In this document: one piece after another, positions 1 through 64,000 of the stretch | Layout: each line of letters starts with the position of its first letter | Numbering within the stretch: the stretch's first letter is position 1 | From: Escherichia coli O127:H6 str. E2348/69 | Lineage (GTDB): Bacteria; Pseudomonadota; Gammaproteobacteria; Enterobacterales; Enterobacteriaceae | DNA length: 64,000 nt | Reading direction: 5' to 3' (one strand) | NCBI RefSeq assembly: GCF_000026545.1 | Contig: NC_011601.1 | Made by a program: the position numbers and the translations under genes | The notes under the pieces: model-generated | What the model was told of the DNA's origin: nothing | Seen by the model: only the letters and a program-made list of their open reading frames with translations | Databases searched by the model: none

Positions 1-497
1 TTATTGCCACTGCCAATACGCGCGATCGCGGCGTCAATGAAATGAGTGCCGCGCTAAAGCGTCGCTTCGATTTTGAAACTGTCTTTCCGATTATGGATTT
101 CGCCCAGGAGCTGGAGCTTGTCGCCAGTGCTTCGGCGCGTTTGCTGGCCCATAGCGGCATTCCGCATAAAGTGCCTGACGCGGTACTGGAGTTACTGGTC
201 CGCACCTTTCGCGATCTGCGTGCCAACGGCGAAAAGAAAACGTCAATGGATACACTAACAGCGATTATGTCCACCGCTGAAGCCGTGAACGTGGCCCACT
301 CGGTGGGCGTCCGCGCCTGGTTTTTAGCGAATCGAGCAGGTGAGCCAGCCGATCTGGTGGACTGTATTGCCGGAACCATCGTCAAAGATAACGAAGAAGA
401 TCGCGCGCGCCTGCGCCGTTACTTCGAACAACGTGTTGCTACACATAAAGAAGCTCACTGGCAGGCTTATTATCAAGCTCGCCACCGCCTGCCGTGA
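1..497 (+). CDS. yehL: MoxR-family AAA+ ATPase, C-terminal part (5' end lies outside the window; stop at 495-497)
   Basis: Open frame from the window edge to TGA 495-497; recognised as the C-terminus of the MoxR-like ATPase that heads the yehLMPQ operon; the next gene starts 10 nt downstream. Confidence 0.8.
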   Translation, partial: IATANTRDRGVNEMSAALKRRFDFETVFPIMDFAQELELVASASARLLAHSGIPHKVPDAVLELLVRTFRDLRANGEKKTSMDTLTAIMSTAEAVNVAHSVGVRAWFLANRAGEPADLVDCIAGTIVKDNEEDRARLRRYFEQRVATHKEAHWQAYYQARHRLP

Positions 498-507
498 GGA
501 AAGATGT

Positions 508-2787
508 ATGAGCGAGCCGTTAATTGTCGGCATCCGGCATCATAGCCCGGCCTGCGCCCGGCTGGTGAAATCGTTAATCGAAAGCCAGCGGCCACGATAC
601 GTATTGATTGAAGGCCCGGCTGATTTTAATGACCGGGTAGACGAACTGTTTTTAGCCCACCAGCTTCCGGTAGCTATTTACAGTTATTGCCAGTATCAGG
701 ACGGTGCGGCCCCCGGGCGTGGTGCCTGGACGCCATTTGCTGAATTTTCGCCGGAGTGGCAGGCGCTACAAGCCGCACGTCGTATTCAGGCACAAACTTA
801 CTTCATCGATTTGCCTTGCTGGGCGCAGAGTGAAGAAGAAGACGAATCACCCGATACGCAAGATGACAGCCAGACCTTACTGCTGCGTGCCACCTGCATG
901 GATAACAGCGATACCCTGTGGGATCACTTATTCGAAGATGAAAGCCAGCAAACTGCATTACCCTCTACGCTGGCGCACTATTTTGCCCAACTGCGGGGCG
1001 ATTCCCCCGGAGATGCTCTCAATCGTCAGCGCGAAGCCTTTATGGCTCGCTGGATTACATGGGCGATGCAGCAAAACAATGGCGACGTGTTAGTCGTCTG
1101 CGGCGGCTGGCACGCTCCTGCACTGGCAAAAATGTGGCGCGAATGCCCGCAGGAAATTAACAAGCCAGAATTGCCCTCGCTGGCAGATGCCGTTACAGGT
1201 TGTTATCTCACACCCTACAGTGAAAAGCGCCTTGATGTGCTGGCAGGATACCTTTCCGGAATGCCTGCCCCGGTCTGGCAAAACTGGTGCTGGCAGTGTG
1301 GCTTACAGCAGGCAGGTGAACAACTGCTGAAAACGGTTCTTACCCGTTTGCGCCAGCACAAATTGCCCGCTTCTACCGCTGATATGGCTGCCGCTCATCT
1401 GCATGCGATGGCACTGGCACAGTTGCGCGGCCATACACTACCTCTACGCACTGACTGGCTGGATGCCATAGCTGGTTCGCTGATTAAAGAAGCCTTGAAC
1501 GCGCCGTTGCCGTGGAGCTACCGCGGGGTCATTAATCCCGATACCGATCCGATTCTGGTAACGTTGATAGACACATTAGCGGGTGACGGATTCGGTAAAC
1601 TTTCCCCTTCTACGCCACAACCGCCTCTGCCAAAAGATGTCACCTGCGAACTGGAACGTACCGGAATCTCTCTTCCGGCGGAGCTTACCTTAAATCGCTT
1701 TACCCCCGATGGACTGGCGCAAAGTCAGGTGTTACATCGGTTGGCAATACTGGAGATCCCAGGGGTTGTGCGCCAGCAGGGAAGTACACTGTCACTTGCA
1801 GGCAACGGTGAAGAATGCTGGAAATTAACCCGCCCGCTTAGCCAGCATGCTGCATTGATTGAGGCCGCCTGCTTTGGCGCCACACTCCAGGAAGCCGCAC
1901 GCCATAAATTAGAAGCCGATATGCTGGACGCGGGTGGAATCGGCTGTATCACCACATGTCTTAGCCAGGCAGCGTTAGCGGGTCTGGCGTCTTTCAGTCA
2001 ACAATTACTGGAACAACTCACATTATTAATCGCCCAGGAAAATCAATTCGCCGAAATGGGCCAGGCGCTGGAAGTGCTATATGCCTTATGGCGGTTGGAT
2101 GAAATCAGCGGTATGCAAGGCGCGCAGATATTACAAACGACGTTATGCGCGGCTATCGATCGCACACTCTGGCTATGTGAATCCAACGGCAGACCGGATG
2201 AAAAGGAGTTTCACGCTCACCTGCATAGCTGGCAGGCGCTTTGCCATATCCTGCGCGATCTACATAGCGGCGTTAATTTACCCGGCGTTTCGCTTTCTGC
2301 GGCAGTAGCCTTACTGGAGCGCCGCAGTCAGGCGATTCATGCCCCGGCGCTGGATCGCGGCGCGACTCTTGGCGCACTGATGCGTCTGGAACATCCCAAC
2401 GCCAGTGCCGAAGCGGCGCTGACGATGCTGGCGCAGTTATCCCCGGCACAATCCGGCGAGGCGCTGCACGGTTTGCTGGCGCTGGCCCGCCATCAACTGG
2501 CCTGTCAGCCGGTATTTATCGCCGGTTTCAGCAGTCATTTAAATCAACTGAGTGATGCCGATTTTATCAATGCCCTGCCCGATTTACGCGCGGCGATGGC
2601 CTGGCTACCACCACGAGAACGCGGGACGCTGGCGCATCAGGTGCTTGAGCATTATCAACTGGCGCAACTTCCCGTTTCGGCACTGCAAATGCCGTTGCAT
2701 TGTCCACCACAAGCCATTGCACATCATCAACAACTCGAACAGCAGGCACTGGCATCGCTGCAATACTGGGGAGTTTTCCATGTCTGA
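508..2787 (+). CDS. yehM: Uncharacterized 759-aa protein, second gene of the yehLMPQ operon
   Basis: ATG 508 preceded by GAGGA at 496-500; the track ORF 340-2787 is in the same frame and I take its upstream part as non-coding read-through; stop overlaps the yehP start. Confidence 0.85.
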   Translation: MSEPLIVGIRHHSPACARLVKSLIESQRPRYVLIEGPADFNDRVDELFLAHQLPVAIYSYCQYQDGAAPGRGAWTPFAEFSPEWQALQAARRIQAQTYFIDLPCWAQSEEEDESPDTQDDSQTLLLRATCMDNSDTLWDHLFEDESQQTALPSTLAHYFAQLRGDSPGDALNRQREAFMARWITWAMQQNNGDVLVVCGGWHAPALAKMWRECPQEINKPELPSLADAVTGCYLTPYSEKRLDVLAGYLSGMPAPVWQNWCWQCGLQQAGEQLLKTVLTRLRQHKLPASTADMAAAHLHAMALAQLRGHTLPLRTDWLDAIAGSLIKEALNAPLPWSYRGVINPDTDPILVTLIDTLAGDGFGKLSPSTPQPPLPKDVTCELERTGISLPAELTLNRFTPDGLAQSQVLHRLAILEIPGVVRQQGSTLSLAGNGEECWKLTRPLSQHAALIEAACFGATLQEAARHKLEADMLDAGGIGCITTCLSQAALAGLASFSQQLLEQLTLLIAQENQFAEMGQALEVLYALWRLDEISGMQGAQILQTTLCAAIDRTLWLCESNGRPDEKEFHAHLHSWQALCHILRDLHSGVNLPGVSLSAAVALLERRSQAIHAPALDRGATLGALMRLEHPNASAEAALTMLAQLSPAQSGEALHGLLALARHQLACQPVFIAGFSSHLNQLSDADFINALPDLRAAMAWLPPRERGTLAHQVLEHYQLAQLPVSALQMPLHCPPQAIAHHQQLEQQALASLQYWGVFHV

Positions 2788-3916
2788 ACTGAACGATCTT
2801 CTGACCACCCGTGAGCTACAACGCTGGCGATTAATTCTTGGCGAAGCGGCAGAAACGACGCTTTGTGGGCTGGATGACAACGCCCGGCAGATAGACCACG
2901 CGCTGGAGTGGCTGTATGGGCGCGATCCTGAACGGCTCCAGCGTGGTGAACGCTCTGGTGGATTAGGTGGCTCAAATCTCACCACCCCTGAGTGGATCAA
3001 CAGTATTCACACGCTGTTTCCGCAACGGGTGATCGAGCGGCTGGAAAGCGATGCCGTGCTGCGCTACGGCATTGAAGATGTGGTGACGAATCTCGACGTG
3101 CTGGAACGTATGCAGCCTTCTGAAAGCCTGCTACGCGCCGTTTTGCACACTAAACATCTGATGAATCCCGAAGTACTGGCTGCCGCCCGCCGGATAGTGC
3201 ACCAGGTTGTTGAAGAGATTATGGCGCGACTGGCAAAGGAAGTTCGTCAGGCTTTTTCTGGAGTACGCGATCGCCGTCGCCGCTCATTTATTCCACTGGC
3301 GCGAAACTTTGATTTCAAAAGTACTCTGCGCGCCAACCTGCAACACTGGCACCCGCAACACGGCAAGTTGTATATCGAATCCCCCCGCTTTAACAGCCGC
3401 ATTAAACGCCATAGCGAACAATGGCAACTGGTCCTACTGGTTGATCAAAGCGGATCAATGGTGGACTCGGTGATCCACTCCGCAGTGATGGCGGCCTGTT
3501 TATGGCAGTTACCCGGTATTCGTACCCATCTGGTGGCGTTTGACACCAGCGTCGTCGATCTCACGGCAGACGTTGTCGATCCGGTAGAATTATTAATGAA
3601 AGTGCAATTAGGCGGCGGGACCAATATCGCCAGTGCCGTGGAGTATGGTCGGCAACTTATTGAACAACCAGCGAAAAGCGTCATTATTCTCGTGAGCGAT
3701 TTTTATGAAGGTGGGTCATCATCATTGCTGACGCATCAGGTGAAAAAGTGTGTCCAGAGCGGCATCAAAGTGCTGGGGCTGGCAGCGCTCGACAGCACCG
3801 CAACGCCTTGCTATGACCGCGATATGGCCCAGGCGCTGGTTAATGTCGGCGCACAAATAGCCGCAATGACACCGGGCGAGCTGGCTTCCTGGCTTGCGGA
3901 GAATCTTCAGTCATGA
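2780..3916 (+). CDS. yehP: von Willebrand factor A (VWA) domain protein with a MIDAS motif
   Basis: ATG 2780 overlaps the yehM stop (ATGTCTGA); 378 aa; DQSGS motif at residues 222-226 (nt 3443-3457) sits after a hydrophobic strand (LVLLV), as expected for a MIDAS site. Confidence 0.85.
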   Translation: MSELNDLLTTRELQRWRLILGEAAETTLCGLDDNARQIDHALEWLYGRDPERLQRGERSGGLGGSNLTTPEWINSIHTLFPQRVIERLESDAVLRYGIEDVVTNLDVLERMQPSESLLRAVLHTKHLMNPEVLAAARRIVHQVVEEIMARLAKEVRQAFSGVRDRRRRSFIPLARNFDFKSTLRANLQHWHPQHGKLYIESPRFNSRIKRHSEQWQLVLLVDQSGSMVDSVIHSAVMAACLWQLPGIRTHLVAFDTSVVDLTADVVDPVELLMKVQLGGGTNIASAVEYGRQLIEQPAKSVIILVSDFYEGGSSSLLTHQVKKCVQSGIKVLGLAALDSTATPCYDRDMAQALVNVGAQIAAMTPGELASWLAENLQS

Positions 3917-5916
3917 ATTCACGACGTCCGGAATTATTAGAACTGACACCACAGGCACTGACGGCGTTAAGCAATGCCGGTTTTGTTAAGCGCAGCCTTA
4001 AGGAACTGGAAAATGGCAACGTCCCGGAAATCAGTCATGAGAACGGCGCTTTAATCGCCACCTTCAGTGACGGTGTCCGTACCCAGCTGGCGAACGACCA
4101 GGCACTGAAAGAGGCTCAGTGCACCTGCGGGGCCAGCGGCATGTGCCGTCATCGCGTGATGCTGGTGTTAAGTTATCAACGACTTTGTGCCACCGCCCAG
4201 CCTACGGAAAAAAAAGAAGAAGAGTGGGATCCGGCAATCTGGCTGAAAGAACTGGCTACCCTGCCCGATGCCACCCGCAAACGCGCGCAGGCGCTGGTCG
4301 CTAAAGGCATCACCATTGAGTTGTTCTGTGCGCCTGGCGAAATTCCCTCTGCCCGATTACCGATGAGCGATGTGCGTTTTTATTCCCGCAGCAGCATTCG
4401 CTTCGCACGCTGTGATTGCATTGAAGGCACACTTTGCGAACATGTCGCACTGGCTGTGCAAGCCTTCGTCGAGGCCAAAACTCAGCAAGCGGAATTTACT
4501 CATTTAATCTGGCAGATGCGCAGTGAACACGCCACATCATCTGATGATCCGTTTGCCAGCGAAGAAGGCAAAACGTGTCGTCAATATGTTCAGCAATTAA
4601 GCCAGGCATTATGGCTGGGCGGGATAAGTCAACCGCCAATCCATTACGAGGCCGCTTTCAGTCGCGCGCAGCAAGCGGCAGAACGCTGCAACTGGCGATG
4701 GGTGAGTGAATCGCTACGGCAATTGCGCGCCAGTGTTGATGCCTTCCACGCCCGTGCCAGCCACTACCATGCCGGAGAATGCTTACGTCAGCTTGCGGCA
4801 TTAAACAGTCGATTAAATTGCGCACAAAAGATGGCGCGGCGCGACAGTGTTGGTGAAGTTCCTCCTGTGCCCTGGCGCACGGTCGTTGGCGCTGACATTG
4901 CCGGAGAAGCAAAACTTGATCATCTGCGGCTGGTGTCTTTAGGTATGCGTTGCTGGCAGGATATTGAGCAGTATGGTTTACGCATCTGGTTTACCGATCC
5001 CGACACAGGAAGTATTTTGCATCTTTCGCGTAGTTGGCAGAGAAGCGAACAGGAAAACTCACCGGCAGCGACGCGTCGGCTGTTTAGTTTTCAGGCTGGC
5101 GCACTGGCAGGTGGGCAAATTGTTTCACAAGCTGCAAAACGCAGTGCCGATGGCGAGCTGCTGTTAGCGACCCGTAACCGCTTGAGTAGTGTTGTTCCAC
5201 TGTCGCCAGACGCCTGGCAAATGTTGAGCGCGCCGTTGCGCCAGCCGGGCATTGTGGCTTTGCGGGAATATTTACGCCAGCGTCCCCCCGCCTGCATACG
5301 ACCACTCAACCAGGTCGATAACTTATTTATTCTGCCGGTAGCGGAGTGTATTTCGCTCGGTTGGGATAGCAGCCGCCAGACGCTGGATGCGCAGGTAATC
5401 AGCGGCGAAGGGGAAGATAATGTGCTGACGTTATCCCTTCCGGCATCTGCCTGTTCTCCTTTTGCCGTTGAACGCATGGCGGCGCTTTTGCAACAAACAG
5501 ACGACCCCGTGAGTCTGGTTTCTGGCTTTGTCAGTTTTGTAGAGGGGCAATTGACACTGGAACCACGGGTGATGATGACAAAAACCCGCGCCTGGGCGCT
5601 GGACGCAGAAACTGCGCCTGTGGCACCGCTACCTTCTGCCAGCGTTCTGCCTGTGCCGCCTACCGCTCATCAGTTGCTGATGCGCTGCCAGGCGTTACTT
5701 ATTCAACTGCTCCATAACGGCTGGCGCTATCAGGAACAGAGTGCTATTGGTGAGGCAGAGTTGCTGGCGAATGACCTCACCGCGGTGGGTTTTTATCGGC
5801 TGGCACATGTGTTGGGACAATTTCGTAATACAGAAAGCGAGGCACGGGTAGAAGCAATGAATAACGGTGTTTTACTTTGCGAACAATTATTCCCCATGCT
5901 TCAGCAACAAGGATGA
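3913..5916 (+). CDS. yehQ: SWIM zinc-finger domain protein
   Basis: ATG 3913 overlaps the yehP stop (ATGA); two CxCx5CxH motifs at nt 4120-4152 and 4411-4443; 667 aa if this start is used, but the start is uncertain. Confidence 0.75.
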   Translation: MNSRRPELLELTPQALTALSNAGFVKRSLKELENGNVPEISHENGALIATFSDGVRTQLANDQALKEAQCTCGASGMCRHRVMLVLSYQRLCATAQPTEKKEEEWDPAIWLKELATLPDATRKRAQALVAKGITIELFCAPGEIPSARLPMSDVRFYSRSSIRFARCDCIEGTLCEHVALAVQAFVEAKTQQAEFTHLIWQMRSEHATSSDDPFASEEGKTCRQYVQQLSQALWLGGISQPPIHYEAAFSRAQQAAERCNWRWVSESLRQLRASVDAFHARASHYHAGECLRQLAALNSRLNCAQKMARRDSVGEVPPVPWRTVVGADIAGEAKLDHLRLVSLGMRCWQDIEQYGLRIWFTDPDTGSILHLSRSWQRSEQENSPAATRRLFSFQAGALAGGQIVSQAAKRSADGELLLATRNRLSSVVPLSPDAWQMLSAPLRQPGIVALREYLRQRPPACIRPLNQVDNLFILPVAECISLGWDSSRQTLDAQVISGEGEDNVLTLSLPASACSPFAVERMAALLQQTDDPVSLVSGFVSFVEGQLTLEPRVMMTKTRAWALDAETAPVAPLPSASVLPVPPTAHQLLMRCQALLIQLLHNGWRYQEQSAIGEAELLANDLTAVGFYRLAHVLGQFRNTESEARVEAMNNGVLLCEQLFPMLQQQG

Positions 5917-6040
5917 AATAGTGCTTTTTATTAAGAGTTCTACTCCTGTTCCGGACTGCTCACGCCACAGTATTAGGCATATCCTATATAGCCCCTGGTG
6001 AGAGTCACCAGTTCCTTGATTAAATAAAATGGAGTTTTAC

Positions 6041-6502
6041 ATGAAGGCTTTCAATAAGCTGTTTTCCCTTGTTGTTGCATCTGTTCTGGTTTTCTCTCTT
6101 GCTGGCTGCGGTGACAAAGAAGAATCAAAGAAATTCAGCGCCAATCTGAACGGCACTGAAATTGCCATTACCTATGTCTACAAAGGTGACAAGGTGCTTA
6201 AGCAATCTTCTGAAACCAAAATTCAATTTGCCTCCATTGGTGCAACCACCAAAGAAGATGCCGCCAGGACACTTGAGCCGTTAAGCGCTAAATACAAAAA
6301 CATCGCGGGTGTTGAAGAAAAATTAACCTATACCGATACCTACGCGCAGGAAAACGTGACTATTGATATGGAAAAAGTGGATTTTAACGCCCTGCAGGGT
6401 ATTTCAGGAATCAACGTTTCTGCTGAAGATGCTAAAAAAGGTATCACTATGGCGCAAATGGAACTGGTGATGAAAGCCGCTGGTTTTAAAGAAGTGAAAT
6501 AA
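6041..6502 (+). CDS. yehR: Lipoprotein (signal peptide with lipobox LAGC)
   Basis: ATG 6041 with GGAG 6 nt upstream; N-terminus MKAFNKLFSLVVASVLVFSLAGC is a typical lipoprotein signal; 153 aa. Confidence 0.85.
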   Translation: MKAFNKLFSLVVASVLVFSLAGCGDKEESKKFSANLNGTEIAITYVYKGDKVLKQSSETKIQFASIGATTKEDAARTLEPLSAKYKNIAGVEEKLTYTDTYAQENVTIDMEKVDFNALQGISGINVSAEDAKKGITMAQMELVMKAAGFKEVK

Positions 6503-6508
6503 TCTGTC

Positions 6509-6533
6509 GGCGGCCATGTTTCGCATGGCCGCC
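6509..6533. terminator. Perfect 10-bp inverted repeat (GGCGGCCATG / CATGGCCGCC, 5-nt loop) between convergent yehR and yehS
   Basis: Read directly from the sequence; no clear U-tract on either strand, so termination is inferred from position only. Confidence 0.45.
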
Positions 6534-6542
6534 ATACCCGTC

Positions 6543-7013
6543 TTAGCTTTTCTTCACATGCTGGCGCGCTGCCAGTCCACGCAGAAAATAACGTAAAAAT
6601 TGATCGCCGCATTCGCGGAAGTTTTTATGATCCGGTGCACGCATCATCGCCGTAATTTCCGGCATCGAAACGCGGAACTGCTGTTCGGTGAGGATTGCCA
6701 GAATGTCATCGGTTTTAAGCGAAAACGCGATGCGTAATTTTTTCAGCACGATGTTGTTATTAATGCGACGTTCCGGCTCCAGTGCCAGAGCAGACTCATC
6801 CTTGCCGCGTTTTTCATAAATCAGGCCATTGAGGAATGAAGACAAAACAATGTCCGGACAACGCTGAAAACCCTCTTCGTCTTCTTTACGTAGCCAGACG
6901 GCGATCTGTTCCGCGGTGGCTTCGACATTACCCAGCGCCAGAATACGCACCAGGTCATTATTATTGGCTTTCAAAATGTAGCGCACGCTGCGCAGAATAT
7001 CGTTACTTAGCAT
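6543..7013 (-). CDS. yehS: Uncharacterized protein, immediately downstream of btsR
   Basis: ORF on the minus strand; start placed at the Met giving MLSNDILRSV (156 aa); the track ORF extends 19 codons further upstream. Confidence 0.75.
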   Translation of the reverse strand: MLSNDILRSVRYILKANNNDLVRILALGNVEATAEQIAVWLRKEDEEGFQRCPDIVLSSFLNGLIYEKRGKDESALALEPERRINNNIVLKKLRIAFSLKTDDILAILTEQQFRVSMPEITAMMRAPDHKNFRECGDQFLRYFLRGLAARQHVKKS

Positions 7014-7059
7014 GAGGCCTTCAGGTGTTGATGAGGCAAAAAGCCATTTTAGCAGTCTT

Positions 7060-7779
7060 TTACAGGCCAATCGCCTCTTTTAAGCTTTTCAGATAACGGC
7101 GGCTGACCGGCACGGTTAAGCCATTACGCAAAATCAACTCGGCCTGGCCGTTATCTTCCAGACGGATCTCCTGTAAATGCGCGAGGTTAACCAGATACTG
7201 ACGATGGCAGCGCAGTAGTGGTGTACGACTTTCCAGGGTACGTAATGTCAGTTCGGTAAAGCCCTCTTTCCCTTCGTGACTGGTAACGTAGACACCGCTC
7301 ATCCGACTGCTGACAAATGCCACATCTTTCATTTGCAGCAAATAAATCCGACTATGCCCCGTACAAGGGATAAATTTCAGCGCCTGTTGATTTTCCGGTA
7401 ACAACGAAACATCCTGCTTGCTGCGCTCCTGACGCAATCGCGCCAGCGTTTTCTCCAGTCGCGCTTCATCAATTGGCTTCAGCAGATAATCAAAGGCATG
7501 TTCTTCAAAGGCTTTAATGGCGTATTCGTCAAACGCGGTGAGAAAAACAATATACGGGCGATGTTCCGGGTCGAGCATCCCCACCATTTCCAGACCACTG
7601 ATGCGCGGCATCTGGATATCGAGAAACAGCACATCCGGGCGCAGTTTATGCACCGCGCCGATCCCTTCTACGGCGTTTGAACACTCTCCAACGATTTCAA
7701 TATCGCTCTGCTCCTGCAAAAATACGCGCAGGTTCTCCCGTGCTAACGGTTCATCATCGACAATTAAGACTTTAATCAT
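7060..7779 (-). CDS. btsR: LytTR-family response regulator (receiver domain plus LytTR DNA-binding domain)
   Basis: N-terminus [17 protein letters not shown] is a receiver domain; 239 aa; start overlaps the btsS stop (ATGA). Confidence 0.9.
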
Positions 7780-9461
7780 GCCTCGTCCCTCCATGGTAGT
7801 CGTAACGTTATTCGGGTGTAACTATCAGGCTCACAGGCGACGCTTATCCCATAGTCATCGCCAAACCGTTCACGTAAACGCTTATCCACCAGATTCATCC
7901 CCAGCCCACTGGCATTGGTTACCGGTTGATACAAACCGGCATTGTCTTCGATCTCCAGCATCAAATGTTGCCCCTCACGTCGGGCGCTGATTGCCACTCG
8001 CCCTGTATCCAGCAGTTGTGATGTCCCATGTTTAATGGCGTTTTCCACTATCGGTTGCAGGGTAAACGCGGGCAATTGCTGCTGGGATAATTCTTGCGGA
8101 ATAGCAATGTTGACCTGCAACCGCGACTGGAAGCGCGCCTTTTCAATTTGCAGATAAGCGTTCACATGTTCAATTTCGTCGGCGAGAGTAACAAACTCCG
8201 AAGGCCGCTTTAAGTTTTTGCGGAAAAAAGTAGAAAGATACTGCACCAGCTGGCTGGCCTGTTCGCTGTCGCGGCGGATCACCGCTTTAATGGTGTTAAG
8301 CGCATTAAACAAAAAATGGGGATTCACCTGGGCGTGAAGCAGTTTGATCTCTGACTGGGTGAGCATCGCTTTTTGCCGCTCATATTGCCCGGCGAGGATC
8401 TGCGCCGAAAGCAGTTGCGCAATCCCCTCGCCCAGCGTGCGGTTGATTGAACTGAATAAACGGTTTTTGGCCTCATACAATTTGATGGTACCCATCACTC
8501 GCTGATTTTCACCACGCAACGGAATGACCAGCGTCGACCCCAGTTTGCATTGCGGATGCAAAGAGCAACGGTAAGGCACTTCGTTGCCATCAGCGTAGAC
8601 CACTTCACCGGTTTCAATCGCTTTTAAGGTATAAGTCGAAGAAATCGGTTTGCCGGGTAAATGGTGGTCGTCACCAATTCCGGTAAAGGCCAGCAATTTC
8701 TCTCGATCGGTAATCGCGACTGCACCAATATCCAGCTCCTGATACAGCACCTGTGCCACTTTCATGCTGTTCACTTCGTTAAACCCCTGGCGCAAAATGC
8801 CTTCCGTCGAGGCCGCCACTTTCAGCGCAGTGGCAGAAAAAGCCGAAGTGTATTTTTCAAACATCGCGCGTTTATCGAGCAATATACGCATAAACAGTGC
8901 CGCGCCGACGGTATTGGTGACCATCATTGGCGCAGCAATATTACTCACCAGACGCACCGCATCTTCATAAGGTCGGGCGATCGCCAGGATAATCAACATT
9001 TGCACCATTTCAGCGACGAACGTGACGGCACCGGCGGTAATGGGGTTAAAGACTTTATCAGTGCGCCCGCGACGGATCAGGATGCTGTGTACCATGCCAC
9101 CGAGCAATCCTTCAACGATGGTCGAGATCATGCAACTTAGCGCGGTCATGCCCCCCATCGAATATCGATGTAACCCGCCGGTCAGACCAACCAGCCCACC
9201 GACGACCGGACCGCCGAGTAAGCCGCCCATTACCGCACCTATCGCACGGGTATTGGCAATAGAATCGTCAATGTGCAACCCAAACCAGGTGCCCATGATG
9301 CAGAAGATGGAAAAGACGATGTAGCAGAGAAATTTATGCGGCAGACGAACCGTGACCTGCATTAACGGTATGAATAATGGCGTTTTACTCATTAACCACG
9401 CAATGACTAAAAAAACGCACATCTGCTGAAGCAGCAGCAACACCAGATTAAAATCGTACAT
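7776..9461 (-). CDS. btsS: LytS-type membrane sensor histidine kinase
   Basis: Multi-pass hydrophobic N-terminus followed by a histidine-kinase core; 561 aa from the Met giving [11 protein letters not shown]. Confidence 0.9.
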
Positions 9462-9682
9462 ACCCGCAAACCACACTTCCCTTTAAAACGCGTAACATAC
9501 ATTGCTTGCGTTTAACTTTCTTTGAACTCTTGCAGAAAAATGAGAATTCGTGAGTACGATCACTCAAAATCGCCTGGCAAAAATAAAATCACCCTATAGA
9601 TGCACAAAAAACAGGCAAAACTACCTGGTTCGCAAAACTGCGTCTAAAGTTAAACCGGGACCTCGCGAGCAAGGGTGAGACG

Positions 9683-10414
9683 ATGGCGCTTTACACAATT
9701 GGTGAAGTGGCGTTGCTTTGTGATATTAACCCTGTCACGTTACGCGCGTGGCAGAGGCGTTACGGATTGCTGAAACCGCAGCGGACAGACGGCGGTCATC
9801 GGCTGTTCAACGATGCCGATATTGACCGGATCCGCGAGATCAAACGCTGGATCGACAACGGTGTGCAGGTCAGCAAAGTAAAAATGCTGCTCAGTAATGA
9901 AAATGTTGATGTGCAGAACGGCTGGCGCGATCAGCAAGAAACATTACTGACTTACCTGCAAAGCGGCAATCTGCATAGCCTGCGAACGTGGATCAAAGAG
10001 CGCGGTCAGGATTACCCCGCCCAGACACTCACCACACATCTGTTTATTCCTCTGCGCCGACGGCTTCAGTGCCAACAACCGACTCTCCAGACGCTGCTGG
10101 CGATCCTCGACGGCGTACTGATCAACTACATCTCTATTTGCCTGGCTTCGGCGCGCAAAAAACAGGGTAAAGATGCACTGGTGGTTGGCTGGAATATTCA
10201 GGATACCACTCGTCTGTGGCTGGAGGGCTGGATTGCCAGTCAACAAGGATGGCGCATTGATGTCCTCGCCCACTCGCTCAATCAACTACGCCCTGAACTG
10301 TTCGAAGGCCGTACATTGCTGGTGTGGTGCGGTGATAATCGAACCTCCGCCCAACAACAGCAACTCACCCGTTGGCAGGAACAAGGCCATGATATTTTCC
10401 CACTCGGCATTTAA
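9683..10414 (+). CDS. mlrA: MerR-family transcriptional regulator
   Basis: N-terminal MerR-type helix-turn-helix (YTIGEVALLCDINPVTLRAWQRRYGLL); 243 aa. Confidence 0.9.
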   Translation: MALYTIGEVALLCDINPVTLRAWQRRYGLLKPQRTDGGHRLFNDADIDRIREIKRWIDNGVQVSKVKMLLSNENVDVQNGWRDQQETLLTYLQSGNLHSLRTWIKERGQDYPAQTLTTHLFIPLRRRLQCQQPTLQTLLAILDGVLINYISICLASARKKQGKDALVVGWNIQDTTRLWLEGWIASQQGWRIDVLAHSLNQLRPELFEGRTLLVWCGDNRTSAQQQQLTRWQEQGHDIFPLGI

Positions 10415-10473
10415 TGATTCGTTAACAAATGCGCTTTACTGTACAATCCTTTCGTTAACATAAGGAGTGCATT

Positions 10474-10581
10474 ATGCGCATAGCTAAAATTGGGGTCATC
10501 GCCCTGTTCCTGTTTATGGCGTTAGGCGGAATTGGTGGCGTCATGCTCGCAGGTTATACCTTTATTTTGCGTGCTGGCTGA
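10474..10581 (+). CDS. yohO: Small membrane protein, 35 aa
   Basis: ATG 10474 with AAGGAG at 10462-10467; single hydrophobic helix ([35 protein letters not shown]); below the ORF-track size cut-off; 3' end overlaps yehW on the opposite strand. Confidence 0.7.
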
Positions 10582-11293
10582 ACGCCTGCACCAGCCTTTC
10601 AAACAGGCGGTCTGCGATGATCGCCGCCAGTGCCACCAGTAACGCCCCCTGGATCACATACGCGGTATTAAATCCGCTAAGCCCGATGATGATCGGCGTA
10701 CCCAGCGTGCTGGCCCCTACCGTTGAGGCGATCGTCGCCGTGCCAATGTTGATAATCACCGAAGTTCGCACGCCCGCCAGAATCACCGGAGCTGCCAGCG
10801 GTAGCTCGACCTTACGCAGTCGCTGACTACAGCTCATTCCCATGCCTTTGGCAACTTCGGTCACGCTGGCATCAATCGATCCCAGCCCGGCAAGTGTCGC
10901 CTGCAGGACGGGCAGCACACCGTAAAGGATCAAGGCGATAATCGCCGGTTGCTGACCAAAGCCGATCACCGGAACGGCAATCGCCAGCACTGCAACGGGC
11001 GGAAAAGTCTGTCCAACGGCGGCAATAGTTTCCACCAGTGGACGAAATTCCGCGCCCCAAGGGCGAGTGACAGCAATTCCGGCACCAGTACCAATGATCA
11101 CCGCAAACAAACTCGAAATTCCCACCAGCCAGAAATGAGCCAGTGCCAGAGCTGCAAAGCTTTCCTGCTGATAAACGGGTCGTGGCAGTTGTGGGAACAA
11201 GGCAGCAAACAGCGGCTGGCTGTAAGGCAGCCAGAAAATCAGCGCCACAAACAGAGCAATCAGCCAGAACAGCGGATCGCGCAACATCTTCAT
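10562..11293 (-). CDS. yehW: ABC transporter permease (osmoprotectant-type)
   Basis: Hydrophobic multi-pass ORF of 243 aa; last gene of the osmF-yehYXW operon. Confidence 0.9.
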
Positions 11294-11297
11294 ACGA

Positions 11298-12224
11298 TTA
11301 CGCCTCCTCCAGCAGATCCTGAAAATGCAGCGTGCCGCAAGGCTCGCCCTGCGTGTTCACCACCGGCAGCACCTCGCATCCCCGCGCGACAAACAGAGAA
11401 AGCGCATCGCGTAGCGTCATCTCTTCTGCCAGCGCCTCACCTTCTGCCCGTTCTTCGCGACGCACGTAATCTGCCACGCTACGTAACGAAAGCAGGCGTA
11501 CACCCAGCTCACTACGACCAAAAAACTGGCGGACAAAATCATTCGCCGGACGAGTCAGCATCGTCAGCGGATTACCCTGCTGCACCACTTCACCGTGATC
11601 CATCAATACAAGATGTTCTGCCAGCCGTAGCGCCTCATCAATATCATGAGTGACCAGCACAATAGTGCGCCCCTGCAAACGGTGAATGCGCGTCATCTCT
11701 TGTTGCAACGCGCCACGCGTTACCGGGTCCAGCGCGCCGAATGGTTCATCCATCAGCAAGACTTGCGGATCGGCAGCCAGCGCGCGGGCCACTCCCACAC
11801 GTTGCTGCTGACCGCCGGAAAGCTGATGCGGATAACGCTCACGCAAATCCGGCTCCAGCCCCAGTAGCGCCATTAATTCGTCGATACGATCGTCGATCCG
11901 CGCCCGTGACCATTTTTGCAATTGCGGCACGGTGGCGATGTTTTGTGCCACGCTCCAGTGGGGAAACAGGCCAATAGATTGAATGGCATAGCCCATCCGG
12001 CGGCGCAACTCCAGTACTGGCAGCGAGCGAATTTCTTCTCCGGCAAAGCGGATCACCCCGCTGTCATGCTCCACCAGGCGGTTAATCATTTTCAGGGTAG
12101 TGGATTTACCGGAACCCGACGTGCCAATCAGTACCGAAAAACTCCCTTCCTGAAAATTGAGATTGAGATCGTTAACGGCTTTTTGTGCGCCGAACAGTTT
12201 GCTGACATGGCTAAATTCAATCAT
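11298..12224 (-). CDS. yehX: ABC transporter ATP-binding protein
   Basis: Walker [13 protein letters not shown] signature LSGGQQQR and Walker B LLMDEP are all present; 308 aa. Confidence 0.92.
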
Positions 12225-13374
12225 TACGTTTCACCTTCAGCAGTGCGATAAGCAAATCGAACAGCGCGTCGGTAAGCACCGCCAGAACAATTACCGGGAT
12301 CACCCCCAGCAACACTAAATCAATGGCACTGCTTAGCAGCCCCTGGAAAACCAGCGCACCAAAACCGCCTGCGCCGATTAACGCCGCAATCACCGCCATG
12401 CCAACGGTTTGTACCATCACCACCCGCAGGCTGTGCAGAAATACCGGTAACGCCAGCGGTAACTGAACATGCAGGAAACGCTGCACCCCGCTCATCCCCA
12501 TCGCTCTGGCGCTCTCCAGCACATCGCGCGGGATCTGGTTCAAGCCGACTACTACGCCGCGCACCAGCGGCAGCAAGGCATAGAGCACCAGCGCAATCAG
12601 TGCGGGTGTCATTCCGGTTCCTGCTATGCCGAGCATTCCCAGCCACGGAAAGGCCGTAACCAGCGCGGCAAGCGGCGCAATCAGCAGGCCAAAGAGCGCT
12701 ATCGAAGGCACGGTCTGAATGACATTCAGCAGAGAAAAAATCGCTCCCTGCCGCGCGGTGGAAAAGTAGCACCAGATGCCCAACGGCACACCAATCACTA
12801 ACGCAGGCAGCACCGCACCAAACAGCAACGTCAGATGTTGTGCCAGCGCGTCGTCAAACACATCCTGACGGTTGGCGTATTCTTTCATTAACGAGAGATC
12901 GTTAAGCGTGCCGGAGTACAGCAACCACAGCGGAATAATGGCAATCTGCATATGCAACAACCAGCGCCACAGCGGATGCGTGGAGATTCGGCGGATGGCA
13001 TCGCTACAGGCCAGCAGTGCCAGCGCCGCAGCCAGCCAGAAACCACTGCCGAGGCTGGTACGCGCCAGCGCACTGCCATTTTGCGCCAGTTGTGTCGCCG
13101 CCTTTCCAGCTCCCCACACCAGCAATACGAAGACGAATTGCGCCAGAATGAGTGCAAAAATGCTGCCTTTTTTAGCGGGAATAAAACAGGCTGTCAGCCA
13201 GGCGCAACCAACGCCCACCAGCATCCAGAGAGTTTGCGGCCACAGCTGCCAGAGATGACGCCCCTCACCCGAAACTAAACGATTAGGTGCGTAACTGATA
13301 AACGGCAGCGCCGCTGCGATTGCCGTCAGCAACAGCAGCAGCGCCAGAACAGGATTAATACGGAAATAAGTCAC
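12217..13374 (-). CDS. yehY: ABC transporter permease
   Basis: Hydrophobic multi-pass ORF of 385 aa; overlaps the yehX start by 8 nt. Confidence 0.9.
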
Positions 13375-13380
13375 GGGAAA

Positions 13381-14298
13381 TTACTTCGTCCACCCTTTTT
13401 GTTTCAGGTAGTCGGCTGCCACTTTTTTGGCATCCAGTCCTTCCACTGCAATGCTGGCATTCAGCTGCTGCAATGTTTTTTCATCGAGGCTGGCGAAGAC
13501 TGGCTGTAGCCACTGTGCTATTTGCGGATACTCTTTCAGCACCGACTCACGCACCACTGGCGCAGGCGCGTAGATAGGTTGCACGCCTTGCGGATCGCTT
13601 AAGGTTTGCAGCCCCAGCGCCGCAACCGGGCCGTCGGTGCCGTAAGCCATTGCGGCATTAACACCAGAAGTTTGCTGGGCAGCGGCTTTGATCGTCACCG
13701 CCGTGTCACCACCGGCCAGTGACAGCAACTGATCCTGACCGAGCTTAAAGCCATAGGCTTTTTCAAACGCGGGTAAGGCATCGGCACGTTCGATAAACTC
13801 TGCCGAGGCTGCCAGTTTGAAGTTGCCACCCTCTTTCAGATAACGACTCAGCTCGGCAAGCGAAGTGAGTTTGTTTTTCTCTGCCACATCCTGACGCACG
13901 GCGATGGTCCAAGTGTTATTTGCAGGCGCGGGCGTCAGCCAGATTAACTTGTTTTGCTCTGCATCGAGTTTTTTGACTTTCTCATAGCCTTGCTGCGCGT
14001 TTTTCCATGCCGTATCGTTTTCATCTTTAAAGAAAAACGCGCCATTGCCAGTATATTCCGGATAGATATCCAGCTCGCCAGAAGTGATCGCCCCGCGCAC
14101 TACGGGAGTCGTTCCCAGCTGCACTTTATTTACCGTAGGAACGCCGTGACTTTCCAGCACCTGCAAAATGATATTGCCGAGCAGCGCGCCTTCCGTATCG
14201 ATTTTTGAACCAACCTTAACGGGGGAAGCCGCCTGTAGCGGCAGGCTCACGGCTGCCAACAAAACCAGTGAACCTGCCCAGAGCTTTGAGAGTGGCAT
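13381..14298 (-). CDS. osmF: Periplasmic glycine-betaine-type substrate-binding protein
   Basis: Signal peptide MPLSKLWAGSLVLLAAVSLPLQA; 305 aa; first gene of the transporter operon. Confidence 0.9.
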   Translation of the reverse strand: MPLSKLWAGSLVLLAAVSLPLQAASPVKVGSKIDTEGALLGNIILQVLESHGVPTVNKVQLGTTPVVRGAITSGELDIYPEYTGNGAFFFKDENDTAWKNAQQGYEKVKKLDAEQNKLIWLTPAPANNTWTIAVRQDVAEKNKLTSLAELSRYLKEGGNFKLAASAEFIERADALPAFEKAYGFKLGQDQLLSLAGGDTAVTIKAAAQQTSGVNAAMAYGTDGPVAALGLQTLSDPQGVQPIYAPAPVVRESVLKEYPQIAQWLQPVFASLDEKTLQQLNASIAVEGLDAKKVAADYLKQKGWTK

Positions 14299-14440
14299 GA
14301 TGCTTTCCTCATTCTTTTACTGTTGTTTTCAGCGAATTAAGAGAAAAGCATAGTTGATAATGGCGGGGTTAGCCTGACAAGGCGGATTCAGTTGCAGAAT
14401 CAGATAAATACTTAAAAAGCATCTTTTGCCCGGCGTTTCT

Positions 14441-14478
<38 letters not shown>

Positions 14479-14487
14479 CATCGAAAA

Positions 14488-16785
14488 TTACAACAACTCA
14501 AACTCGGCTTTCTTAACGCGTGCGGAATCAGTGCCGATGAAGACATTGAACTTGCCAGGCTCGGCGTCATATTTCATCTGTTGATTCCAGAACTTCAGCG
14601 CCTCAATATCGATTGGGAAGCTGACGGTCTGAGTTTCGCCCGGTTTCAGGGTGATTTTCTCAAAGCCTTTAAGCTGCTTCACCGGGCGACTCATGGAAGC
14701 CGTCACATCCTGCAAGTACATCTGTACTACCGTGGCCCCTTCGCGTTTACCGGTGTTCGTCACCTGCACGCTGGCCGTCACTTTACCGTCACGCTTCATG
14801 GTCGGCGCAGAAAGTTTCACATCAGAGACGGTGAAAGTGGTGTAGCTCAGCCCATAGCCGAACGGATAAAGCGCCCCGTTAGCTTCATCAAAATAACGCG
14901 AAGTGTATTTGTTCGGCTTGTCGGCATTATACGGACGCCCGGTATTCAGATGGCTGTAGTACACCGGGATCTGCCCGACAGAACGCGGGAAGGACATCGG
15001 CAGCTTGCCGGACGGGTTATAATCGCCAAACAATACATCGGCAATTGCATTACCGCCTTCAGTCCCCGCAAACCAGGTTTCCAGAATCGCATCAGCCTGC
15101 TGCTCTTCTTTCACCAGCGCCAGCGGACGCCCATTCATCAGCACCAGCACCAGCGGTTTACCGGTGGCTTTCAGCGCCGCAATCAAGTCACGTTGGCTTT
15201 GCGGAATAGTGATATCGGTACGACTGGAAGCTTCGTGCGCCATCCCCTGAGCTTCACCGACCACAGCCACCACCACATCAGATTGTTTCGCGGTTTGCAC
15301 CGCTTCATCAATCATCTCTTGCGGCGAACGCGGATCAACTTTGACCGCCTCTTCATACTGATTCAGGAAATCGATAATGCCTTTGTCACTGGTAACGTTC
15401 GCCCCTTTGGCATACAGCACTTTACCGTTCTCACCGACGGCGTTTTTAATCCCTGTTAGCACAGTAACAGATTGATCGGCGACACCTGCCGCCGACCAGC
15501 TTCCCATCACGTCACGCTTGCTGTCTGCCAGCGGGCCAACCACCGCAATGGTTGCAGATTTTTTCAGCGGCAGCGTTTCGAGACGGTTTTTCAGCAACAC
15601 CAGGCTTTCGCGCGCCACTTCACGCGCTTCTTTGCGGTGCAGGCGGCTTTCGGCATTGGTATCCACCGGGTCAGACTCTTTCGGCCCCAAATGGCTGTAT
15701 GGGTCGTTAAACAATCCCATATCATATTTAACGTTCAGTACATGGCGGGCAGCATCGTCCAGCTCTTCCATCGTCACTTTGCCGGATTTGATCAACCCAG
15801 GCAGATACTTCGAGTAATACTCGTCGCTCATGCTCATGTTGATTCCGGACTTCAGCGCCACGCGTACCGCATCCTCTGGGTCTGCCGCCGTGCCATGTTT
15901 AATCAGCTCTTTGATTGCGCCGTGATCGGAAACGGTGATGCCTTTAAAGCCCCACTGGTCGCGCAGAACATCTTTCAGCAGCCAGGAGTCGGAGGTGGCT
16001 GGCGTGCCGTTCAGCGAGTTCAGCGCCACCATCACCGCACCGCTGCCTGCATCCAGCCCCGCTTTGTACGGCGGCATATAGTCGTTAAACAGGCGCTGCG
16101 GACTCATATCGACGGTGTTGTACTCTTTACCGCCTTCTACCGCGCCGTATGCGGCAAAGTGTTTGACGCTGGTCATCACCGAGTAACGATCTGCCGGGCT
16201 TTTACCCTGCATCGCTTCCACCATGGTTTTGCCCATTATTGAGGTGAGATACGTATCTTCGCCAAAACCTTCGGAAGCACGTCCCCAGCGCGGATCGCGC
16301 GAGACATCGACCATCGGTGCCCAGGTCATATTCAGGCCATCATCTGCCGCTTCATAAGCAGAGACACGCCCGACTGTTTTCACCGCATCGAGGTTAAAAG
16401 ACGAGGCCAGACCGAGACTAATCGGGAACACCGTGCGCTGACCGTGCAGCACGTCGTAAGCAAAGAAAAGAGGAATTTTCAGGCGGCTTAATTCCATCAC
16501 CTGATCCTGCATGGCGCGGATATCCTGACGGGTTACGGTGTTGAAAATCGCCCCAACCTGACCGTCTTTGATCATCTCGCGGATCGCCTCTTTCGGGTTA
16601 TCCGGGCCGACGCTGATTAAGCGCAGCTGACCAATTTTCTCATCAACTGTCATTTTCTTAAGCAGTTCGGTGACGAACGCATCCCGCGCTTCGGGCGTTA
16701 ATGGATGGTTGCCGAATAAATCATCCGCCAGTGCTGGCTGCAGGGCCAGACTCACCGCGATTCCTACTGAACATAGCCATTTCAT
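14488..16785 (-). CDS. bglX: Periplasmic beta-glucosidase, glycoside hydrolase family 3
   Basis: Signal peptide MKWLCSVGIAVSLALQPALA; 765 aa from that Met; the track ORF is 24 codons longer. Confidence 0.9.
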   Translation of the reverse strand: MKWLCSVGIAVSLALQPALADDLFGNHPLTPEARDAFVTELLKKMTVDEKIGQLRLISVGPDNPKEAIREMIKDGQVGAIFNTVTRQDIRAMQDQVMELSRLKIPLFFAYDVLHGQRTVFPISLGLASSFNLDAVKTVGRVSAYEAADDGLNMTWAPMVDVSRDPRWGRASEGFGEDTYLTSIMGKTMVEAMQGKSPADRYSVMTSVKHFAAYGAVEGGKEYNTVDMSPQRLFNDYMPPYKAGLDAGSGAVMVALNSLNGTPATSDSWLLKDVLRDQWGFKGITVSDHGAIKELIKHGTAADPEDAVRVALKSGINMSMSDEYYSKYLPGLIKSGKVTMEELDDAARHVLNVKYDMGLFNDPYSHLGPKESDPVDTNAESRLHRKEAREVARESLVLLKNRLETLPLKKSATIAVVGPLADSKRDVMGSWSAAGVADQSVTVLTGIKNAVGENGKVLYAKGANVTSDKGIIDFLNQYEEAVKVDPRSPQEMIDEAVQTAKQSDVVVAVVGEAQGMAHEASSRTDITIPQSQRDLIAALKATGKPLVLVLMNGRPLALVKEEQQADAILETWFAGTEGGNAIADVLFGDYNPSGKLPMSFPRSVGQIPVYYSHLNTGRPYNADKPNKYTSRYFDEANGALYPFGYGLSYTTFTVSDVKLSAPTMKRDGKVTASVQVTNTGKREGATVVQMYLQDVTASMSRPVKQLKGFEKITLKPGETQTVSFPIDIEALKFWNQQMKYDAEPGKFNVFIGTDSARVKKAEFELL

Positions 16786-16980
16786 ATGGATTTTTCTTCC
16801 TTTGTTGCCCGACGTGGCAGCGAAAATGGTGCAAAAACCGTAGTTTGCCATAAGCATGATGGAGAGAGAAAAAGAATGCTCAGTTTATTGTCTGAATTTT
16901 CAAAATATTCACTCGCTGAATTGTCATACAAGGCGCTATTCTAGTTTGTGATATTTTTTCGCCACCACAAGGAGTGGAAA

Positions 16981-18696
16981 ATGTCTTCCATGACAACAAC
17001 TGATAATAAAGCCTTTTTGAATGAACTTGCCCGTCTGGTCGGTCATTCACACCTGCTCACCGATCCCGCAAAAACGGCCCGCTATCGCAAGGGCTTCCGT
17101 TCTGGTCAGGGCGACGCGCTGGCTGTCGTTTTCCCTGGCTCACTACTGGAATTGTGGCGGGTGCTGAAAGCCTGCGTCACCGCTGACAAAATTATTCTGA
17201 TGCAGGCTGCCAATACAGGCCTGACCGAAGGATCGACGCCAAACGGTAACGATTATGATCGCGATATCGTGATCATCAGCACCCTGCGTCTCGACAAGCT
17301 GCACGTTCTCGGCAAGGGCGAACAAGTGCTGGCCTATCCGGGCACCACGCTCTATTCACTGGAAAAAGCCCTCAAACCGCTGGGACGCGAACCGCACTCA
17401 GTGATTGGATCATCGTGTATAGGCGCATCGGTCATCGGCGGTATTTGTAACAACTCTGGCGGCTCGCTGGTGCAACGTGGCCCGGCGTATACCGAAATGT
17501 CGTTATTCGCGCGTATAAATGAAGACGGCAAACTGACGCTGGTGAACCATCTGGGGATTGATCTGGGCGAAACGCCGGAGCAGATCCTTAGCAAGCTGGA
17601 TGACGATCGCATCAAAGATGACGATGTGCGCCACGATGGTCGTCACGCCCACGATTATGACTATGTCCACCGCGTTCGTGATATTGAAGCCGACACGCCC
17701 GCACGTTATAACGCTGATCCGGATCGGTTATTTGAATCTTCTGGTTGCGCAGGGAAGCTGGCCGTCTTTGCGGTACGTCTTGATACCTTCGAAACGGAAA
17801 AAAATCAGCAGGTGTTTTATATCGGCACCAACCAGCCGGAAGTGCTGACCGAAATCCGCCGTCATATTCTGGCTAATTTCGAAAATCTGCCGGTTGCCGG
17901 GGAATATATGCACCGGGATATCTACGATATTGCGGAAAAATACGGCAAAGACACCTTCCTGATGATTGATAAGTTAGGCACCGACAAGATGCCGTTCTTC
18001 TTTAATCTCAAGGGACGCACCGATGCGATGCTGGAGAAAGTGAAATTCTTCCGTCCGCATTTTACCGACCGTGCAATGCAAAAATTCGGTCACCTGTTCC
18101 CCAGCCATTTACCGCCGCGCATGAAAAACTGGCGCGATAAATACGAGCATCATCTGCTGTTAAAAATGGCGGGCGATGGCGTCGGTGAAGCCAAATCGTG
18201 GCTGGTAGATTATTTCAAACAGGCCGAGGGCGATTTCTTTGTCTGTACGCCGGAGGAAGGCAGCAAAGCGTTTTTACACCGTTTCGCCGCTGCGGGCGCA
18301 GCAATTCGTTATCAGGCTGTGCATTCCGATGAAGTCGAAGACATTCTGGCGCTGGATATCGCTCTGCGGCGTAACGACACCGAATGGTATGAGCATTTAC
18401 CGCCGGAGATCGACAGCCAGCTGGTGCACAAGCTCTATTATGGCCATTTTATGTGCTATGTCTTCCATCAGGATTACATCGTGAAAAAAGGCGTGGATGT
18501 GCATGCGTTGAAAGAACAGATGCTGGAACTGCTTCAGCAGCGTGGCGCGCAATACCCTGCCGAACATAACGTCGGTCATTTGTATAAAGCACCGGAGACG
18601 TTGCAGAAGTTTTATCGCGAGAACGATCCGACCAACAGTATGAATCCGGGGATCGGTAAAACCAGTAAGCGGAAAAACTGGCAGGAAGTGGAGTAA
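16981..18696 (+). CDS. dld: FAD-dependent D-lactate dehydrogenase
   Basis: 571 aa from MSSMTTTDNKAF; recognised as the membrane-associated D-lactate dehydrogenase. Confidence 0.9.
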   Translation: MSSMTTTDNKAFLNELARLVGHSHLLTDPAKTARYRKGFRSGQGDALAVVFPGSLLELWRVLKACVTADKIILMQAANTGLTEGSTPNGNDYDRDIVIISTLRLDKLHVLGKGEQVLAYPGTTLYSLEKALKPLGREPHSVIGSSCIGASVIGGICNNSGGSLVQRGPAYTEMSLFARINEDGKLTLVNHLGIDLGETPEQILSKLDDDRIKDDDVRHDGRHAHDYDYVHRVRDIEADTPARYNADPDRLFESSGCAGKLAVFAVRLDTFETEKNQQVFYIGTNQPEVLTEIRRHILANFENLPVAGEYMHRDIYDIAEKYGKDTFLMIDKLGTDKMPFFFNLKGRTDAMLEKVKFFRPHFTDRAMQKFGHLFPSHLPPRMKNWRDKYEHHLLLKMAGDGVGEAKSWLVDYFKQAEGDFFVCTPEEGSKAFLHRFAAAGAAIRYQAVHSDEVEDILALDIALRRNDTEWYEHLPPEIDSQLVHKLYYGHFMCYVFHQDYIVKKGVDVHALKEQMLELLQQRGAQYPAEHNVGHLYKAPETLQKFYRENDPTNSMNPGIGKTSKRKNWQEVE

Positions 18697-18701
18697 AAAT
18701 T

Positions 18702-18727
18702 ACGGATGGCAGAGTATCGCCATCCGT
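18702..18727. terminator. Hairpin (ACGGATGGC / GCCATCCGT) between convergent dld and pbpG; U-run on the minus strand
   Basis: 9-bp perfect stem read from sequence; the minus-strand transcript would continue into AUUUUUAC. Confidence 0.6.
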
Positions 18728-18734
18728 CATTCAT

Positions 18735-19667
18735 TTAATCGTTCTGTGCCGTCTGCCCCGCCGCCGCCATTTGGGCGGCTTTTTGTTTTTTATAGCTCAA
18801 CGCTGCTGCCGGAACAGGCATCACTTTACCGGTTTCAATCCAGGTACGCAGGCGGCTGGCATCGGCAAAATGGGTATATTTGCCAAACGCGTCCATCACT
18901 ACCAGCGCCACCGGTTTATTATTGATAACCGTGCGCATCACCAGACAATGGCCCGCCGCATTGGTAAAACCGGTTTTGGTTAACTGAATATTCCAGTTAT
19001 CACGATACACCAGATGGTTAGTATTGCGGAACGGCAGCGTATACGTCGGGTTAGAGAAGGTTGCCATATCTTCCCGGGTAGTACTTAACTGCCCGATCAA
19101 CGGATATTGTTTGCTGGCAATAAGTAGTTTGGTTAAGTCACGGGCGGTTGAAACGTTATGCACCGACAATCCGGTTGGTTCAACAAAGCGCGTGTTGTTC
19201 ATTCCGAGCGATTTCGCTTTCGCATTCATCGCCTTAATAAAGGCTTTGTAACCACCGGGATAATGGTGCGCAAGGCTTGCCGCCGCACGGTTTTCTGAAG
19301 ACATCAACGCCAGCAACAGCATATCTTTACGGCTGATTTCGCTGTTCAGTCGTACGCGCGAATAGACCCCTTTCATCTCCGGCGTCTGGCTGATATCCAC
19401 TTTTAGTTTTTCATCCAGCGGCAGTCGTGCATCCAGCACAACCATCGCGGTCATTAATTTGCTGATAGACGCAATCGGACGCACCAGATCCGGGTGGTTC
19501 GAATAGATCACTTTGTTGGTATTCAGATCAACAATCATCGCGCTACCGGAGGCAATTTCCGGTTGTGACACGGTGGTAGCGGCTGCCGTTTTCGCAACGG
19601 CCTGCGGTGCCAAAGGCACAGCCAGCATCAGGGCCAGGCTAAATAAAGAAACTCGAAATTTCGGCAT
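18735..19667 (-). CDS. pbpG: D-alanyl-D-alanine endopeptidase (PBP7)
   Basis: Signal peptide; SISK (SxxK) active-site motif; 310 aa. Confidence 0.9.
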
Positions 19668-19840
19668 GATGAGCATTCAGATAGTGGTTCACGCGCACGG
19701 GTTGCGCACCGCCGGAGTAAGGATTTACTGAGGCTAGCGACGCCATCATAACGAGCAAAAAGTGCGATCGTCAAAGAAGAATCGTGAGGAAATGCTGCAT
19801 TGCTGACATTTACGCCAGCAATGCAGCGCAAAAGAACTTT

Positions 19841-20428
19841 CTAGAACAAACGATAACCGTAGCCCCATAGTATAACGGTAAGGGCGAGCAGCACTTCCAG
19901 CACCAGCACGCCTATCGCCAGTGTCGAACTGGAGAAGCTAAGTCCTTCCTCTTTGTTGATATTCAGGAAGCTCGGAATACCGAGATACAGCAGGTAGCCG
20001 GTGTAAAACAGCGCCACCGTGCCGACCAGCGCACACAACCAGACCAGCGGGTAAAGCGCCACCAGACCGCTTAAAAACAGCGGAGTTGCAACGTAGCCCG
20101 CGAAGACCATGCAGTGCGCAAGTGACGGACGCTGCGGATAATTACGCGCCATCCACCAGATGACCCGCCCCATCACCGCAACCCCAGCCAGCATAACGCC
20201 GTAAAACAAGACAGCCAGCGCCAGTCCGGTAAACCAGGATAACTTCAGGATAGTGCCATCGCCAAAATTCCAGCCAATCTGTGTAGTGCCAATGAAGGCG
20301 CAAATCACCGGAATCGCCGCCATCAGCAAAACGTGGTGGGTGTAGTGGTGAGAAATCGTTTCGTTTTCACGATTAATCACCTGCATTTCACGATCGGGAT
20401 GGGAAAACAGACCCCAGACATGGCTCAT
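19841..20428 (-). CDS. yohC: Inner membrane protein, Yip1-like
   Basis: Hydrophobic 195-aa ORF from MSHVWGLF. Confidence 0.8.
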   Translation of the reverse strand: MSHVWGLFSHPDREMQVINRENETISHHYTHHVLLMAAIPVICAFIGTTQIGWNFGDGTILKLSWFTGLALAVLFYGVMLAGVAVMGRVIWWMARNYPQRPSLAHCMVFAGYVATPLFLSGLVALYPLVWLCALVGTVALFYTGYLLYLGIPSFLNINKEEGLSFSSSTLAIGVLVLEVLLALTVILWGYGYRLF

Positions 20429-20597
20429 ACCGCCCCCTTGTTGTGAGTTCATGAACCTGACAGTTCAAGTATAAGTCAGCTTGTGATTATTTTTTGTTCA
20501 CTCATGTAATTTGCACCGTCTGATGTACGTCCTTTTTCAGCGTGAATGATTCACAGGGTGTATGCTTACAGGCAAGCAAAGGGAGACAGACTGTCCT

Positions 20598-21176
20598 ATG
20601 GATCTCAATACACTCATCTCACAATATGGTTATGCCGCGCTGGTGATCGGTAGCCTGGCGGAAGGTGAAACCGTGACTTTGCTGGGAGGCGTTGCGGCAC
20701 ATCAGGGGCTATTAAAGTTCCCGCTGGTGGTACTTTCTGTGGCGCTTGGCGGCATGATTGGCGACCAGGTGCTTTATCTGTGCGGGCGGCGGTTTGGCGG
20801 CAAGCTGTTACGCCGTTTCTCGAAACATCAGGATAAAATTGAGCGGGCGCAGAAACTTATCCAACGCCATCCGTATCTGTTTGTCATTGGTACGCGTTTT
20901 ATGTATGGCTTTCGGGTCATTGGCCCGACGCTGATTGGTGCCAGCCAGCTGCCGCCGAAAATCTTTCTGCCGCTGAATATTCTCGGCGCATTTGCCTGGT
21001 CGCTGATTTTTACCACTATCGGTTACGCTGGTGGGCAGGTGATTGCGCCGTGGTTGCACAATCTCGACCAGCATTTGAAGCACTGGGTCTGGTTGATTCT
21101 GGTCGTGGTTCTGGTGGTAGGCGTGCGCTGGTGGCTGAAACGGCGCGGGAAGAAAAAGCCGGATCATCAGGCGTAA
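20598..21176 (+). CDS. yohD: DedA-family inner membrane protein
   Basis: 192 aa from MDLNTLISQYGYAALVIGSLAEGETV. Confidence 0.85.
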   Translation: MDLNTLISQYGYAALVIGSLAEGETVTLLGGVAAHQGLLKFPLVVLSVALGGMIGDQVLYLCGRRFGGKLLRRFSKHQDKIERAQKLIQRHPYLFVIGTRFMYGFRVIGPTLIGASQLPPKIFLPLNILGAFAWSLIFTTIGYAGGQVIAPWLHNLDQHLKHWVWLILVVVLVVGVRWWLKRRGKKKPDHQA

Positions 21177-21183
21177 AACTATT

Positions 21184-21266
21184 GCCCTGGATAAGGTGTT
21201 CGCGCCGCATCCGACATCCGGTGCACCATGCCTGATGCGACGCTGGCGTGTCTTTTCTGGCCTAAC
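21184..21266. repeat. REP pair (BIME-like) between convergent yohD and yohF
   Basis: CTGGATAAGGTGTTCGCGCCGCATCCGACATCCGG and GCCTGATGCGACGCTGGCGTGTCTTTTCTGGCC are two REP-type palindromes. Confidence 0.8.
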
Positions 21267-21295
21267 CCAATGAAATAACCACGCACCTCACTGCG

Positions 21296-22057
21296 CTATT
21301 CTGGGTTGAACTGCGGATTCGCCAACATAAAGCCGCCATCCACTATCAACGACTGCCCGGTGGTGTAATTTGCGCCCTCCGAACAAAGCCATACCACCAG
21401 GCTGGCAATCTCATGCGTTGTGCCAAAACGTCGCAAGGGAATCGAAGGCTCCGCGTCAGGCTTCACGTCGCCGCCATCCATGCCGTTCATTGGCGTGGCG
21501 ATCGCCCCAGGTGCGACTGCATTCACCAAAATCTTATGCCTGACCAGCTCAAGCGCCATCGCTTTGGTTAGCCCACCGAGTGCATGTTTAGCGGCTGTAT
21601 AGGCGCTGGCATCCGGCAGCGGCGTATGTTCATGTACCGACGTAATGTTGATGATGCGACCGCCCTGCCCTTGTTTCACCATCTGGCGGGCCGCAATTTG
21701 CGAGCATAAAAATGCACCATCAACATCAACGGTAAAAATCTTGCGCCACTCATCGAAAGCCATATCAAGAAACGGCGCTTTGGTCATTGTGCCCGCATTA
21801 TTCACCAGCACATCGATGCGCCCCAGCCGTTGAATAAGTTTCTCCAGCGCCATTGCCCCCTCTGGCAGTTTACCGAGATCCAACTGCACCATCTCCGCAC
21901 GTACGCTGTGGCTAACCACCTCACGCGCGGTATCTTTTGCCCCTTCTTCATCTGAGTGCCAGGTAATACCAATATCAAACCCCTGCTGCGCCAGTAATAA
22001 CGCGCACTCTTTGCCGATCCCCGAATCGGAGGCAGTAATAATCGCAACCTGTGCCAT
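21296..22057 (-). CDS. yohF: Short-chain dehydrogenase/reductase family oxidoreductase
   Basis: N-terminal Rossmann motif TASDSGIG; 253 aa from MAQVAIITAS. Confidence 0.88.
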   Translation of the reverse strand: MAQVAIITASDSGIGKECALLLAQQGFDIGITWHSDEEGAKDTAREVVSHSVRAEMVQLDLGKLPEGAMALEKLIQRLGRIDVLVNNAGTMTKAPFLDMAFDEWRKIFTVDVDGAFLCSQIAARQMVKQGQGGRIINITSVHEHTPLPDASAYTAAKHALGGLTKAMALELVRHKILVNAVAPGAIATPMNGMDGGDVKPDAEPSIPLRRFGTTHEIASLVVWLCSEGANYTTGQSLIVDGGFMLANPQFNPE

Positions 22058-22109
22058 CGAGTTCTCCACTTAACGCTGAATAAACGTTAAGTATAGAAGG
22101 CGCATATCA

Positions 22110-23546
22110 TCAGCGTTTGTAACCCCCGCCCAACGCACCAGTGAGTTGAATGGAGGCATCCAGCCACTGCCCTTGCAATAACAGGCCATTGGCCCGCTCA
22201 CGCAGCGCGGGGATTCTGGCTTCGCTAACGCGGGAACCCGCAATGATGCCCGCGTTAAAGCGCGCCTGCGCAAGACCTACTACACGCAAGGCATCGCGCT
22301 CAATTTGCGCCTGATGCTGGTTTTTCTCCGCCAGTGTCTGAACCTGACTGGCTGCCTGCGCCACGTCATTCACCGCTTCAACCACCGCTTTGTTGTAGCT
22401 GGCGATAGACAAGTTGCTTTCGGCTTTTGCGATATCGAGGTTGGCGTTAAGACGACCACTATCGAAAATGGGTAGCGTCAGGCCTGCCGTAACGCCCATT
22501 TGCTGCGCGGAATGACGGAACAGATCGCTTAAGTGCAACGCATCCTGTTGCAGGAAGGCCATCAGGTTGATGTCAGGATAAAATGCCGCTTTTGCCGCAT
22601 CAATAGTGCTTAACGATGACTCAACGTACCAGTGCGCCGCCTGCAAATCTGCCCGCCGGGCCAGTAAGGAGTACCCCAGTTCATCAGGAAGCTGGCTTGC
22701 CACTTTCGGCAACGCGACCGGATTAAGCTTCAATGCCTTTGTCTGGTGATTTGTAAGTGCACTTAACCGTGCCTCAATAATTTTCATTTTCCCCGCGACA
22801 TCATTGAGCTGCTGCCGGGTTTTGCTGGCATTAATATCGGTTTCCACACCTTCAACTGAAGAAGTAATCCCGTTCTGATATAGCTGGCGATCGGTCGCGA
22901 TAATGGTGTTCTGCTCTTTTTCGATTTGCTGCAAGACCGTGTTTAACGCCGCCTGGGTTTGCCACTCCCAGTACAGACGGGCTACGCTGCCAGCCAGCAA
23001 TTGGCGGGTTTGCTCGCGTTCCGCCGCCCGTGCTTTAACCGTACCCAGGCGAGCAGTAACCTCCGCCCGATTCTTTCCCCAGATATCGAGATGCCAGCCC
23101 GCCGTTAAGCCAAAAGTACCGTTGGTGTACCACGGACCGGTCGTACCTGCGGCCGGATCGTTCAGAGCAAACGGCCCCATTAAGCCTTCTGCCGACATTT
23201 TTTGCCGCTCCATATCCGCAGAAAAGTCGAGCTGCGGACCATCCTGAGTGGCAACTGCCTTCGCCTGGGCTTCAGCCAGCTGAATGCGCTGTTCAGCCAC
23301 CTGCATATCCGGTGCGCTCTGTAGTGCGTTATTAATTAAGGAAGTGAGTTGATTATCGTGATACCCCAGCCACCATTGGCTGTCTGGCCAACCATTTTTC
23401 AGCGCCGTGGGTAATACGGTGTCAACTTGTGCAGCGGGCGTTTGCTGGCTTAACGCCTGGCGGGTTTCATGCATAGGCGCACACCCGGCCAGCATCAGTA
23501 ACAGCGAAAAACAGGCGATGGCGGGATAAAAGGAATCACGATTCAT
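22110..23546 (-). CDS. mdtQ: Outer-membrane efflux lipoprotein (OprM/NodT-like); the frame is intact in this window
   Basis: Lipoprotein signal MNRDSFYPAIACFSLLLMLAGC; open frame of 478 aa with no internal stop. Confidence 0.8.
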   Translation of the reverse strand: MNRDSFYPAIACFSLLLMLAGCAPMHETRQALSQQTPAAQVDTVLPTALKNGWPDSQWWLGYHDNQLTSLINNALQSAPDMQVAEQRIQLAEAQAKAVATQDGPQLDFSADMERQKMSAEGLMGPFALNDPAAGTTGPWYTNGTFGLTAGWHLDIWGKNRAEVTARLGTVKARAAEREQTRQLLAGSVARLYWEWQTQAALNTVLQQIEKEQNTIIATDRQLYQNGITSSVEGVETDINASKTRQQLNDVAGKMKIIEARLSALTNHQTKALKLNPVALPKVASQLPDELGYSLLARRADLQAAHWYVESSLSTIDAAKAAFYPDINLMAFLQQDALHLSDLFRHSAQQMGVTAGLTLPIFDSGRLNANLDIAKAESNLSIASYNKAVVEAVNDVAQAASQVQTLAEKNQHQAQIERDALRVVGLAQARFNAGIIAGSRVSEARIPALRERANGLLLQGQWLDASIQLTGALGGGYKR

Positions 23547-23769
23547 GGGGGAATAATCAGGTAAGAAAAGGTGCGCGGAGATTACCGTGTGTTGCGATAT
23601 ATTTTTTAGTTTCGCGTGGCAATACATCAGTAGCAATAAAACGACATATCCAGAAAAATATACACTAAGTGAATGATATTCGCCGATTTATCTTAATCGT
23701 TTATGGATAACGGCAAAGGGCTTCGTTTTTTCCTATACTTATTCAGCACTCACAAATAAAGGAACGCCA

Positions 23770-23853
23770 ATGAAAATTATACTCTGGGCTGTATTGATTA
23801 TTTTCCTGATTGGGCTACTGGTGGTGACTGGCGTATTTAAGATGATATTTTAA
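23770..23853 (+). CDS. yohP: Small membrane protein, 27 aa
   Basis: ATG 23770; MKIILWAVLIIFLIGLLVVTGVFKMIF is a single hydrophobic helix; below the ORF-track cut-off. Confidence 0.7.
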   Translation: MKIILWAVLIIFLIGLLVVTGVFKMIF

Positions 23854-24240
23854 AAATCAGATATGGCATATAAGTTGTCAGGTCAGGAACTCGATATTTT
23901 GTGTACTTGATTTGCAAACAGCTCCGGTGTTGGTGGCGTCAAAATCGCTGAAGCGTTCCCCGAAGGCCGGGGCAGCCCACATGGATGTGGGCTGAGGGCG
24001 CGTCTTACAAGGACGTTACCTCGCGCCCGACCCAGTAGCCGAAGGGGATAAGCTGAAGGTACCGCGCAGCGGAGATTTTGTTCGCCAGAGCCCGGGGGTG
24101 CAGGGGGAGGAGGCGATTGTCCTCCCCCTGCGCGCTCCTTGCGCCAGTGGCAATATGTGGCTTAGCTCATGAAAGGAGCGCAACAAGATGATGAAGCTGA
24201 ATAAGCGATTCATTGTCTCAGATAAGCTGCGATTCCACTA

Positions 24241-25191
24241 TTATCGTAGCTTATCGATATCAATTGCCTGAATAGCCCTTGCAATATCAGGGGAATTATT
24301 CAACACCCGAACATGCTGAAATAATTCCGTTGCTTCATCGTATTCTTTACGCAAATAACTCAACCACTGTTTAATCCGCGCAACGTGATATAACCCGGTA
24401 TCGCCCTGCTTTTCCAGACGGGTATATTTTTGCAGCAAAGCAACCACCTCCGGCCACGGCATTCGCGGTTCGTTATATTTCACCACACGGCTCAGGTTGG
24501 GAATATTGAGCGCCCCGCGACCAATCATCACTGCGTCGCAGCCGCTGATCGCCATGCATTGTTGCGCACTCTGCCAGTCCCAGATTTCACCGTTGGCAAT
24601 CACCGGAATATTAAGCCGCTGGCGAATCTCGCCAATCGCCTGCCAGTCAATATGTTCCGCGCGGTAACCCTGCTCTTTTGTCCGCCCATGTACTACCAGC
24701 TCCGTAGCGCCAGCCTGTTGCACCGCATCGGCGATTTCAAATTTCTTCTCACCGCTGTCCCAGCCCAGACGCACTTTTACGCTGACAGGCAAATGCGCCG
24801 GTACAGCTTCGCGCATCGCTTTTGCACCCTGGTAGATGAGTTCAGGATCTTTCAGTAACGTTGCCCCACCACCGCTACCGTTAACCGTTTTCGACGGGCA
24901 GCCGCAGTTAAGATCCACGCCCCAGGAACCTAACTCCACCGCACGGGCGGCGTTCTCTGCCAGCCACTGTGGGAACTGCCCTAACAACTGCACGCGCACC
25001 AGCGTACCGGATGGTGTCCGGCTGGCATTTTGTAGCTCAGGGCAAATGCGATGAAAGACTTTTACTGGCAGCAGTTGATCCACCACGCGGACAAACTCGG
25101 TGATGCACAGATCGTAGTCGTTAACTTCGGTCAGTAATTCCCGCACCAGAGAGTCAAGTACACCCTCCATCGGAGCCAGTAACACACGCAT
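24241..25191 (-). CDS. dusC: tRNA-dihydrouridine synthase C
   Basis: Start set at the Met giving [13 protein letters not shown]; the exact start is uncertain by a few codons. Confidence 0.85.
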
Positions 25192-25393
25192 ATCATCACC
25201 CGCAAAAAAATGAGGCGCTATGTTAGCGCCTCCGGTCAACGGATTAAAGGTCTGCAAAGAGGGATTGCTGCAAACTGCAATCCCTCTCTATGCTTGATGT
25301 ATGCCTGAGTTCGCTGCGCATTGTGTAATACCGGGGAGCGAAAAAATAAGCGCTGATTTCTTAATGTGATCGGTAGCACGTTTTACGAATTAA

Positions 25394-26520
<1,127 letters not shown>

Positions 26521-26544
26521 AATTTGCGATTCGTCGCACATTTT

Positions 26545-26590
26545 TGATGTAAGTTTCACGCGTTGCATAATTAATGAGATTCAGATCACA
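26545..26590. promoter_or_regulatory. cdd upstream control region with two CRP-like half-site pairs
   Basis: TGAGA-N6-TCACA at 26575-26590 and a weaker TGATG-N6-TCACG at 26545-26560; the cdd promoter is known to be CRP/CytR controlled. Confidence 0.45.
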
Positions 26591-26649
26591 TATAAAGCCA
26601 TAGCGGGTTCGTAAACTGTTATCCCATTACATGATTATGAGGCAACGCC

Positions 26650-28645
<1,996 letters not shown>

Positions 28646-28730
28646 TATTTTCCCTTTTCTGTTAATTATTGAGAATAATTATTACTTCACTCAATAAGCT
28701 GCGGATATAACATTCTGAACCGCAGCTATT

Positions 28731-28746
28731 TGTGAATCCTTTCACA
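28731..28746. promoter_or_regulatory. Perfect CRP-consensus palindrome TGTGA-N6-TCACA, 93 bp upstream of preT
   Basis: TGTGAATCCTTTCACA read from sequence. Confidence 0.5.
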
Positions 28747-28838
28747 GTTTAAATTTCCCCACGCGCATAGCCTTAATATCAGCACGCAATATTTATTTAG
28801 CGTTCGCCTTAATTACTCATAGCATTAAGGAAGATCAC

Positions 28839-30077
28839 ATGCCGCAACAAAATTATCTGGATGAACTCACTCCGGCTTTTACGCCTTTACTGGCGATTAA
28901 AGAAGCCTCTCGCTGTTTATTATGTCATGACGCTCCCTGTAGTCAGGCTTGCCCGGCACAGACCGATCCGGGGAAATTTATTCGCTCAATCTACTTTCGT
29001 AATTTTAAAGGCGCTGCCGAGACAATTCGCGAAAATAATGCCCTCGGTGCCGTTTGTGCCAGAGTGTGCCCGACGGAGAAATTATGCCAAAGCGGTTGTA
29101 CACGTGCCGGTGTTGATGCTCCCATTGATATCGGTCGCTTACAGCGTTTTGTTACTGATTTTGAACAACAAACTGGGATGGAAATTTATCAGCCCGGTAC
29201 TAAAACGCTCGGCAAAGTCGCCATTATTGGCGCAGGTCCTGCCGGATTGCAGGCCAGTGTGACGCTGACAAACCAGGGTTATGACGTCACGATCTATGAG
29301 AAAAAAGCACAACCCGGTGGCTGGTTGCGTAACGGCATTCCGCAATTCCGGTTACCGCAATCGGTGCTGGATGCAGAAATCGCCCGTATAGAAAAAATGG
29401 GCGTGACCATTAAGTGCAATAACGAAATCGGTAAAACACTCACCCTGGAGCAGCTGAAAGCGGAAAACCGCGCGGTACTGGTCACCGTAGGGTTATCGAG
29501 CGGTTCCGGGTTATCGCTGTTTGAGCATAGCGACGTTGAGATTGCCGTCGACTTCCTGCAACGTGCACGACAGGCGCAAGGCGATATCAGCATTCCACAA
29601 AGCGCATTAATTATCGGCGGCGGTGATGTCGCGATGGACGTAGCCAGCACGCTGAAAGTTCTCGGCTGTCAGGCGGTAACCTGCGTAGCGCGTGAAGAGT
29701 TAGATGAGTTTCCGGCAAGCGAAAAAGAGTTTACCAGCGCCAGAGAGCTGGGCGTTTCGATCATCGATGGATTTACACCAGTAGCCGTGGAAGGCAATAA
29801 AGTCACCTTTAAGCATGTTCGTTTACCGGGTGAACTAACGATAGCGGCGGACAAAATTATTCTCGCTGTAGGTCAACATGCCGAACTTGCTGCTTTTTCC
29901 GCACTGGAACCGCAACGTAACACCATCGAAACGCAACATTACCAGACCCGCGACCCGCAAGTCTTTGCTGCTGGCGATATTGTTGAGGGTGACAAAACCG
30001 TGGTCTATGCAGTGAAAACCGGGAAAGAAGCCGCCGGGGCGATTCATCACTATTTAGAGGGAGCTTGCTCATGTTAA
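28839..30077 (+). CDS. preT: NAD-dependent dihydropyrimidine dehydrogenase subunit PreT
   Basis: 412 aa; Fe-S Cys cluster near the N-terminus and dinucleotide-binding motif GAGPAG. Confidence 0.9.
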
Positions 30078-31306
30078 CGAAAGATCTTTCGATTACTTTT
30101 TGCGGCGTGAAGTTTCCCAACCCGTTCTGCCTTTCTTCTTCGCCGGTAGGCAACTGCTATGAGATGTGCGCCAAAGCCTACGACACAGGTTGGGGCGGCG
30201 TGGTGTTTAAAACGATCGGTTTTTTTATCGCCAACGAAGTCTCGCCGCGTTTTGATCATCTGGTGAAAGAAGATACCGGTTTTATCGGCTTCAAAAATAT
30301 GGAGCAGATTGCTGAACATCCGTTGGAAGAGAATCTGGCCGCCCTGCGTCGGCTGAAAGAAGATTACCCGGACAAAGTATTGATCGCTTCAATCATGGGC
30401 GAAAATGAGCAGCAATGGGAAGAGCTGGCGCGTCTGGTGCAAGAAGCTGGCGCGGATATGATCGAGTGTAACTTCTCCTGTCCGCAAATGACTTCTCATG
30501 CGATGGGTAGCGATGTCGGGCAAAGCCCGGAGCTGGTAGAAAAATATTGTCGGGCAGTAAAACGTGGTTCCACGCTGCCAATGCTGGCGAAGATGACGCC
30601 GAATATTGGTGATATGTGCGAAGTGGCGCTGGCGGCGAAGCGCGGCGGCGCAGATGGCATTGCGGCGATTAACACCGTTAAATCCATCACCAATATCGAT
30701 CTTAATCAGAAAATTGGTATGCCGATCGTTAACGGTAAATCGAGTATTTCCGGATATTCCGGTAAAGCGGTAAAACCGATCGCCCTACGCTTTATTCAGC
30801 AAATGCGCGCCCATCCAGAACTGCACGATTTCCCGATCAGCGGTATCGGCGGCATTGAAACCTGGGAAGATGCGGCGGAGTTTTTATTGCTCGGCGCAGC
30901 AACGTTGCAGGTGACCACCGGCATTATGCAGTACGGGTATCGGATAGTGGAAGATATGGCAAGCGGGTTGTCGCATTATCTCGCCGATCAAGGGTTTGAT
31001 TCGTTGCAGGAGATGGTGGGTCTGGCGAATCACAATATTGTCCCGGCGGAAGATTTAGACCGCAGTTATATTGTCTATCCCCATATCAATCTTGATAAAT
31101 GTGTTGGCTGTGGACGCTGTTATATTTCCTGTTACGACGGCGGTCACCAGGCGATGGAATGGAGCGAGAAAACCCGCACACCGCATTGTAATACCGAGAA
31201 ATGCGTGGGTTGTCTGCTTTGTGGTCATGTCTGCCCGGTAGGTTGTATTGATCTTGGGGAAGTGAAGTTTAAGAAAGGCGAGAAAGAACACCCGGTAACG
31301 TTGTAA
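30071..31306 (+). CDS. preA: NAD-dependent dihydropyrimidine dehydrogenase subunit PreA
   Basis: 411 aa from [10 protein letters not shown]; C-terminal ferredoxin-like Cys motifs (CVGCGRC, CVGCLLC). Confidence 0.9.
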
Positions 31307-31315
31307 AACCCGCGT

Positions 31316-31495
31316 CACATCCGGCATTTAGTTCCTGTCGCCGGATGCGGCTTGAACGCCTTATCCGGCATACAAAACAATATAAATCAGTATGTTGTGC
31401 TCATTGTAGGCCGGATAAAACGCGCCAGCGTTGCATCCGGCATTTGGTTCCTGTCGCCGGATGCGGCGTGAACGCCTTATCCGGACTACAAAACC
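31316..31495. repeat. BIME cluster of three REP elements in alternating orientation
   Basis: CGCCGGATGCGGCTTGAACGCCTTATCCGGCATAC, GTAGGCCGGATAAAACGCGCCAGCGTTGCATCCGGCA and CGCCGGATGCGGCGTGAACGCCTTATCCGGACTAC. Confidence 0.9.
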
Positions 31496-31548
31496 ACACA
31501 GATCATGATGTTATGTGCGTTTATGACCGAATGCGGACCACAATCACA

Positions 31549-32559
31549 TCACTTCTTACGCGCGTATTTCAGTGAATCCAGCGCCACGGCGAAGATAATA
31601 ATCGCCCCTTTGATGATGTACTGCCAGTACGGGTTTACGCCGATATACGTCAGGCCATAGTTAATGACGGTAAAAATAATTACCCCGGTCACCACACCAA
31701 TTACCGTCCCCACACCGCCGCTGAACGATACGCCGCCTACCACGCACGCCGCGATAGCATCCAGCTCATACATAAAGCCGAGGTTGTTGGTGGCTGAGCC
31801 GATACGTCCGGCTTCTAACATCCCGCCGAAGGCATAGAACACACCAGACAACGCGTAGATCATCAGCAGGTTCAGGCCGACGTTGACACCAGATACTTTC
31901 GCCGCTTCCGGGTTACCGCCAATGGCAAAAATGTTCTTACCGAAGCGGGTTTTGTTCCATAACACCCAGACAAACACCACCGCAATCAACGCATAGAAGG
32001 TGATGTAAGAGAGACGGAAACTCCCCAGCGCGACAAAGCCTTGAGCAAAGGTAGAGAAACCACTGTCAAAACCGGAAATTGGCGACGCCCCGACAAAGTC
32101 GTAATAGAGCGAGTTAATGCCGTAGACGATAATCATCGTACCGAGCGTGGTAATGAACGGCGTCACGTTGAGATAGGCGATAATCAGGCCGTTGATCAAA
32201 CCGATCACCGCACCAATGGCACAGACAATCAGAATAACCAGCGCAATCGGCATCGTCGCCATTTCCGGGAAGACTTTGTTGGCGTTATCCATGGACTGCA
32301 ATAACGTCGCTGCTACTACTGCCGCCAGCCCCACCTGGCGACCAGCAGAAAGGTCAGTCCCCTGGGTGACAATTAACCCTGCCACACCAAGCGCGATAAT
32401 AATACGCACCGATGACTGGGTGAGAATATTACTTAAGTTCAACAGACTTAAAAATGTTGGGTCCTGGAAAATAATAATCGCCAGCAAAACTAAAAGAACG
32501 ACGTAAATACCGCCCTCTTTCAGGTAAGTAAGAAAACTTTTCTTATTTAACGCACTCAT
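31549..32559 (-). CDS. mglC: Galactose/methyl-galactoside ABC transporter permease
   Basis: 336 aa hydrophobic ORF. Confidence 0.92.
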   Translation of the reverse strand: MSALNKKSFLTYLKEGGIYVVLLVLLAIIIFQDPTFLSLLNLSNILTQSSVRIIIALGVAGLIVTQGTDLSAGRQVGLAAVVAATLLQSMDNANKVFPEMATMPIALVILIVCAIGAVIGLINGLIIAYLNVTPFITTLGTMIIVYGINSLYYDFVGASPISGFDSGFSTFAQGFVALGSFRLSYITFYALIAVVFVWVLWNKTRFGKNIFAIGGNPEAAKVSGVNVGLNLLMIYALSGVFYAFGGMLEAGRIGSATNNLGFMYELDAIAACVVGGVSFSGGVGTVIGVVTGVIIFTVINYGLTYIGVNPYWQYIIKGAIIIFAVALDSLKYARKK

Positions 32560-32574
32560 GGGAAGCCCCTAATC

Positions 32575-34095
32575 TTAAAGGTGCAAAGACGCAAGACGCA
32601 GAATTTCGCTTTGCGTTGTTGTTTTTGTATCGACAATTCCGGAAACGAGACCATTGCTCATAACCAGAATACGGTCTGTTATCCCTAACAACTCTGGCAT
32701 TTCGGAGGAGATAATAATAATCCCCTTGCCTTTCTTCGCCAGTTCGGCAATTAACTGATAAATCTCAAACTTAGCCCCAACATCAATACCGCGCGTCGGT
32801 TCATCGAGCATTAATATTTCTGGTTGCGTTAACAGCCAGCGACCAATAATCACTTTTTGCTGATTACCACCGGAGAGCGAACCAATTTGCGTCCGATGCC
32901 CCGGTGTTTTTACCCGCATCGAATCAATCACCCACTGGGTATCGCTTTTCATCCGCGAGTTATCCAGTAAACCAACTTTATTTTTATAGTTGCGGATATT
33001 GGAAATTAACGAGTTAAAGCCAATATCCAGATAGGCATAAATTCCCGTTGAGCGGCGCTCTTCAGTTACCAGTGCAAATCCGTGGTTTATGGCTTCGTTG
33101 GCATTATGGTTATTGATCTTTTTGCCGTGCAACGTAATGGTGCCAGCCGATTTCTCGCGAATACCAAATAACGTCTCAACAATATCGGTACGTTTCGCTC
33201 CCACCAGACCGGCTATACCGAGAATCTCCCCTTTATGCAGATCAAACGAGACATCGCGAATCGACGGCTGGCGCAGCGACGTCAGGTTACGCACTTCCAG
33301 AATCACTTCGCCCGGCTTGTTTTCTTTGTCAGGGAAACGCTGGTTAAGAGAACGCCCAACCATCATGGCGATGATCTTGTCCATCGTCAGCCCTGCCAGC
33401 GGTTCGGTAGCGATCCACTGACCGTCGCGCAATACGGTAACTTCATCACATAACTGGAAGATTTCTTCCATTTTATGCGAGATATAAACAATACCGCAGC
33501 CGCGCTCTTTTAATTTACGAATAATAGTGAACAGATGATTGACCTCTTTTTCGGTTAACGAAGAAGTCGGTTCATCCATAATCACAATTTTCGCGTTATA
33601 GGAAAACGCTTTGGCAATTTCGATCATCTGCATTTGCGAAACAGATAATGTACCGACGCGCGCACGCGGATCGATATCAATATCCAGTTCATCAAAAATC
33701 GCTTTGGTTTCGCGGTACATTTTGTCCTGATCGACAAACATGCCTTTGGTGGGATATCGCCCCAGCCACATGTTGTCCATCACCGAACGTTGTAATACCA
33801 GGTTTAACTCCTGGTGTACCATCGAAATACCATTTTCCAGTGCTTCTTTGGCGGAATGGAAATCGATCTCTTTACCCTGGAATAAAATGGTGCCGGAGTC
33901 TTTTTGATAAATACCAAACAGGCATTTTAATAATGTCGATTTTCCTGCACCGTTTTCCCCCATTAATGCATGGATAGAATGTGGTCGGACTTTTAAATTA
34001 ACGTTATCAAGTGCCTTAACACCAGGAAAAGACTTGTTGATACCGCTCATTTCCAACAAGTATTCCCCGGAAGACGGAGTCGTTGAGCTGACCAT
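32575..34095 (-). CDS. mglA: Galactose/methyl-galactoside ABC transporter ATP-binding protein (duplicated ABC domains)
   Basis: 506 aa; first Walker [10 protein letters not shown] and two ABC domains. Confidence 0.92.
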
Positions 34096-34155
34096 ATAAT
34101 TTTACCTTGTTGGCCATACAATAAGGGCGCAGTAAACGACTGCGCCCAATCAGTC

Positions 34156-35154
34156 TTATTTCTTGCTGAATTCAGCCAGGTTGTCTTTATCTACGCCAAC
34201 ATAAGGTACGCGGACCACTTTGTTGTCGATTTTCCAGTTGGTGCCATCAGCCGCACCTTTGCCATCGGCCAGGTTTTTCGCCAGATCAAAGGTCGCTTTC
34301 GCCTGGTTGTTAGCATCGTTCAGTACGGTGCCCGCCAGTGCACCGGATTTCACCAGCGCCAGCGCTTCTGGCAGCGCATCGACGCCAAACACCGGAATGC
34401 TGGACTTGTTGTGTGCTTTCAGTGCTTCTACCGCGCCCATTGCCATCGCGTCGTTGTTGGCGATAACCACCTCGATTTTGTTGGCGTTCGGGCCAGACAG
34501 CCAGGCATCCATCTTATCTTTCGCCTGAGCGGTGTCCCACATAGCGGTATCTAACTGTAACTGTTCAGTTTTAATGCCTTTGTCGTTCAATTCTTTAATC
34601 ACGTAAGTGGTACGTGCTTCTGCATCCGGATGCCCCGGCTCACCTTTCAGCAGTACGAATTGAATCTGACCGTCTTTGTTCAGATCCCAACCCTGATTCG
34701 CCGCCCAGTGTTTAGCAATCAAATCGCCCTGAATAATGCCGGACTCTTTGGAGTCAGTGCCAACGTAGTAGGCTTTGTCGTAGCTATCCAGCGCCTTACG
34801 AGACGGTTCTTTGTTGAAGAAAACCACCGGCACGTTTTGCCCACGCGCTTTCTCAATCACCGTACCCGCAGCTGCCGGGTCAACCAGGTTGATTGCCAGT
34901 GCCTTCACCCCTTTCGCCAGCAATACGTCGATCTGATCGTTCTGCTTGGACTGGTCATTCTGAGAATCATTCATCAGCAGCTGAACATCTGGCGCGGCTT
35001 TCGCATCTTGCTCAATAGCCTTGCGCACTACAGACATAAAGTTATCGTCGTACTTATAGATTGTTACACCAATGCGAGTATCAGCAGCGTGTGCAGCGGC
35101 ACCGAATAACATGCTGGCCATCACAGCAGACAGGGTTAACACCTTCTTATTCAT
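34156..35154 (-). CDS. mglB: Periplasmic D-galactose/D-glucose-binding protein
   Basis: 332 aa; signal peptide [23 protein letters not shown]. Confidence 0.92.
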
Positions 35155-35405
35155 GGTATCTCCGGTTTTTCTTATGCAGGGTAGTGCTTGAGATAAATGC
35201 TCGGCGGGGCAGTAGAGTTAATGAAGTGTTACTGAACGCCGAAGCTCACTTTTTAAAATTCGTTCTTCCATGCCCGGTAACGCTCCAGAAAACGGCTTTA
35301 ATTGTTGTTATGACGCTATTACCTCGGTGAAAGTGATTATTAACTGTTACATACTGGTTACAACGTTAAAACGGTGCAATCATAGCCATCACATTGTTAA
35401 GATAC

Positions 35406-35421
35406 TGTGAAATCACTCACA
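35406..35421. promoter_or_regulatory. CRP-consensus palindrome TGTGA-N6-TCACA between galS and mglB
   Basis: TGTGAAATCACTCACA read from sequence; its role in the mgl promoter is inferred. Confidence 0.45.
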
Positions 35422-35433
35422 GATTGAAAGCGG

Positions 35434-36474
35434 TTACATCGCCTGATTTGTTGAGTTAGTGATCGCCGCCGCATTCTGGCGTGTTGCGACAGAATGGCGA
35501 CGCACTAACGTCGGCATAAAACAGTGGCTGGCACGAGGATCAATATTGTCTGCTGCCCCCTGCAAGGCCAGTTCGGTAGCTAATTTAGCCATTGAAGCAA
35601 TGGGATAACGCACCGTCGTTAATTGCGGGTCGGTGTAACGGGCGATGGGAATATCATCGAAACCAATGATTGAGAGATGTAACGGAATCGCAATGCCATT
35701 ATCTTTTAATGCTGTCAGTGCGCCAGCGGCCATATTGTCGTTATAAGCAAATACAGCGGTTAGTTGTAGGTTGCGCCCCAGCAGTTCAACCATCGCCGCC
35801 TCACCGCCCGGCATGTCCGGCGTGCCAGTGCCAATCCAGCTTTCCGGCGGAATAATATCCTGCTCTTTCAACGCACTCATCCAGCCTGCTTTACGCATGG
35901 CGTCATCTTCAATGCCGTGGCTGGAAGAAAGATAACCAATACGTTGATGACCGTTATTCAGCAACATGCGCGTCGCCATTCGGGCACCGCTGAGATTATC
36001 CAGGCAAACGCAACGATGGGCGTACCCCGGCACAACGCGGTTGATTAACACCATACCGGGAATGTTATCCATAAATTGTGCCAGTTCATCGTCACTCAAT
36101 GCTTTTGAGTGAACAATCAACGCATTACAACGCTGGCGAATTAACACCTCAATGGCGTGACGCTCTTTTTCCGCTTCATGATAGCTATTGCCGATTAGCA
36201 CGTATTTCTGATGCTGCTGGGCGACCAGATCCACCGCTTTTACCAGCGCGCCGAAAAACGTATCAGAAACGTCCATCACCACCACGCCAATGGTATCGCT
36301 AACCTGAGTTGCCAGCGCCTGGGCATTGGCGTTTGGCCGATAATCCAGCTCACTCACGGCTTTCATTACTGCTTCACGCGTATCGGCACTGACCAGCGTG
36401 CTGTTATTGAGCACCCGGGAAACCGTTGCCACAGAGACGCCAGCCTGACGCGCTACATCACGAATGGTGATCAT
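35434..36474 (-). CDS. galS: LacI/GalR-family repressor
   Basis: 346 aa from [23 protein letters not shown] (LacI-type helix-turn-helix). Confidence 0.92.
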
Positions 36475-36550
36475 ATTCACTACCTGTTATGAGATTGCAG
36501 TAAATGACTGCTCGCTGGCGGCTATTTTGTCAGCACTGAATACAGGACTT

Positions 36551-36585
36551 CGTGAATCGAGTCACAGCAATGGAAACGGTTACAG
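36551..36585. promoter_or_regulatory. galS control region: CRP-like site plus gal-operator-like palindrome
   Basis: CGTGA-N6-TCACA at 36551-36566; TGGAAACGGTTACA at 36571-36584 resembles the GalR/GalS operator as I recall it. Confidence 0.5.
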
Positions 36586-36615
36586 CCGTTTTGTTAACGA
36601 ATGTGATCCAGATCG

Positions 36616-37773
36616 TTATCTTGATGTTTTAGATATTGTCGGTCCGGCAGCACGCAAAGTTAACTGACGCCAGAGCCATTCCACCGGCCCCTGGCGGAAG
36701 TAACGCAGCCAGATAACAGAGAAGAAGATATTCGCCAGCCATACCGGAATAACAAACGCCAGCAGCTCCAGACGGTCAAACTGCATAAACAAACCGAGGT
36801 GGTAAAAAAGCGTAGTACAAATCAGCGTTTGCAATAGATAGTTGGTCAGTGCCATCCGTCCGACACAGGCGATTGCCAGCACCAGCTTAAAGCGGCTTAA
36901 TTGCGGCCAGAAGCCATAAAACAGCGACGCATAGCCAATCGCCTGAAACGGCGCACTCAGTTCCCGCGGCATCTGAAGTAAGAAGGCGCACCAACGATAC
37001 GCCCAGTCCAGTCGCCATTGCAGGGCGATGACAGGAAGGTTAATGATCATCCCAATCGCCACCAGCACAAAACCAGTACGACGATAGTGACGTAAGCTGA
37101 ACTGCCCTTTCAGCCAGCCACTGCGCATCAATGCGGCACCAATGAGCATCATCCCAGCCAGTTGCCAGCCATACTGTGCGCCCAGTGCCAGTAAACTGTT
37201 GCCAACACCATCGGCACGATTACTGATCGCTTCAACACCACCGTGAAGTTTCCAGTGCTTTTCATACAAAATAGCCGATGCATCAGGTGTCCAGGCGCGG
37301 CTGGTCTGGCTATCGGAAATCAACCCCAATAACAGCAAAACGCCAAGCCCCACCAGATAAAGCATGACGCCGGTATTAAACAGGCTTTTTACCGATGGCG
37401 CATCGCGCACCAGCCGCCAGCAGATTAAGCCCACCAGCCCGTAAGCCAGCAGAATATCGCCGTCCCAGAACAATAAACCGTGAATAAAGCCCAGCAAGAC
37501 TAACAGCGTTAACCGCGACTGGATCCATCGTCTGCCACGGGGCAGCAACATTTGCAGGCCCGCACCAAACAACAGCGCAAAAAGCGTGAGGAATTTCACC
37601 TGGCCGATGAGATCGAGAAATGCCCAGGTCCATGCATCCTGTGGCGTAATAGCGCCGTACCAGGCGGGATTGAGATAAGCCGCCTTTGGTAGCCCAAAGG
37701 CGCTGATGTTTAATAGCAGGATCCCCAGAATGGCGACGCCGCGAACAAAATCGAGCGTGACGTTGCGCTCCAC
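36616..37773 (-). CDS. yeiB: DUF418-family inner membrane protein
   Basis: No in-frame ATG gives the expected size; GTG at 37773 (14 nt after the folE stop) gives 385 aa. Confidence 0.7.
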   Translation of the reverse strand: MERNVTLDFVRGVAILGILLLNISAFGLPKAAYLNPAWYGAITPQDAWTWAFLDLIGQVKFLTLFALLFGAGLQMLLPRGRRWIQSRLTLLVLLGFIHGLLFWDGDILLAYGLVGLICWRLVRDAPSVKSLFNTGVMLYLVGLGVLLLLGLISDSQTSRAWTPDASAILYEKHWKLHGGVEAISNRADGVGNSLLALGAQYGWQLAGMMLIGAALMRSGWLKGQFSLRHYRRTGFVLVAIGMIINLPVIALQWRLDWAYRWCAFLLQMPRELSAPFQAIGYASLFYGFWPQLSRFKLVLAIACVGRMALTNYLLQTLICTTLFYHLGLFMQFDRLELLAFVIPVWLANIFFSVIWLRYFRQGPVEWLWRQLTLRAAGPTISKTSR

Positions 37774-37789
37774 GGTTCCTGCCTTTTTA

Positions 37790-38458
37790 TCAGTTGTGAT
37801 GACGCACAGCGCGCAGAAACTCGTGGCGCGTATTCTGACTGGATTTGAACAATCCACCAAGAGAGGTCGTTGTCGTGGCACTGGTTGCATCGCGGATGCC
37901 ACGCGCCTTCACGCAGTAATGCACCGCGTCGATAGAGACAGCCACATTATTGGTGCCCAGCAGCGTTTGTAGCGCAATGAGAATTTGCTGCGTCAGACGT
38001 TCCTGTACCTGCGGACGCTGGGCAAAGAACTGCACAATACGGTTAATTTTTGACAGACCAATGACCGAATCTTTCGGGATATAGGCCACCGTCGCTTTGC
38101 CATCGATGGTAACAAAATGGTGTTCACAGGTGCTGGTCAGAGTGATATCGCGCACGGTGACCATTTCATCGACCTTCATTTTGTTTTCAATGAGGGTGAT
38201 TTTCGGGAAATTGGCGTAATCCAGACCGGAGAAAATTTCATCGACATACATTTTAGCGATGCGATGCGGCGTTTCCATCAAACTGTCATCAGCCAGGTCG
38301 AGATTCAGCAGCTGCATGATTTCGGTCATATGACCAGCAATAAGGCTTTTGCGCGTTTCGTTATCCATTTCATGCACGGGCGGGCGCAGCGGTGTTTCCA
38401 GTCCTCGCGCAACTAACGCTTCATGAACCAGGGCCGCTTCTTTACTGAGTGATGGCAT
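37790..38458 (-). CDS. folE: GTP cyclohydrolase I
   Basis: 222 aa; recognised from conserved sequence including the TSTCEHH zinc-site motif. Confidence 0.92.
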
Positions 38459-38682
38459 TTATGATTTCTCCTGCAGGTGTGACGCCTCCGCCCTGCGTGG
38501 GGGCAAAGTTATTAAGCTGATTTACAGCCTGATTATTGTGCGTGAGGCGGCGCACATAATCCAGTATTCACAGCGATAATTATTGTAATTGCCGCTGCCT
38601 TTCATCAGCAGATGTTAAAACATCGTTATGCAAATACGGAAGTGAAAGTTACTCACAGCACATTGAATAAACGGTATGATGA

Positions 38683-39552
<870 letters not shown>

Positions 39553-39583
39553 AAGTCCGCCCGGTTCGCCGGGCATCTTCTCA

Positions 39584-41575
39584 TCAGAAGCGATAATCCA
39601 CTGCCATAAAGTAACGACGTCCGTCTTCGTTATAGCTGTAGTCGTCACGACTGAGATCCTTGTCGCCAAGGTTCAGCACGCCTGCGCGCAGTTTGACGTC
39701 TTTAGTTACCTGCCAGGCCGCACCGGTATTCCAGATGGTATAACCGCCCGGAGTTTTAGCCGTCGCGCTGTCGGCGCGTTTCTGCCCGGTATAGTGACCA
39801 GAAACATAGAATGACCAGTCTTCCAGCGCCAGCGGTTTCCAGTCCAGCGTACCGTTAGCAGTATGGAACGGCAGATCGGATAGCGGTTTGTTTTCGCCGT
39901 TGCTGACATCACGACCATCGTTGTAGGTGTAGTTGATCGACAGTTTCCATTCATCGTTGAACGGAATTTTCAGTTCGGTTTCCACGCCCTGAATACGAGC
40001 TTTGTTAACGTTGTAGTAGCTAAATACCGGTATGCGCCGTCCGTTAGCGCCCGTCTCAAAACCGACAAAGTTTTGGTAGCCCGGTGCAGCGTTGACGTCA
40101 GACGTACGGCTGATGCTGATACGATCTTTCACATCGTTACGGAAAACGGTAACGCTGGATTCAACCCCTTCCAGCCAGCCTTCTTCACCCATGTAGTAAA
40201 GCCCCAGCTCCCAACTTTCGCTGGTTTCTGGTTTCAGATCCGGGCTACCCACAATCTTACATGCGCCACGGCAGGAATTGCTCGTCCAGTCAGGGCTAAG
40301 TTGCAACAGAGAAGGTGCTTTAAATGCCGTCGCCCAGCCCCCTTTCACCGTTACGGTGTCGGTGGCGTTATAAACCAGGTAGGCACGCGGACTCCAGTGT
40401 TCACCGTAGGTTTCGTGATCGTCCATACGCACGCCGGTCGTCAGCGCCAGCGGCTCGAAGATCCGCCATTCATCTTCCACAAACAGCGCGTACTGGCTGG
40501 CAGACGTTTTGGAGCTGGTTCCCCCGGTCAGGTTCACCGCATCGCTAAGTTTGTCGTGACGCCATTCACCGCCAACCGTGAGAAACTGATTAATCGCCGT
40601 CAGCGGCAACGTGTATTTGCCGTCGACCGTATTGCTTTCGGAAGTTATCGGGCTGCTGTTGCCAGGGTTTTTGTTCTCGATTTTCTCACCGTAGTATTTC
40701 AGTTCGCTGGTGCCGTAATCCCAACGCCCATTATGGCTGACGGAGTAGTTCTGGCGTTCCAGGCGGTTTTTGTCCAGCGAGTCGGAATCACGATCCTGAC
40801 GGTCGAAACCGTATCCGGCAGTAAAATCGTGATTTTGATTCGGTGTCCAGGCAAATTCGACATTGCCGTCGCGGCTGGAGAATCCTTCAATACGCGGCGT
40901 TTCTCCGGTATCGGTGGTTGTTGAGTTTTGCGGGTCATCCTTTTCACGTTTTGCCAGGCTGCCGTAAGCTTTCATTCCCAGCACGCCGTCAATTAATGGT
41001 CCGCTGGTAAAGAATTGACCGTTATAGGTATCACCGCGATCGCGATGTTCCTGAACGGTGGTATCGACGGTAACGGTGCCCGACCATTTCTGACCGATTT
41101 TTTTGGTGATGATATTCACTACACCGCCGAGCGCATCGGAACCGTACAGCGACGACATCGGGCCACGGACCACTTCAATACGTTCGATGGAATCGACAGG
41201 GATCCAGTTCAGATCGAAATCATTGTGGCGGAAGACGGCATTGCGGGAGTTAACGCGTTTACCGTCGACAAGAATCAGGGTGTAGCTGCTGTCCAGACCA
41301 CGAATACTTACGCCCTTACGGTTATCCCCTTCGTTCGTCAGTTGTACGCCAGGCACTTCTTTGAGGACATCCTCCAGATTCTGTACCGGTTTTCGCTGCA
41401 GGTCTTCCTGGGTAATGACGCTGATACTGGCGGGAGCATCTTTAAGGTTTTGTTCAACGGAAGATGCAGTGACAACCATCGTTTCGCCATCATCATCGAC
41501 CGCTAACACAGGCCATGCACAAGAAATAGCGGACAAACACAGCCCGACCCGTACGAAAGGGTTCAACCTAAACAT
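39584..41575 (-). CDS. cirA: TonB-dependent outer-membrane catecholate siderophore / colicin receptor
   Basis: 663 aa from [25 protein letters not shown] (signal peptide); C-terminus ends in the TonB-dependent-receptor terminal Phe; the track ORF runs 65 codons further upstream through the leader. Confidence 0.9.
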
Positions 41576-41739
41576 TCCATATCTCCATGAGGTAACTACG
41601 AAAATAAAATGGGTATCGCTCACATCTTCTTTACGTCCCCTTGCGTACGGCAGCATCGCGGTGGACTTATTTGTATGCAGGTGATCATCCCAGAAAGCCG
41701 GAACAGCCTCTGATTTGTCAGCCTTTTTTGATTGCGGCG

Positions 41740-41772
41740 TAACGATAATGCAAACGATAACAATTATCAATC
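41740..41772. promoter_or_regulatory. Fur-box-like AT-rich repeat in the cirA promoter region
   Basis: AACGATAATGCAAACGATAACAATTATCAATCC contains GATAAT / ATAAC / ATTATC hexamers typical of Fur sites; cirA is a classic Fur target. Confidence 0.55.
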
Positions 41773-41823
41773 CAAATGTTAAATTTTATATCAGCATGAT
41801 TTGTCAGGGAAATGGAATTGAAA

Positions 41824-41847
41824 AAGCCCTCTCGGTTGAGAGGGCTT
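41824..41847 (-). terminator. Rho-independent terminator of lysP
   Basis: Stem GCCCTCTC / GAGAGGGC with a 4-nt loop, followed on the minus strand by UUUUUCAAUU. Confidence 0.8.
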
Positions 41848-41866
41848 AGCAAGGAAGCGAGGAAAC

Positions 41867-43336
41867 TTATTTCTTATCGTTCTGCGGGAACTTCATTTCG
41901 CTGTAGCGTACGAAGTGAGTTCCTTTAATCAGCTTGTAGCCGAACCAAATAATCAGGAACAGCGGGATACCAATATACGTTGCCGCTACGCCGCCCCAGT
42001 CAATGGTATCTTTCAGGAACGCTTCGTAGTTCTGGCCCAAAGTGATAATCAGACACAGAATGAATGCGAAGATCGGCCCCAGTGGGAAGAAACCTGAACG
42101 GTACGGCAGATCGTTAATGTCGTGTCCCTGCAATACGTAACCGCGACGGAAGCGATAGTGGCTAATGGCAATCCCCAGCCAGGCGATAAAACCCGTCATC
42201 CCGGAGGTGTTCAGCAGCCACAGGTATACCGTCTGGTTGCCAAACATGGAGGTCAGGAAGCACAAACCGGCAATCACCGTCGTCGCATACAGCGCATTAC
42301 GCGGCACGCCACCACGCGACAGTTTAGCGAAAATGCGCGGCGCTTTACCGTCACACGCCAGGGTATACAGCATACGAGTAGACGCATACATACCGGAGTT
42401 ACCTGCTGACAGCACTGCCGTCAGAATAACTGCGTTCATCACCGCCGCCGCAGAGAGCAGACCCGCGTGCTGGAACACCAGGGTGAACGGACTGACGCTG
42501 ATGTCTTTAACATCGTTACGCAGCAGGCTCGGATCGGTATACGGAATAATCAGGCTGATAATCAGGATCGCGAACACATAGAACAACAGGATTCGCCAGA
42601 ATACCTGACGTACCGCGCGTGGAATGTTTTTCGCCGGATCTTCGGACTCGCCTGCAGCAATACCGATCAGCTCGGTTCCCTGGAAAGAGAAGCCGACAAT
42701 CATAGCTACGCCGATCATCGCCGCAAAACCACCAGCAAACGGCGCTTCGCCGATTGTCCAGTTGCTCCAGCCTGCAGGCTGCGCGCCTTTGAAGATACCG
42801 ATAATCATCAGCACGCCAACGATGATAAAGACAATAACTGTCGTGACTTTGATCAGTGAGAACCAGTATTCCGCTTCACCAAAGCCGCGAACAGAGATGT
42901 AGTTCAACAGGAAGATAACGCCGAGGAACAACGCACTCCAGATCCAGCCCGGTGTATCCGGGAACCACCAGCTCATGACCAGCTGTGCTGCAACCAGGTC
43001 AACGGCAATAGTCACCGCCCAGTTGTACCAGTAGTTCCAGCCCAGCGCGAAGCCAAAGCCTTCTTCAACATAGTTCTGACCGTAAGTGGCAAACGAACCG
43101 GAAACCGGCATATATGCAGCCAGTTCACCGAGACTGGTCATCAGGAAGTAAACCATCAGGCCAATCAGCATATACGAGAGCAATGCCCCGCCCGGACCTG
43201 CCTGAGAAATCGTTGCGCCAGAGGCAACAAAAAGACCTGTACCGATGGAACCGCCAATGGCAATCATCGTCAGGTGACGCGCCTTCAATTCACGGCGTAA
43301 GCCCGGCGCTTCTGTAGTTTTAGTTTCGGAACCCAT
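41867..43336 (-). CDS. lysP: Lysine-specific permease (APC family)
   Basis: 489 aa multi-pass ORF. Confidence 0.92.
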   Translation of the reverse strand: MGSETKTTEAPGLRRELKARHLTMIAIGGSIGTGLFVASGATISQAGPGGALLSYMLIGLMVYFLMTSLGELAAYMPVSGSFATYGQNYVEEGFGFALGWNYWYNWAVTIAVDLVAAQLVMSWWFPDTPGWIWSALFLGVIFLLNYISVRGFGEAEYWFSLIKVTTVIVFIIVGVLMIIGIFKGAQPAGWSNWTIGEAPFAGGFAAMIGVAMIVGFSFQGTELIGIAAGESEDPAKNIPRAVRQVFWRILLFYVFAILIISLIIPYTDPSLLRNDVKDISVSPFTLVFQHAGLLSAAAVMNAVILTAVLSAGNSGMYASTRMLYTLACDGKAPRIFAKLSRGGVPRNALYATTVIAGLCFLTSMFGNQTVYLWLLNTSGMTGFIAWLGIAISHYRFRRGYVLQGHDINDLPYRSGFFPLGPIFAFILCLIITLGQNYEAFLKDTIDWGGVAATYIGIPLFLIIWFGYKLIKGTHFVRYSEMKFPQNDKK

Positions 43337-43540
43337 ACAAAAATGCTATCCATCTTAAAAATGAGGCGCGATTGTAGCAGACGATTGGCAATCCTTCCGG
43401 CAGAAATACACGGTTATAAGACACCTTCATGATCGCCCAGGGATTATAAGTAAAGCAGCCAATCTCTTTTCTGGCGAATGCATGCTGAGGGCGCTGCGTC
43501 ACGAAATCGACACAGCACCAGCATGTTCTTGTACAGCACC

Positions 43541-44422
43541 TTAACGCGGTACATTCGCGGGATCGCAATAGTCCAGAAAGCGCCGTAGCGCGTTGGAAAG
43601 GTGTTTTTGCCGATGATGTATACGCCACAACGTACGCATCAGGCGCGGCAGAGGGACTGCAACTTCACTTAATGTGCCTGCCTGCAATTGATCTTCAATC
43701 ACCCGTCGCGACAGGCAACTAATTCCCAACCCATGACGCACCGCATGTTTGATTGCCTCGGAGTTACCTAATTCCATCGCCATCTCAAACTTCGGTAAAT
43801 GTGACAGCAACAGATAATCGACAATCTCCCGCGTGCCGGAACCGCGTTCACGCAGGATCCACGGCGCAGCGGCCAGCTGTTCTAAGGTGACCGGACCACG
43901 AGCCAACGGCGAAGTCGGCGCGGCGAAAACCACCAGCTCGTCTTCCAGCCACGGTTCAGAAATGATTTCAGTGCTGTGGCACGGTCCTTCAATAAAGCCA
44001 ATATCAACGCGGAAATCCAGCACCGCTTGCATCACGTCCTGGCTATTCCCAACGCTAAGTTCAATCGGCAACTGCGGATAATCATGGCGATAACGGGCGA
44101 TAACTGCAGGCAGAATGTAGTTACCGATGGTACTACTGGCATAGATACGAATCGCGCCGTTGTCTTCGCGAAACAGTTGTTCGATTTCAACCGCCTGTTC
44201 AAGCAGTGCCAACGCTCGCGGATAGAGCAGCCGCCCGTGTTCATTAACAACCAGTCTTTTCCCCACGCGATCAAACAGTTGAACGCCAAGCTGCCCTTCC
44301 AGGTCGGTCAAGGCTGCGCTCACTGCTGATTGCGACAACGCCAGCATCACCGACGCCTGGGTGGTTGATCCACTTTTCAATACTTCTGCAAAAACTTCCA
44401 ACTGCCGGAGGGTGATGTGCAT
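43541..44422 (-). CDS. yeiE: LysR-family transcriptional regulator
   Basis: 293 aa with an N-terminal LysR-type helix-turn-helix; divergent from yeiH. Confidence 0.9.
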
Positions 44423-44520
44423 AGTCGCTTACCACTTATAAAGATTAATTATAAATATATAATCAATTTTATTTTTAAACCAGTTAGTCGTAACCTTATG
44501 CCCGGTTAAAGGAGAGGGTT

Positions 44521-45570
44521 ATGACGAATATCACCTTACAGAAACAACATCGTACACTGTGGCATTTTATTCCGGGGTTAGCCCTGAGTGCAGTTATCAC
44601 CGGGGTCGCCCTGTGGGGTGGTTCCATTCCCGCGGTTGCGGGTGCCGGGTTTAGTGCCCTCACCCTCGCAATCTTGTTGGGGATGGTTTTAGGCAACACC
44701 ATTTACCCGCACATCTGGAAAAGCTGTGACGGTGGTGTGCTGTTTGCCAAGCAATATTTATTACGTCTGGGTATCATTCTTTATGGCTTCCGTCTGACGT
44801 TCTCGCAAATTGCCGATGTCGGTATCAGTGGGATCATCATTGACGTGTTGACGCTGTCCAGTACCTTCCTGCTGGCTTGCTTCCTGGGGCAGAAAGTGTT
44901 TGGTCTGGATAAGCACACCAGCTGGTTGATCGGTGCCGGTAGCAGTATCTGTGGTGCTGCCGCGGTACTGGCGACTGAGCCGGTAGTGAAAGCAGAAGCC
45001 AGTAAAGTAACCGTGGCTGTTGCAACCGTTGTTATCTTCGGGACCGTCGCGATTTTCCTCTACCCGGCGATATATCCGCTGATGTCTCAATGGTTTAGTC
45101 CGGAAACTTTCGGTATCTACATTGGTTCTACTGTGCACGAAGTGGCGCAGGTGGTGGCGGCAGGTCATGCCATCAGCCCGGATGCAGAAAACGCAGCAGT
45201 TATTTCCAAAATGCTGCGCGTGATGATGCTGGCTCCGTTCCTCATCCTGCTGGCGGCGCGTGTTAAACAGCTGTCTGGGGCGAACAGCGGCGAGAAAAGC
45301 AAAATCACTATTCCGTGGTTTGCCATCTTGTTCATCGTCGTTGCCATCTTTAACTCGTTCCACCTGTTACCGCAGAGCGTGGTGAACATGCTGGTAACGC
45401 TGGATACCTTCCTGCTGGCAATGGCGATGGCGGCGCTGGGTCTGACCACTCACGTCAGCGCGCTGAAAAAAGCCGGGGCGAAACCTCTGCTGATGGCACT
45501 GGTACTGTTTGCCTGGCTGATTGTTGGTGGTGGTGCGATTAACTATGTGATTCAAAGCGTCATCGCATAA
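44521..45570 (+). CDS. yeiH: UPF0324-family inner membrane protein
   Basis: 349 aa hydrophobic ORF with AGGAGAGGG upstream. Confidence 0.88.
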
Positions 45571-45643
45571 ACCACTACATCTTGCTCCTGTTAACCCGCT
45601 ATCATTACCGTTTTCCTCCAGCGGGTTTAACAGGAGTCCTCGC

Positions 45644-46501
45644 ATGAAATACATTGGAGCGCACGTTAGTGCTGCTGGCGGTCTGGCAAATGCCGCAATT
45701 CGCGCCGCCGAAATCGACGCAACCGCGTTTGCCTTGTTCACCAAAAACCAACGTCAGTGGCGTGCCGCACCGCTCACGACGCAAACCATCGATGAATTCA
45801 AAGCCGCCTGTGAAAAATATCACTACACATCGGCGCAAATTCTTCCCCACGACAGTTATCTGATTAACCTCGGACATCCGGTTGCTGAAGCTCTGGAAAA
45901 ATCGCGCGATGCCTTTATAGATGAAATGCAGCGTTGCGAACAGCTGGGGCTTTCTTTGCTCAACTTCCACCCTGGCAGCCATCTGATGCAGATTTCAGAA
46001 GAGGATTGCCTTGCGCGTATTGCCGAATCCATCAACATTGCGCTGGATAAAACTCAAGGTGTCACCGCGGTGATTGAAAACACCGCCGGTCAGGGCAGTA
46101 ACTTAGGGTTTAAATTCGAACATCTCGCGGCGATTATCGACGGCGTGGAAGATAAATCCCGCGTCGGCGTCTGCATTGATACCTGCCATGCTTTCGCTGC
46201 CGGGTATGATTTGCGTACTCCTGCCGAATGCGAGAAAACGTTCGCTGATTTTGCCCGTATTGTAGGCTTTAAGTATCTGCGCGGGATGCACCTCAACGAT
46301 GCGAAAAGCACCTTTGGCAGCCGCGTTGACCGTCATCATAGCCTCGGCGAAGGCAATATCGGTCATGATGCGTTCCGCTGGATCATGCAAGACGACCGTT
46401 TCGACGGCATTCCGCTGATCCTTGAAACCATCAACCCGGATATCTGGGCAGAAGAGATCGCCTGGCTGAAAGCGCAACAAACTGAAAAAGCGGTGGCCTG
46501 A
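45644..46501 (+). CDS. nfo: Endonuclease IV (AP endonuclease)
   Basis: 285 aa; recognised from the AP-endonuclease family-2 sequence. Confidence 0.92.
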
Positions 46502-46504
46502 TCG

Positions 46505-47593
46505 ATGAACGACAGGGAAAAGCAGATTCTTAAAATTTTACGGCGTAACCCGCTGATTCAACAGAATGAAATCGCCGATATTCTGCAAATCAGCCGCTCA
46601 CGTGTTGCCGCTCATATTATGGATTTGATGCGCAAGGGTTTGATTAAAGGCAAAGGATATATCCTTACCGAGCAGGATTACTGTGTGGTTGTGGGTGCAA
46701 TCAATATGGATATTCGCGGAATGGCGGATATCCGTTACCCGCAAGCAGCCTCTCATCCAGGTTCTGTTCACTGTTCCGCAGGCGGCGTCGGACGTAATAT
46801 CGCGCATAACCTGGCTCTGCTTGGTCGGGATGTGCATTTAATTTCAGCTATTGGCAACGATTTTTACGGCGAGACATTACTGGAAGAAACGCGCCGCTCG
46901 GGCGTGAACGTTTCAAACTGCATTCGTCTGCATGGACACAGCACTGCAACTTATCTCGCTATCGCTAATAAGCAGGAAGAAACTATCCTGGCAATCAATG
47001 ACACACATATTCTGCAACAGCTAACGCCTCAACTGCTCAATACTTCACGGGACTTGATTCGCCATGCTGGTGTGGTGCTGGCTGATTGTAATCTCACACC
47101 TGAAGCCCTGGAGTGGGTCTTTACCATTGCTGATGAAATTCCGATGTTTGTCGATACCGTTTCCGAATTTAAAGCGAACAAAGTAAAAAACTGGTACAGC
47201 CGGATCCACACTCTGAAACCGACACAAAATGAACTGGAAATTTTGTGGGGGCAACCGATTAAAGACGACAACGATCGTATCAGAGCTGTAAATTCGCTGC
47301 ATCAACAAGGTGTTAAACGCATTTTTGTTTATCTGAAAGATGAATCTGTATTTTGCAGCGATAAGGATGGAGAACAATTTTTGCTGACCGCGCCAGCGCA
47401 TACGACAGTAGACAGTTTTGGTGCTGACGATGGTTTTATGGCGGGCCTGGTATATAGCTTTCTTGAAGGATACAGTTTCCGCGACAGCGCCCGTTTTGCG
47501 ATGGCCTGCGCGGCAATTTCACGCGCCAGCGGCAGCTTAAACAACCCTACCCTGTCTGCCGATAACGCGCTTTCATTAGTGCCAATGGTGTAA
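46505..47593 (+). CDS. yeiI: Fusion of an N-terminal winged-HTH domain to a PfkB-family carbohydrate/nucleoside kinase
   Basis: 362 aa; residues ~1-55 look like a helix-turn-helix (QNEIADILQISRSRVAAHIMDLMRKGLI); the rest contains GGVGRNIAHNLALLG and aligns with PsuK. Confidence 0.88.
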   Translation: MNDREKQILKILRRNPLIQQNEIADILQISRSRVAAHIMDLMRKGLIKGKGYILTEQDYCVVVGAINMDIRGMADIRYPQAASHPGSVHCSAGGVGRNIAHNLALLGRDVHLISAIGNDFYGETLLEETRRSGVNVSNCIRLHGHSTATYLAIANKQEETILAINDTHILQQLTPQLLNTSRDLIRHAGVVLADCNLTPEALEWVFTIADEIPMFVDTVSEFKANKVKNWYSRIHTLKPTQNELEILWGQPIKDDNDRIRAVNSLHQQGVKRIFVYLKDESVFCSDKDGEQFLLTAPAHTTVDSFGADDGFMAGLVYSFLEGYSFRDSARFAMACAAISRASGSLNNPTLSADNALSLVPMV

Positions 47594-47648
47594 CAATGTT
47601 GCCGGATTCGACGCTTGACCGCATCTTATCCGGCTCATAAATTGCGCA

Positions 47649-48899
47649 CTACGCTAAACCAATAAAGAATCCTGCAATAGTAGCACTCATCAGGTTAGAA
47701 AGTGTCGCCGCCGCCAGCGCGCGTAAACCAAGTTGGGCGATTTCCGGCGCACGGTGTGGCGCAACCGCAGAAAACGCCCCCACCACCACCCCGATAGAAC
47801 CAAAGTTAGCGAAACCGCACAACGCGAAAGAAATAATCGCCACGGTTTTAGCATCCAGAGTGCCACCCGTTTGCAGATATGGCGAGAAATTGAGATAAGC
47901 GACAAATTCATTGATCGCCAGCTTCTGCCCAATCAAACTCCCGGCAAGATTTGCATCACTCCAGTCAACCCCCATCACCCACGCCAATGGGGCCAACAGG
48001 TAACCTAAAATCGACTCCAGCGAAGCATGTTCAAAACCAAACCAGCCGCCAACACCGCCGATAATACCGTTAATCAACGCAATTATTGCAACAAATGCCA
48101 TCACCACTGTCGCCACACCTGCGGCGATTTTCAGCCCGGTCATTGCCCCTGTTGCAGCGGCTTCAATAATGCTCTTTGGCGGTGTTTCGGTGAAAGAGAG
48201 GTTATTAAAGGAAACCTGCGAAGATTCCGTAGCCGGGCTTAACAGGCGGGCAAACAAGATCCCACCGGGAATCGCCATTAACGATGCCGCCAGCAGATAT
48301 TCCACAGGCACGCCCAGTGCGGCGTAACCAATCATTGTCGAACCAGCAATCGAGGCCATACCGCTGCAAATCGCTGTAAATAATTCATTGCGATTCAGCC
48401 GATCGATAAAGGGTTTGACGATTGCCGGAATTTCGTTTTGCCCGAGGAAAATGGTAGTGACCGCGACGAATGACTCGATCTTGCTGATATTTAATGCTTT
48501 CTGGAAGATACCGCCGAGAATTCGAATTAAGATCCCCATCACACCGATGTAGTAGAGAATACTCACCAGCGCGGTGACGAAGATAATTGCCGGTAACACC
48601 CTGAAACCAAAGATAAATCCTGCGCCATCAAATAAGGTATCCATTTTCGGTCCGACCAGAGAACCGAAAATAAATGCGCTACCCGCGTCGCTGTACGCCA
48701 TCACTTTATGGACGCCAAAAGCGACTTTTTCTGCGACCCAACGCCCTGGCGGTAACCAAAGCATTATGCCGCCAATCACGACCTGTAACACTAACGCCGC
48801 GCCAACGGTACGCAGGCTGATCTTCTTTTTGTTTACTGACAGCAAAAACGCAATAGCCAGTAATACCACCATTCCCAGAACACTTCTCATGACATCCAT
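47649..48899 (-). CDS. nupX: NupC-family nucleoside permease
   Basis: 416 aa; about 88% identical by eye to the PsuT ORF at 50835-52085. Confidence 0.9.
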   Translation of the reverse strand: MDVMRSVLGMVVLLAIAFLLSVNKKKISLRTVGAALVLQVVIGGIMLWLPPGRWVAEKVAFGVHKVMAYSDAGSAFIFGSLVGPKMDTLFDGAGFIFGFRVLPAIIFVTALVSILYYIGVMGILIRILGGIFQKALNISKIESFVAVTTIFLGQNEIPAIVKPFIDRLNRNELFTAICSGMASIAGSTMIGYAALGVPVEYLLAASLMAIPGGILFARLLSPATESSQVSFNNLSFTETPPKSIIEAAATGAMTGLKIAAGVATVVMAFVAIIALINGIIGGVGGWFGFEHASLESILGYLLAPLAWVMGVDWSDANLAGSLIGQKLAINEFVAYLNFSPYLQTGGTLDAKTVAIISFALCGFANFGSIGVVVGAFSAVAPHRAPEIAQLGLRALAAATLSNLMSATIAGFFIGLA

Positions 48900-48998
48900 A
48901 GTTATTATCTCTTCATGTCATTTTGGGCGACGGCTCTCTGCCCATCATAAATAGCCGGGCCTGCATCTTGCGATACTGACCCGGCTTGTTATCAACAC

Positions 48999-49940
48999 TT
49001 AATGGGTTTTTATGTAGCCGCGTACGCACTCTTCGACTAATCCCCAGAACCAGTCGGTATCAATAGTGATGCCGACTTTGGTATTGGCGGGCTTGCCAAG
49101 AACACCCAGCTCGTCGCAGACGGTACGCCCATAGCAAGGGCCACTGTTAACGTCCACTTCGACGTACATTTCCTGGGTTTTAATGCCATCAGGGTTAATC
49201 AAATAACCGATGCAGGTGGCGTCGTGCACCGGGCCGCCAGCCAGGCCGTAGTTTTCGAACTGCGTTTTGAGAGTGAAGTTCATGATGTCGCTGAACAGCT
49301 CTCCGGCAGGGCCGCCAGCCCTTTCCATCCGAGCAATCACATCCGGGGTGCAAACGGTCTGGTTGGTAAGATCGAGGCCCATCATCACTAATGGAACGCC
49401 GGAGGTGAACACCACACGTGCGGCCTCCGGGTCAGCAAAGATGTTGAACTCAGCAGATGGGGTGAAGTTGCCAGTACCATAAGCACCGCCCATCAGAACA
49501 ATTTCACGGATTTTCGGCAGGATCGCGGGTTGCATACGCATTGCCACCGCGATGTTTGACAACGGACCAACCGGCACCAGAGTGATATCGCCATCGCTTG
49601 CCATAAGGGTATCGATGATATATTTCACCGCATGAGTGTTTTCTGCCTGGCGGGTCAGCGGCTCGAATACCGGGCCATCCAGTCCGGTTTCACCGTGAAT
49701 ATTATCGGCAACAATTTGTTGACGCATAATGGGCTGCGGCATCCCCGCATAAACCGGAACATTAATCTCCAGTTTCTGGCAAACATTCAGGCCATTAATT
49801 AATGTTTTATCGAGGGTTTGATTACCCGCTACAATGGTGATACCTAATAAATCAATCGCCGGATGTTTCGCCGCCATCATTATAGCAATAGCATCATCAT
49901 GACCCGGATCACAATCCAGAATAATTTTTCTCTTTTCCAT
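48999..49940 (-). CDS. rihB: Pyrimidine-specific ribonucleoside hydrolase (IU-NH family)
   Basis: 313 aa; N-terminal DCDPGHDD aspartate motif. Confidence 0.9.
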
Positions 49941-50108
49941 TGTTTATTTCCTCTGTTTCCAGTTGCGTTATTGTTTCTACAGCAAAGAAAATTCGATCGG
50001 GCCGATGATTGAATCTTAACAACAGCGTACGTATGCTAAATATGAGAAATCTCATAGCGGATAAACATCGTGAAAGAAATCCACAATAATGATCTTAAGC
50101 AGCAATTG

Positions 50109-50768
50109 ATGAGTGAATCTGCGTTTAAGGATTGCTTTTCAACGGATGTTTCAGCCGATACGCGGCTGTTTCATTTTTTAGCGCGTGACTACATTGTGCA
50201 GGAAGGGCAACAGCCGTCCTGGCTGTTTTACCTGACGCGAGGCCGCGCCAGGCTTTACGTCACGCTTGCTAATGGTCGCGTGTCGCTGATCGATTTCTTT
50301 GCCGCGCCCTGTTTTATTGGCGAGATTGAGTTAATCGACAAAGACCATGAACCGCGTGCAGTGCAGGCTATTGAAGAGTGTTGGTGCCTTGCGCTCCCTA
50401 TGAAGCATTACCGCCCGTTGTTATTAAACGACACGCTATTTTTACGAAAACTCTGCGTCACCTTAAGTCATAAAAATTATCGTAATATTGTTTCTTTAAC
50501 TCAGAATCAATCATTTCCGTTAGTGAATCGCCTGGCAGCTTTTATATTACTCTCGCAGGAAGGTGATCTTTATCACGAAAAGCATACGCAAGCGGCAGAG
50601 TATTTAGGCGTCTCTTATCGTCATCTTTTATATGTTCTCGCGCAATTCATTAATGACGGTTTATTAATTAAAAGCAAGAAAGGGTATCTCATTAAAAACA
50701 GAAAGCAGTTGTCAGGACTGGCGCTGGAGATGGACCCGGAGAATAAATTCTCCGGGATGATGCAGTAA
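50109..50768 (+). CDS. yeiL: CRP/FNR-family transcriptional regulator
   Basis: 219 aa from [10 protein letters not shown]; cNMP-binding-like fold followed by a C-terminal helix-turn-helix. Confidence 0.8.
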
Positions 50769-50788
50769 AAATTATTGGCAATAGTGCG

Positions 50789-50828
50789 ATTGCCGGATGC
50801 AACGCTTAATAAGGTGTACATCCGGCAA
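50789..50828. repeat. REP-like palindrome between convergent yeiL and psuT
   Basis: TTGCCGGATGCAACGCTTAATAAGGTGTACATCCGGCAA is a degenerate REP. Confidence 0.6.
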
Positions 50829-50834
50829 TGAAAC

Positions 50835-52085
50835 TCAAGCTAAACCAATAAAGAACCCGGCAATGGTCGCGCTCATCAGGTTAGAAAGTGTCGCCGCCGC
50901 CAGCGCCCGTAAACCAAGCTGGGCGATTTCCGGCGCACGTTTTGGCGAAATAGCCGAAAACGCCCCAACGACAACACCGATAGAACCAAAGTTAGCAAAA
51001 CCACACAGCGCAAAGGAGATGATCGCCACGGTTTTCACTTCCAGCGTGCCGCCCGTTTGCAGATATGGCGAAAAACTCAGGTAAGCGACAAATTCGTTAA
51101 TCGCCAGTTTCTGCCCAATCAAACTTCCGGCAAGATTTGCATCACTCCAGTCCACCCCCATAATCCATGCCAACGGGGCCAGCACATAGCCGAAAATGCT
51201 TTCCAGAGAGACATTGGCAAAACCAAACCAGCCGCCAACTCCACCAATAATGCCGTTGATCAGCGCAATGATCGCCACAAATGCCATTACCACCGTCGCC
51301 ACACCGGCGGCGATTTTCAGCCCGGTCATTGCACCGTTCGCCGCAGCTTCAATAATGCTTTTTGGCGGTGTTTCGCTAAACGACAGATTTTCAAATGTCA
51401 CCTGCGAAGGCTCGGTGGCTGGGCTAAGAATACGTGCAAACAAAATACCACCAGGGATCGCCATCAGCGATGCCGCTAACAGGTAGTCAATTGGTACGCC
51501 CATTCCGGCATAACCAATCATCATCGAACCGGCAATGGACGCCATCCCGCTACAAATTGCCGTAAATAGCTCGTTGCGATTCATGCGATCGATAAACGGT
51601 TTAACGATCGCCGGGATCTCATTTTGCCCGAGGAAAATAGTGGTAACCGCAACAAAAGATTCGATTTTGCTGATGTTGAGGGCTTTCTGAAAAATACTAC
51701 CAAGAATGCGGATTAGCAGCCCCATCACGCCAATGTAGTACAGCAGGCTGATGAGCGCGGTAACGAAAATAATCGCCGGGAGTACGCGAAAGGCGAAGAT
51801 AAAGCCCGCACCGTCAAACAGAACATCCATTTTGGGACCGACCAGCGAACCAAAAATAAAGGCACTTCCTGCGTCACTGTAGGACATCACTTTATGGACG
51901 CCTAATGCCGCCTGCTCTACTGCCCATTTTCCCGGGGGAAAATAGAGCATGATGCCACCAATGGCAATTTGCAGCAGCAGCGCAGCCCCAACCGTGCGCA
52001 AGCTGATGCTCTTTTTATTTACCGACAACACAAAGGCAATTGCCAGCAATACCACCATCCCCACAACACTTCTCATTATATCCAT
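50835..52085 (-). CDS. psuT: NupC-family pseudouridine/nucleoside transporter
   Basis: 416 aa; paralogue of nupX. Confidence 0.9.
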   Translation of the reverse strand: MDIMRSVVGMVVLLAIAFVLSVNKKSISLRTVGAALLLQIAIGGIMLYFPPGKWAVEQAALGVHKVMSYSDAGSAFIFGSLVGPKMDVLFDGAGFIFAFRVLPAIIFVTALISLLYYIGVMGLLIRILGSIFQKALNISKIESFVAVTTIFLGQNEIPAIVKPFIDRMNRNELFTAICSGMASIAGSMMIGYAGMGVPIDYLLAASLMAIPGGILFARILSPATEPSQVTFENLSFSETPPKSIIEAAANGAMTGLKIAAGVATVVMAFVAIIALINGIIGGVGGWFGFANVSLESIFGYVLAPLAWIMGVDWSDANLAGSLIGQKLAINEFVAYLSFSPYLQTGGTLEVKTVAIISFALCGFANFGSIGVVVGAFSAISPKRAPEIAQLGLRALAAATLSNLMSATIAGFFIGLA

Positions 52086-52178
52086 AATGATTTTCCCTTC
52101 ATGCCAGTAAACCCGGCGTCAGCGCCAGGTTTTGGTATGTTTGATGAGTACGGGCGACGGCTTTCTGCCCACCAGAAA

Positions 52179-53117
52179 TTAACCCACGAGACGCTGATAT
52201 TCTTTGGCAATTTCGCTCGCCAGAATGGCGTTATTAAAGACCAGTTGAATATTGGATTTCAGGCTATCACCGCCGGTTAGCTCCGCAACACGCGCCAGCA
52301 GGAACGGTGTACTCTCTTTCCCAATAACACCCTGTTCTTCGGCTTCAGCAACGGCTTGATCAATTGCTGCATTGATGGTTTCTTCTGGCATCGCAAACTG
52401 TTCCGGGATCGGGTTCGCTACCACCAGGCCGCCGTTCAAACCGGTTTGCCACTTCACTGCCATCGCGCGAGCAATTTCGCGGGCACTGTCAAGACGAATG
52501 CTGACTTCAAATGGGCTGGTTCGGCAGAAAAACGCAGGCAGCGCTTTTGTCTGATAACCAATTAACGGTACACCGAAGGTTTCTAAATATTCTGTTGTTA
52601 ATCCTAAATCGAGAATAGATTTTGCCCCCGCACAAACAACAGTGACATTGGTATTTGCCAGTTCCTGTAAATCGGCAGAAATATCGAAGGTATGTTCCGC
52701 TCCGCGATGCACACCACCAATACCTCCGGTTGCAAAAACTTTAATCCCAGCCAGTGCTGCAATAATCATGGTTGATGCAACGGTAGTCGCGCCATTTTTC
52801 CCTGCAGCAACGACAAAAGGTAAATCACGACGACTAACTTTCGTCACGTTATGTCCTTCACGGCCCAGCAATTCGATTTCTTCTTTACTTAAGCCCACTT
52901 TCATCACACCGCCAATAATGGCGATAGTGGCTGGTACTGCGCCCTGTTTACGAATTGTTTCTTCTACTTCAATTGCGGTTTGGGCATTTTGTGGGAATGG
53001 CATTCCGTGAGAAATTATGGTCGATTCCAGCGCAACAACCGGTTTTTTATTTTTTAAAGCATCCTGTACTTCAGCGGATATTTGTAATAATTCAGGGGAC
53101 AGAGTTAATTCAGACAT
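52179..53117 (-). CDS. psuG: Pseudouridine-5'-phosphate glycosidase
   Basis: 312 aa; start overlaps the psuK 3' end by 13 nt. Confidence 0.9.
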   Translation of the reverse strand: MSELTLSPELLQISAEVQDALKNKKPVVALESTIISHGMPFPQNAQTAIEVEETIRKQGAVPATIAIIGGVMKVGLSKEEIELLGREGHNVTKVSRRDLPFVVAAGKNGATTVASTMIIAALAGIKVFATGGIGGVHRGAEHTFDISADLQELANTNVTVVCAGAKSILDLGLTTEYLETFGVPLIGYQTKALPAFFCRTSPFEVSIRLDSAREIARAMAVKWQTGLNGGLVVANPIPEQFAMPEETINAAIDQAVAEAEEQGVIGKESTPFLLARVAELTGGDSLKSNIQLVFNNAILASEIAKEYQRLVG

Positions 53118-54046
53118 TCTGTGTTCTCCACTAACGATGTAACATTGGCAATTGATAATTCAGGGTTGTTGGTATATTCACAGGCAAGTGCCATTGACGA
53201 ACATCCCTGCGCAAATCGAACAGAATCGATAAACGGCATACCGTCTACCCAACAGGAGGCCAGCCCCGCCATCATGGCGTCGCCTGCCCCAGTAACATTG
53301 ATGACATTCGTTTTAATAGGGGCCGACCACCCACTTTCACCGTTGATATCACTGTAGTAAACGCCATCCCCTCCCATGCTCAGCACCAGGCGGTTCAGGC
53401 CGTGTTGATGAAACCAGGCGGCGACCTTTGCGACATCTTCACGTCCGGAAAGTGCAATTCCGCTCAACGTTTCGGCTTCAAGACGGTTAGGTTTTAACGT
53501 ATGGATTTTGCTCAGATGATCGCGGATTTTGACGCATTTCCATGCCGATACCGGATCAATAAATACAGGCGTTTCCCCGCTATTTTCCAGAACCCAGACC
53601 AGCGCCTCTTCACTAAGGTTGCAATCCGCGACAATAACCTTTGCACCGCGAATAAACTCCTGATGCTGGGCAAGAAATTCTGCAGAAATACAGTCACTAA
53701 TACTCATATCATTTATCGCGACAAGCATTTCTCCTGTATTATCGAGCAGTGATAAATAGCTGGATGTATTCTCACCCGGAACAATTAAGCATTTATCGAC
53801 ATAAACACCGGATTGATTAGTTTGCGCCAGTAATGATTGCCCATAAAAATCACCACCTACTGCACTTAAAAGCCAGGCATTTTTCCCCAGTAACGCCAGA
53901 TTATGAGCGATATTCCTTCCCACGCCACCTGGGGTAAATTTAATTTTTCCGGGATTCGAATCCGCATAATTCAATGGATGATGTGAATACCCAGCCACAT
54001 CAATATTCGCCGAGCCAATAATTACTATGTAGTCCTTTTCGCGCAT
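53105..54046 (-). CDS. psuK: Pseudouridine kinase (PfkB family)
   Basis: 313 aa from MREKDYIVIIGSANID; PfkB motif GGVGRNIAHNLALLG; the track ORF has a 38-codon in-frame upstream extension. Confidence 0.85.
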   Translation of the reverse strand: MREKDYIVIIGSANIDVAGYSHHPLNYADSNPGKIKFTPGGVGRNIAHNLALLGKNAWLLSAVGGDFYGQSLLAQTNQSGVYVDKCLIVPGENTSSYLSLLDNTGEMLVAINDMSISDCISAEFLAQHQEFIRGAKVIVADCNLSEEALVWVLENSGETPVFIDPVSAWKCVKIRDHLSKIHTLKPNRLEAETLSGIALSGREDVAKVAAWFHQHGLNRLVLSMGGDGVYYSDINGESGWSAPIKTNVINVTGAGDAMMAGLASCWVDGMPFIDSVRFAQGCSSMALACEYTNNPELSIANVTSLVENTECLN

Positions 54047-54345
54047 AGCACGCCCCCTGGCAATAAATTGCCAACGAAGAAATTGGGTAAAATAGTCATT
54101 ACAGTCAATAAGACTATTAGAGCACGTGTTCAGATTTAAACACATGTTCATAATAAGCATGTTTAACGTAATGTAAATCGATCAGAAAAAACGAAATCGG
54201 CCAGATATGAAGGCGGTCACAAAATTTGTCTATTTATGCAGCAACAAAAGAGAAAGTTGTGATGTGTAACACACAATATGGCAGGCAAGAAAAAGGGCAG
54301 AGATGTTTCTGCCCTCAGATTGTTGACAATGCGCGCTTTGTTCAT

Positions 54346-54444
54346 GCTGGATGTGGCGTAAACGCCTTATCCGACCTACAAAAGCGCAAAAATTCAATAT
54401 ATTGCAGGGTTCATGTAGGTCTGATAAGCATAGCGCATCAGGCA
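54346..54444. repeat. REP pair between psuK and fruA
   Basis: GCTGGATGTGGCGTAAACGCCTTATCCGACCTAC and GTAGGTCTGATAAGCATAGCGCATCAGGCA. Confidence 0.8.
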
Positions 54445-54501
54445 ATTTTGCGTTTGTCATCATCGGGGCAGAGATGTCTCAGCCCCGATGATGAAGAGAA
54501 A

Positions 54502-56193
54502 TTATGCGTTTTTTTCTACTATTTGTGTTTCCGGGCGTTTGAGGAAGGCATAGGCCAAACCCGCCACCAGCGTACCGGCAATAATTGCTACCAGGTAACC
54601 CAATACCGGCGTAATAGCGCCAGGGATCAGCAGAACAAACAGACCACCGTGTGGTGCCATCAGTTTCGCACCAATCGCCATTGAAATTGCGCCAGTCAGC
54701 GCCCCACCAACGATACAGCACGGTAGCACACGCATCGGATCACGAGCAGCAAACGGAATTGCACCTTCCGAAATAAAGCACAGACCAAGTACCAGAGCGG
54801 CTTTGCCACCTTCCTGCTGCGCTTTGTCGAATTTGCGACGCGCCACCATTGTTGCCAGACCCATTGCCAGCGGTGGCACCATACCTGCCGCCATAATCGC
54901 CGCCATCGGGCCATAGGTTTGAGTACTCAGCAGACCCACACCGAATGCGTACGCTGCTTTGTTTACCGGACCGCCCATGTCAGTACACATCATGCCACCG
55001 AGGATCGCCCCCAGCAGAACCGCATTCGCAGTCCCCATGGTCTGCAGCCAGTGAGTCAACCCATCGAGAATGCCAGCAACCGGTTTACCGATTAGGTAGA
55101 TCATCGCCAGACCGACCACCAGACTGGAAATTAGCGGAATGATCAGGATCGGTTTCAGTGCCTCCATACTCTGTGGCAGTTTCAGTTGCGTACTGATTAA
55201 CTTCGCAATGTAACCCGCCAGGAAGCCCGCAATAATACCACCAATGAAGCCAGAACCGGTGCTAACCGCCAGCATACCGCCAATCAGACCCGGCGTGAGA
55301 CCCGGACGATCGGCAATGGAGAAGGCAATATAACCTGCCAGTACCGGCACCATCAGCGCAAAGGCTGAACCACCACCAATCTGCATCAGCGCCGCTGCCA
55401 ACGTACCCGGCTCTTTAAACGCTTCGATACCAAAAGCAAAAGAAAGCGCGATACACAGACCACCTGCAACAACCATCGGCAGCATGTAAGAGACGCCCGT
55501 CAGCAAGTGACGGTAAGCACCTGCACTCTCTTTCTTACCTTCAGTGGTCGCTGTTTGAGTTTTGCCCGCCGGTTCATACGGCGTTGCTTCAGCAACCGCT
55601 TTATCCAGTTCCTGCGCAGTTTTCTTCAGCGCCAGACCGGTAGAGGTGCGATACATCGGTTTACCAGCAAATTTCGCCAGATCCACTTCGATATCTGCCG
55701 CCACAATCACCAGATCCGCTGCTGCGACTTCTTCAGGGGTGATTGCATTGCCCGCGCCAACAGAACCACGGGTTTCAACTTTCACCCACCAGCCACGTTT
55801 TTTCGCTTCGGTTTCAATGGCTTCAGCCGCCATAAAGGTGTGTGCTACGCCAGTCGGGCAAGCAGTCACCGCAACTACGCGTTTCGGACCGCTGGCAGCA
55901 ACCGGTGCTGTCGCAGCGACCGGCGCAGTGTAAGGTTTCGCATGGCCTTTGGCTTCACTCAGGAACAACTCAGGGTGCGCAACTGCCCGGGAAATATCAC
56001 CCAGCCAGACATTTTTACCGTTCAGCGCGCTGTCATTCGGGATGGAATCACCGAGAACAATCGCCATTTCTGCGTCGTTCGGATTGTCGATGATTTCCAG
56101 TTTTGCTTTTCGCGCCGCCGCGCCCAGCAGGGTCTTCGCCATATAGGCGCGTGCCTGACCGAGATTAGCGTCAATAATCAGCAGCGTTTTCAT
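54502..56193 (-). CDS. fruA: Fructose-specific PTS EIIB'BC component
   Basis: 563 aa; soluble B domains followed by a large hydrophobic C domain. Confidence 0.92.
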   Translation of the reverse strand: MKTLLIIDANLGQARAYMAKTLLGAAARKAKLEIIDNPNDAEMAIVLGDSIPNDSALNGKNVWLGDISRAVAHPELFLSEAKGHAKPYTAPVAATAPVAASGPKRVVAVTACPTGVAHTFMAAEAIETEAKKRGWWVKVETRGSVGAGNAITPEEVAAADLVIVAADIEVDLAKFAGKPMYRTSTGLALKKTAQELDKAVAEATPYEPAGKTQTATTEGKKESAGAYRHLLTGVSYMLPMVVAGGLCIALSFAFGIEAFKEPGTLAAALMQIGGGSAFALMVPVLAGYIAFSIADRPGLTPGLIGGMLAVSTGSGFIGGIIAGFLAGYIAKLISTQLKLPQSMEALKPILIIPLISSLVVGLAMIYLIGKPVAGILDGLTHWLQTMGTANAVLLGAILGGMMCTDMGGPVNKAAYAFGVGLLSTQTYGPMAAIMAAGMVPPLAMGLATMVARRKFDKAQQEGGKAALVLGLCFISEGAIPFAARDPMRVLPCCIVGGALTGAISMAIGAKLMAPHGGLFVLLIPGAITPVLGYLVAIIAGTLVAGLAYAFLKRPETQIVEKNA

Positions 56194-56209
56194 TATGCCT
56201 CTCCTGCTG

Positions 56210-57148
56210 TCAGTTAAAAGGTTGTAAGTCGACGCGCGCCATCATTGCGGCCAACTGCGGACGATCGGTAATACCCACATTGCTTTGACTTACCGCCAGG
56301 GCTGCAACAGCTGTCGCCAGACGCAGTGTGTGTTCACTGGATTCACGCATCAGCAAGCCATAAATCAGGCCACCAACCATAGAATCCCCTGCGCCAACGG
56401 TGCTTACGACATCGACTGACGGTGGTTTGGCGATCCATTCGCCGGAGGCATTAACCCAAAGCGCGCCTTCGGCACCCAGTGAAATAACAACATGCGCGAT
56501 GCCTTGTTCACGCAGCGCATGCGCAGCTTCAATCACATCTTTCATTTCAGGCAGTTTACGGCCTGCCCAGATTTCCAGCTCGCGGCGGTTAGGTTTCACC
56601 AGCCACGGTGCCGCTTTCAAACCTGCTACTAACGCTTCACGGCTACTATCAAAGATAATGCAAGGACACTGACTACGCAGGCGAGTCATCCAGTCGGTGA
56701 ACGCTTCCGGGCTGACGCCTGACGGTAAGCTTCCGCTGACACAGACCATATCGAACTGACCGAGCCAGCTCAGAGAATCAGTCACAAAGCGTTCCCAGTC
56801 GGCGGGGGTGACTTCAAAACCCGAGAAGTTGAAGTCGGTCACTTCGCCGTCTTTTTCCGTCAGCTTAACGTTAATTCGGGTGCGCCCCTGTACAACCTGG
56901 AAACGGTTGGCAATGCCCAGCTCGCTGAACAGTTGCTGAAAACCATCCTGATTGTCTTTACCCATGAAGCCGCCAACGGTGACATCAATTCCCAGGTCTT
57001 TTAATACTTTGGCCACGTTGATGCCTTTACCCGCCGCATGCAGACCGGTGGTTTTCACCAGGTTCACTTCGCCGCGTTCAATTTCCGGGCAGAAACCAAC
57101 AAGGTCATAAGCCGGATTAAGGGTGATAGTAGCAACACGTCTGCTCAT
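56210..57148 (-). CDS. fruK: 1-phosphofructokinase
   Basis: 312 aa PfkB-family kinase; start overlaps the fruB stop. Confidence 0.92.
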   Translation of the reverse strand: MSRRVATITLNPAYDLVGFCPEIERGEVNLVKTTGLHAAGKGINVAKVLKDLGIDVTVGGFMGKDNQDGFQQLFSELGIANRFQVVQGRTRINVKLTEKDGEVTDFNFSGFEVTPADWERFVTDSLSWLGQFDMVCVSGSLPSGVSPEAFTDWMTRLRSQCPCIIFDSSREALVAGLKAAPWLVKPNRRELEIWAGRKLPEMKDVIEAAHALREQGIAHVVISLGAEGALWVNASGEWIAKPPSVDVVSTVGAGDSMVGGLIYGLLMRESSEHTLRLATAVAALAVSQSNVGITDRPQLAAMMARVDLQPFN

Positions 57149-58278
57149 TATGCGCCCTCCCCAAGACCAGCAGCGATAGCGTCGCCAATGGCTTTCAGCG
57201 CCTGTTCAGCATCTGCACCCTGGGCGGTAAAGCGTAGGCGATGACCTTTCTTAACGCCAAGTGCCACAACTTTCATCAGACTACGTCCGTTTGCCGGTTT
57301 GCCGGTGCCATCAAGGTTTGTCACGGTAATATCACTGTTAAATTGTTTAATGGTATTGACCAGCATGGTACCTGGACGAGCATGCAGGCCGTGTTCATTG
57401 CGCACCACAAACTCCGCGCTTAACACGTCGTCGGTCGGCGCATCATCGCTGGTCAGCAGCGCCAGCAACGTTGCCGCATCCGCTTTCAGCAAGCGGTCAG
57501 CTTTATTATCGAGCAACAAATCAGCGAGACGCTTAAGAACCGCGATGGGCTGATCGTCATTCATCGCCACACTCACCAGCATGGCTGCCGTTTCGCCGTC
57601 CACATCAAAAGCATTTGCCGCACGGCTTACCGCAATCGCGCTACGCAGATTGCCTTCGGCGCTATCGCTCAGCCAGATACCCTGCCCGAGGTTCAGCGGT
57701 TGTTCATTGATGGCTTTGGTGACGAAAGTGGCGTCAACTGCCCCCGCTTCTTTCAGACGCGCAGCGTTCAGCGCCTGAAGAGTCAGCAGATCGCTGGCGA
57801 CGATATCCAGCGTCAGCATTTCGTTGTCGAGCTTCAGCTGCTCACTCTGCTTTTCGCCCATCAGCAATGCGCGAAGTTCTTCTGCTGTTGTTGCTGACTT
57901 CAGTTGTTCAGCAACGGAATCATCGCTCAGTACGTGGGTCAGCTGGCGTAGCAGGCCCAGATGTTCATCCGAGCTGGCAGCAATACCGATCGCCACGTAC
58001 GCTACCTGGCCGTCACCCCAGGTGACGCCTTCCGGGAACTGAAATACCTGAACGCCGGTTTTCAGCACCTGATCGCGGGTGTCGGTAGTGCCGTGTGGAA
58101 TAGCAATACCATTGCCGAGGAACGTTGAGGTTTGCTGTTCGCGCGCCAGCATGCCATTGACGTAGCCTTCAGCTACATTACCGGCCTGCACCAGCGCCGC
58201 AGCGACCTGGCGAATCGCCTCTTCTTTGTCTCCGGCCTTTTCGCCCGGATGGATGTCCTGTACGGATAACTGGAACAT
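57148..58278 (-). CDS. fruB: Fructose-specific PTS EIIA / FPr multiphosphoryl transfer protein
   Basis: 376 aa; recognised as the fused EIIA-FPr protein. Confidence 0.92.
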
Positions 58279-58292
58279 AGTTCTCCTCTCTT

Positions 58293-58376
58293 GCTGAATT
58301 GAAACGATTCAGCTTCTATGAGAAAAAAGCGCCAACCTGGCTTAGGGTTAAAGACAAGATCGCGCTGAAACGTTTC
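58293..58376. promoter_or_regulatory. Two Cra (FruR)-type operators in the fruBKA promoter region
   Basis: GCTGAATTGAAACGATTCAGC at 58293-58313 and the perfect palindrome TGAAACGTTTCA at 58365-58376, both matching the Cra consensus TGAAWCGNTTCA. Confidence 0.7.
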
Positions 58377-58644
58377 AAGAAAGCATAATACTTTTGTTTC
58401 AGCACGCAAGGAAAGCCGTAAAGTTATGAGCAAAAGTTTGATGTGCTGCACAATTTTTTGTCATTTTTCCTAATTGCTGATGGGAAAATCCGTTATCAGC
58501 AATTTCATTTCAGCAGCGTCAGCAGCCAATCAGCAACAGTGAAATGGCATTTTGATTATTCGTGGCGCTTTTGATTTCGCTGTCTGTTTATTTTCTGACA
58601 AGCAGCGTAAACTCCGCGTCTTCCTCTTCCAGTGATCGACCAGC

Positions 58645-59826
58645 ATGCATAACTCCCCCGCAGTCACCAGCGCGAAATCGTTTGACCTGACCTCGATGGC
58701 GTTTTTAATCGTTGCCTTTCTCACCGGTATTGCGGGCGCTCTGCAAACCCCGACACTCAGTATTTTTCTTACTGATGAAGTACATGCCCGTCCGGCGATG
58801 GTGGGATTCTTCTTTACCGGCAGCGCAGTCATTGGGATTCTGGTGAGTCAGTTTCTCGCCGGGCGCTCTGATAAGCGCGGCGATCGCAAATCGCTGATTG
58901 TCTTTTGCTGCCTGTTAGGCGTGCTGGCCTGCACCCTTTTTGCCTGGAATCGCAACTACTTTGTTTTGCTATTCGTTGGCGTCTTTCTTAGCAGCTTTGG
59001 CTCGACCGCTAACCCGCAAATGTTTGCCCTTGCCCGTGAACATGCCGACAAAACCGGACGTGAGGCGGTGATGTTCAGCTCTTTTTTACGCGCTCAGGTT
59101 TCACTGGCATGGGTCATTGGCCCACCGCTGGCTTATGCCTTAGCGATGGGTTTCAACTTTACGGTAATGTATCTGAGCGCAGCGGTAGCGTTTATTGTTT
59201 GCGGCGTGATGGTGTGGCTGTTTTTGCCGTCGATGCAAAAAGAGCTTCCGCTGGCGACCGGCACGGTTGAAGCGCCGCGCCGTAACCGTCGCGATACGTT
59301 GCTGCTGTTTGTCATTTGTACATTGATGTGGGGCTCGAACAGCCTGTACATCATCAACATGCCGCTATTTATTATCAACGAACTGCATCTTCCCGAGAAA
59401 CTGGCCGGTGTGATGATGGGGACCGCCGCCGGGCTGGAAATCCCGACCATGTTGATTGCCGGATATTTTGCCAAACGTCTAGGTAAGCGCTTCTTAATGC
59501 GCGTTGCTGCCGTGGGTGGCGTCTGTTTTTACGCAGGAATGCTGATGGCGCATTCACCTGTCATTCTGTTGGGCTTGCAGCTGCTAAATGCTATTTTTAT
59601 TGGCATTCTGGGCGGCATCGGGATGCTCTATTTTCAGGATTTGATGCCCGGTCAGGCAGGTTCAGCCACCACGCTCTATACCAACACGTCGCGCGTGGGC
59701 TGGATCATCGCAGGATCAGTGGCGGGCATCGTCGCCGAGATCTGGAATTATCACGCTGTGTTCTGGTTTGCGATGGTGATGATTATCGCCACTCTGTTTT
59801 GCTTACTGCGAATTAAAGATGTTTAA
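58645..59826 (+). CDS. setB: Sugar efflux transporter (major facilitator superfamily)
   Basis: 393 aa with about 12 hydrophobic segments. Confidence 0.88.
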
Positions 59827-60077
59827 GGCGCGGTCAGCATTTCCAGATCGATAAGCCAGGTCATTGCCTGCTGACGCGAGTTACCGCACATTTCAGCGCT
59901 GGCTTGTAAGCCTGCACAGACTTTCGGTCGCAGTGGCGAGGTGAAAATTTTACAGCGTTGCTGTTCATCAAGCTGAATGCAGGGCGTATTGGCGGGCTTG
60001 CCATCTGGCATACCGGGAATAGGGCTGGAAATTGAAGGGGCAGTGCAACACGCCCCGCAACCCGGACGGCATTCCAT
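59823..60077 (-). CDS. yeiW: Small cysteine-rich protein (UPF0153-like)
   Basis: 84 aa from [14 protein letters not shown], with 9 cysteines; its stop shares the TTAA palindrome with the setB stop. Confidence 0.7.
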
Positions 60078-60231
60078 ACGTTGTTCTCTTAAGGTTAACC
60101 ACCGGATTGATGAGCGCGCACAGTACCACCTTTTTTGCACCAGCAAAAGTGCGAATACCACTTGCCCGAAAGGCCCGTCGCGAGTACTTTGTCGCGATAT
60201 TTTTGACATTTTTGACTACAGGAATTTTTCG

Positions 60232-60804
60232 ATGCCAAGAGCGAACGAAATTAAAAAAGGTATGGTACTGAATTACAACGGCAAACTGCTGCTGGTTAAG
60301 GACATTGATATTCAGTCGCCCACTGCCCGCGGTGCCGCTACGCTGTACAAAATGCGTTTTTCTGATGTCCGTACCGGGCTGAAAGTAGAAGAGCGTTTCA
60401 AAGGTGATGATATCGTTGACACCGTGACGCTGACCCGCCGTTACGTTGACTTCTCCTATGTCGATGGCAACGAATATGTCTTTATGGATAAAGAAGACTA
60501 TACCCCGTATACCTTCACCAAAGATCAGATTGAAGAAGAGTTGCTGTTTATGCCTGAGGGCGGCATGCCGGACATGCAGGTGCTGACCTGGGACGGTCAA
60601 TTGCTGGCGCTTGAGCTGCCGCAGACCGTTGATCTGGAAATCGTTGAAACTGCACCAGGCATCAAAGGGGCATCTGCCAGCGCCCGTAACAAACCGGCGA
60701 CATTGAGCACTGGTCTGGTGATTCAGGTACCAGAATACTTAAGCCCGGGCGAAAAAATTCGTATCCATATCGAAGAACGCCGTTATATGGGTCGTGCTGA
60801 CTAA
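60232..60804 (+). CDS. yeiP: Elongation factor P-like protein
   Basis: 190 aa from [24 protein letters not shown] (EF-P fold N-terminus); the track ORF is an upstream in-frame read-through. Confidence 0.88.
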
Positions 60805-60820
60805 CTTCAGCCGCATGCAG

Positions 60821-60852
60821 AAAAGGGATAGCTCAGGCTGTCCCTTTTTTAA
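60821..60852 (+). terminator. Rho-independent terminator of yeiP
   Basis: AAAAGGGATAGCTCAGGCTGTCCC followed by TTTTTT; the stem needs one G-U pair. Confidence 0.65.
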
Positions 60853-61026
60853 TTTATTATACCAATCTTCTATTTTGCGCTTCCTGAACACCTTACGCCC
60901 GCAATTTTCACTCGTTGATTGATCGCCCTCACACTTCATCGCATTAACAATCCAGACCAATTTCAATTGTTGTCATATAACTTTACACTGTCATTGTTAA
61001 TTAATCGTTACTAAGACGTGACTCCT

Positions 61027-62493
61027 ATGAATACAATCGCCTCCGTTACGCTCCCGCATCATGTACACGCTCCACGATACGATCGACAGCAGTTGCAATC
61101 ACGTATCGTTCATTTTGGCTTTGGAGCCTTTCACCGCGCACATCAGGCATTACTGACCGATCGTGTGCTGAATGCCCAGGGCGGCGACTGGGGGATCTGT
61201 GAAATCAGCTTGTTCAGCGGCGATCAACTGATGAGCCAACTCCGCGCACAGAACCATTTATATACCGTGCTGGAGAAAGGTGCGGACGGCAATCAGGCGA
61301 TAATTGTCGGTGCCGTTCACGAATGTCTGAATGCAAAACTGGATTCCTTAGCGGCAATTATTGAGAAATTTTGCGAGCCACAGGTGGCAATTGTTTCCCT
61401 GACGATTACCGAAAAAGGCTATTGTATTGACCCGGCCACCGGTGCACTCGACACCAGCAATCCGCGTATTATTCACGATCTACAAAACCCTGAAGAACCT
61501 CACTCCGCGCCAGGTATTCTCGTCGAAGCACTGAAACGCCGCCGTGAGCGCGGCCTTACACCGTTTACCGTGCTCTCCTGCGACAATATTCCCGACAATG
61601 GCCATGTGGTGAAAAACGCGGTGCTGGGAATGGCAGAAAAACGTTCGCCAGAACTCGCCGGGTGGATAAAAGAACACGTCAGTTTTCCGGGAACTATGGT
61701 CGACCGCATTGTTCCGGCTGCAACCAACGAATCACTGGCGGAAATAAGCCAGCATCTGGGGGTGAATGATCCCTGCGCAATTAGCTGCGAACCGTTTATC
61801 CAGTGGGTGGTTGAAGATAACTTCGTCGCTGGGCGTCCTGCCTGGGAAGTCGCAGGTGTACAAATGGTGAATGATGTCCTGCCATGGGAAGAGATGAAAC
61901 TGCGGATGCTTAATGGCAGCCACTCTTTTCTCGCTTATCTGGGTTACCTCTCAGGATTCGCCCATATCAGTGATTGCATGCAGGATCGCGCATTTCGCCA
62001 TGCTGCCAGAACATTAATGCTGGATGAGCAAGCGCCGACACTGCGGATTAAAGATGTCGATTTAACACAATATGCGGATAAGTTAATTGCACGTTTTGCT
62101 AATCCGGCACTGAAACATAAGACCTGGCAAATCGCGATGGATGGCAGCCAAAAATTACCGCAACGCATGCTGGCAGGTATTCGCATACATCTGGGGCGCG
62201 AAACGGACTGGTCGTTGCTGGCATTAGGCGTTGCAGGCTGGATGCGTTACGTCAGCGGCGTTGATGATGCCGGAAATGCCATTGATGTTCGCGATCCGCT
62301 TAGCGATAAAATTCGTGAACTTGTTGCGGGCAGCAGCAGTGAACAACGCGTAACCGCCCTGCTTTCCCTGCGTGAAATTTTCGGTGATGATCTGCCAGAT
62401 AACCCGCATTTTGTGCAGGCCATCGAACAAGCCTGGCAACAAATCGCACAATTCGGCGCGCATCAGGCGCTATTAAACACCCTCAAAATTTAA
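61027..62493 (+). CDS. yeiQ: Mannitol dehydrogenase-family oxidoreductase
   Basis: 488 aa from MNTIASVTLP; N-terminal Rossmann segment IVHFGFGAFHRAHQ. Confidence 0.88.
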   Translation: MNTIASVTLPHHVHAPRYDRQQLQSRIVHFGFGAFHRAHQALLTDRVLNAQGGDWGICEISLFSGDQLMSQLRAQNHLYTVLEKGADGNQAIIVGAVHECLNAKLDSLAAIIEKFCEPQVAIVSLTITEKGYCIDPATGALDTSNPRIIHDLQNPEEPHSAPGILVEALKRRRERGLTPFTVLSCDNIPDNGHVVKNAVLGMAEKRSPELAGWIKEHVSFPGTMVDRIVPAATNESLAEISQHLGVNDPCAISCEPFIQWVVEDNFVAGRPAWEVAGVQMVNDVLPWEEMKLRMLNGSHSFLAYLGYLSGFAHISDCMQDRAFRHAARTLMLDEQAPTLRIKDVDLTQYADKLIARFANPALKHKTWQIAMDGSQKLPQRMLAGIRIHLGRETDWSLLALGVAGWMRYVSGVDDAGNAIDVRDPLSDKIRELVAGSSSEQRVTALLSLREIFGDDLPDNPHFVQAIEQAWQQIAQFGAHQALLNTLKI

Positions 62494-62610
62494 CGATTTC
62501 TGCGGTTAAAGCGGATGAAGCTCGCCTTCGTCCGCTCTCCCCTTCTCTTTTCTGCCTTTTTTAGCCAGGATTAACGCTCAGTTAACTTACCAGAGTATTG
62601 CGGAGCCGTT

Positions 62611-63597
62611 GTGACCAGAACCAACCTCATCACCGGTTTTCTCGGCAGCGGGAAAACTACGTCGATTCTTCATCTGTTAGCCCATAAAGATCCCAACGAA
62701 AAATGGGCGGTACTGGTTAATGAATTTGGGGAAGTCGGAATTGATGGTGCTTTGCTCGCCGATAGCGGCGCACTGCTGAAAGAGATCCCCGGCGGCTGCA
62801 TGTGCTGCGTTAATGGTTTACCCATGCAGGTAGGGTTGAATACCTTACTGCGTCAGGGAAAACCAGACCGCTTGTTGATAGAGCCGACCGGGCTGGGCCA
62901 TCCGAAACAGATCCTCGATCTCTTAACCGCACCCGTCTATGAACCGTGGATAGATCTGCGCGCCACGTTGTGCATTCTCGATCCACGCCTGTTGCTGGAC
63001 GAAAAAAGCGCCAGCAATGAAAACTTCCGTGACCAACTGGCTGCCGCAGACATTATTGTCGCCAATAAATCCGACCGTGCGACGCCCGAAAGTGAGCAAG
63101 CGCTAGAGCGCTGGTGGCAGCAAAATGGTGGCGATCGGCAATTAATTCACAGCGAGCATGGAAAAATTGACGGTCATCTTCTGGATTTGCCGCGTCGCAA
63201 TTTAGCCGAGTTGCCCGCCAGCGCCGCGCATTCTCATCAGCATAGCGTGAAAAAAGGGTTAGCAGCGTTAAGCCTGCCAGAGCATCAACGCTGGCGTCGC
63301 AGTCTGAACAGCGGACAAGGGCATCAGGCCTGTGGCTGGATATTCGACGCTGATACGGTATTCGACACCATTGGTATTCTGGAATGGGCGCGACTTGCAC
63401 CGGTGGAACGCGTCAAAGGCGTGCTGCGTATTCCCGAAGGGCTGGTGCGAATCAACCGTCAGGGCGATGACCTGCACATTGAAACGCAAAACGTTGCGCC
63501 ACCGGACAGTCGTATTGAGCTGATTTCCAGCAGCGAAGCTGACTGGAATGCCTTGCAGAGCGCGCTGTTGAAGCTTCGTTTAGCGACTACCGCGTAA
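62611..63597 (+). CDS. yeiR: COG0523 (CobW-like) zinc-associated GTPase
   Basis: GTG 62611 with GGAG 6 nt upstream; P-loop GFLGSGKTT; CxCC motif GGCMCC at nt 62797-62808; His-rich HSHQH at 63229-63243; 328 aa. Confidence 0.88.
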   Translation: MTRTNLITGFLGSGKTTSILHLLAHKDPNEKWAVLVNEFGEVGIDGALLADSGALLKEIPGGCMCCVNGLPMQVGLNTLLRQGKPDRLLIEPTGLGHPKQILDLLTAPVYEPWIDLRATLCILDPRLLLDEKSASNENFRDQLAAADIIVANKSDRATPESEQALERWWQQNGGDRQLIHSEHGKIDGHLLDLPRRNLAELPASAAHSHQHSVKKGLAALSLPEHQRWRRSLNSGQGHQACGWIFDADTVFDTIGILEWARLAPVERVKGVLRIPEGLVRINRQGDDLHIETQNVAPPDSRIELISSSEADWNALQSALLKLRLATTA

Positions 63598-63635
63598 GGT
63601 TGCCTGCGTTTTTCAGTAAGATAATTAGAGAAAAT

Positions 63636-64000
63636 ATGATTAAAAATTTGCCGCAAATAGTGTTGTTGAATATTGTCGGCCTCGCGCTGTTTCTTTCCTG
63701 GTATATTCCCATTAATCATGGATTCTGGTTGCCGATTGATGCGGATATTTTTTATTTCTTTAATCAGAAACTGGTCGAAAGTAAGGCCTTTTTGTGGCTG
63801 GTTGCATTGACCAACAATCGCGCTTTCGACGGTTGTTCACTGCTGGCGATGGGAATGTTGATGCTGAGTTTCTGGCTGAAAGAAAACGCCCCAGGCAGAC
63901 GACGTATCGTGATTATTGGTCTGGTCATGCTATTAACTGCAGTGGTATTAAACCAGCTGGGTCAGGCACTAATTCCTGTAAAACGGGCCAGCCCAACGTT
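63636..64000 (+). CDS. lpxT: PAP2-family undecaprenyl-pyrophosphate phosphatase / lipid A phosphotransferase, N-terminal part (runs off the window end)
   Basis: ATG 63636 with an open hydrophobic frame to the window edge (MIKNLPQIVLLNIVGLALFLSWYIP). Confidence 0.7.
   Translation, partial: MIKNLPQIVLLNIVGLALFLSWYIPINHGFWLPIDADIFYFFNQKLVESKAFLWLVALTNNRAFDGCSLLAMGMLMLSFWLKENAPGRRRIVIIGLVMLLTAVVLNQLGQALIPVKRASPT

What the first reader, a model, noticed from the sequence alone, without database searches (positions are those of the whole stretch)
54046..54160. In-frame 38-codon upstream extension of psuK
The frame stays open to an ATG at 54160, 38 codons upstream of the start I used. The extension is hydrophobic and Cys-rich (MLIMNMCLNLNTCSNSLIDCNDYF), so it is probably non-coding read-through, but an alternative longer isoform cannot be excluded from sequence alone.
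Basis: seen in the sequence. Interest (0 to 1): 0.2.

Follow-up and report, generated by a model that had tools for sequence, protein, structure and literature searches.

The report
Chance open frame over psuK promoter
The 38 extra codons in front of the pseudouridine kinase gene are not a longer protein but a chance open frame lying across the gene's own promoter, repressor-binding site and untranslated leader, so the annotated start is correct and the finding is ordinary.

Summary
On the minus strand the psuK frame stays open from the annotated ATG (54046) up to an ATG at 54160, 38 codons upstream, and the peptide is as quoted. It is not a coding extension. (1) An open run of this length is expected by chance in 8-14% of sequences of this composition. 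(2) About 4200 of 5426 E. coli genomes carry a different allele with two in-frame stops there. E. albertii, the closest allele, has lost the ATG and has a TAA. In 36 other Enterobacteriaceae the open run varies from 3 to 50 codons, while the start ATGCGYGAAAAGGA is conserved. (3) ATG 54160 has no Shine-Dalgarno sequence (-1.8 kcal/mol against -10.8 for 54046). (4) It lies inside the 16-nt spacer of a conserved sigma-70 promoter (-35 54177-54172, -10 54155-54150), so the transcript should start near 54143, downstream of it. A recurrent adaptive SNP published for K-12 maps to the third base of that -35 hexamer. (5) Solved PsuK structures are of the 313-aa protein. The "extension" therefore holds the promoter, a conserved palindromic operator, a covarying leader hairpin and the ribosome-binding site. 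A side lead is that the uncharacterised winged-helix kinase paralogue YeiI may be the repressor that binds this operator.

The parts
54047..54160 (-). The 38-codon in-frame open stretch of the finding. It is non-coding and overlaps the promoter spacer, the -10 element, the transcription start, the operator, the leader and the Shine-Dalgarno sequence.
   Evidence: ORF. Chance level. Stops in the other allele and in E. albertii.
54206..54221 (-). CRP-like site TGTGAccgcctTCATA, centred about -70.5 from the predicted start (a class I position).
   Evidence: Conserved with fixed spacing to the -35 in most of the 38 aligned Enterobacteriaceae upstream regions. Pattern hit. Binding was not tested.
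54172..54177 (-). -35 hexamer TTTACA of the psuK sigma-70 promoter.
   Evidence: Promoter scan, 10 of 12 matches. TTTAC is conserved in E. coli alleles, in Enterobacteriaceae and in Yersinia-type loci. The recurrent adaptive K-12 SNP 2257444 A>C maps to its third base, TTTACT>TTGACT.
54158..54160 (-). The upstream ATG of the finding, located inside the 16-nt promoter spacer.
   Evidence: Read directly from the sequence with the hexamer coordinates. It is AAG in E. albertii.
54150..54155 (-). -10 hexamer TATTAT.
   Evidence: The TAnnAT pattern is conserved in nearly all aligned species.
54141..54145 (-). Predicted transcription start (about 54143), 15-19 nt downstream of ATG 54160.
   Evidence: Inferred from the geometry of the -10 element. 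No mapped start-site data could be retrieved.
54123..54146 (-). Palindromic operator CATGTGTTTaaatctGAACACGTG, with core TGTTY-N6-RAACA, overlapping the start site.
   Evidence: Most conserved block. Unique in the 64-kb window. The same element precedes all 26 genes for PsuK fused to a winged-helix DNA-binding domain in Yersinia, Serratia, Hafnia and Photorhabdus.
54057..54074 (-). Leader stem-loop UUGGCAA-uuua-UUGCCAG, whose 3' arm runs into the Shine-Dalgarno sequence.
   Evidence: Covariation on 29 species: 82.6% of cells paired, 5 of 7 pairs with changes on both sides, 0 of 500 shuffles reach the score. It is present in the minimum-energy fold of the leader.
54053..54058 (-). Shine-Dalgarno sequence AGGGGG, 6 nt before the true start.
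   Evidence: Duplex with the 16S rRNA 3' end is -10.8 kcal/mol, against -1.8, +0.7 and -0.8 for the three upstream ATGs.
53105..54046 (-). psuK coding sequence, 313 aa plus stop, with the true start at 54046.
   Evidence: PGAP annotation. NCBIfam NF007355 matches residues 1-313 of 313. PDB 7VKP, 313 aa, aligns to ORF residues 39-351.
54293..54316 (-). Terminator-like hairpin plus T run, closing the fruBKA unit upstream of the psuK promoter.
   Evidence: Conserved in both allele classes.
46505..47593 (+). yeiI, encoding a winged-helix domain fused to a PfkB kinase-like domain. It is the candidate repressor for the operator (hypothesis).
   Evidence: NF007416 matches 1-362. Its winged-helix domain is 72% identical to that of the Yersinia fused PsuK.

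Best explanation
The 114 nt between ATG 54160 and the annotated psuK start are the regulatory front end of the psuK-psuG-psuT operon, not coding sequence. RNA polymerase with sigma-70 uses the -35 TTTACA (54177-54172) and the -10 TATTAT (54155-54150). The upstream ATG sits in the spacer between them, so the mRNA should begin near 54143 and would not contain it. A CRP-like site at about -70.5 probably makes the promoter cAMP-dependent. A 24-bp palindrome (core TGTTY-N6-RAACA) overlaps the start site and is the likely binding site of a repressor. The roughly 97-nt leader ends in a conserved hairpin that abuts a strong Shine-Dalgarno sequence, and translation starts at 54046 to give the 313-aa kinase. 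The frame is open only because this allele happens to lack stop triplets there. Shown here: the open frame and its chance level, its closure in other alleles and species, the conservation pattern, the Shine-Dalgarno energies, the hairpin covariation and the mapping of the published adaptive SNP to the -35. Inferred: the exact transcription start, CRP binding, repressor binding and the function of the hairpin.
For: Frame closed elsewhere:
- In the K-12-type allele the same frame reads ...ILVD*QGW*FFTRGRAMREKDY. That allele class is 60-80% identical and is found in 4206 of 5419 matching records.
- E. albertii (PsuK 96% identical) has ATG>AAG and CAA>TAA.
- In 36 further Enterobacteriaceae the open run is 3-50 codons with no conserved start.

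Conservation is of the DNA type:
- An island covers the -35, -10 and operator, flanked by poorly conserved sequence with indels not in multiples of three.

Promoter:
- The scan gives 10 of 12 matches.
[quoted passage not shown] This changes TTTACT to TTGACT.

Translation signals and protein:
- Shine-Dalgarno duplex energy is -10.8 against -1.8, +0.7 and -0.8 kcal/mol.
- The Pfam PfkB domain starts at ORF residue 43 and nothing matches residues 1-38.
- PDB 7VKP and related entries are of the 313-aa protein, modelled from Arg2 (PMC9247573).
- RefSeq annotates 313 aa. The 351-aa call survives on only 37 contigs, from the early CFT073, UTI89 and APEC O1 annotations, against at least 1000 contigs for 313 aa.

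Leader:
- The hairpin shows covariation.
Against: - No experimentally mapped transcription start or ribosome-profiling data for this allele could be retrieved, so exclusion of ATG 54160 from the mRNA rests on promoter geometry and on the K-12 SNP.
- Read-through from fruBKA past the terminator-like hairpin could yield rare transcripts that contain the ATG.
- Within the roughly 1200 genomes carrying this allele, the frame stays open in the variants inspected. The common ST131 SNP is synonymous in that frame (ACG>ACA). It also lies in the operator arm, so it is uninformative.
- The direction of the expression change caused by the K-12 SNP could not be read, because the supplementary sheet was truncated.
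Confidence: 0.93

Rival explanations
1. A real, lineage-specific longer PsuK isoform (346-351 aa) is made in strains carrying this allele, translated from ATG 54160, 54151 or 54145 on read-through or alternative transcripts.
For: The frame is open and holds three in-frame ATGs. It stays open in the inspected variants of the allele. The 351-aa product is deposited for CFT073, UTI89 and APEC O1.
Against: - The open run is at chance level.
- No Shine-Dalgarno sequence is present.
- The ATGs lie in or next to the promoter spacer and -10, upstream of the predicted start.
- The frame is closed in E. albertii and in the other E. coli allele.
- No domain matches the extension.
- The kinase fold is complete from residue 2 of the 313-aa protein.
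- Current RefSeq uses the short start.
Confidence: 0.03
2. The extension is a decayed relic of an ancestral N-terminal winged-helix DNA-binding domain, such as the one that Yersinia-type PsuK proteins carry at this position.
For: Homologues in Yersinia, Serratia, Hafnia and Photorhabdus have a 53-aa HTH_24 domain fused in frame directly upstream of the residue that aligns with PsuK Met1.
Against: - A permissive tblastn of that domain against 54001-54340 finds nothing better than E about 1.
- Pfam finds no helix-turn-helix signal in the 351-aa ORF.
- In Yersinia the promoter and operator lie upstream of the domain's ATG. In this window they lie inside the 'extension', so most of the extension corresponds to promoter and operator, not to the domain.
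Confidence: 0.03
3. The conserved palindrome is bound by a regulator other than YeiI, for example DeoR, whose operator I recall as TGTTAGAATTCTAACA with the same 5-N6-5 layout. Alternatively it acts only as an RNA hairpin at the 5' end of the mRNA.
For: The core TGTTTAAATCTGAACA shares 11 of 16 positions with the DeoR operator (from memory, not tested here). The palindrome also folds as the first hairpin of the predicted leader.
Against: The element co-occurs with the YeiI-type winged-helix domain in 26 of 26 fused genes. Variation in the arms keeps the DNA consensus CAYRTGTTY/RAACAYRTG rather than showing free compensatory change.
Confidence: 0.25

Closest known systems
Over-long 'longest-ORF' start calls in early genome annotations (here yeiC of CFT073, AAN81155.1, 351 aa)
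   Same: Exactly this 351-aa product was deposited for CFT073, UTI89 and APEC O1. It arises from taking the most upstream ATG of an open frame.
   Different: Nothing biological distinguishes it. RefSeq/PGAP and the crystal structures use the 313-aa start.
Class I CRP-dependent sigma-70 promoters with a repressor operator over the start site (lac-type logic; the malT CRP site at -70.5 is recalled from memory)
   Same: A weak -35 (TTTACA), a TGTGA-N6-TCAYA site about 70.5 bp upstream, and a palindrome spanning roughly -3 to +21.
   Different: Neither CRP nor repressor binding has been shown for psuK in the literature I could search. The operator sequence TGTTY-N6-RAACA is not one I can assign to a characterised E. 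coli regulator.
PsuK fused to an N-terminal winged-helix domain in Yersinia, Serratia, Hafnia and Photorhabdus, and E. coli YeiI (NF007416)
   Same: These are real N-terminally longer members of the same kinase clade, preceded by the same -35 and operator.
   Different: Their extra 53 residues form a recognisable HTH_24 domain (E = 5e-12). The window's 38 residues match nothing.
psuKp adaptive promoter mutation in K-12 (mouse-gut and long-term stationary-phase evolution)
   Same: The same promoter. The SNP hits the -35 hexamer that is homologous to 54177-54172.
   Different: This window's allele has the hexamers TTTACA and TATTAT (10 of 12 to consensus) against TTTACT and TACTAT (8 of 12) in K-12.

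Membership tests
Real N-terminal coding extension or alternative start | The reading frame and start codon are conserved in relatives | tested here: not met
   Stops in the K-12-type allele. AAG and TAA in E. albertii. Open run of 3-50 codons in 36 species.
Real N-terminal coding extension or alternative start | A ribosome-binding site precedes the upstream start | tested here: not met
   Anti-Shine-Dalgarno duplex of -1.8, +0.7 and -0.8 kcal/mol, against -10.8 at 54046. Random ATGs in the window average -3.7.
Real N-terminal coding extension or alternative start | The start codon is present on the mRNA | tested here: inconclusive
   Promoter geometry places the start near 54143, downstream of the ATG. 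No mapped 5' ends could be retrieved.
Real N-terminal coding extension or alternative start | Protein evidence for translation (initiation-site profiling, N-terminal peptides) | not testable with these tools
   No such dataset is available for this allele.
Sigma-70 promoter | -35 and -10 hexamers with a 16-18 nt spacer | tested here: met
   TTTACA, 16 nt, TATTAT: 10 of 12 matches.
Sigma-70 promoter | Conservation of the hexamers across relatives, and a functional effect of mutating them | tested here: met
   Conserved. The recurrent adaptive T>G in the -35 of K-12 changes growth (PMC9509342); the paper also suggests it may alter psuK expression, but those data (its Supplementary Data 16) could not be read.
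Sigma-70 promoter | A mapped transcription start 6-8 nt after the -10 | not testable with these tools
   No start-site record was found.
CRP class I site | TGTGA-N6-TCACA-like palindrome centred near -61.5, -71.5 or -82.5 | tested here: met
   TGTGAccgcctTCATA matches 9 of 10 core bases. It is centred at 54213.5, about -70.5. The spacing to the -35 is fixed in most aligned species.
CRP class I site | CRP binding or cAMP dependence | not tested
   No literature was found.
PsuK fused to a winged-helix domain, or YeiI (long form of the clade) | An N-terminal HTH_24 winged-helix domain | tested here: not met
   Pfam finds only PfkB (residues 43-333) in the 351-aa ORF. tblastn finds no relic.
Pseudouridine kinase PsuK (NF007355) | Full-length match above the curated cut-off starting at the annotated Met | tested here: met
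   709 bits (cut-off 540), residues 1-313 of 313. PDB 7VKP, E = 1.5e-189.

The most novel reading that the evidence does not exclude
The palindrome inside the 'extension' (TGTTY-N6-RAACA, 54123-54146) is the operator of a regulator derived from an enzyme. In Yersinia, Serratia, Hafnia and Photorhabdus a single PsuK fused to a winged-helix domain would both phosphorylate pseudouridine and repress its own promoter. In Escherichia, Citrobacter and Klebsiella the two roles are split between PsuK, which lacks the domain, and the uncharacterised paralogue YeiI, which keeps it and whose PfkB anion-hole motif is altered (FGADD in place of TGAGD). YeiI would then be the pseudouridine-sensing repressor of psuKGT, which would give this uncharacterised protein a function.
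Probability: 0.4. Interest if true: 0.5.

Novelty: not a real feature. Interest (0 to 1): 0.1.

Why it matters
- **For annotation:** the 313-aa start of psuK is right, and the 351-aa entries still found for CFT073, UTI89 and APEC O1 are over-extended calls.
- **For biology:** the stretch is the control region of pseudouridine catabolism. K-12 repeatedly acquires a SNP in its -35 hexamer in the mouse gut.
- **Natural variation:** this allele has promoter hexamers closer to consensus than K-12. That may matter for growth on pseudouridine, a nucleoside present in urine.
- **A testable lead:** the conserved operator, together with the winged-helix kinase relatives, gives a specific hypothesis for the unknown function of YeiI.

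Tried and rejected
- **Sigma-54 promoter in the leader (TGGCAA-N-TTGCC).** Rejected. The GG-to-GC spacing is one base short of the consensus as I recall it. The GC is lost in the K-12 allele (TTACC). The pairs covary as an RNA stem, including G-U.
- **Cra/FruR site at cTGAACACGTGCTC, considered because fruBKA is adjacent.** By eye the match needs an extra base and is absent in the K-12 allele. Not pursued.
- **Relic of the winged-helix domain.** tblastn and Pfam were negative.
- **Rfam.** Only sub-threshold REP-type hits (naRNA4, ES036) upstream at 54340-54422, and nothing in the extension or leader.
- **Mapped transcription starts.** The Cappable-seq supplement had no entry near the expected coordinates. 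The dRNA-seq paper is not held.
- **Direction of the psuK expression change caused by the K-12 SNP.** The supplementary sheet was truncated.
- **Literature on CRP or a repressor at psuK/yeiC.** Nothing relevant was found.
- **Large protein searches and structure prediction.** Not run. The genome loci, the PDB match and the exact-sequence look-up already answered the question.

Full report
**Context**

The window is E. coli, 100% identical over the region to strain PSUO2. On the minus strand the gene order is fruK, fruA, a 455-nt intergenic region, then psuK, psuG and psuT.

**Observation**

The ORF listing reports a 351-aa ORF at 53105..54160 on the minus strand. Its first 38 residues are MLIMNMCLNLNTCSNSLIDCNDYFTQFLRWQFIARGRA. 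RefSeq/PGAP starts psuK at the position equal to window 54046, giving 313 aa.

The frame is open for 45 codons upstream and holds ATGs at -38, -35 and -33. This is no more than chance would give:
- 8.4% of shuffles of the 114 nt are stop-free in frame.
- The local stop-triplet frequency predicts a probability of 0.14.

**Is the extension coding? Comparative evidence**

Only 1199 of 5426 complete E. coli genomes carry this allele. They include the type strain ATCC 11775 and ST131. About 4200 genomes carry an allele only 60-80% identical over this stretch.

- In the K-12-type allele the same frame reads NMHTMSTCLNMNTCLNRLCSIYILVD*QGW*FFTRGRAMREKDY, with two in-frame stops.
- E. albertii has a PsuK 96% identical to the window's. 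Its upstream ATG is AAG, and CAA has become TAA eight codons before the start.
- In 36 further Enterobacteriaceae the start context ATGCGYGAAAAGGA (MREK[DE]Y) is conserved. The upstream open run varies from 3 to 50 codons with no conserved start codon.
- The alignment shows islands of DNA conservation separated by divergent stretches with indels not in multiples of three. Coding sequence does not look like this.

**Translation signals and protein evidence**

- The duplex with the 3' end of 16S rRNA is -10.8 kcal/mol for the 20 nt before 54046 (AGGGGG, 6 nt spacing).
- For the three upstream ATGs it is -1.8, +0.7 and -0.8 kcal/mol, weaker than the average random ATG in the window at -3.7.
- Pfam places the PfkB domain at ORF residues 43-333 and finds nothing in residues 1-38.
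- NCBIfam's pseudouridine-kinase model matches the 313-aa protein end to end.
- The solved E. coli PsuK structures (7VKP and others) are of the 313-aa protein, which aligns to ORF residues 39-351. The structure paper models the chain from Arg2 (PMC9247573).
- The 351-, 348- and 346-aa versions exist in sequence databases only as minority gene calls. The 351-aa version is on 37 contigs, including AAN81155.1 from CFT073, ABE07908.1 and ABJ01564.1. The 313-aa version is on at least 1000 contigs.

**What the 114 nt actually are**

The promoter scan finds TTTACA (54177-54172), a 16-nt spacer, then TATTAT (54155-54150), 10 of 12 matches to consensus. ATG 54160-54158 lies inside that spacer. The transcript should therefore start near 54143, 15-19 nt downstream of the ATG.

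The two hexamers sit in the best-conserved block:
- between the two E. coli allele classes;
- across 38 Enterobacteriaceae upstream regions, as TTTACT and TAnnAT;
- and in 26 Yersinia, Serratia, Hafnia and Photorhabdus loci.

There is also independent functional support. K-12 evolving in the mouse gut repeatedly acquires the SNP 2257444 A>C in the psuK/fruA intergenic region. [quoted passage not shown] An A>C "psuKp" allele also recurs in three long-term stationary-phase populations (PMC7858067), though I could not verify its position.

I calibrated the published coordinates against NC_000913.3 using four srlR mutations from the same tables. All four reproduce the reported amino-acid changes only at an offset of +1978. 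With that offset, the SNP is T>G on the psuK sense strand, 126 nt before the ATG. That is the third base of the -35 hexamer, changing TTTACT to TTGACT, which is closer to the consensus TTGACA.

Three further conserved elements lie around the promoter.
- **A CRP-like site.** TGTGAccgcctTCATA at 54221-54206 is centred about -70.5, with spacing to the -35 fixed in most aligned species.
- **A palindrome.** CATGTGTTTaaatctGAACACGTG at 54146-54123 has the core TGTTY-N6-RAACA. It overlaps the start site and is unique in the 64-kb window.
- **A leader hairpin.** UUGGCAAuuuaUUGCCAG at 54074-54057 abuts the Shine-Dalgarno sequence. Its pairs covary: C-G becomes U-A or U-G and G-C becomes A-U. Across 29 species 82.6% of cells are paired, 5 of 7 pairs change on both sides, and 0 of 500 shuffles reach the score, against at most 58% paired when the partners are slid.

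A terminator-like hairpin at 54316-54293, conserved in both alleles, separates this unit from fruBKA.

**Mechanism**

psuKGT is transcribed from a weak, probably CRP-assisted sigma-70 promoter. A repressor bound at the start-site palindrome probably controls it. Translation begins at 54046. The upstream ATG is promoter DNA.
- *Shown:* the ORF and its chance level, its closure elsewhere, the conservation pattern, the Shine-Dalgarno energies, the hairpin covariation and the SNP mapping.
- *Inferred:* the exact transcription start, CRP binding, repressor binding and the role of the hairpin.

**A side lead on the repressor**

The homologues found in Yersinia, Serratia, Hafnia and Photorhabdus are 58% identical to PsuK in the kinase part. 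They carry an N-terminal 53-aa winged-helix domain (HTH_24, E = 5e-12) fused in frame. In all 26 such loci the gene is preceded by TTTACT, 17 nt, TAAAAC, then TGTTTAAAAACAAACA just before the ATG. That is the same -35 and operator as at E. coli psuK.

E. coli's own copy of this domain is in YeiI (window 46505-47593, NF007416). It is 72% identical over 60 residues to the Yersinia domain and is the only such domain in the window. YeiI's PfkB motif reads FGADD where PsuK has TGAGD. YeiI is still described as uncharacterised (PMC9061257, PMC12506659) and is listed among hypothetical transcription factors (PMC6055005).

The hypothesis that YeiI represses psuKGT through this operator is untested. 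DeoR, whose operator has a similar layout (from memory), is a rival. The 38-codon stretch is not a decayed winged-helix domain: tblastn and Pfam are negative, and in Yersinia the operator lies upstream of the domain.

**Verdict**

As a protein isoform the extension is not a real feature. It is a chance open frame over an ordinary promoter, operator and leader, and it has been mis-called in some older annotations. Interest in the finding itself is low.

Noticed in passing
window 50800-54500 (psuT, psuG, psuK and the intergenic region): There is a sharp break in similarity to K-12 exactly at the fruA stop. fruK and fruA are 96-100% identical. The intergenic region and psuK are 60-79%, psuG 84-90% and psuT 88-96%. 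The window's PsuK is 96% identical to E. albertii's but only 88-89% identical to those of other Escherichia. This looks like an old allelic dimorphism or an imported segment, carried by 1199 of 5426 E. coli genomes.
   Followed up: partly
window 54150-54177 against K-12 (L007 3398-3425): This allele's promoter hexamers (TTTACA and TATTAT, 10 of 12) are closer to consensus than K-12's (TTTACT and TACTAT, 8 of 12). K-12 repeatedly gains a change towards consensus in the -35 in the mouse gut. The natural allele, found in lineages such as ST131 and the type strain ATCC 11775, may already express psuKGT more strongly. Not tested.
   Followed up: no
window 46505-47593 (+), yeiI; loci L042-L078: YeiI and the Yersinia-type PsuK share a winged-helix domain fused to a PfkB kinase. 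YeiI's conserved TGAGD motif reads FGADD, which suggests an altered or lost catalytic function. The Yersinia-type gene scores about equally against the PsuK and YeiI NCBIfam models, 457 and 440 bits, both below the cut-offs. It looks like the unduplicated form of the two E. coli genes.
   Followed up: partly
window 54335-54490: The fruA-psuK spacer of this allele holds REP/BIME-type repeats. There are sub-threshold Rfam hits to naRNA4 (54340-54376) and ES036 (54380-54422), and this part matches other chromosomal sites in many genomes. K-12 has different sequence here. In strain EC15 PGAP annotates a 48-aa hypothetical protein on the opposite strand.
   Followed up: no
L005 (E. coli 2018-02-2CC): In this strain an IS1 transposase gene ends 3 nt into a psuK annotated with a slightly longer coding sequence (951 nt). 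IS1 has therefore replaced the native promoter region.
   Followed up: no
L079 (E. coli Z1323CEC0015): This strain has a mosaic: the upstream region is of the window's type and the psuK 5' end is of the K-12 type. It also has a 1-nt deletion in the G run of the Shine-Dalgarno sequence, and psuK is annotated as a frameshifted pseudogene.
   Followed up: no
window 28731-28746 and 35406-35421: Two perfect CRP-type palindromes, TGTGA-N6-TCACA, occur elsewhere in the window. The pattern gave 5 matches where 0.24 were expected by chance. The neighbouring genes were not examined.
   Followed up: no
window 54089-54116: A second leader hairpin, AAUAGUC...GACUAUU, is followed by UUUU. Citrobacter sequences have AATAACC...GGTTATTTTT at the same place, but the K-12 allele does not. 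It could be an attenuator-like element. Not analysed.
   Followed up: no

Follow-up and report, generated by a model that had tools for sequence, protein, structure and literature searches.

Look-alike hairpins on either side of a BIME-1 element after fruA in Escherichia coli, probably two copies of one ancestral fruA terminator

How REP and BIME repeats move is a question some 40 years old. The RAYT (TnpA-REP) proteins have been proposed to mobilise REPs and BIMEs by an HUH mechanism, which proceeds without target duplication (PMC3333891, PMC2817692), and REPs are said to lack the signatures of MITEs (PMC3184786). The BIME-1 elements of E. coli, also called RIP or RIB, consist of a REP, a linker with an IHF site and an inverted REP; they are extragenic, lie at the 3' ends of operons and vary in presence or absence from strain to strain (PMC1187871). 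Two effects of REPs on the message that carries them are summarised in PMC12306157, namely the stabilisation of upstream mRNA by REP hairpins (Newbury 1987, as cited there) and the stalling of ribosomes by REPs close to a stop codon (Liang, Rudd and Deutscher 2015, as cited there).

We analysed a 64,000-nt stretch of the genome of E. coli O127:H6 str. E2348/69 (hereafter the window), in which fruBKA and psuKG both lie on the minus strand. The 455-nt spacer between fruA and psuK holds two hairpins with a pair of REPs between them, an arrangement pointed out in an earlier note made from the letters of the window alone. We call the hairpin next to fruA H1 and the one beyond the REPs H2. The features discussed below are as follows.

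53105-54046, minus strand: psuK (pseudouridine kinase), the next gene (RefSeq annotation of the identical locus)
54150-54177, minus strand: promoter-like site for psuK, TTTACA-16-TATTAT, with 10/12 matches in a consensus scan; predicted, downstream of the terminator
54287-54294, minus strand: U tract of the terminator, UUUUUCUU (sequence and terminator scan)
54293-54316, minus strand: H2, intrinsic terminator stem-loop of fruBKA (terminator scan, folding, alignment, counterpart in K-12 Term-seq)
54295-54314, inside H2: copy 2 of the direct repeat, the H2 core
54315-54465, no strand: BIME-1 or RIP element (alignment, nhmmer, complementarity of the REP arms)
54458-54493, minus strand: H1, hairpin without a U tract (folding, sequence, genome search)
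54466-54485, plus strand: copy 1 of the direct repeat, the H1 core GGGCAGAGATGTCTCAGCCC (repeat search and shuffles)
54502-56193, minus strand: fruA, PTS fructose IIBC, 563 aa, stop codon TAA at 54504-54502 (ORF list and RefSeq annotation of the identical locus)

Both hairpins, and the REP pair between them, are present in the sequence. The arms of H1, CATCATCGGGGC and GCCCCGATGATG, form a 12-bp stem over 54458-54493, followed by a U.U mismatch, three inner pairs (GAG/CUC) and an ACAU loop; in the sense of fruA (54493-54458) the hairpin reads CAUCAUCGGGGC-U-GAG-ACAU-CUC-U-GCCCCGAUGAUG, and as fruA-sense RNA it folds with -29.5 kcal/mol (z = -8.2 against shuffles). Its outer 8 bp (CATCATCG/CGATGATG) are an added stem extension, and its inner 20 nt are a copy of the ancestral terminator described below. 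H1 is adjacent to fruA as the earlier note had said, at a distance of 8 nt rather than 9, the stem beginning at the ninth base, so that a stable structure stands within 15 nt of the stop codon. The sequence after the stem, ACAAACGCAAAAUU, contains no U tract, and the terminator scan makes no call there. H1 therefore does not qualify as an intrinsic terminator, despite having the same hairpin core as H2.

H2 is closely similar to known Rho-independent terminators. Its GGGCAGA/TCTGCCC stem (54295-54314) extends to nine pairs over 54293-54316 and encloses a 6-nt loop, with TTTTTCTT as the continuation on the minus strand; in the sense of fruA (54316-54293) it reads GAGGGCAGA-AACAUC-UCUGCCCUU and then UUUCUU. 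This is a GC-rich stem-loop of 7-9 bp, directly 5' of a U tract and downstream of a gene, and it folds with -15.1 kcal/mol (z = -3.8). The scan called H2, the hairpin for which a minus-strand U-run beyond the REPs had been claimed, and reported it as the sole terminator-like site of the fruA-psuK intergenic region.

The cores of the two hairpins (54295-54314 and 54466-54485) are a 20-nt direct repeat, identical at 18/20 positions with a spacing of 171 nt, and the likeness spans stem and loop. Compared as an inverted repeat they agree at 16/20 positions (80% vs 90% for the direct alignment; repeat family D1), and no comparable direct-repeat pair arose in 100 shuffles of the window. The 8-mer AGAGATGT had earlier been taken for a loop motif common to both hairpins, a description that does not hold, as its first three bases belong to the stem in H2; what the hairpins have in common is an exact 12-mer, GGGCAGAGATGT, within the 20-nt repeat.

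The 151 nt at 54315-54465 fill the entire gap between H1 and H2 and make up a complete BIME-1, with two inverted REPs and an IHF-site linker. In order, there are an end motif TCAGATTGTTGACAATG (54315-54331), a REP (54346-54379), the L linker (54390-54408), the inverted REP (54415-54443) and an end motif GCAATTTTGCGTTTGTCATCATCG that runs to 54465. The linker carries the conserved motif AAATTCAATATATTGCAGG, a predicted IHF site by sequence match, and the REP arms at 54366-54380 and 54414-54428 are 93% complementary (pair I4), as inverted REPs are. Aligned with the copies at mgtA-ridA and fbaA-mscS, the element shows 82-88% identity, and its nhmmer score over the full model is 158.6. Queries that contained BIME-1 gave a median of 21-39 matches per E. 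coli genome, as a dispersed multi-copy element would, and a search of Rfam at 53800-54800 returned only sub-threshold hits, to the REP-derived families naRNA4 and ES036.

At either end BIME-1 has terminal inverted repeats of about 17 bp, T(C/G)AGATTG(T/C)TGACAAAG, seen in the window (54315-54465) and in the copies in L088, L089, L092, L111 and L124; older papers probably refer to them as motifs "A" and "B". These ends give BIME-1 a MITE-like outline, contrary to reviews on REPs. The window insert has every sequence component of a BIME-1, and like other copies it lies outside genes, follows an operon at its 3' end and is present or absent according to strain. Where the fruA copy departs from the element as described, together with the copies at five other loci, is in being bracketed by a duplicated, locus-specific terminator hairpin.

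The origin of the two hairpins becomes apparent from the other enterobacteria. We compared 80 species-representative fruA loci, 75 of them from outside Escherichia. Exactly one GGGCAG..CTGCCC hairpin follows the fruA stop in 35 of these 75 species, with at least four T residues next to it in 34 of the 35, and a pattern search found two such hairpins in 0/75. The single outgroup terminator is GGGCAGAGAtttCTCTGCCC with a T run, typically in the form (A)nGGGCAGAGAtttCTCTGCCC-T6-8. Five of the seven Escherichia-type sequences have two hairpins, always the first without a T run and the second with one; the remaining two are E. albertii, in which the mutated H1 was missed by the pattern, and Escherichia sp. 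MOD1-EC7003, in which a deletion took H2.

The gene psuK is also found downstream of fruA in Citrobacter amalonaticus, C. sedlakii, Enterobacter soli, E. asburiae, Klebsiella and Kosakonia, and a multiple alignment places the single terminator of the psuK-bearing genera, with its downstream flank, on H2 and its flank in both of the E. coli alleles described below. H2 is in this sense conserved as the fruA terminator across the Enterobacteriaceae. H1 stands at the ancestral distance from the fruA stop and has a 5' flank resembling that of a Citrobacter species (CTCTCATCAAAGGGCAGAG vs CTCTTCATCATCGGGGCTGAG). Thus H1 retains the upstream flank, and H2 retains the U tract and the flank on the side of psuK. 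The single outgroup terminator and the alignment of the flanks imply that a single ancestral hairpin gave rise to both H1 and H2, which an insertion now separates. A common origin had been offered in the earlier note as one of two readings of the repeated motif, and it is strongly supported, both hairpins being copies of the one fruA terminator of other genera.

The spacer allele of the window occurs in 1193/5426 complete E. coli genomes (22%), including UTI89, and likewise in E. albertii. Another 4197 genomes have a K-12-type spacer, which is too diverged to align well with that of the window. The switch between alleles starts within the last 12 or so codons of fruA, and the whole spacer and psuK differ (53105-54530; L002 vs L083), with PsuK 88.5% identical between the two classes, about as distant as from Citrobacter. 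In E. coli, then, two alleles of the fruA-psuK spacer form an old polymorphism, and the depth of divergence between the two haplotypes suggests ancient polymorphism or introgression.

The K-12-type allele has the same architecture and no REPs. Its first hairpin, H1' (TGTTACAGGGCAG-AAATTTC-CTGTCCTGTAACA), lies 9 nt after the stop and has no U run; the second, H2' (GGGCAGA-TTATTT-TCTGCCC-TTTTTT), comes after a 121-nt spacer. E. coli has a single copy of this 121-nt insert (L083:1560-1680, and also L004, L006 and L007). It is bounded by 13-nt terminal inverted repeats, TTTGATGA(G/C)GCGC, and the duplication on its two sides is longer and takes in the upstream flank, CAATTTCA standing before both hairpins in L004. 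From these features it looks like a lone MITE-like insertion. Two other assignments of the K-12-type spacer were rejected, that of a decayed BIME-1 (its nhmmer score of -4.8 is within the range of shuffles) and that of a repeated element (it is single-copy). Since in the K-12-type allele the hairpin is likewise duplicated, around a different insert with no detectable similarity to BIME-1, the duplication is not strictly tied to BIME-1. Within one allele, H1 and H2 are alike at 17-18/20 positions, compared with 13-15/20 for corresponding hairpins of the two alleles, and this pattern implies either independent insertions in two lineages or gene conversion between the copies.

In Escherichia sp. 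MOD1-EC7003 (L005:3101-3560), a deletion extends from the spacer into psuG and has removed H2' and psuK. There fruA is followed by the U-less H1' alone, which provides a natural test of H1 alone ending the operon.

Among the E. coli sequences examined H2 does not vary, and in E. albertii one base of it is different. In H1, the innermost C-G pair is broken (C to A) in 725 of the 1193 genomes with the window allele, and in E. albertii a G of the 3' arm is replaced by T; one variant of the outer stem, C to T, keeps a G.U pair. The apical, ancestral part of H1 is decaying while its 11-bp base is kept, because changes are seen in the inner pairs while the outer-stem change retains pairing. The stem extension is perfect over 7-8 bp in both allele classes, in unrelated sequence (CATCATCG/CGATGATG here and TGTTACA/TGTAACA in K-12), and amounts to only 2-5 bp in other Escherichia lineages, including E. 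whittamii. The perfect extensions go beyond what duplication alone explains. Judged from the variants, the kept base and the extensions hint at selection for a strong hairpin at the position of H1. By eye, no general scar of palindromic stem extension was seen at the BIME-1 junctions of other loci.

Transcript ends have been mapped in K-12. Among the 3' ends in the curated Term-seq table of Adams et al. 2021 (PMC7815308) is one at 2259536, minus strand. The sequence printed for it ends ...GGGCAGATTATTTTCTGCCCTTTTTT and so places the end on the last U of the U6 tract of H2'; the end is classed as "orphan" and is present in only one tab of the Term-seq file. No coordinate starting with 22596, the region of H1', is in the curated list, which is thresholded and represents the K-12 allele. 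Because the K-12 3' end falls on the last U of H2' and none is listed at H1', H2 is probably the working terminator and H1 its U-less duplicate, on 3'-end data from an allele without REPs. The layout in the earlier note, of a hairpin without a U tract, then REPs, then the real terminator, agrees with these data, and the mapping of fruBKA mRNA 3' ends that it had proposed as a check is in this way available for a different allele.

A bicyclomycin-sensitive region of Rho termination at 2259533 on the minus strand, with a Rho score of 3.5, coincides with H2' (PMC7815308). Rho may possibly back up the terminator here, in the leader of psuK.

Further copies of BIME-1 were collected by scanning metagenome contigs for the L-linker motif, adding 250 kb of K-12 and searching all of this sequence with a BIME-1 profile, which yielded 13 distinct near-full-length copies, all intergenic. 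A locus-specific GC-rich hairpin is found on both sides of the element in six of them (fruA, ysgA-metE, katE-chbG, fbaA-mscS, mgtA-ridA and lpdA-yacH), on one side only in 5/13 and on neither in 2/13. The two-sided hairpins are direct repeats of 20-30 nt or more; at four of the six loci asymmetry of the loop identifies the repeat as direct and not inverted. Local alignment of the flanks scores 11-18 at the six loci, against a mean of 6.1 and a maximum of 9 in cross-locus controls (n=72), and 0/20 other REP clusters in the same sequence had a flank score above 10. The hairpins lie 0-5 nt from the ends of BIME-1, so that direct, locus-specific repeats abut the insert.

Empty alleles were found at several of these loci. 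At fbaA-mscS, BIME-1 is present in 3719 genomes and absent in most others, where the region is 167 bp shorter; alleles without the element have one hairpin, and those with it a direct repeat of about 40 bp. At ysgA-metE the element is missing from every E. coli genome, leaving one hairpin in each, and an occupied relative has a 19-nt hairpin on both sides. At lpdA-yacH 494 genomes are occupied, and K-12 is empty with one hairpin. The occurrence of empty alleles with a single hairpin at three loci settles the direction of change. An "empty" allele at katE-chbG was set aside, as it carries a different hairpin and is not informative on duplication.

These flanking repeats resemble the target-site duplications of MITEs and insertion sequences in that they are direct, locus-specific and abut the ends of an element with inverted repeats of about 17 bp, and in that the empty site has a single copy, both in the 35 outgroup species and in the empty alleles at other BIME-1 loci. 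They differ in length, which varies between about 19 and 40 bp with the hairpin and is not that of a fixed stagger, and in being found at only about half of the copies. The HUH/Y1 transposition of IS200/IS605 and of RAYT/TnpA-REP likewise involves DNA hairpins and is associated with REPs, although as a single-strand mechanism it gives no target duplication (PMC3333891, PMC2817692) and does not predict this footprint. A duplication of hairpin length fits neither the HUH/RAYT model nor a short duplication of fixed length. We did not find flanking hairpin repeats around BIME-1 described in the literature that we searched, and there may be an earlier account in the BIME papers of the 1990s.

We consider it very probable that H1 and H2 are the duplicated ancestral terminator of fruA around a BIME-1 insertion, with H2 terminating and H1 a relic without a U tract. 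The ancestor would have had one intrinsic terminator just after the fruA stop, GGGCAGAGA-loop-TCTCTGCCC with a T run. A BIME-1 would then have inserted beside the terminator hairpin, leaving the hairpin of about 20 bp on both sides as a direct repeat, in the manner of a target-site duplication; H1 would have kept the upstream flank and been severed from the T run, and H2 would have kept the T run and the psuK-side flank. RNA polymerase would read through H1, which should not terminate for want of a U tract, and through BIME-1, and would stop at the U tract of H2, as happens at the K-12 counterpart. After cleavage or trimming of the 3' UTR, the 12+3-bp stem of H1 could block 3'-to-5' exonucleases, so that the stabilising role suggested in the earlier note is plausible; at 8 nt from the stop, terminating ribosomes might be hindered by it as well. 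The "loop motif" common to the two hairpins would be a leftover of common descent and not a recognition signal. Against duplication as an obligatory part of insertion is the lack of a two-sided copy at 7/13 BIME-1 loci, which implies that duplication is not obligatory or that it decays.

Whatever its origin, H1 could instead be a selected functional RNA, which would either stabilise the message by holding off PNPase, RNase II and RNase R at its 3' side or stall terminating ribosomes near the stop codon and so lower FruA. The very stable stem, the perfect extensions made from different sequence in the two allele classes and the retention of the outer stem while inner pairs decay all speak for such a role. 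So does the likeness to described REPs, since H1 is a stable 3'-UTR stem-loop upstream of a terminator and, at 8 nt, is well inside the 15 nt from the stop codon within which REPs are reported to stall ribosomes (as summarised in PMC12306157, where stabilisation of upstream mRNA by REP hairpins is also mentioned). However, it is for REPs that stalling was shown, and H1 is not a REP and is known here from sequence and folding. Moreover, no 3' end is given in the curated K-12 list where the H1 counterpart has its base, and the extension shrinks to 2-5 bp in E. whittamii and other Escherichia lineages. We regard a selected function as rather unlikely on this evidence. That H1 is instead a double-stranded DNA palindrome for a dimeric regulator, for example of psuK or fruA, we find scarcely credible: it is a perfect 12-bp inverted repeat with a 12-bp spacer, yet pairing ability and not sequence is conserved between the alleles, and the predicted psuK promoter lies more than 280 bp downstream of H1.

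Two further explanations address the resemblance between the hairpins. They could be old tandem terminators kept alike by gene conversion, between which BIME-1 landed with no duplication upon insertion; this would account for the greater likeness of H1 and H2 within than between alleles and for two different inserts between the same hairpin pair in the two allele classes. We nevertheless think it improbable, given that two copies occur in none of the 75 outgroup species and that three other BIME-1 loci have one hairpin where the element is absent and, where it is present, two that abut its ends. The second possibility, raised in the earlier note, is that some protein or RNA partner common to both hairpins recognises the shared AGAGATGT loop. 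The 8-mer is indeed identical in both window hairpins, but the identity covers 20 nt of stem and loop, as duplication predicts. H1 of E. albertii has AGAGATAT, and the K-12-type alleles have the loops AAATTTC and TTATTT. The 8-mer is barely to mildly enriched in the window (five occurrences vs 1.2 expected), and by folding the other three lie outside hairpins, against a family of hairpin loops with this 8-mer. H1-like sequence was found at the fruA locus only, in 1193/5426 E. coli genomes, which also ruled out H1 as a dispersed repeat; and Rfam, at permissive thresholds over 53800-54800, had no family matching either hairpin. A recognition role is thus very unlikely.

Returning to duplication of the terminator, its meaning at the fruA locus is modest. 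It accounts for the odd pair of look-alike hairpins as a terminator and its duplicated relic, and taken alone this would be ordinary biology. The wider interest is that fruA clearly exemplifies an insertion footprint which recurs, has possibly gone undescribed and bears on the movement of REPs and BIMEs. It is possible, and we put it forward tentatively, that BIME-1 and at least one other small inverted-repeat element integrate at terminator hairpins in a structure-dependent manner, with the whole hairpin (19-40 bp) duplicated and its length set by the palindrome. If so, the duplicated hairpin would be a molecular footprint of REP/BIME spread, neither that of HUH/RAYT nor that of a classical DDE-type MITE. 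With every insertion a U-less "orphan" terminator hairpin would be left by a stop codon, open to later recruitment by selection, as the extensions of H1 hint. The recurrent pattern also shows BIME-1 insertions routinely turning working terminators into U-less hairpins near the stop codon. The footprint can be counted (6/13 loci, three with single-hairpin empty alleles, and absent at other REP clusters) and could be used to test models of insertion.

A few observations were made on either side of the spacer. Just downstream of the predicted -10 element of psuK, at 54120-54150 on the minus strand, is a tandem repeat of the form GAACA(T/C)GTG..TTTAAA, which is also kept, as GAGCACATGTTTAAATATGAACACATGTTTAAAC, in the otherwise diverged K-12-type allele. 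It looks like a candidate operator for some regulator of psuKG. A literature search on the fruBKA terminator and on an sRNA from the fruA 3' UTR gave nothing relevant. At the other end of the operon, the 5' leader of fruB (57148-58278, minus strand) contains a small hairpin, GCCAGGUUGGC, with a U run at 58322-58343 on the minus strand, 44-65 nt upstream of the fruB start. The K-12 Term-seq data have a strong "orphan" 3' end at the site that matches this hairpin, 2263539 on the minus strand, and the peak there scores about 7 times as high as the one at the fruA terminator. The hairpin could be a leader attenuator of fruBKA or the end of a short leader transcript.

Follow-up and report, generated by a model that had tools for sequence, protein, structure and literature searches.

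The region between the divergent genes fruB and setB of Escherichia coli contains a series of short conserved sequence motifs, which we interpret with moderate confidence as a binding-site array for a multimeric or flexibly linked DNA-binding protein that would be phased with CRP and act mainly on setB. An initial annotation of this locus had drawn attention to a perfect inverted repeat and had suggested that it could be a setB-specific operator for a dimeric regulator. Comparison with orthologous regions suggests that this palindrome is no operator in its own right and that its arms would rather be a pair of copies (A and B), in opposite orientation, of a motif that is repeated several times between the CRP site and setB.

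Organization of the fruB-setB intergenic region

All positions refer to the window, i.e., the whole stretch of 64,000 nucleotides that was analysed. Here, fruB (376 aa, minus strand) starts at 58278 and the ATG of setB (393 aa, plus strand) is located at 58645. The two genes share a control region of 366 bp, which is 100% identical to that of E. coli ATCC 11775. It occurs once per genome in 5413 of 5426 complete E. coli genomes and in nearly all of them the identity over its whole length is 98.6-100%. The setB product is a sugar-efflux pump and fruBKA is a model target of Cra. To our knowledge, the regulation of setB is almost uncharacterised. Outside the inverted repeat and its immediate surroundings, the following elements were located. 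Mean identities refer to an alignment of 80 sequences, in which the whole intergenic region has a mean identity of 0.63.

58291-58298: extra copy of TTGCTGAA, directly adjacent to the proximal Cra operator and located shortly before the fruB ribosome-binding site
58298-58313: Cra operator proximal to the fruB ATG, ATTGAAACGATTCAGC, 2 mismatches to the Cra consensus, mean identity 0.91
58364-58379: Cra operator distal to the fruB ATG, GCTGAAACGTTTCAAG, 2 mismatches to the Cra consensus, mean identity 0.97
58382-58409, minus strand: predicted fruB sigma-70 promoter, -35 TTGCGT (58409-58404), -10 TATGCT (58387-58382)
58396-58403: perfect right half-site for Cra, GTTTCAGC, which stands alone between the -35 and -10 elements of the predicted fruB promoter
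58437-58452: CRP-like site TTTGATGTGCTGCACA, 2 mismatches to TGTGA-N6-TCACA, conserved and common to both divergent genes
58540-58620, plus strand: conserved blocks before setB, comprising TGAAATG, two copies of TTTTGATT, CTGTTTATTTTCTGAC and GCGTAAACTCCGCG

When the intergenic region was searched with the Cra consensus gcTGAAtCGaTTCAgc allowing up to 3 mismatches, the operators at 58298-58313 and 58364-58379 were the sole matches. The distal operator combines a perfect left half with an imperfect right half (CAAG), and the isolated half-site GTTTCAGC is located 24 nt from this perfect left half (CGCGCTGAAAC / GTTTCAGCACG). It is moderately conserved, being present in Escherichia, Salmonella and Citrobacter only. 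The TTGCTGAA copy at 58291-58298 is almost invariant among the 80 sequences, and it may be conserved merely as part of the fruB 5' UTR. Further downstream in the window, GCTGACTAACTTCAGC (60796-60811), a GCTGA-N6-TCAGC palindrome with 3 mismatches to the Cra consensus, was observed at the 3' end of the open reading frame 59977-60804.

The site at 58437-58452 is the only CRP-like match in the region. It is located upstream of the palindrome, which itself is no CRP site, and a single CRP site activating both fruB and setB has been described (PMC3105977). The fruB promoter was predicted from a PWM scan combined with conservation. With this promoter, fruB transcription would start near 58375 and CRP would be placed at about -70. 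On the other side, the conserved blocks at 58540-58620 probably represent the setB core promoter and 5' UTR, with the two TTTTGATT repeats sitting 19 bp apart. PWM scan and conservation yielded TAAACT (58608-13) as the sole -10 candidate for setB, but this is weak and is accompanied by a poor -35 element, so that no convincing conserved sigma-70 promoter of setB was identified. A plus-strand transcription start supported by 5 reads is located at about 58186 (NC_000913.2 2261425), antisense to the 5' end of fruB. This start inside fruB has been assigned to setB with a 460-nt leader (supplement of PMC3415461; Kim et al. 2012), and the transcript, if real, would span both Cra operators, the CRP site and the palindrome.

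In the literature that we searched, only CRP, Cra (two operators) and an FlhDC gSELEX peak near the setB ATG have been assigned to this region, together with a weak peak of the RpoH holoenzyme and a predicted CyuR motif with a low score. For 58472-58524, no factor was assigned in these papers. The published picture of two Cra operators and one CRP site thus appears incomplete, since the array in this stretch is as conserved as the Cra operators and is in phase with the common CRP site.

The inverted repeat in E. coli and its relatives

At 58472-58504, we found the inverted repeat AATTGCTGAT-N13-ATCAGCAATT with perfect 10-bp arms, just as the initial annotation had described it (complete sequence AATTGCTGAT GGGAAAATCCGTT ATCAGCAATT). 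The outward flanking bases (T/T) are unpaired. Its location had also been given correctly: the repeat ends 141 bp before the setB ATG (about 140 bp had been claimed), and the left arm is 93 bp away from the Cra operator at 58364-58379 (about 100 bp had been claimed). The repeat and the motif copies around it are as follows.

58472-58481: left arm AATTGCTGAT, which holds the conserved site A (TTGCTGA, 58474-58480)
58476-58480: core of site A, GCTGA, in 68/80 regions, mean identity 0.93, i.e., the level of the Cra operators
58482-58494: spacer GGGAAAATCCGTT, 13 nt, mean identity 0.32, deleted in the Enterobacter cloacae complex
58495-58504: right arm ATCAGCAATT, identical with site B, a lineage-variable extra motif copy; its core TCAGC is found in 33/80 regions (28/74 outside Escherichia), mean identity 0.59
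58509-58515, plus strand: site C, TTCAGCA, in 71/80 regions, mean identity 0.93, inverted relative to A
58518-58524, plus strand: site D, GTCAGCA, in 69/80 regions, mean identity 0.95, direct repeat of C
58529-58536, plus strand: site E, ATCAGCAA, in Escherichia only (6/80 regions, 0/74 outside)

In the window, 11 distinct inverted repeats have perfect arms of 10 bp or more and a spacer of up to 30 nt. First-order Markov shuffles gave a mean of 2.6 such repeats, and our own simple arithmetic predicts about 1.9 per 64 kb and about 0.011 per 366-bp intergenic region. One perfect 10-bp repeat is not significant by itself, but its setting is.

A 45-bp stretch surrounding the repeat is present without any change in 5259 of 5426 complete E. 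coli genomes (97%) and occurs once per genome. Since almost the entire species shares a nearly identical intergenic region, conservation of the palindrome within E. coli is of little informative value. The record 'Escherichia coli strain SCPM-O-B-8794' lacks the perfect palindrome and shows many differences from the typical E. coli intergenic region. Its sequence resembles that of other Escherichia species and the strain may not be E. coli sensu stricto. Among 79 orthologous regions across Enterobacteriaceae, perfect 10-bp arms were detected in E. coli only: the arms measure 9 bp in a sister clade and 8 bp in E. albertii, and three other Escherichia species have none. The exact palindrome was present at no second enteric locus. 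In metagenomic data, it was found in 61 stretches, 39 of which represent this locus and 22 unrelated sequences from other organisms. The initial annotation had proposed a search for the palindrome elsewhere in the genome and had named uniqueness together with lack of conservation in related species as evidence against its proposal. The palindrome is indeed unique and as such not conserved, but one of its arms is.

An array of conserved motif copies

The hexamer TCAGCA/TGCTGA occurs five times within 62 bp (58475-58536), with copies starting at 58475, 58496, 58510, 58519 and 58530. This is the densest cluster of the hexamer in the 64-kb window, and 60 shuffles produced a maximum of 3. For the longer 8-mer TTGCTGA[ACT]/[AGT]TCAGCAA, four of the five non-coding occurrences in the window fall into the fruB-setB region.

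To compare the region between species, we used a SetB scan, which returned 80 loci from named species. The divergent neighbour was fruB in 79 of them and the intergenic length varied between 330 and 372 bp. All counts given per 80 regions refer to an alignment of 79 orthologous regions plus the window. The typical enterobacterial fruB-setB locus, with a SetB that is 81% identical, was also seen in a record named 'Chryseobacterium sp. 18061', which suggests a mislabelled or contaminated assembly.

From the list above it can be seen that sites C and D, which fall outside the coordinates reported for the palindrome, are the best-conserved partners of the left arm. Even within this arm, conservation is restricted to the motif: the outer AATT (identity 0.57) and the inner T (0.14) are poorly conserved. 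The consensus sequences are GC(T/G)TCAGCAAAT for A (complementary strand), TTCAGCAA for B, TTCAGCA for C and C(G/T)TCAGC for D. Most genera carry TTGCTGA(A/C) and (T/G)TCAGCA, and sites A and B of E. coli read GCTGAT/ATCAGC. Nearly every species has a perfect inverted repeat of 7-11 bp that is built from this same motif with B, C or D as partner, and the spacers range from 1 to 37 nt across species. Palindromes thus appear wherever two motif copies face each other, which indicates that the conserved unit is the 7-8 bp motif. A perfect palindrome may therefore point to the wrong unit, and in this case only one of its arms is the conserved element.

The copy number of the motif varies and reaches six in Enterobacter. 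Sites C and D of E. coli are tandem units of 9 bp (58510-58527, TCAGCAGCG TCAGCAGCC), and strain E89 carries additional 18 bp that correspond to two more copies of the 9-bp unit GTCAGCAGC. These extra units indicate that the C/D part is a short tandem repeat able to expand. The 90-95% identity band comprised 1 of 5413 E. coli genomes. In Intestinirhabdus alba, fruB has been lost and no intact copy is present between fruK and setB. The remnant has kept the CRP site, one Cra operator and C-D, and site A is gone. A protein search aimed at fruB loci from other families of Enterobacterales yielded almost exclusively Salmonella.

Spacing of the motif copies

We next quantified the distances between CRP site, A, C and D over 53 regions. 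The CRP site keeps a fixed distance of 168-171 bp from the fruB ATG. Site A is found 28-30 bp after the right CRP half-site in 44 regions, and in the remaining 9 regions the first GCTGA is found at 19-20 bp. According to the alignment, this closer GCTGA reads as an additional motif copy that precedes A by one helical turn. A and C are 31-34 bp apart in 46 of the 53 regions and 21-23 bp in the other 7, and the distance between C and D is 9-10 bp in 52/53. For A and B, the start-to-start distance is either 8 or 17-20 bp depending on the genus, which leaves a gap of 3 or 12-15 nt between the cores. Insertions and deletions are thus tolerated only in steps of about 10-11 bp, i.e., of one helical turn, as would be expected for proteins that have to be kept on one face of the DNA. 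The distance between C and the setB ATG varies little (131-140 bp, sd 2.8). In contrast, the distance from C to the fruB ATG is bimodal (sd 4.6). Judged by these distances and by their persistence in I. alba, where fruB is lost, C and D are tied to the setB side. The proposal of a setB operator is therefore supported insofar as there is a conserved cis-element with a setB-near part that keeps a steadier distance to the setB ATG, but the palindrome is not the unit of this element.

A possible symmetric operator for a dimeric regulator

The initial annotation had argued that the spacing of the arms fits a dimeric regulator. If this was the case, A and B together would form a classical operator, recognized by a symmetric dimer and specific for setB in E. 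coli. The symmetry is perfect over 10 bp and the sequence around it is identical in the 5259 genomes mentioned above, although identity within E. coli says little. There is also weak covariation between A and B, which concerns the innermost pair (A-T in 9, C-G in 5 and T-A in 3 sequences), and the corresponding score was reached by 10 of 500 shuffles. However, a rigid dimer should conserve both half-sites at a fixed distance, and neither was observed. The left core is present in 68/80 regions but the right core in only 33/80, and the latter is missing from three other Escherichia species. Nor is a rigid dimer compatible with a gap between the cores that measures 3 nt in some genera and 12-15 nt in others. 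Moreover, a second enteric locus with the exact palindrome was not found, and the 45-mer occurs once per E. coli genome; these searches for recurrence at other promoters relied on exact matches. Taken together, these data make a classical dimer operator unlikely, and the claim that the spacing fits a dimeric regulator was not borne out.

Possible auxiliary half-sites for Cra

Alternatively, the array might consist of auxiliary Cra half-sites, to which Cra would bind via flexibly tethered DNA-binding domains, in the manner of CytR beside CRP, or as FruK-bridged dimers, looping to the two canonical operators. Docking at A, C and D would then couple setB and fruB to fructose-1-phosphate. The hexamers GCTGAA/TTCAGC represent the outer part of the Cra consensus, and A, C and D share GCTGA/TCAGC with it. 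The array also adjoins the primary Cra target, and two more Cra-type half-sites are present at 58291-98 and 58396-403. On the other hand, no match to the 16-bp consensus with up to 3 mismatches was found in 58470-58540. Canonical Cra operators measure 14-16 bp with half-sites abutting at a central CG, but the arms of the palindrome are 13 nt apart, and abutting half-sites are normally needed by dimers of the LacI family. Two positions inside the core, A and D mostly have a C where Cra sites have A or T. In addition, the literature describes only two operators at fruB. We thus consider this scenario rather unlikely. If true, it would imply a new binding mode for a well-studied global regulator and would place the sugar-efflux gene setB under the control of fructose-1-phosphate. 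The initial annotation had regarded the palindrome as separate from the Cra operators. It is distinct from the two canonical operators, but its motif GCTGA(A)/(T)TCAGC corresponds to the outer part of a Cra half-site.

A palindrome possibly without function

It may also be that the palindrome has no function of its own and arose by chance or by perfection of a quasi-palindrome, with the hexamers being by-products of promoter architecture. In 64 kb, one or two perfect inverted repeats of 10 bp would be expected, and the exact arms recur in the 22 unrelated metagenomic sequences. Furthermore, the pattern TTGCTGA-N(1-30)-TCAGCAA has a second match in the window, which results from codon choice in the fruB coding sequence. 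This match, TTGCTGACTTCAGTTGTTCAGCAA (57891-57914), is located about 400 bp from the proximal Cra operator and encodes VAEQLKSAT. Its synonymous positions vary freely between species and we consider it a coincidence. Since the shuffles had predicted no such match, they underestimate how often this motif is to be expected in coding DNA. Another repeat with TTGCTG/CAGCAA in common with the palindrome is located at 19794-19827 between two minus-strand genes, the downstream one encoding a D-alanyl-D-alanine endopeptidase. This perfect 12-bp inverted repeat (GCTGCATTGCTG-N10-CAGCAATGCAGC) is probably a terminator hairpin and unrelated. Lack of function would explain the perfection of the repeat that is specific for E. 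coli, but not the conservation of A, C and D at the level of the Cra operators over many genera, and the indels in helical-turn steps are left unexplained as well. As a reading of the whole arrangement it therefore appears improbable to us.

Part of the conservation could be due to a weak promoter, with D providing TTCAGC as -35 element and with TGAAAT, 16-17 bp away, as -10 element, but the latter would have no A at -11, which makes this a poor reading.

Possible RNA or DNA secondary structure

A functional RNA hairpin (or DNA cruciform), as part of either a long setB leader or an antisense transcript across the intergenic region, is very unlikely. For E. coli, a free energy of -13.6 kcal/mol was predicted for the hairpin (z-score of -3.95 relative to shuffles). 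A transcript from the weak plus-strand start within fruB, with its leader of 460 nt, would include the repeat, but 5 reads are too weak as support. In Salmonella, a U-rich tract follows the local version of the hairpin, but this tract is not conserved. Neither are the partner arm and the loop length. RNAalifold did not detect any conserved pairs (0) in 39 diverse orthologs and no Rfam match was obtained with an E-value below 1. A and C can pair in 74% of the cells but do not covary, and the stem sequence itself is conserved. A and B can pair in 55%, and their weak covariation, mostly of the innermost pair, is of a size that arises in structureless relatives. Complementarity of A and C without covariation together with the lack of conserved pairs indicates that the primary sequence is conserved and not the pairing.

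The initial annotation had also concluded that the repeat is not a terminator, and our data confirm this. The stem is A+T-rich, the loop measures 13 nt and TTCATTTCAG follows instead of a T run. When 58200-58720 was scanned for sites resembling a consensus promoter or a terminator, none was found.

Other candidate regulators

Several known regulators were considered and rejected. The sgrS promoter does not contain TCAGC, which argues against SgrR, and the uhpT promoter has CCTGG/CCTGA repeats but not GCTGA, which argues against UhpA. YeiL, a member of the CRP/FNR family encoded about 8 kb away (50070-50768), lacks the motif upstream of its own gene and the variable spacing does not fit this family. 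The published FlhDC box is located in the setB coding sequence (about 58699). Readings of the hexamers as sigma-54, sigma-E or sigma-32 elements were dismissed by eye because of misfits in spacing and conservation. For CyuR, a motif scan has given a hit at setB -198 (Z-score 4.58) and setB is up by 1.4 log2 in a cyuR deletion (PMC11408624). The predicted site for its motif GAAwAAATTGTxGxxATTTsyCC is GcAcAAtTTtTTGCcATTTtTCC at 58448-58470, with 2 bp between its end and the palindrome. It overlaps the CRP site in the right half of the latter and shows little conservation from genus to genus.

A model for the array

The binding-site array is the explanation that we prefer. According to this model, the motif would be (T)TCAGCA(A), or TTGCTGA(A) on the complementary strand, with a length of 7-8 bp, and its copies would be arranged in the order A(-), [B(+)], C(+), D(+) between the common CRP site and the setB core promoter. 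A, C and D would constitute the conserved core and B would be an optional extra copy. A protein sitting beside CRP on one face of the helix would modulate setB and possibly fruB. That the same motif is found with different partners and spacers in different species is expected from reuse of one motif. Starting from what can be read directly in the DNA (motif, conservation, phasing and uniqueness in the genome), we infer that a protein binds here; which protein this might be and in which direction it would act are further steps of deduction. The perfect 10-bp symmetry would then be a recent by-product in E. coli, originating either from chance or from template-switch correction of a quasi-palindrome. 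Knowing which protein occupies the array would reveal whether sugar efflux and fructose uptake are co-regulated.

Comparison with known systems

The array belongs to a familiar class, clusters of transcription-factor binding sites, and it can be compared with several well-known members. With the Cra (FruR) operators of fruBKA it shares the outer letters GCTGAA/TTCAGC, the intergenic region and a comparable depth of conservation. However, Cra operators are 16-bp units whose halves abut at a central CG, whereas the hexamers of the array are isolated or 3-29 nt apart, and the inner letters of a Cra half-site (AAC/GTT) are missing.

The lac auxiliary (pseudo-)operators are similar in concept, since additional weak sites close to a strong operator would increase its local occupancy. 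They are full-length near-consensus sites, whereas the array consists of isolated half-sites. The possibility of auxiliary sites has been raised for Cra (PMC11157272).

Arrays of oligomerising regulators, such as those of the Fur hexamer model and of sugar repressors of the DeoR type, also comprise several 6-8 bp units in mixed orientation. Their copy number varies between species and their periodicity is close to a helical turn, as observed here, but the sequence of the array is unrelated to their motifs.

CytR is a flexible repressor of the LacI family and its operators are flanked by CRP. These operators resemble the array in consisting of short direct or inverted repeats with variable spacing beside a CRP site. 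The CytR motif, GTTGCATT, differs from that of the array (TTGCTGAA), and CytR is placed between two CRP dimers, whereas a single CRP-like site is present in the fruB-setB region.
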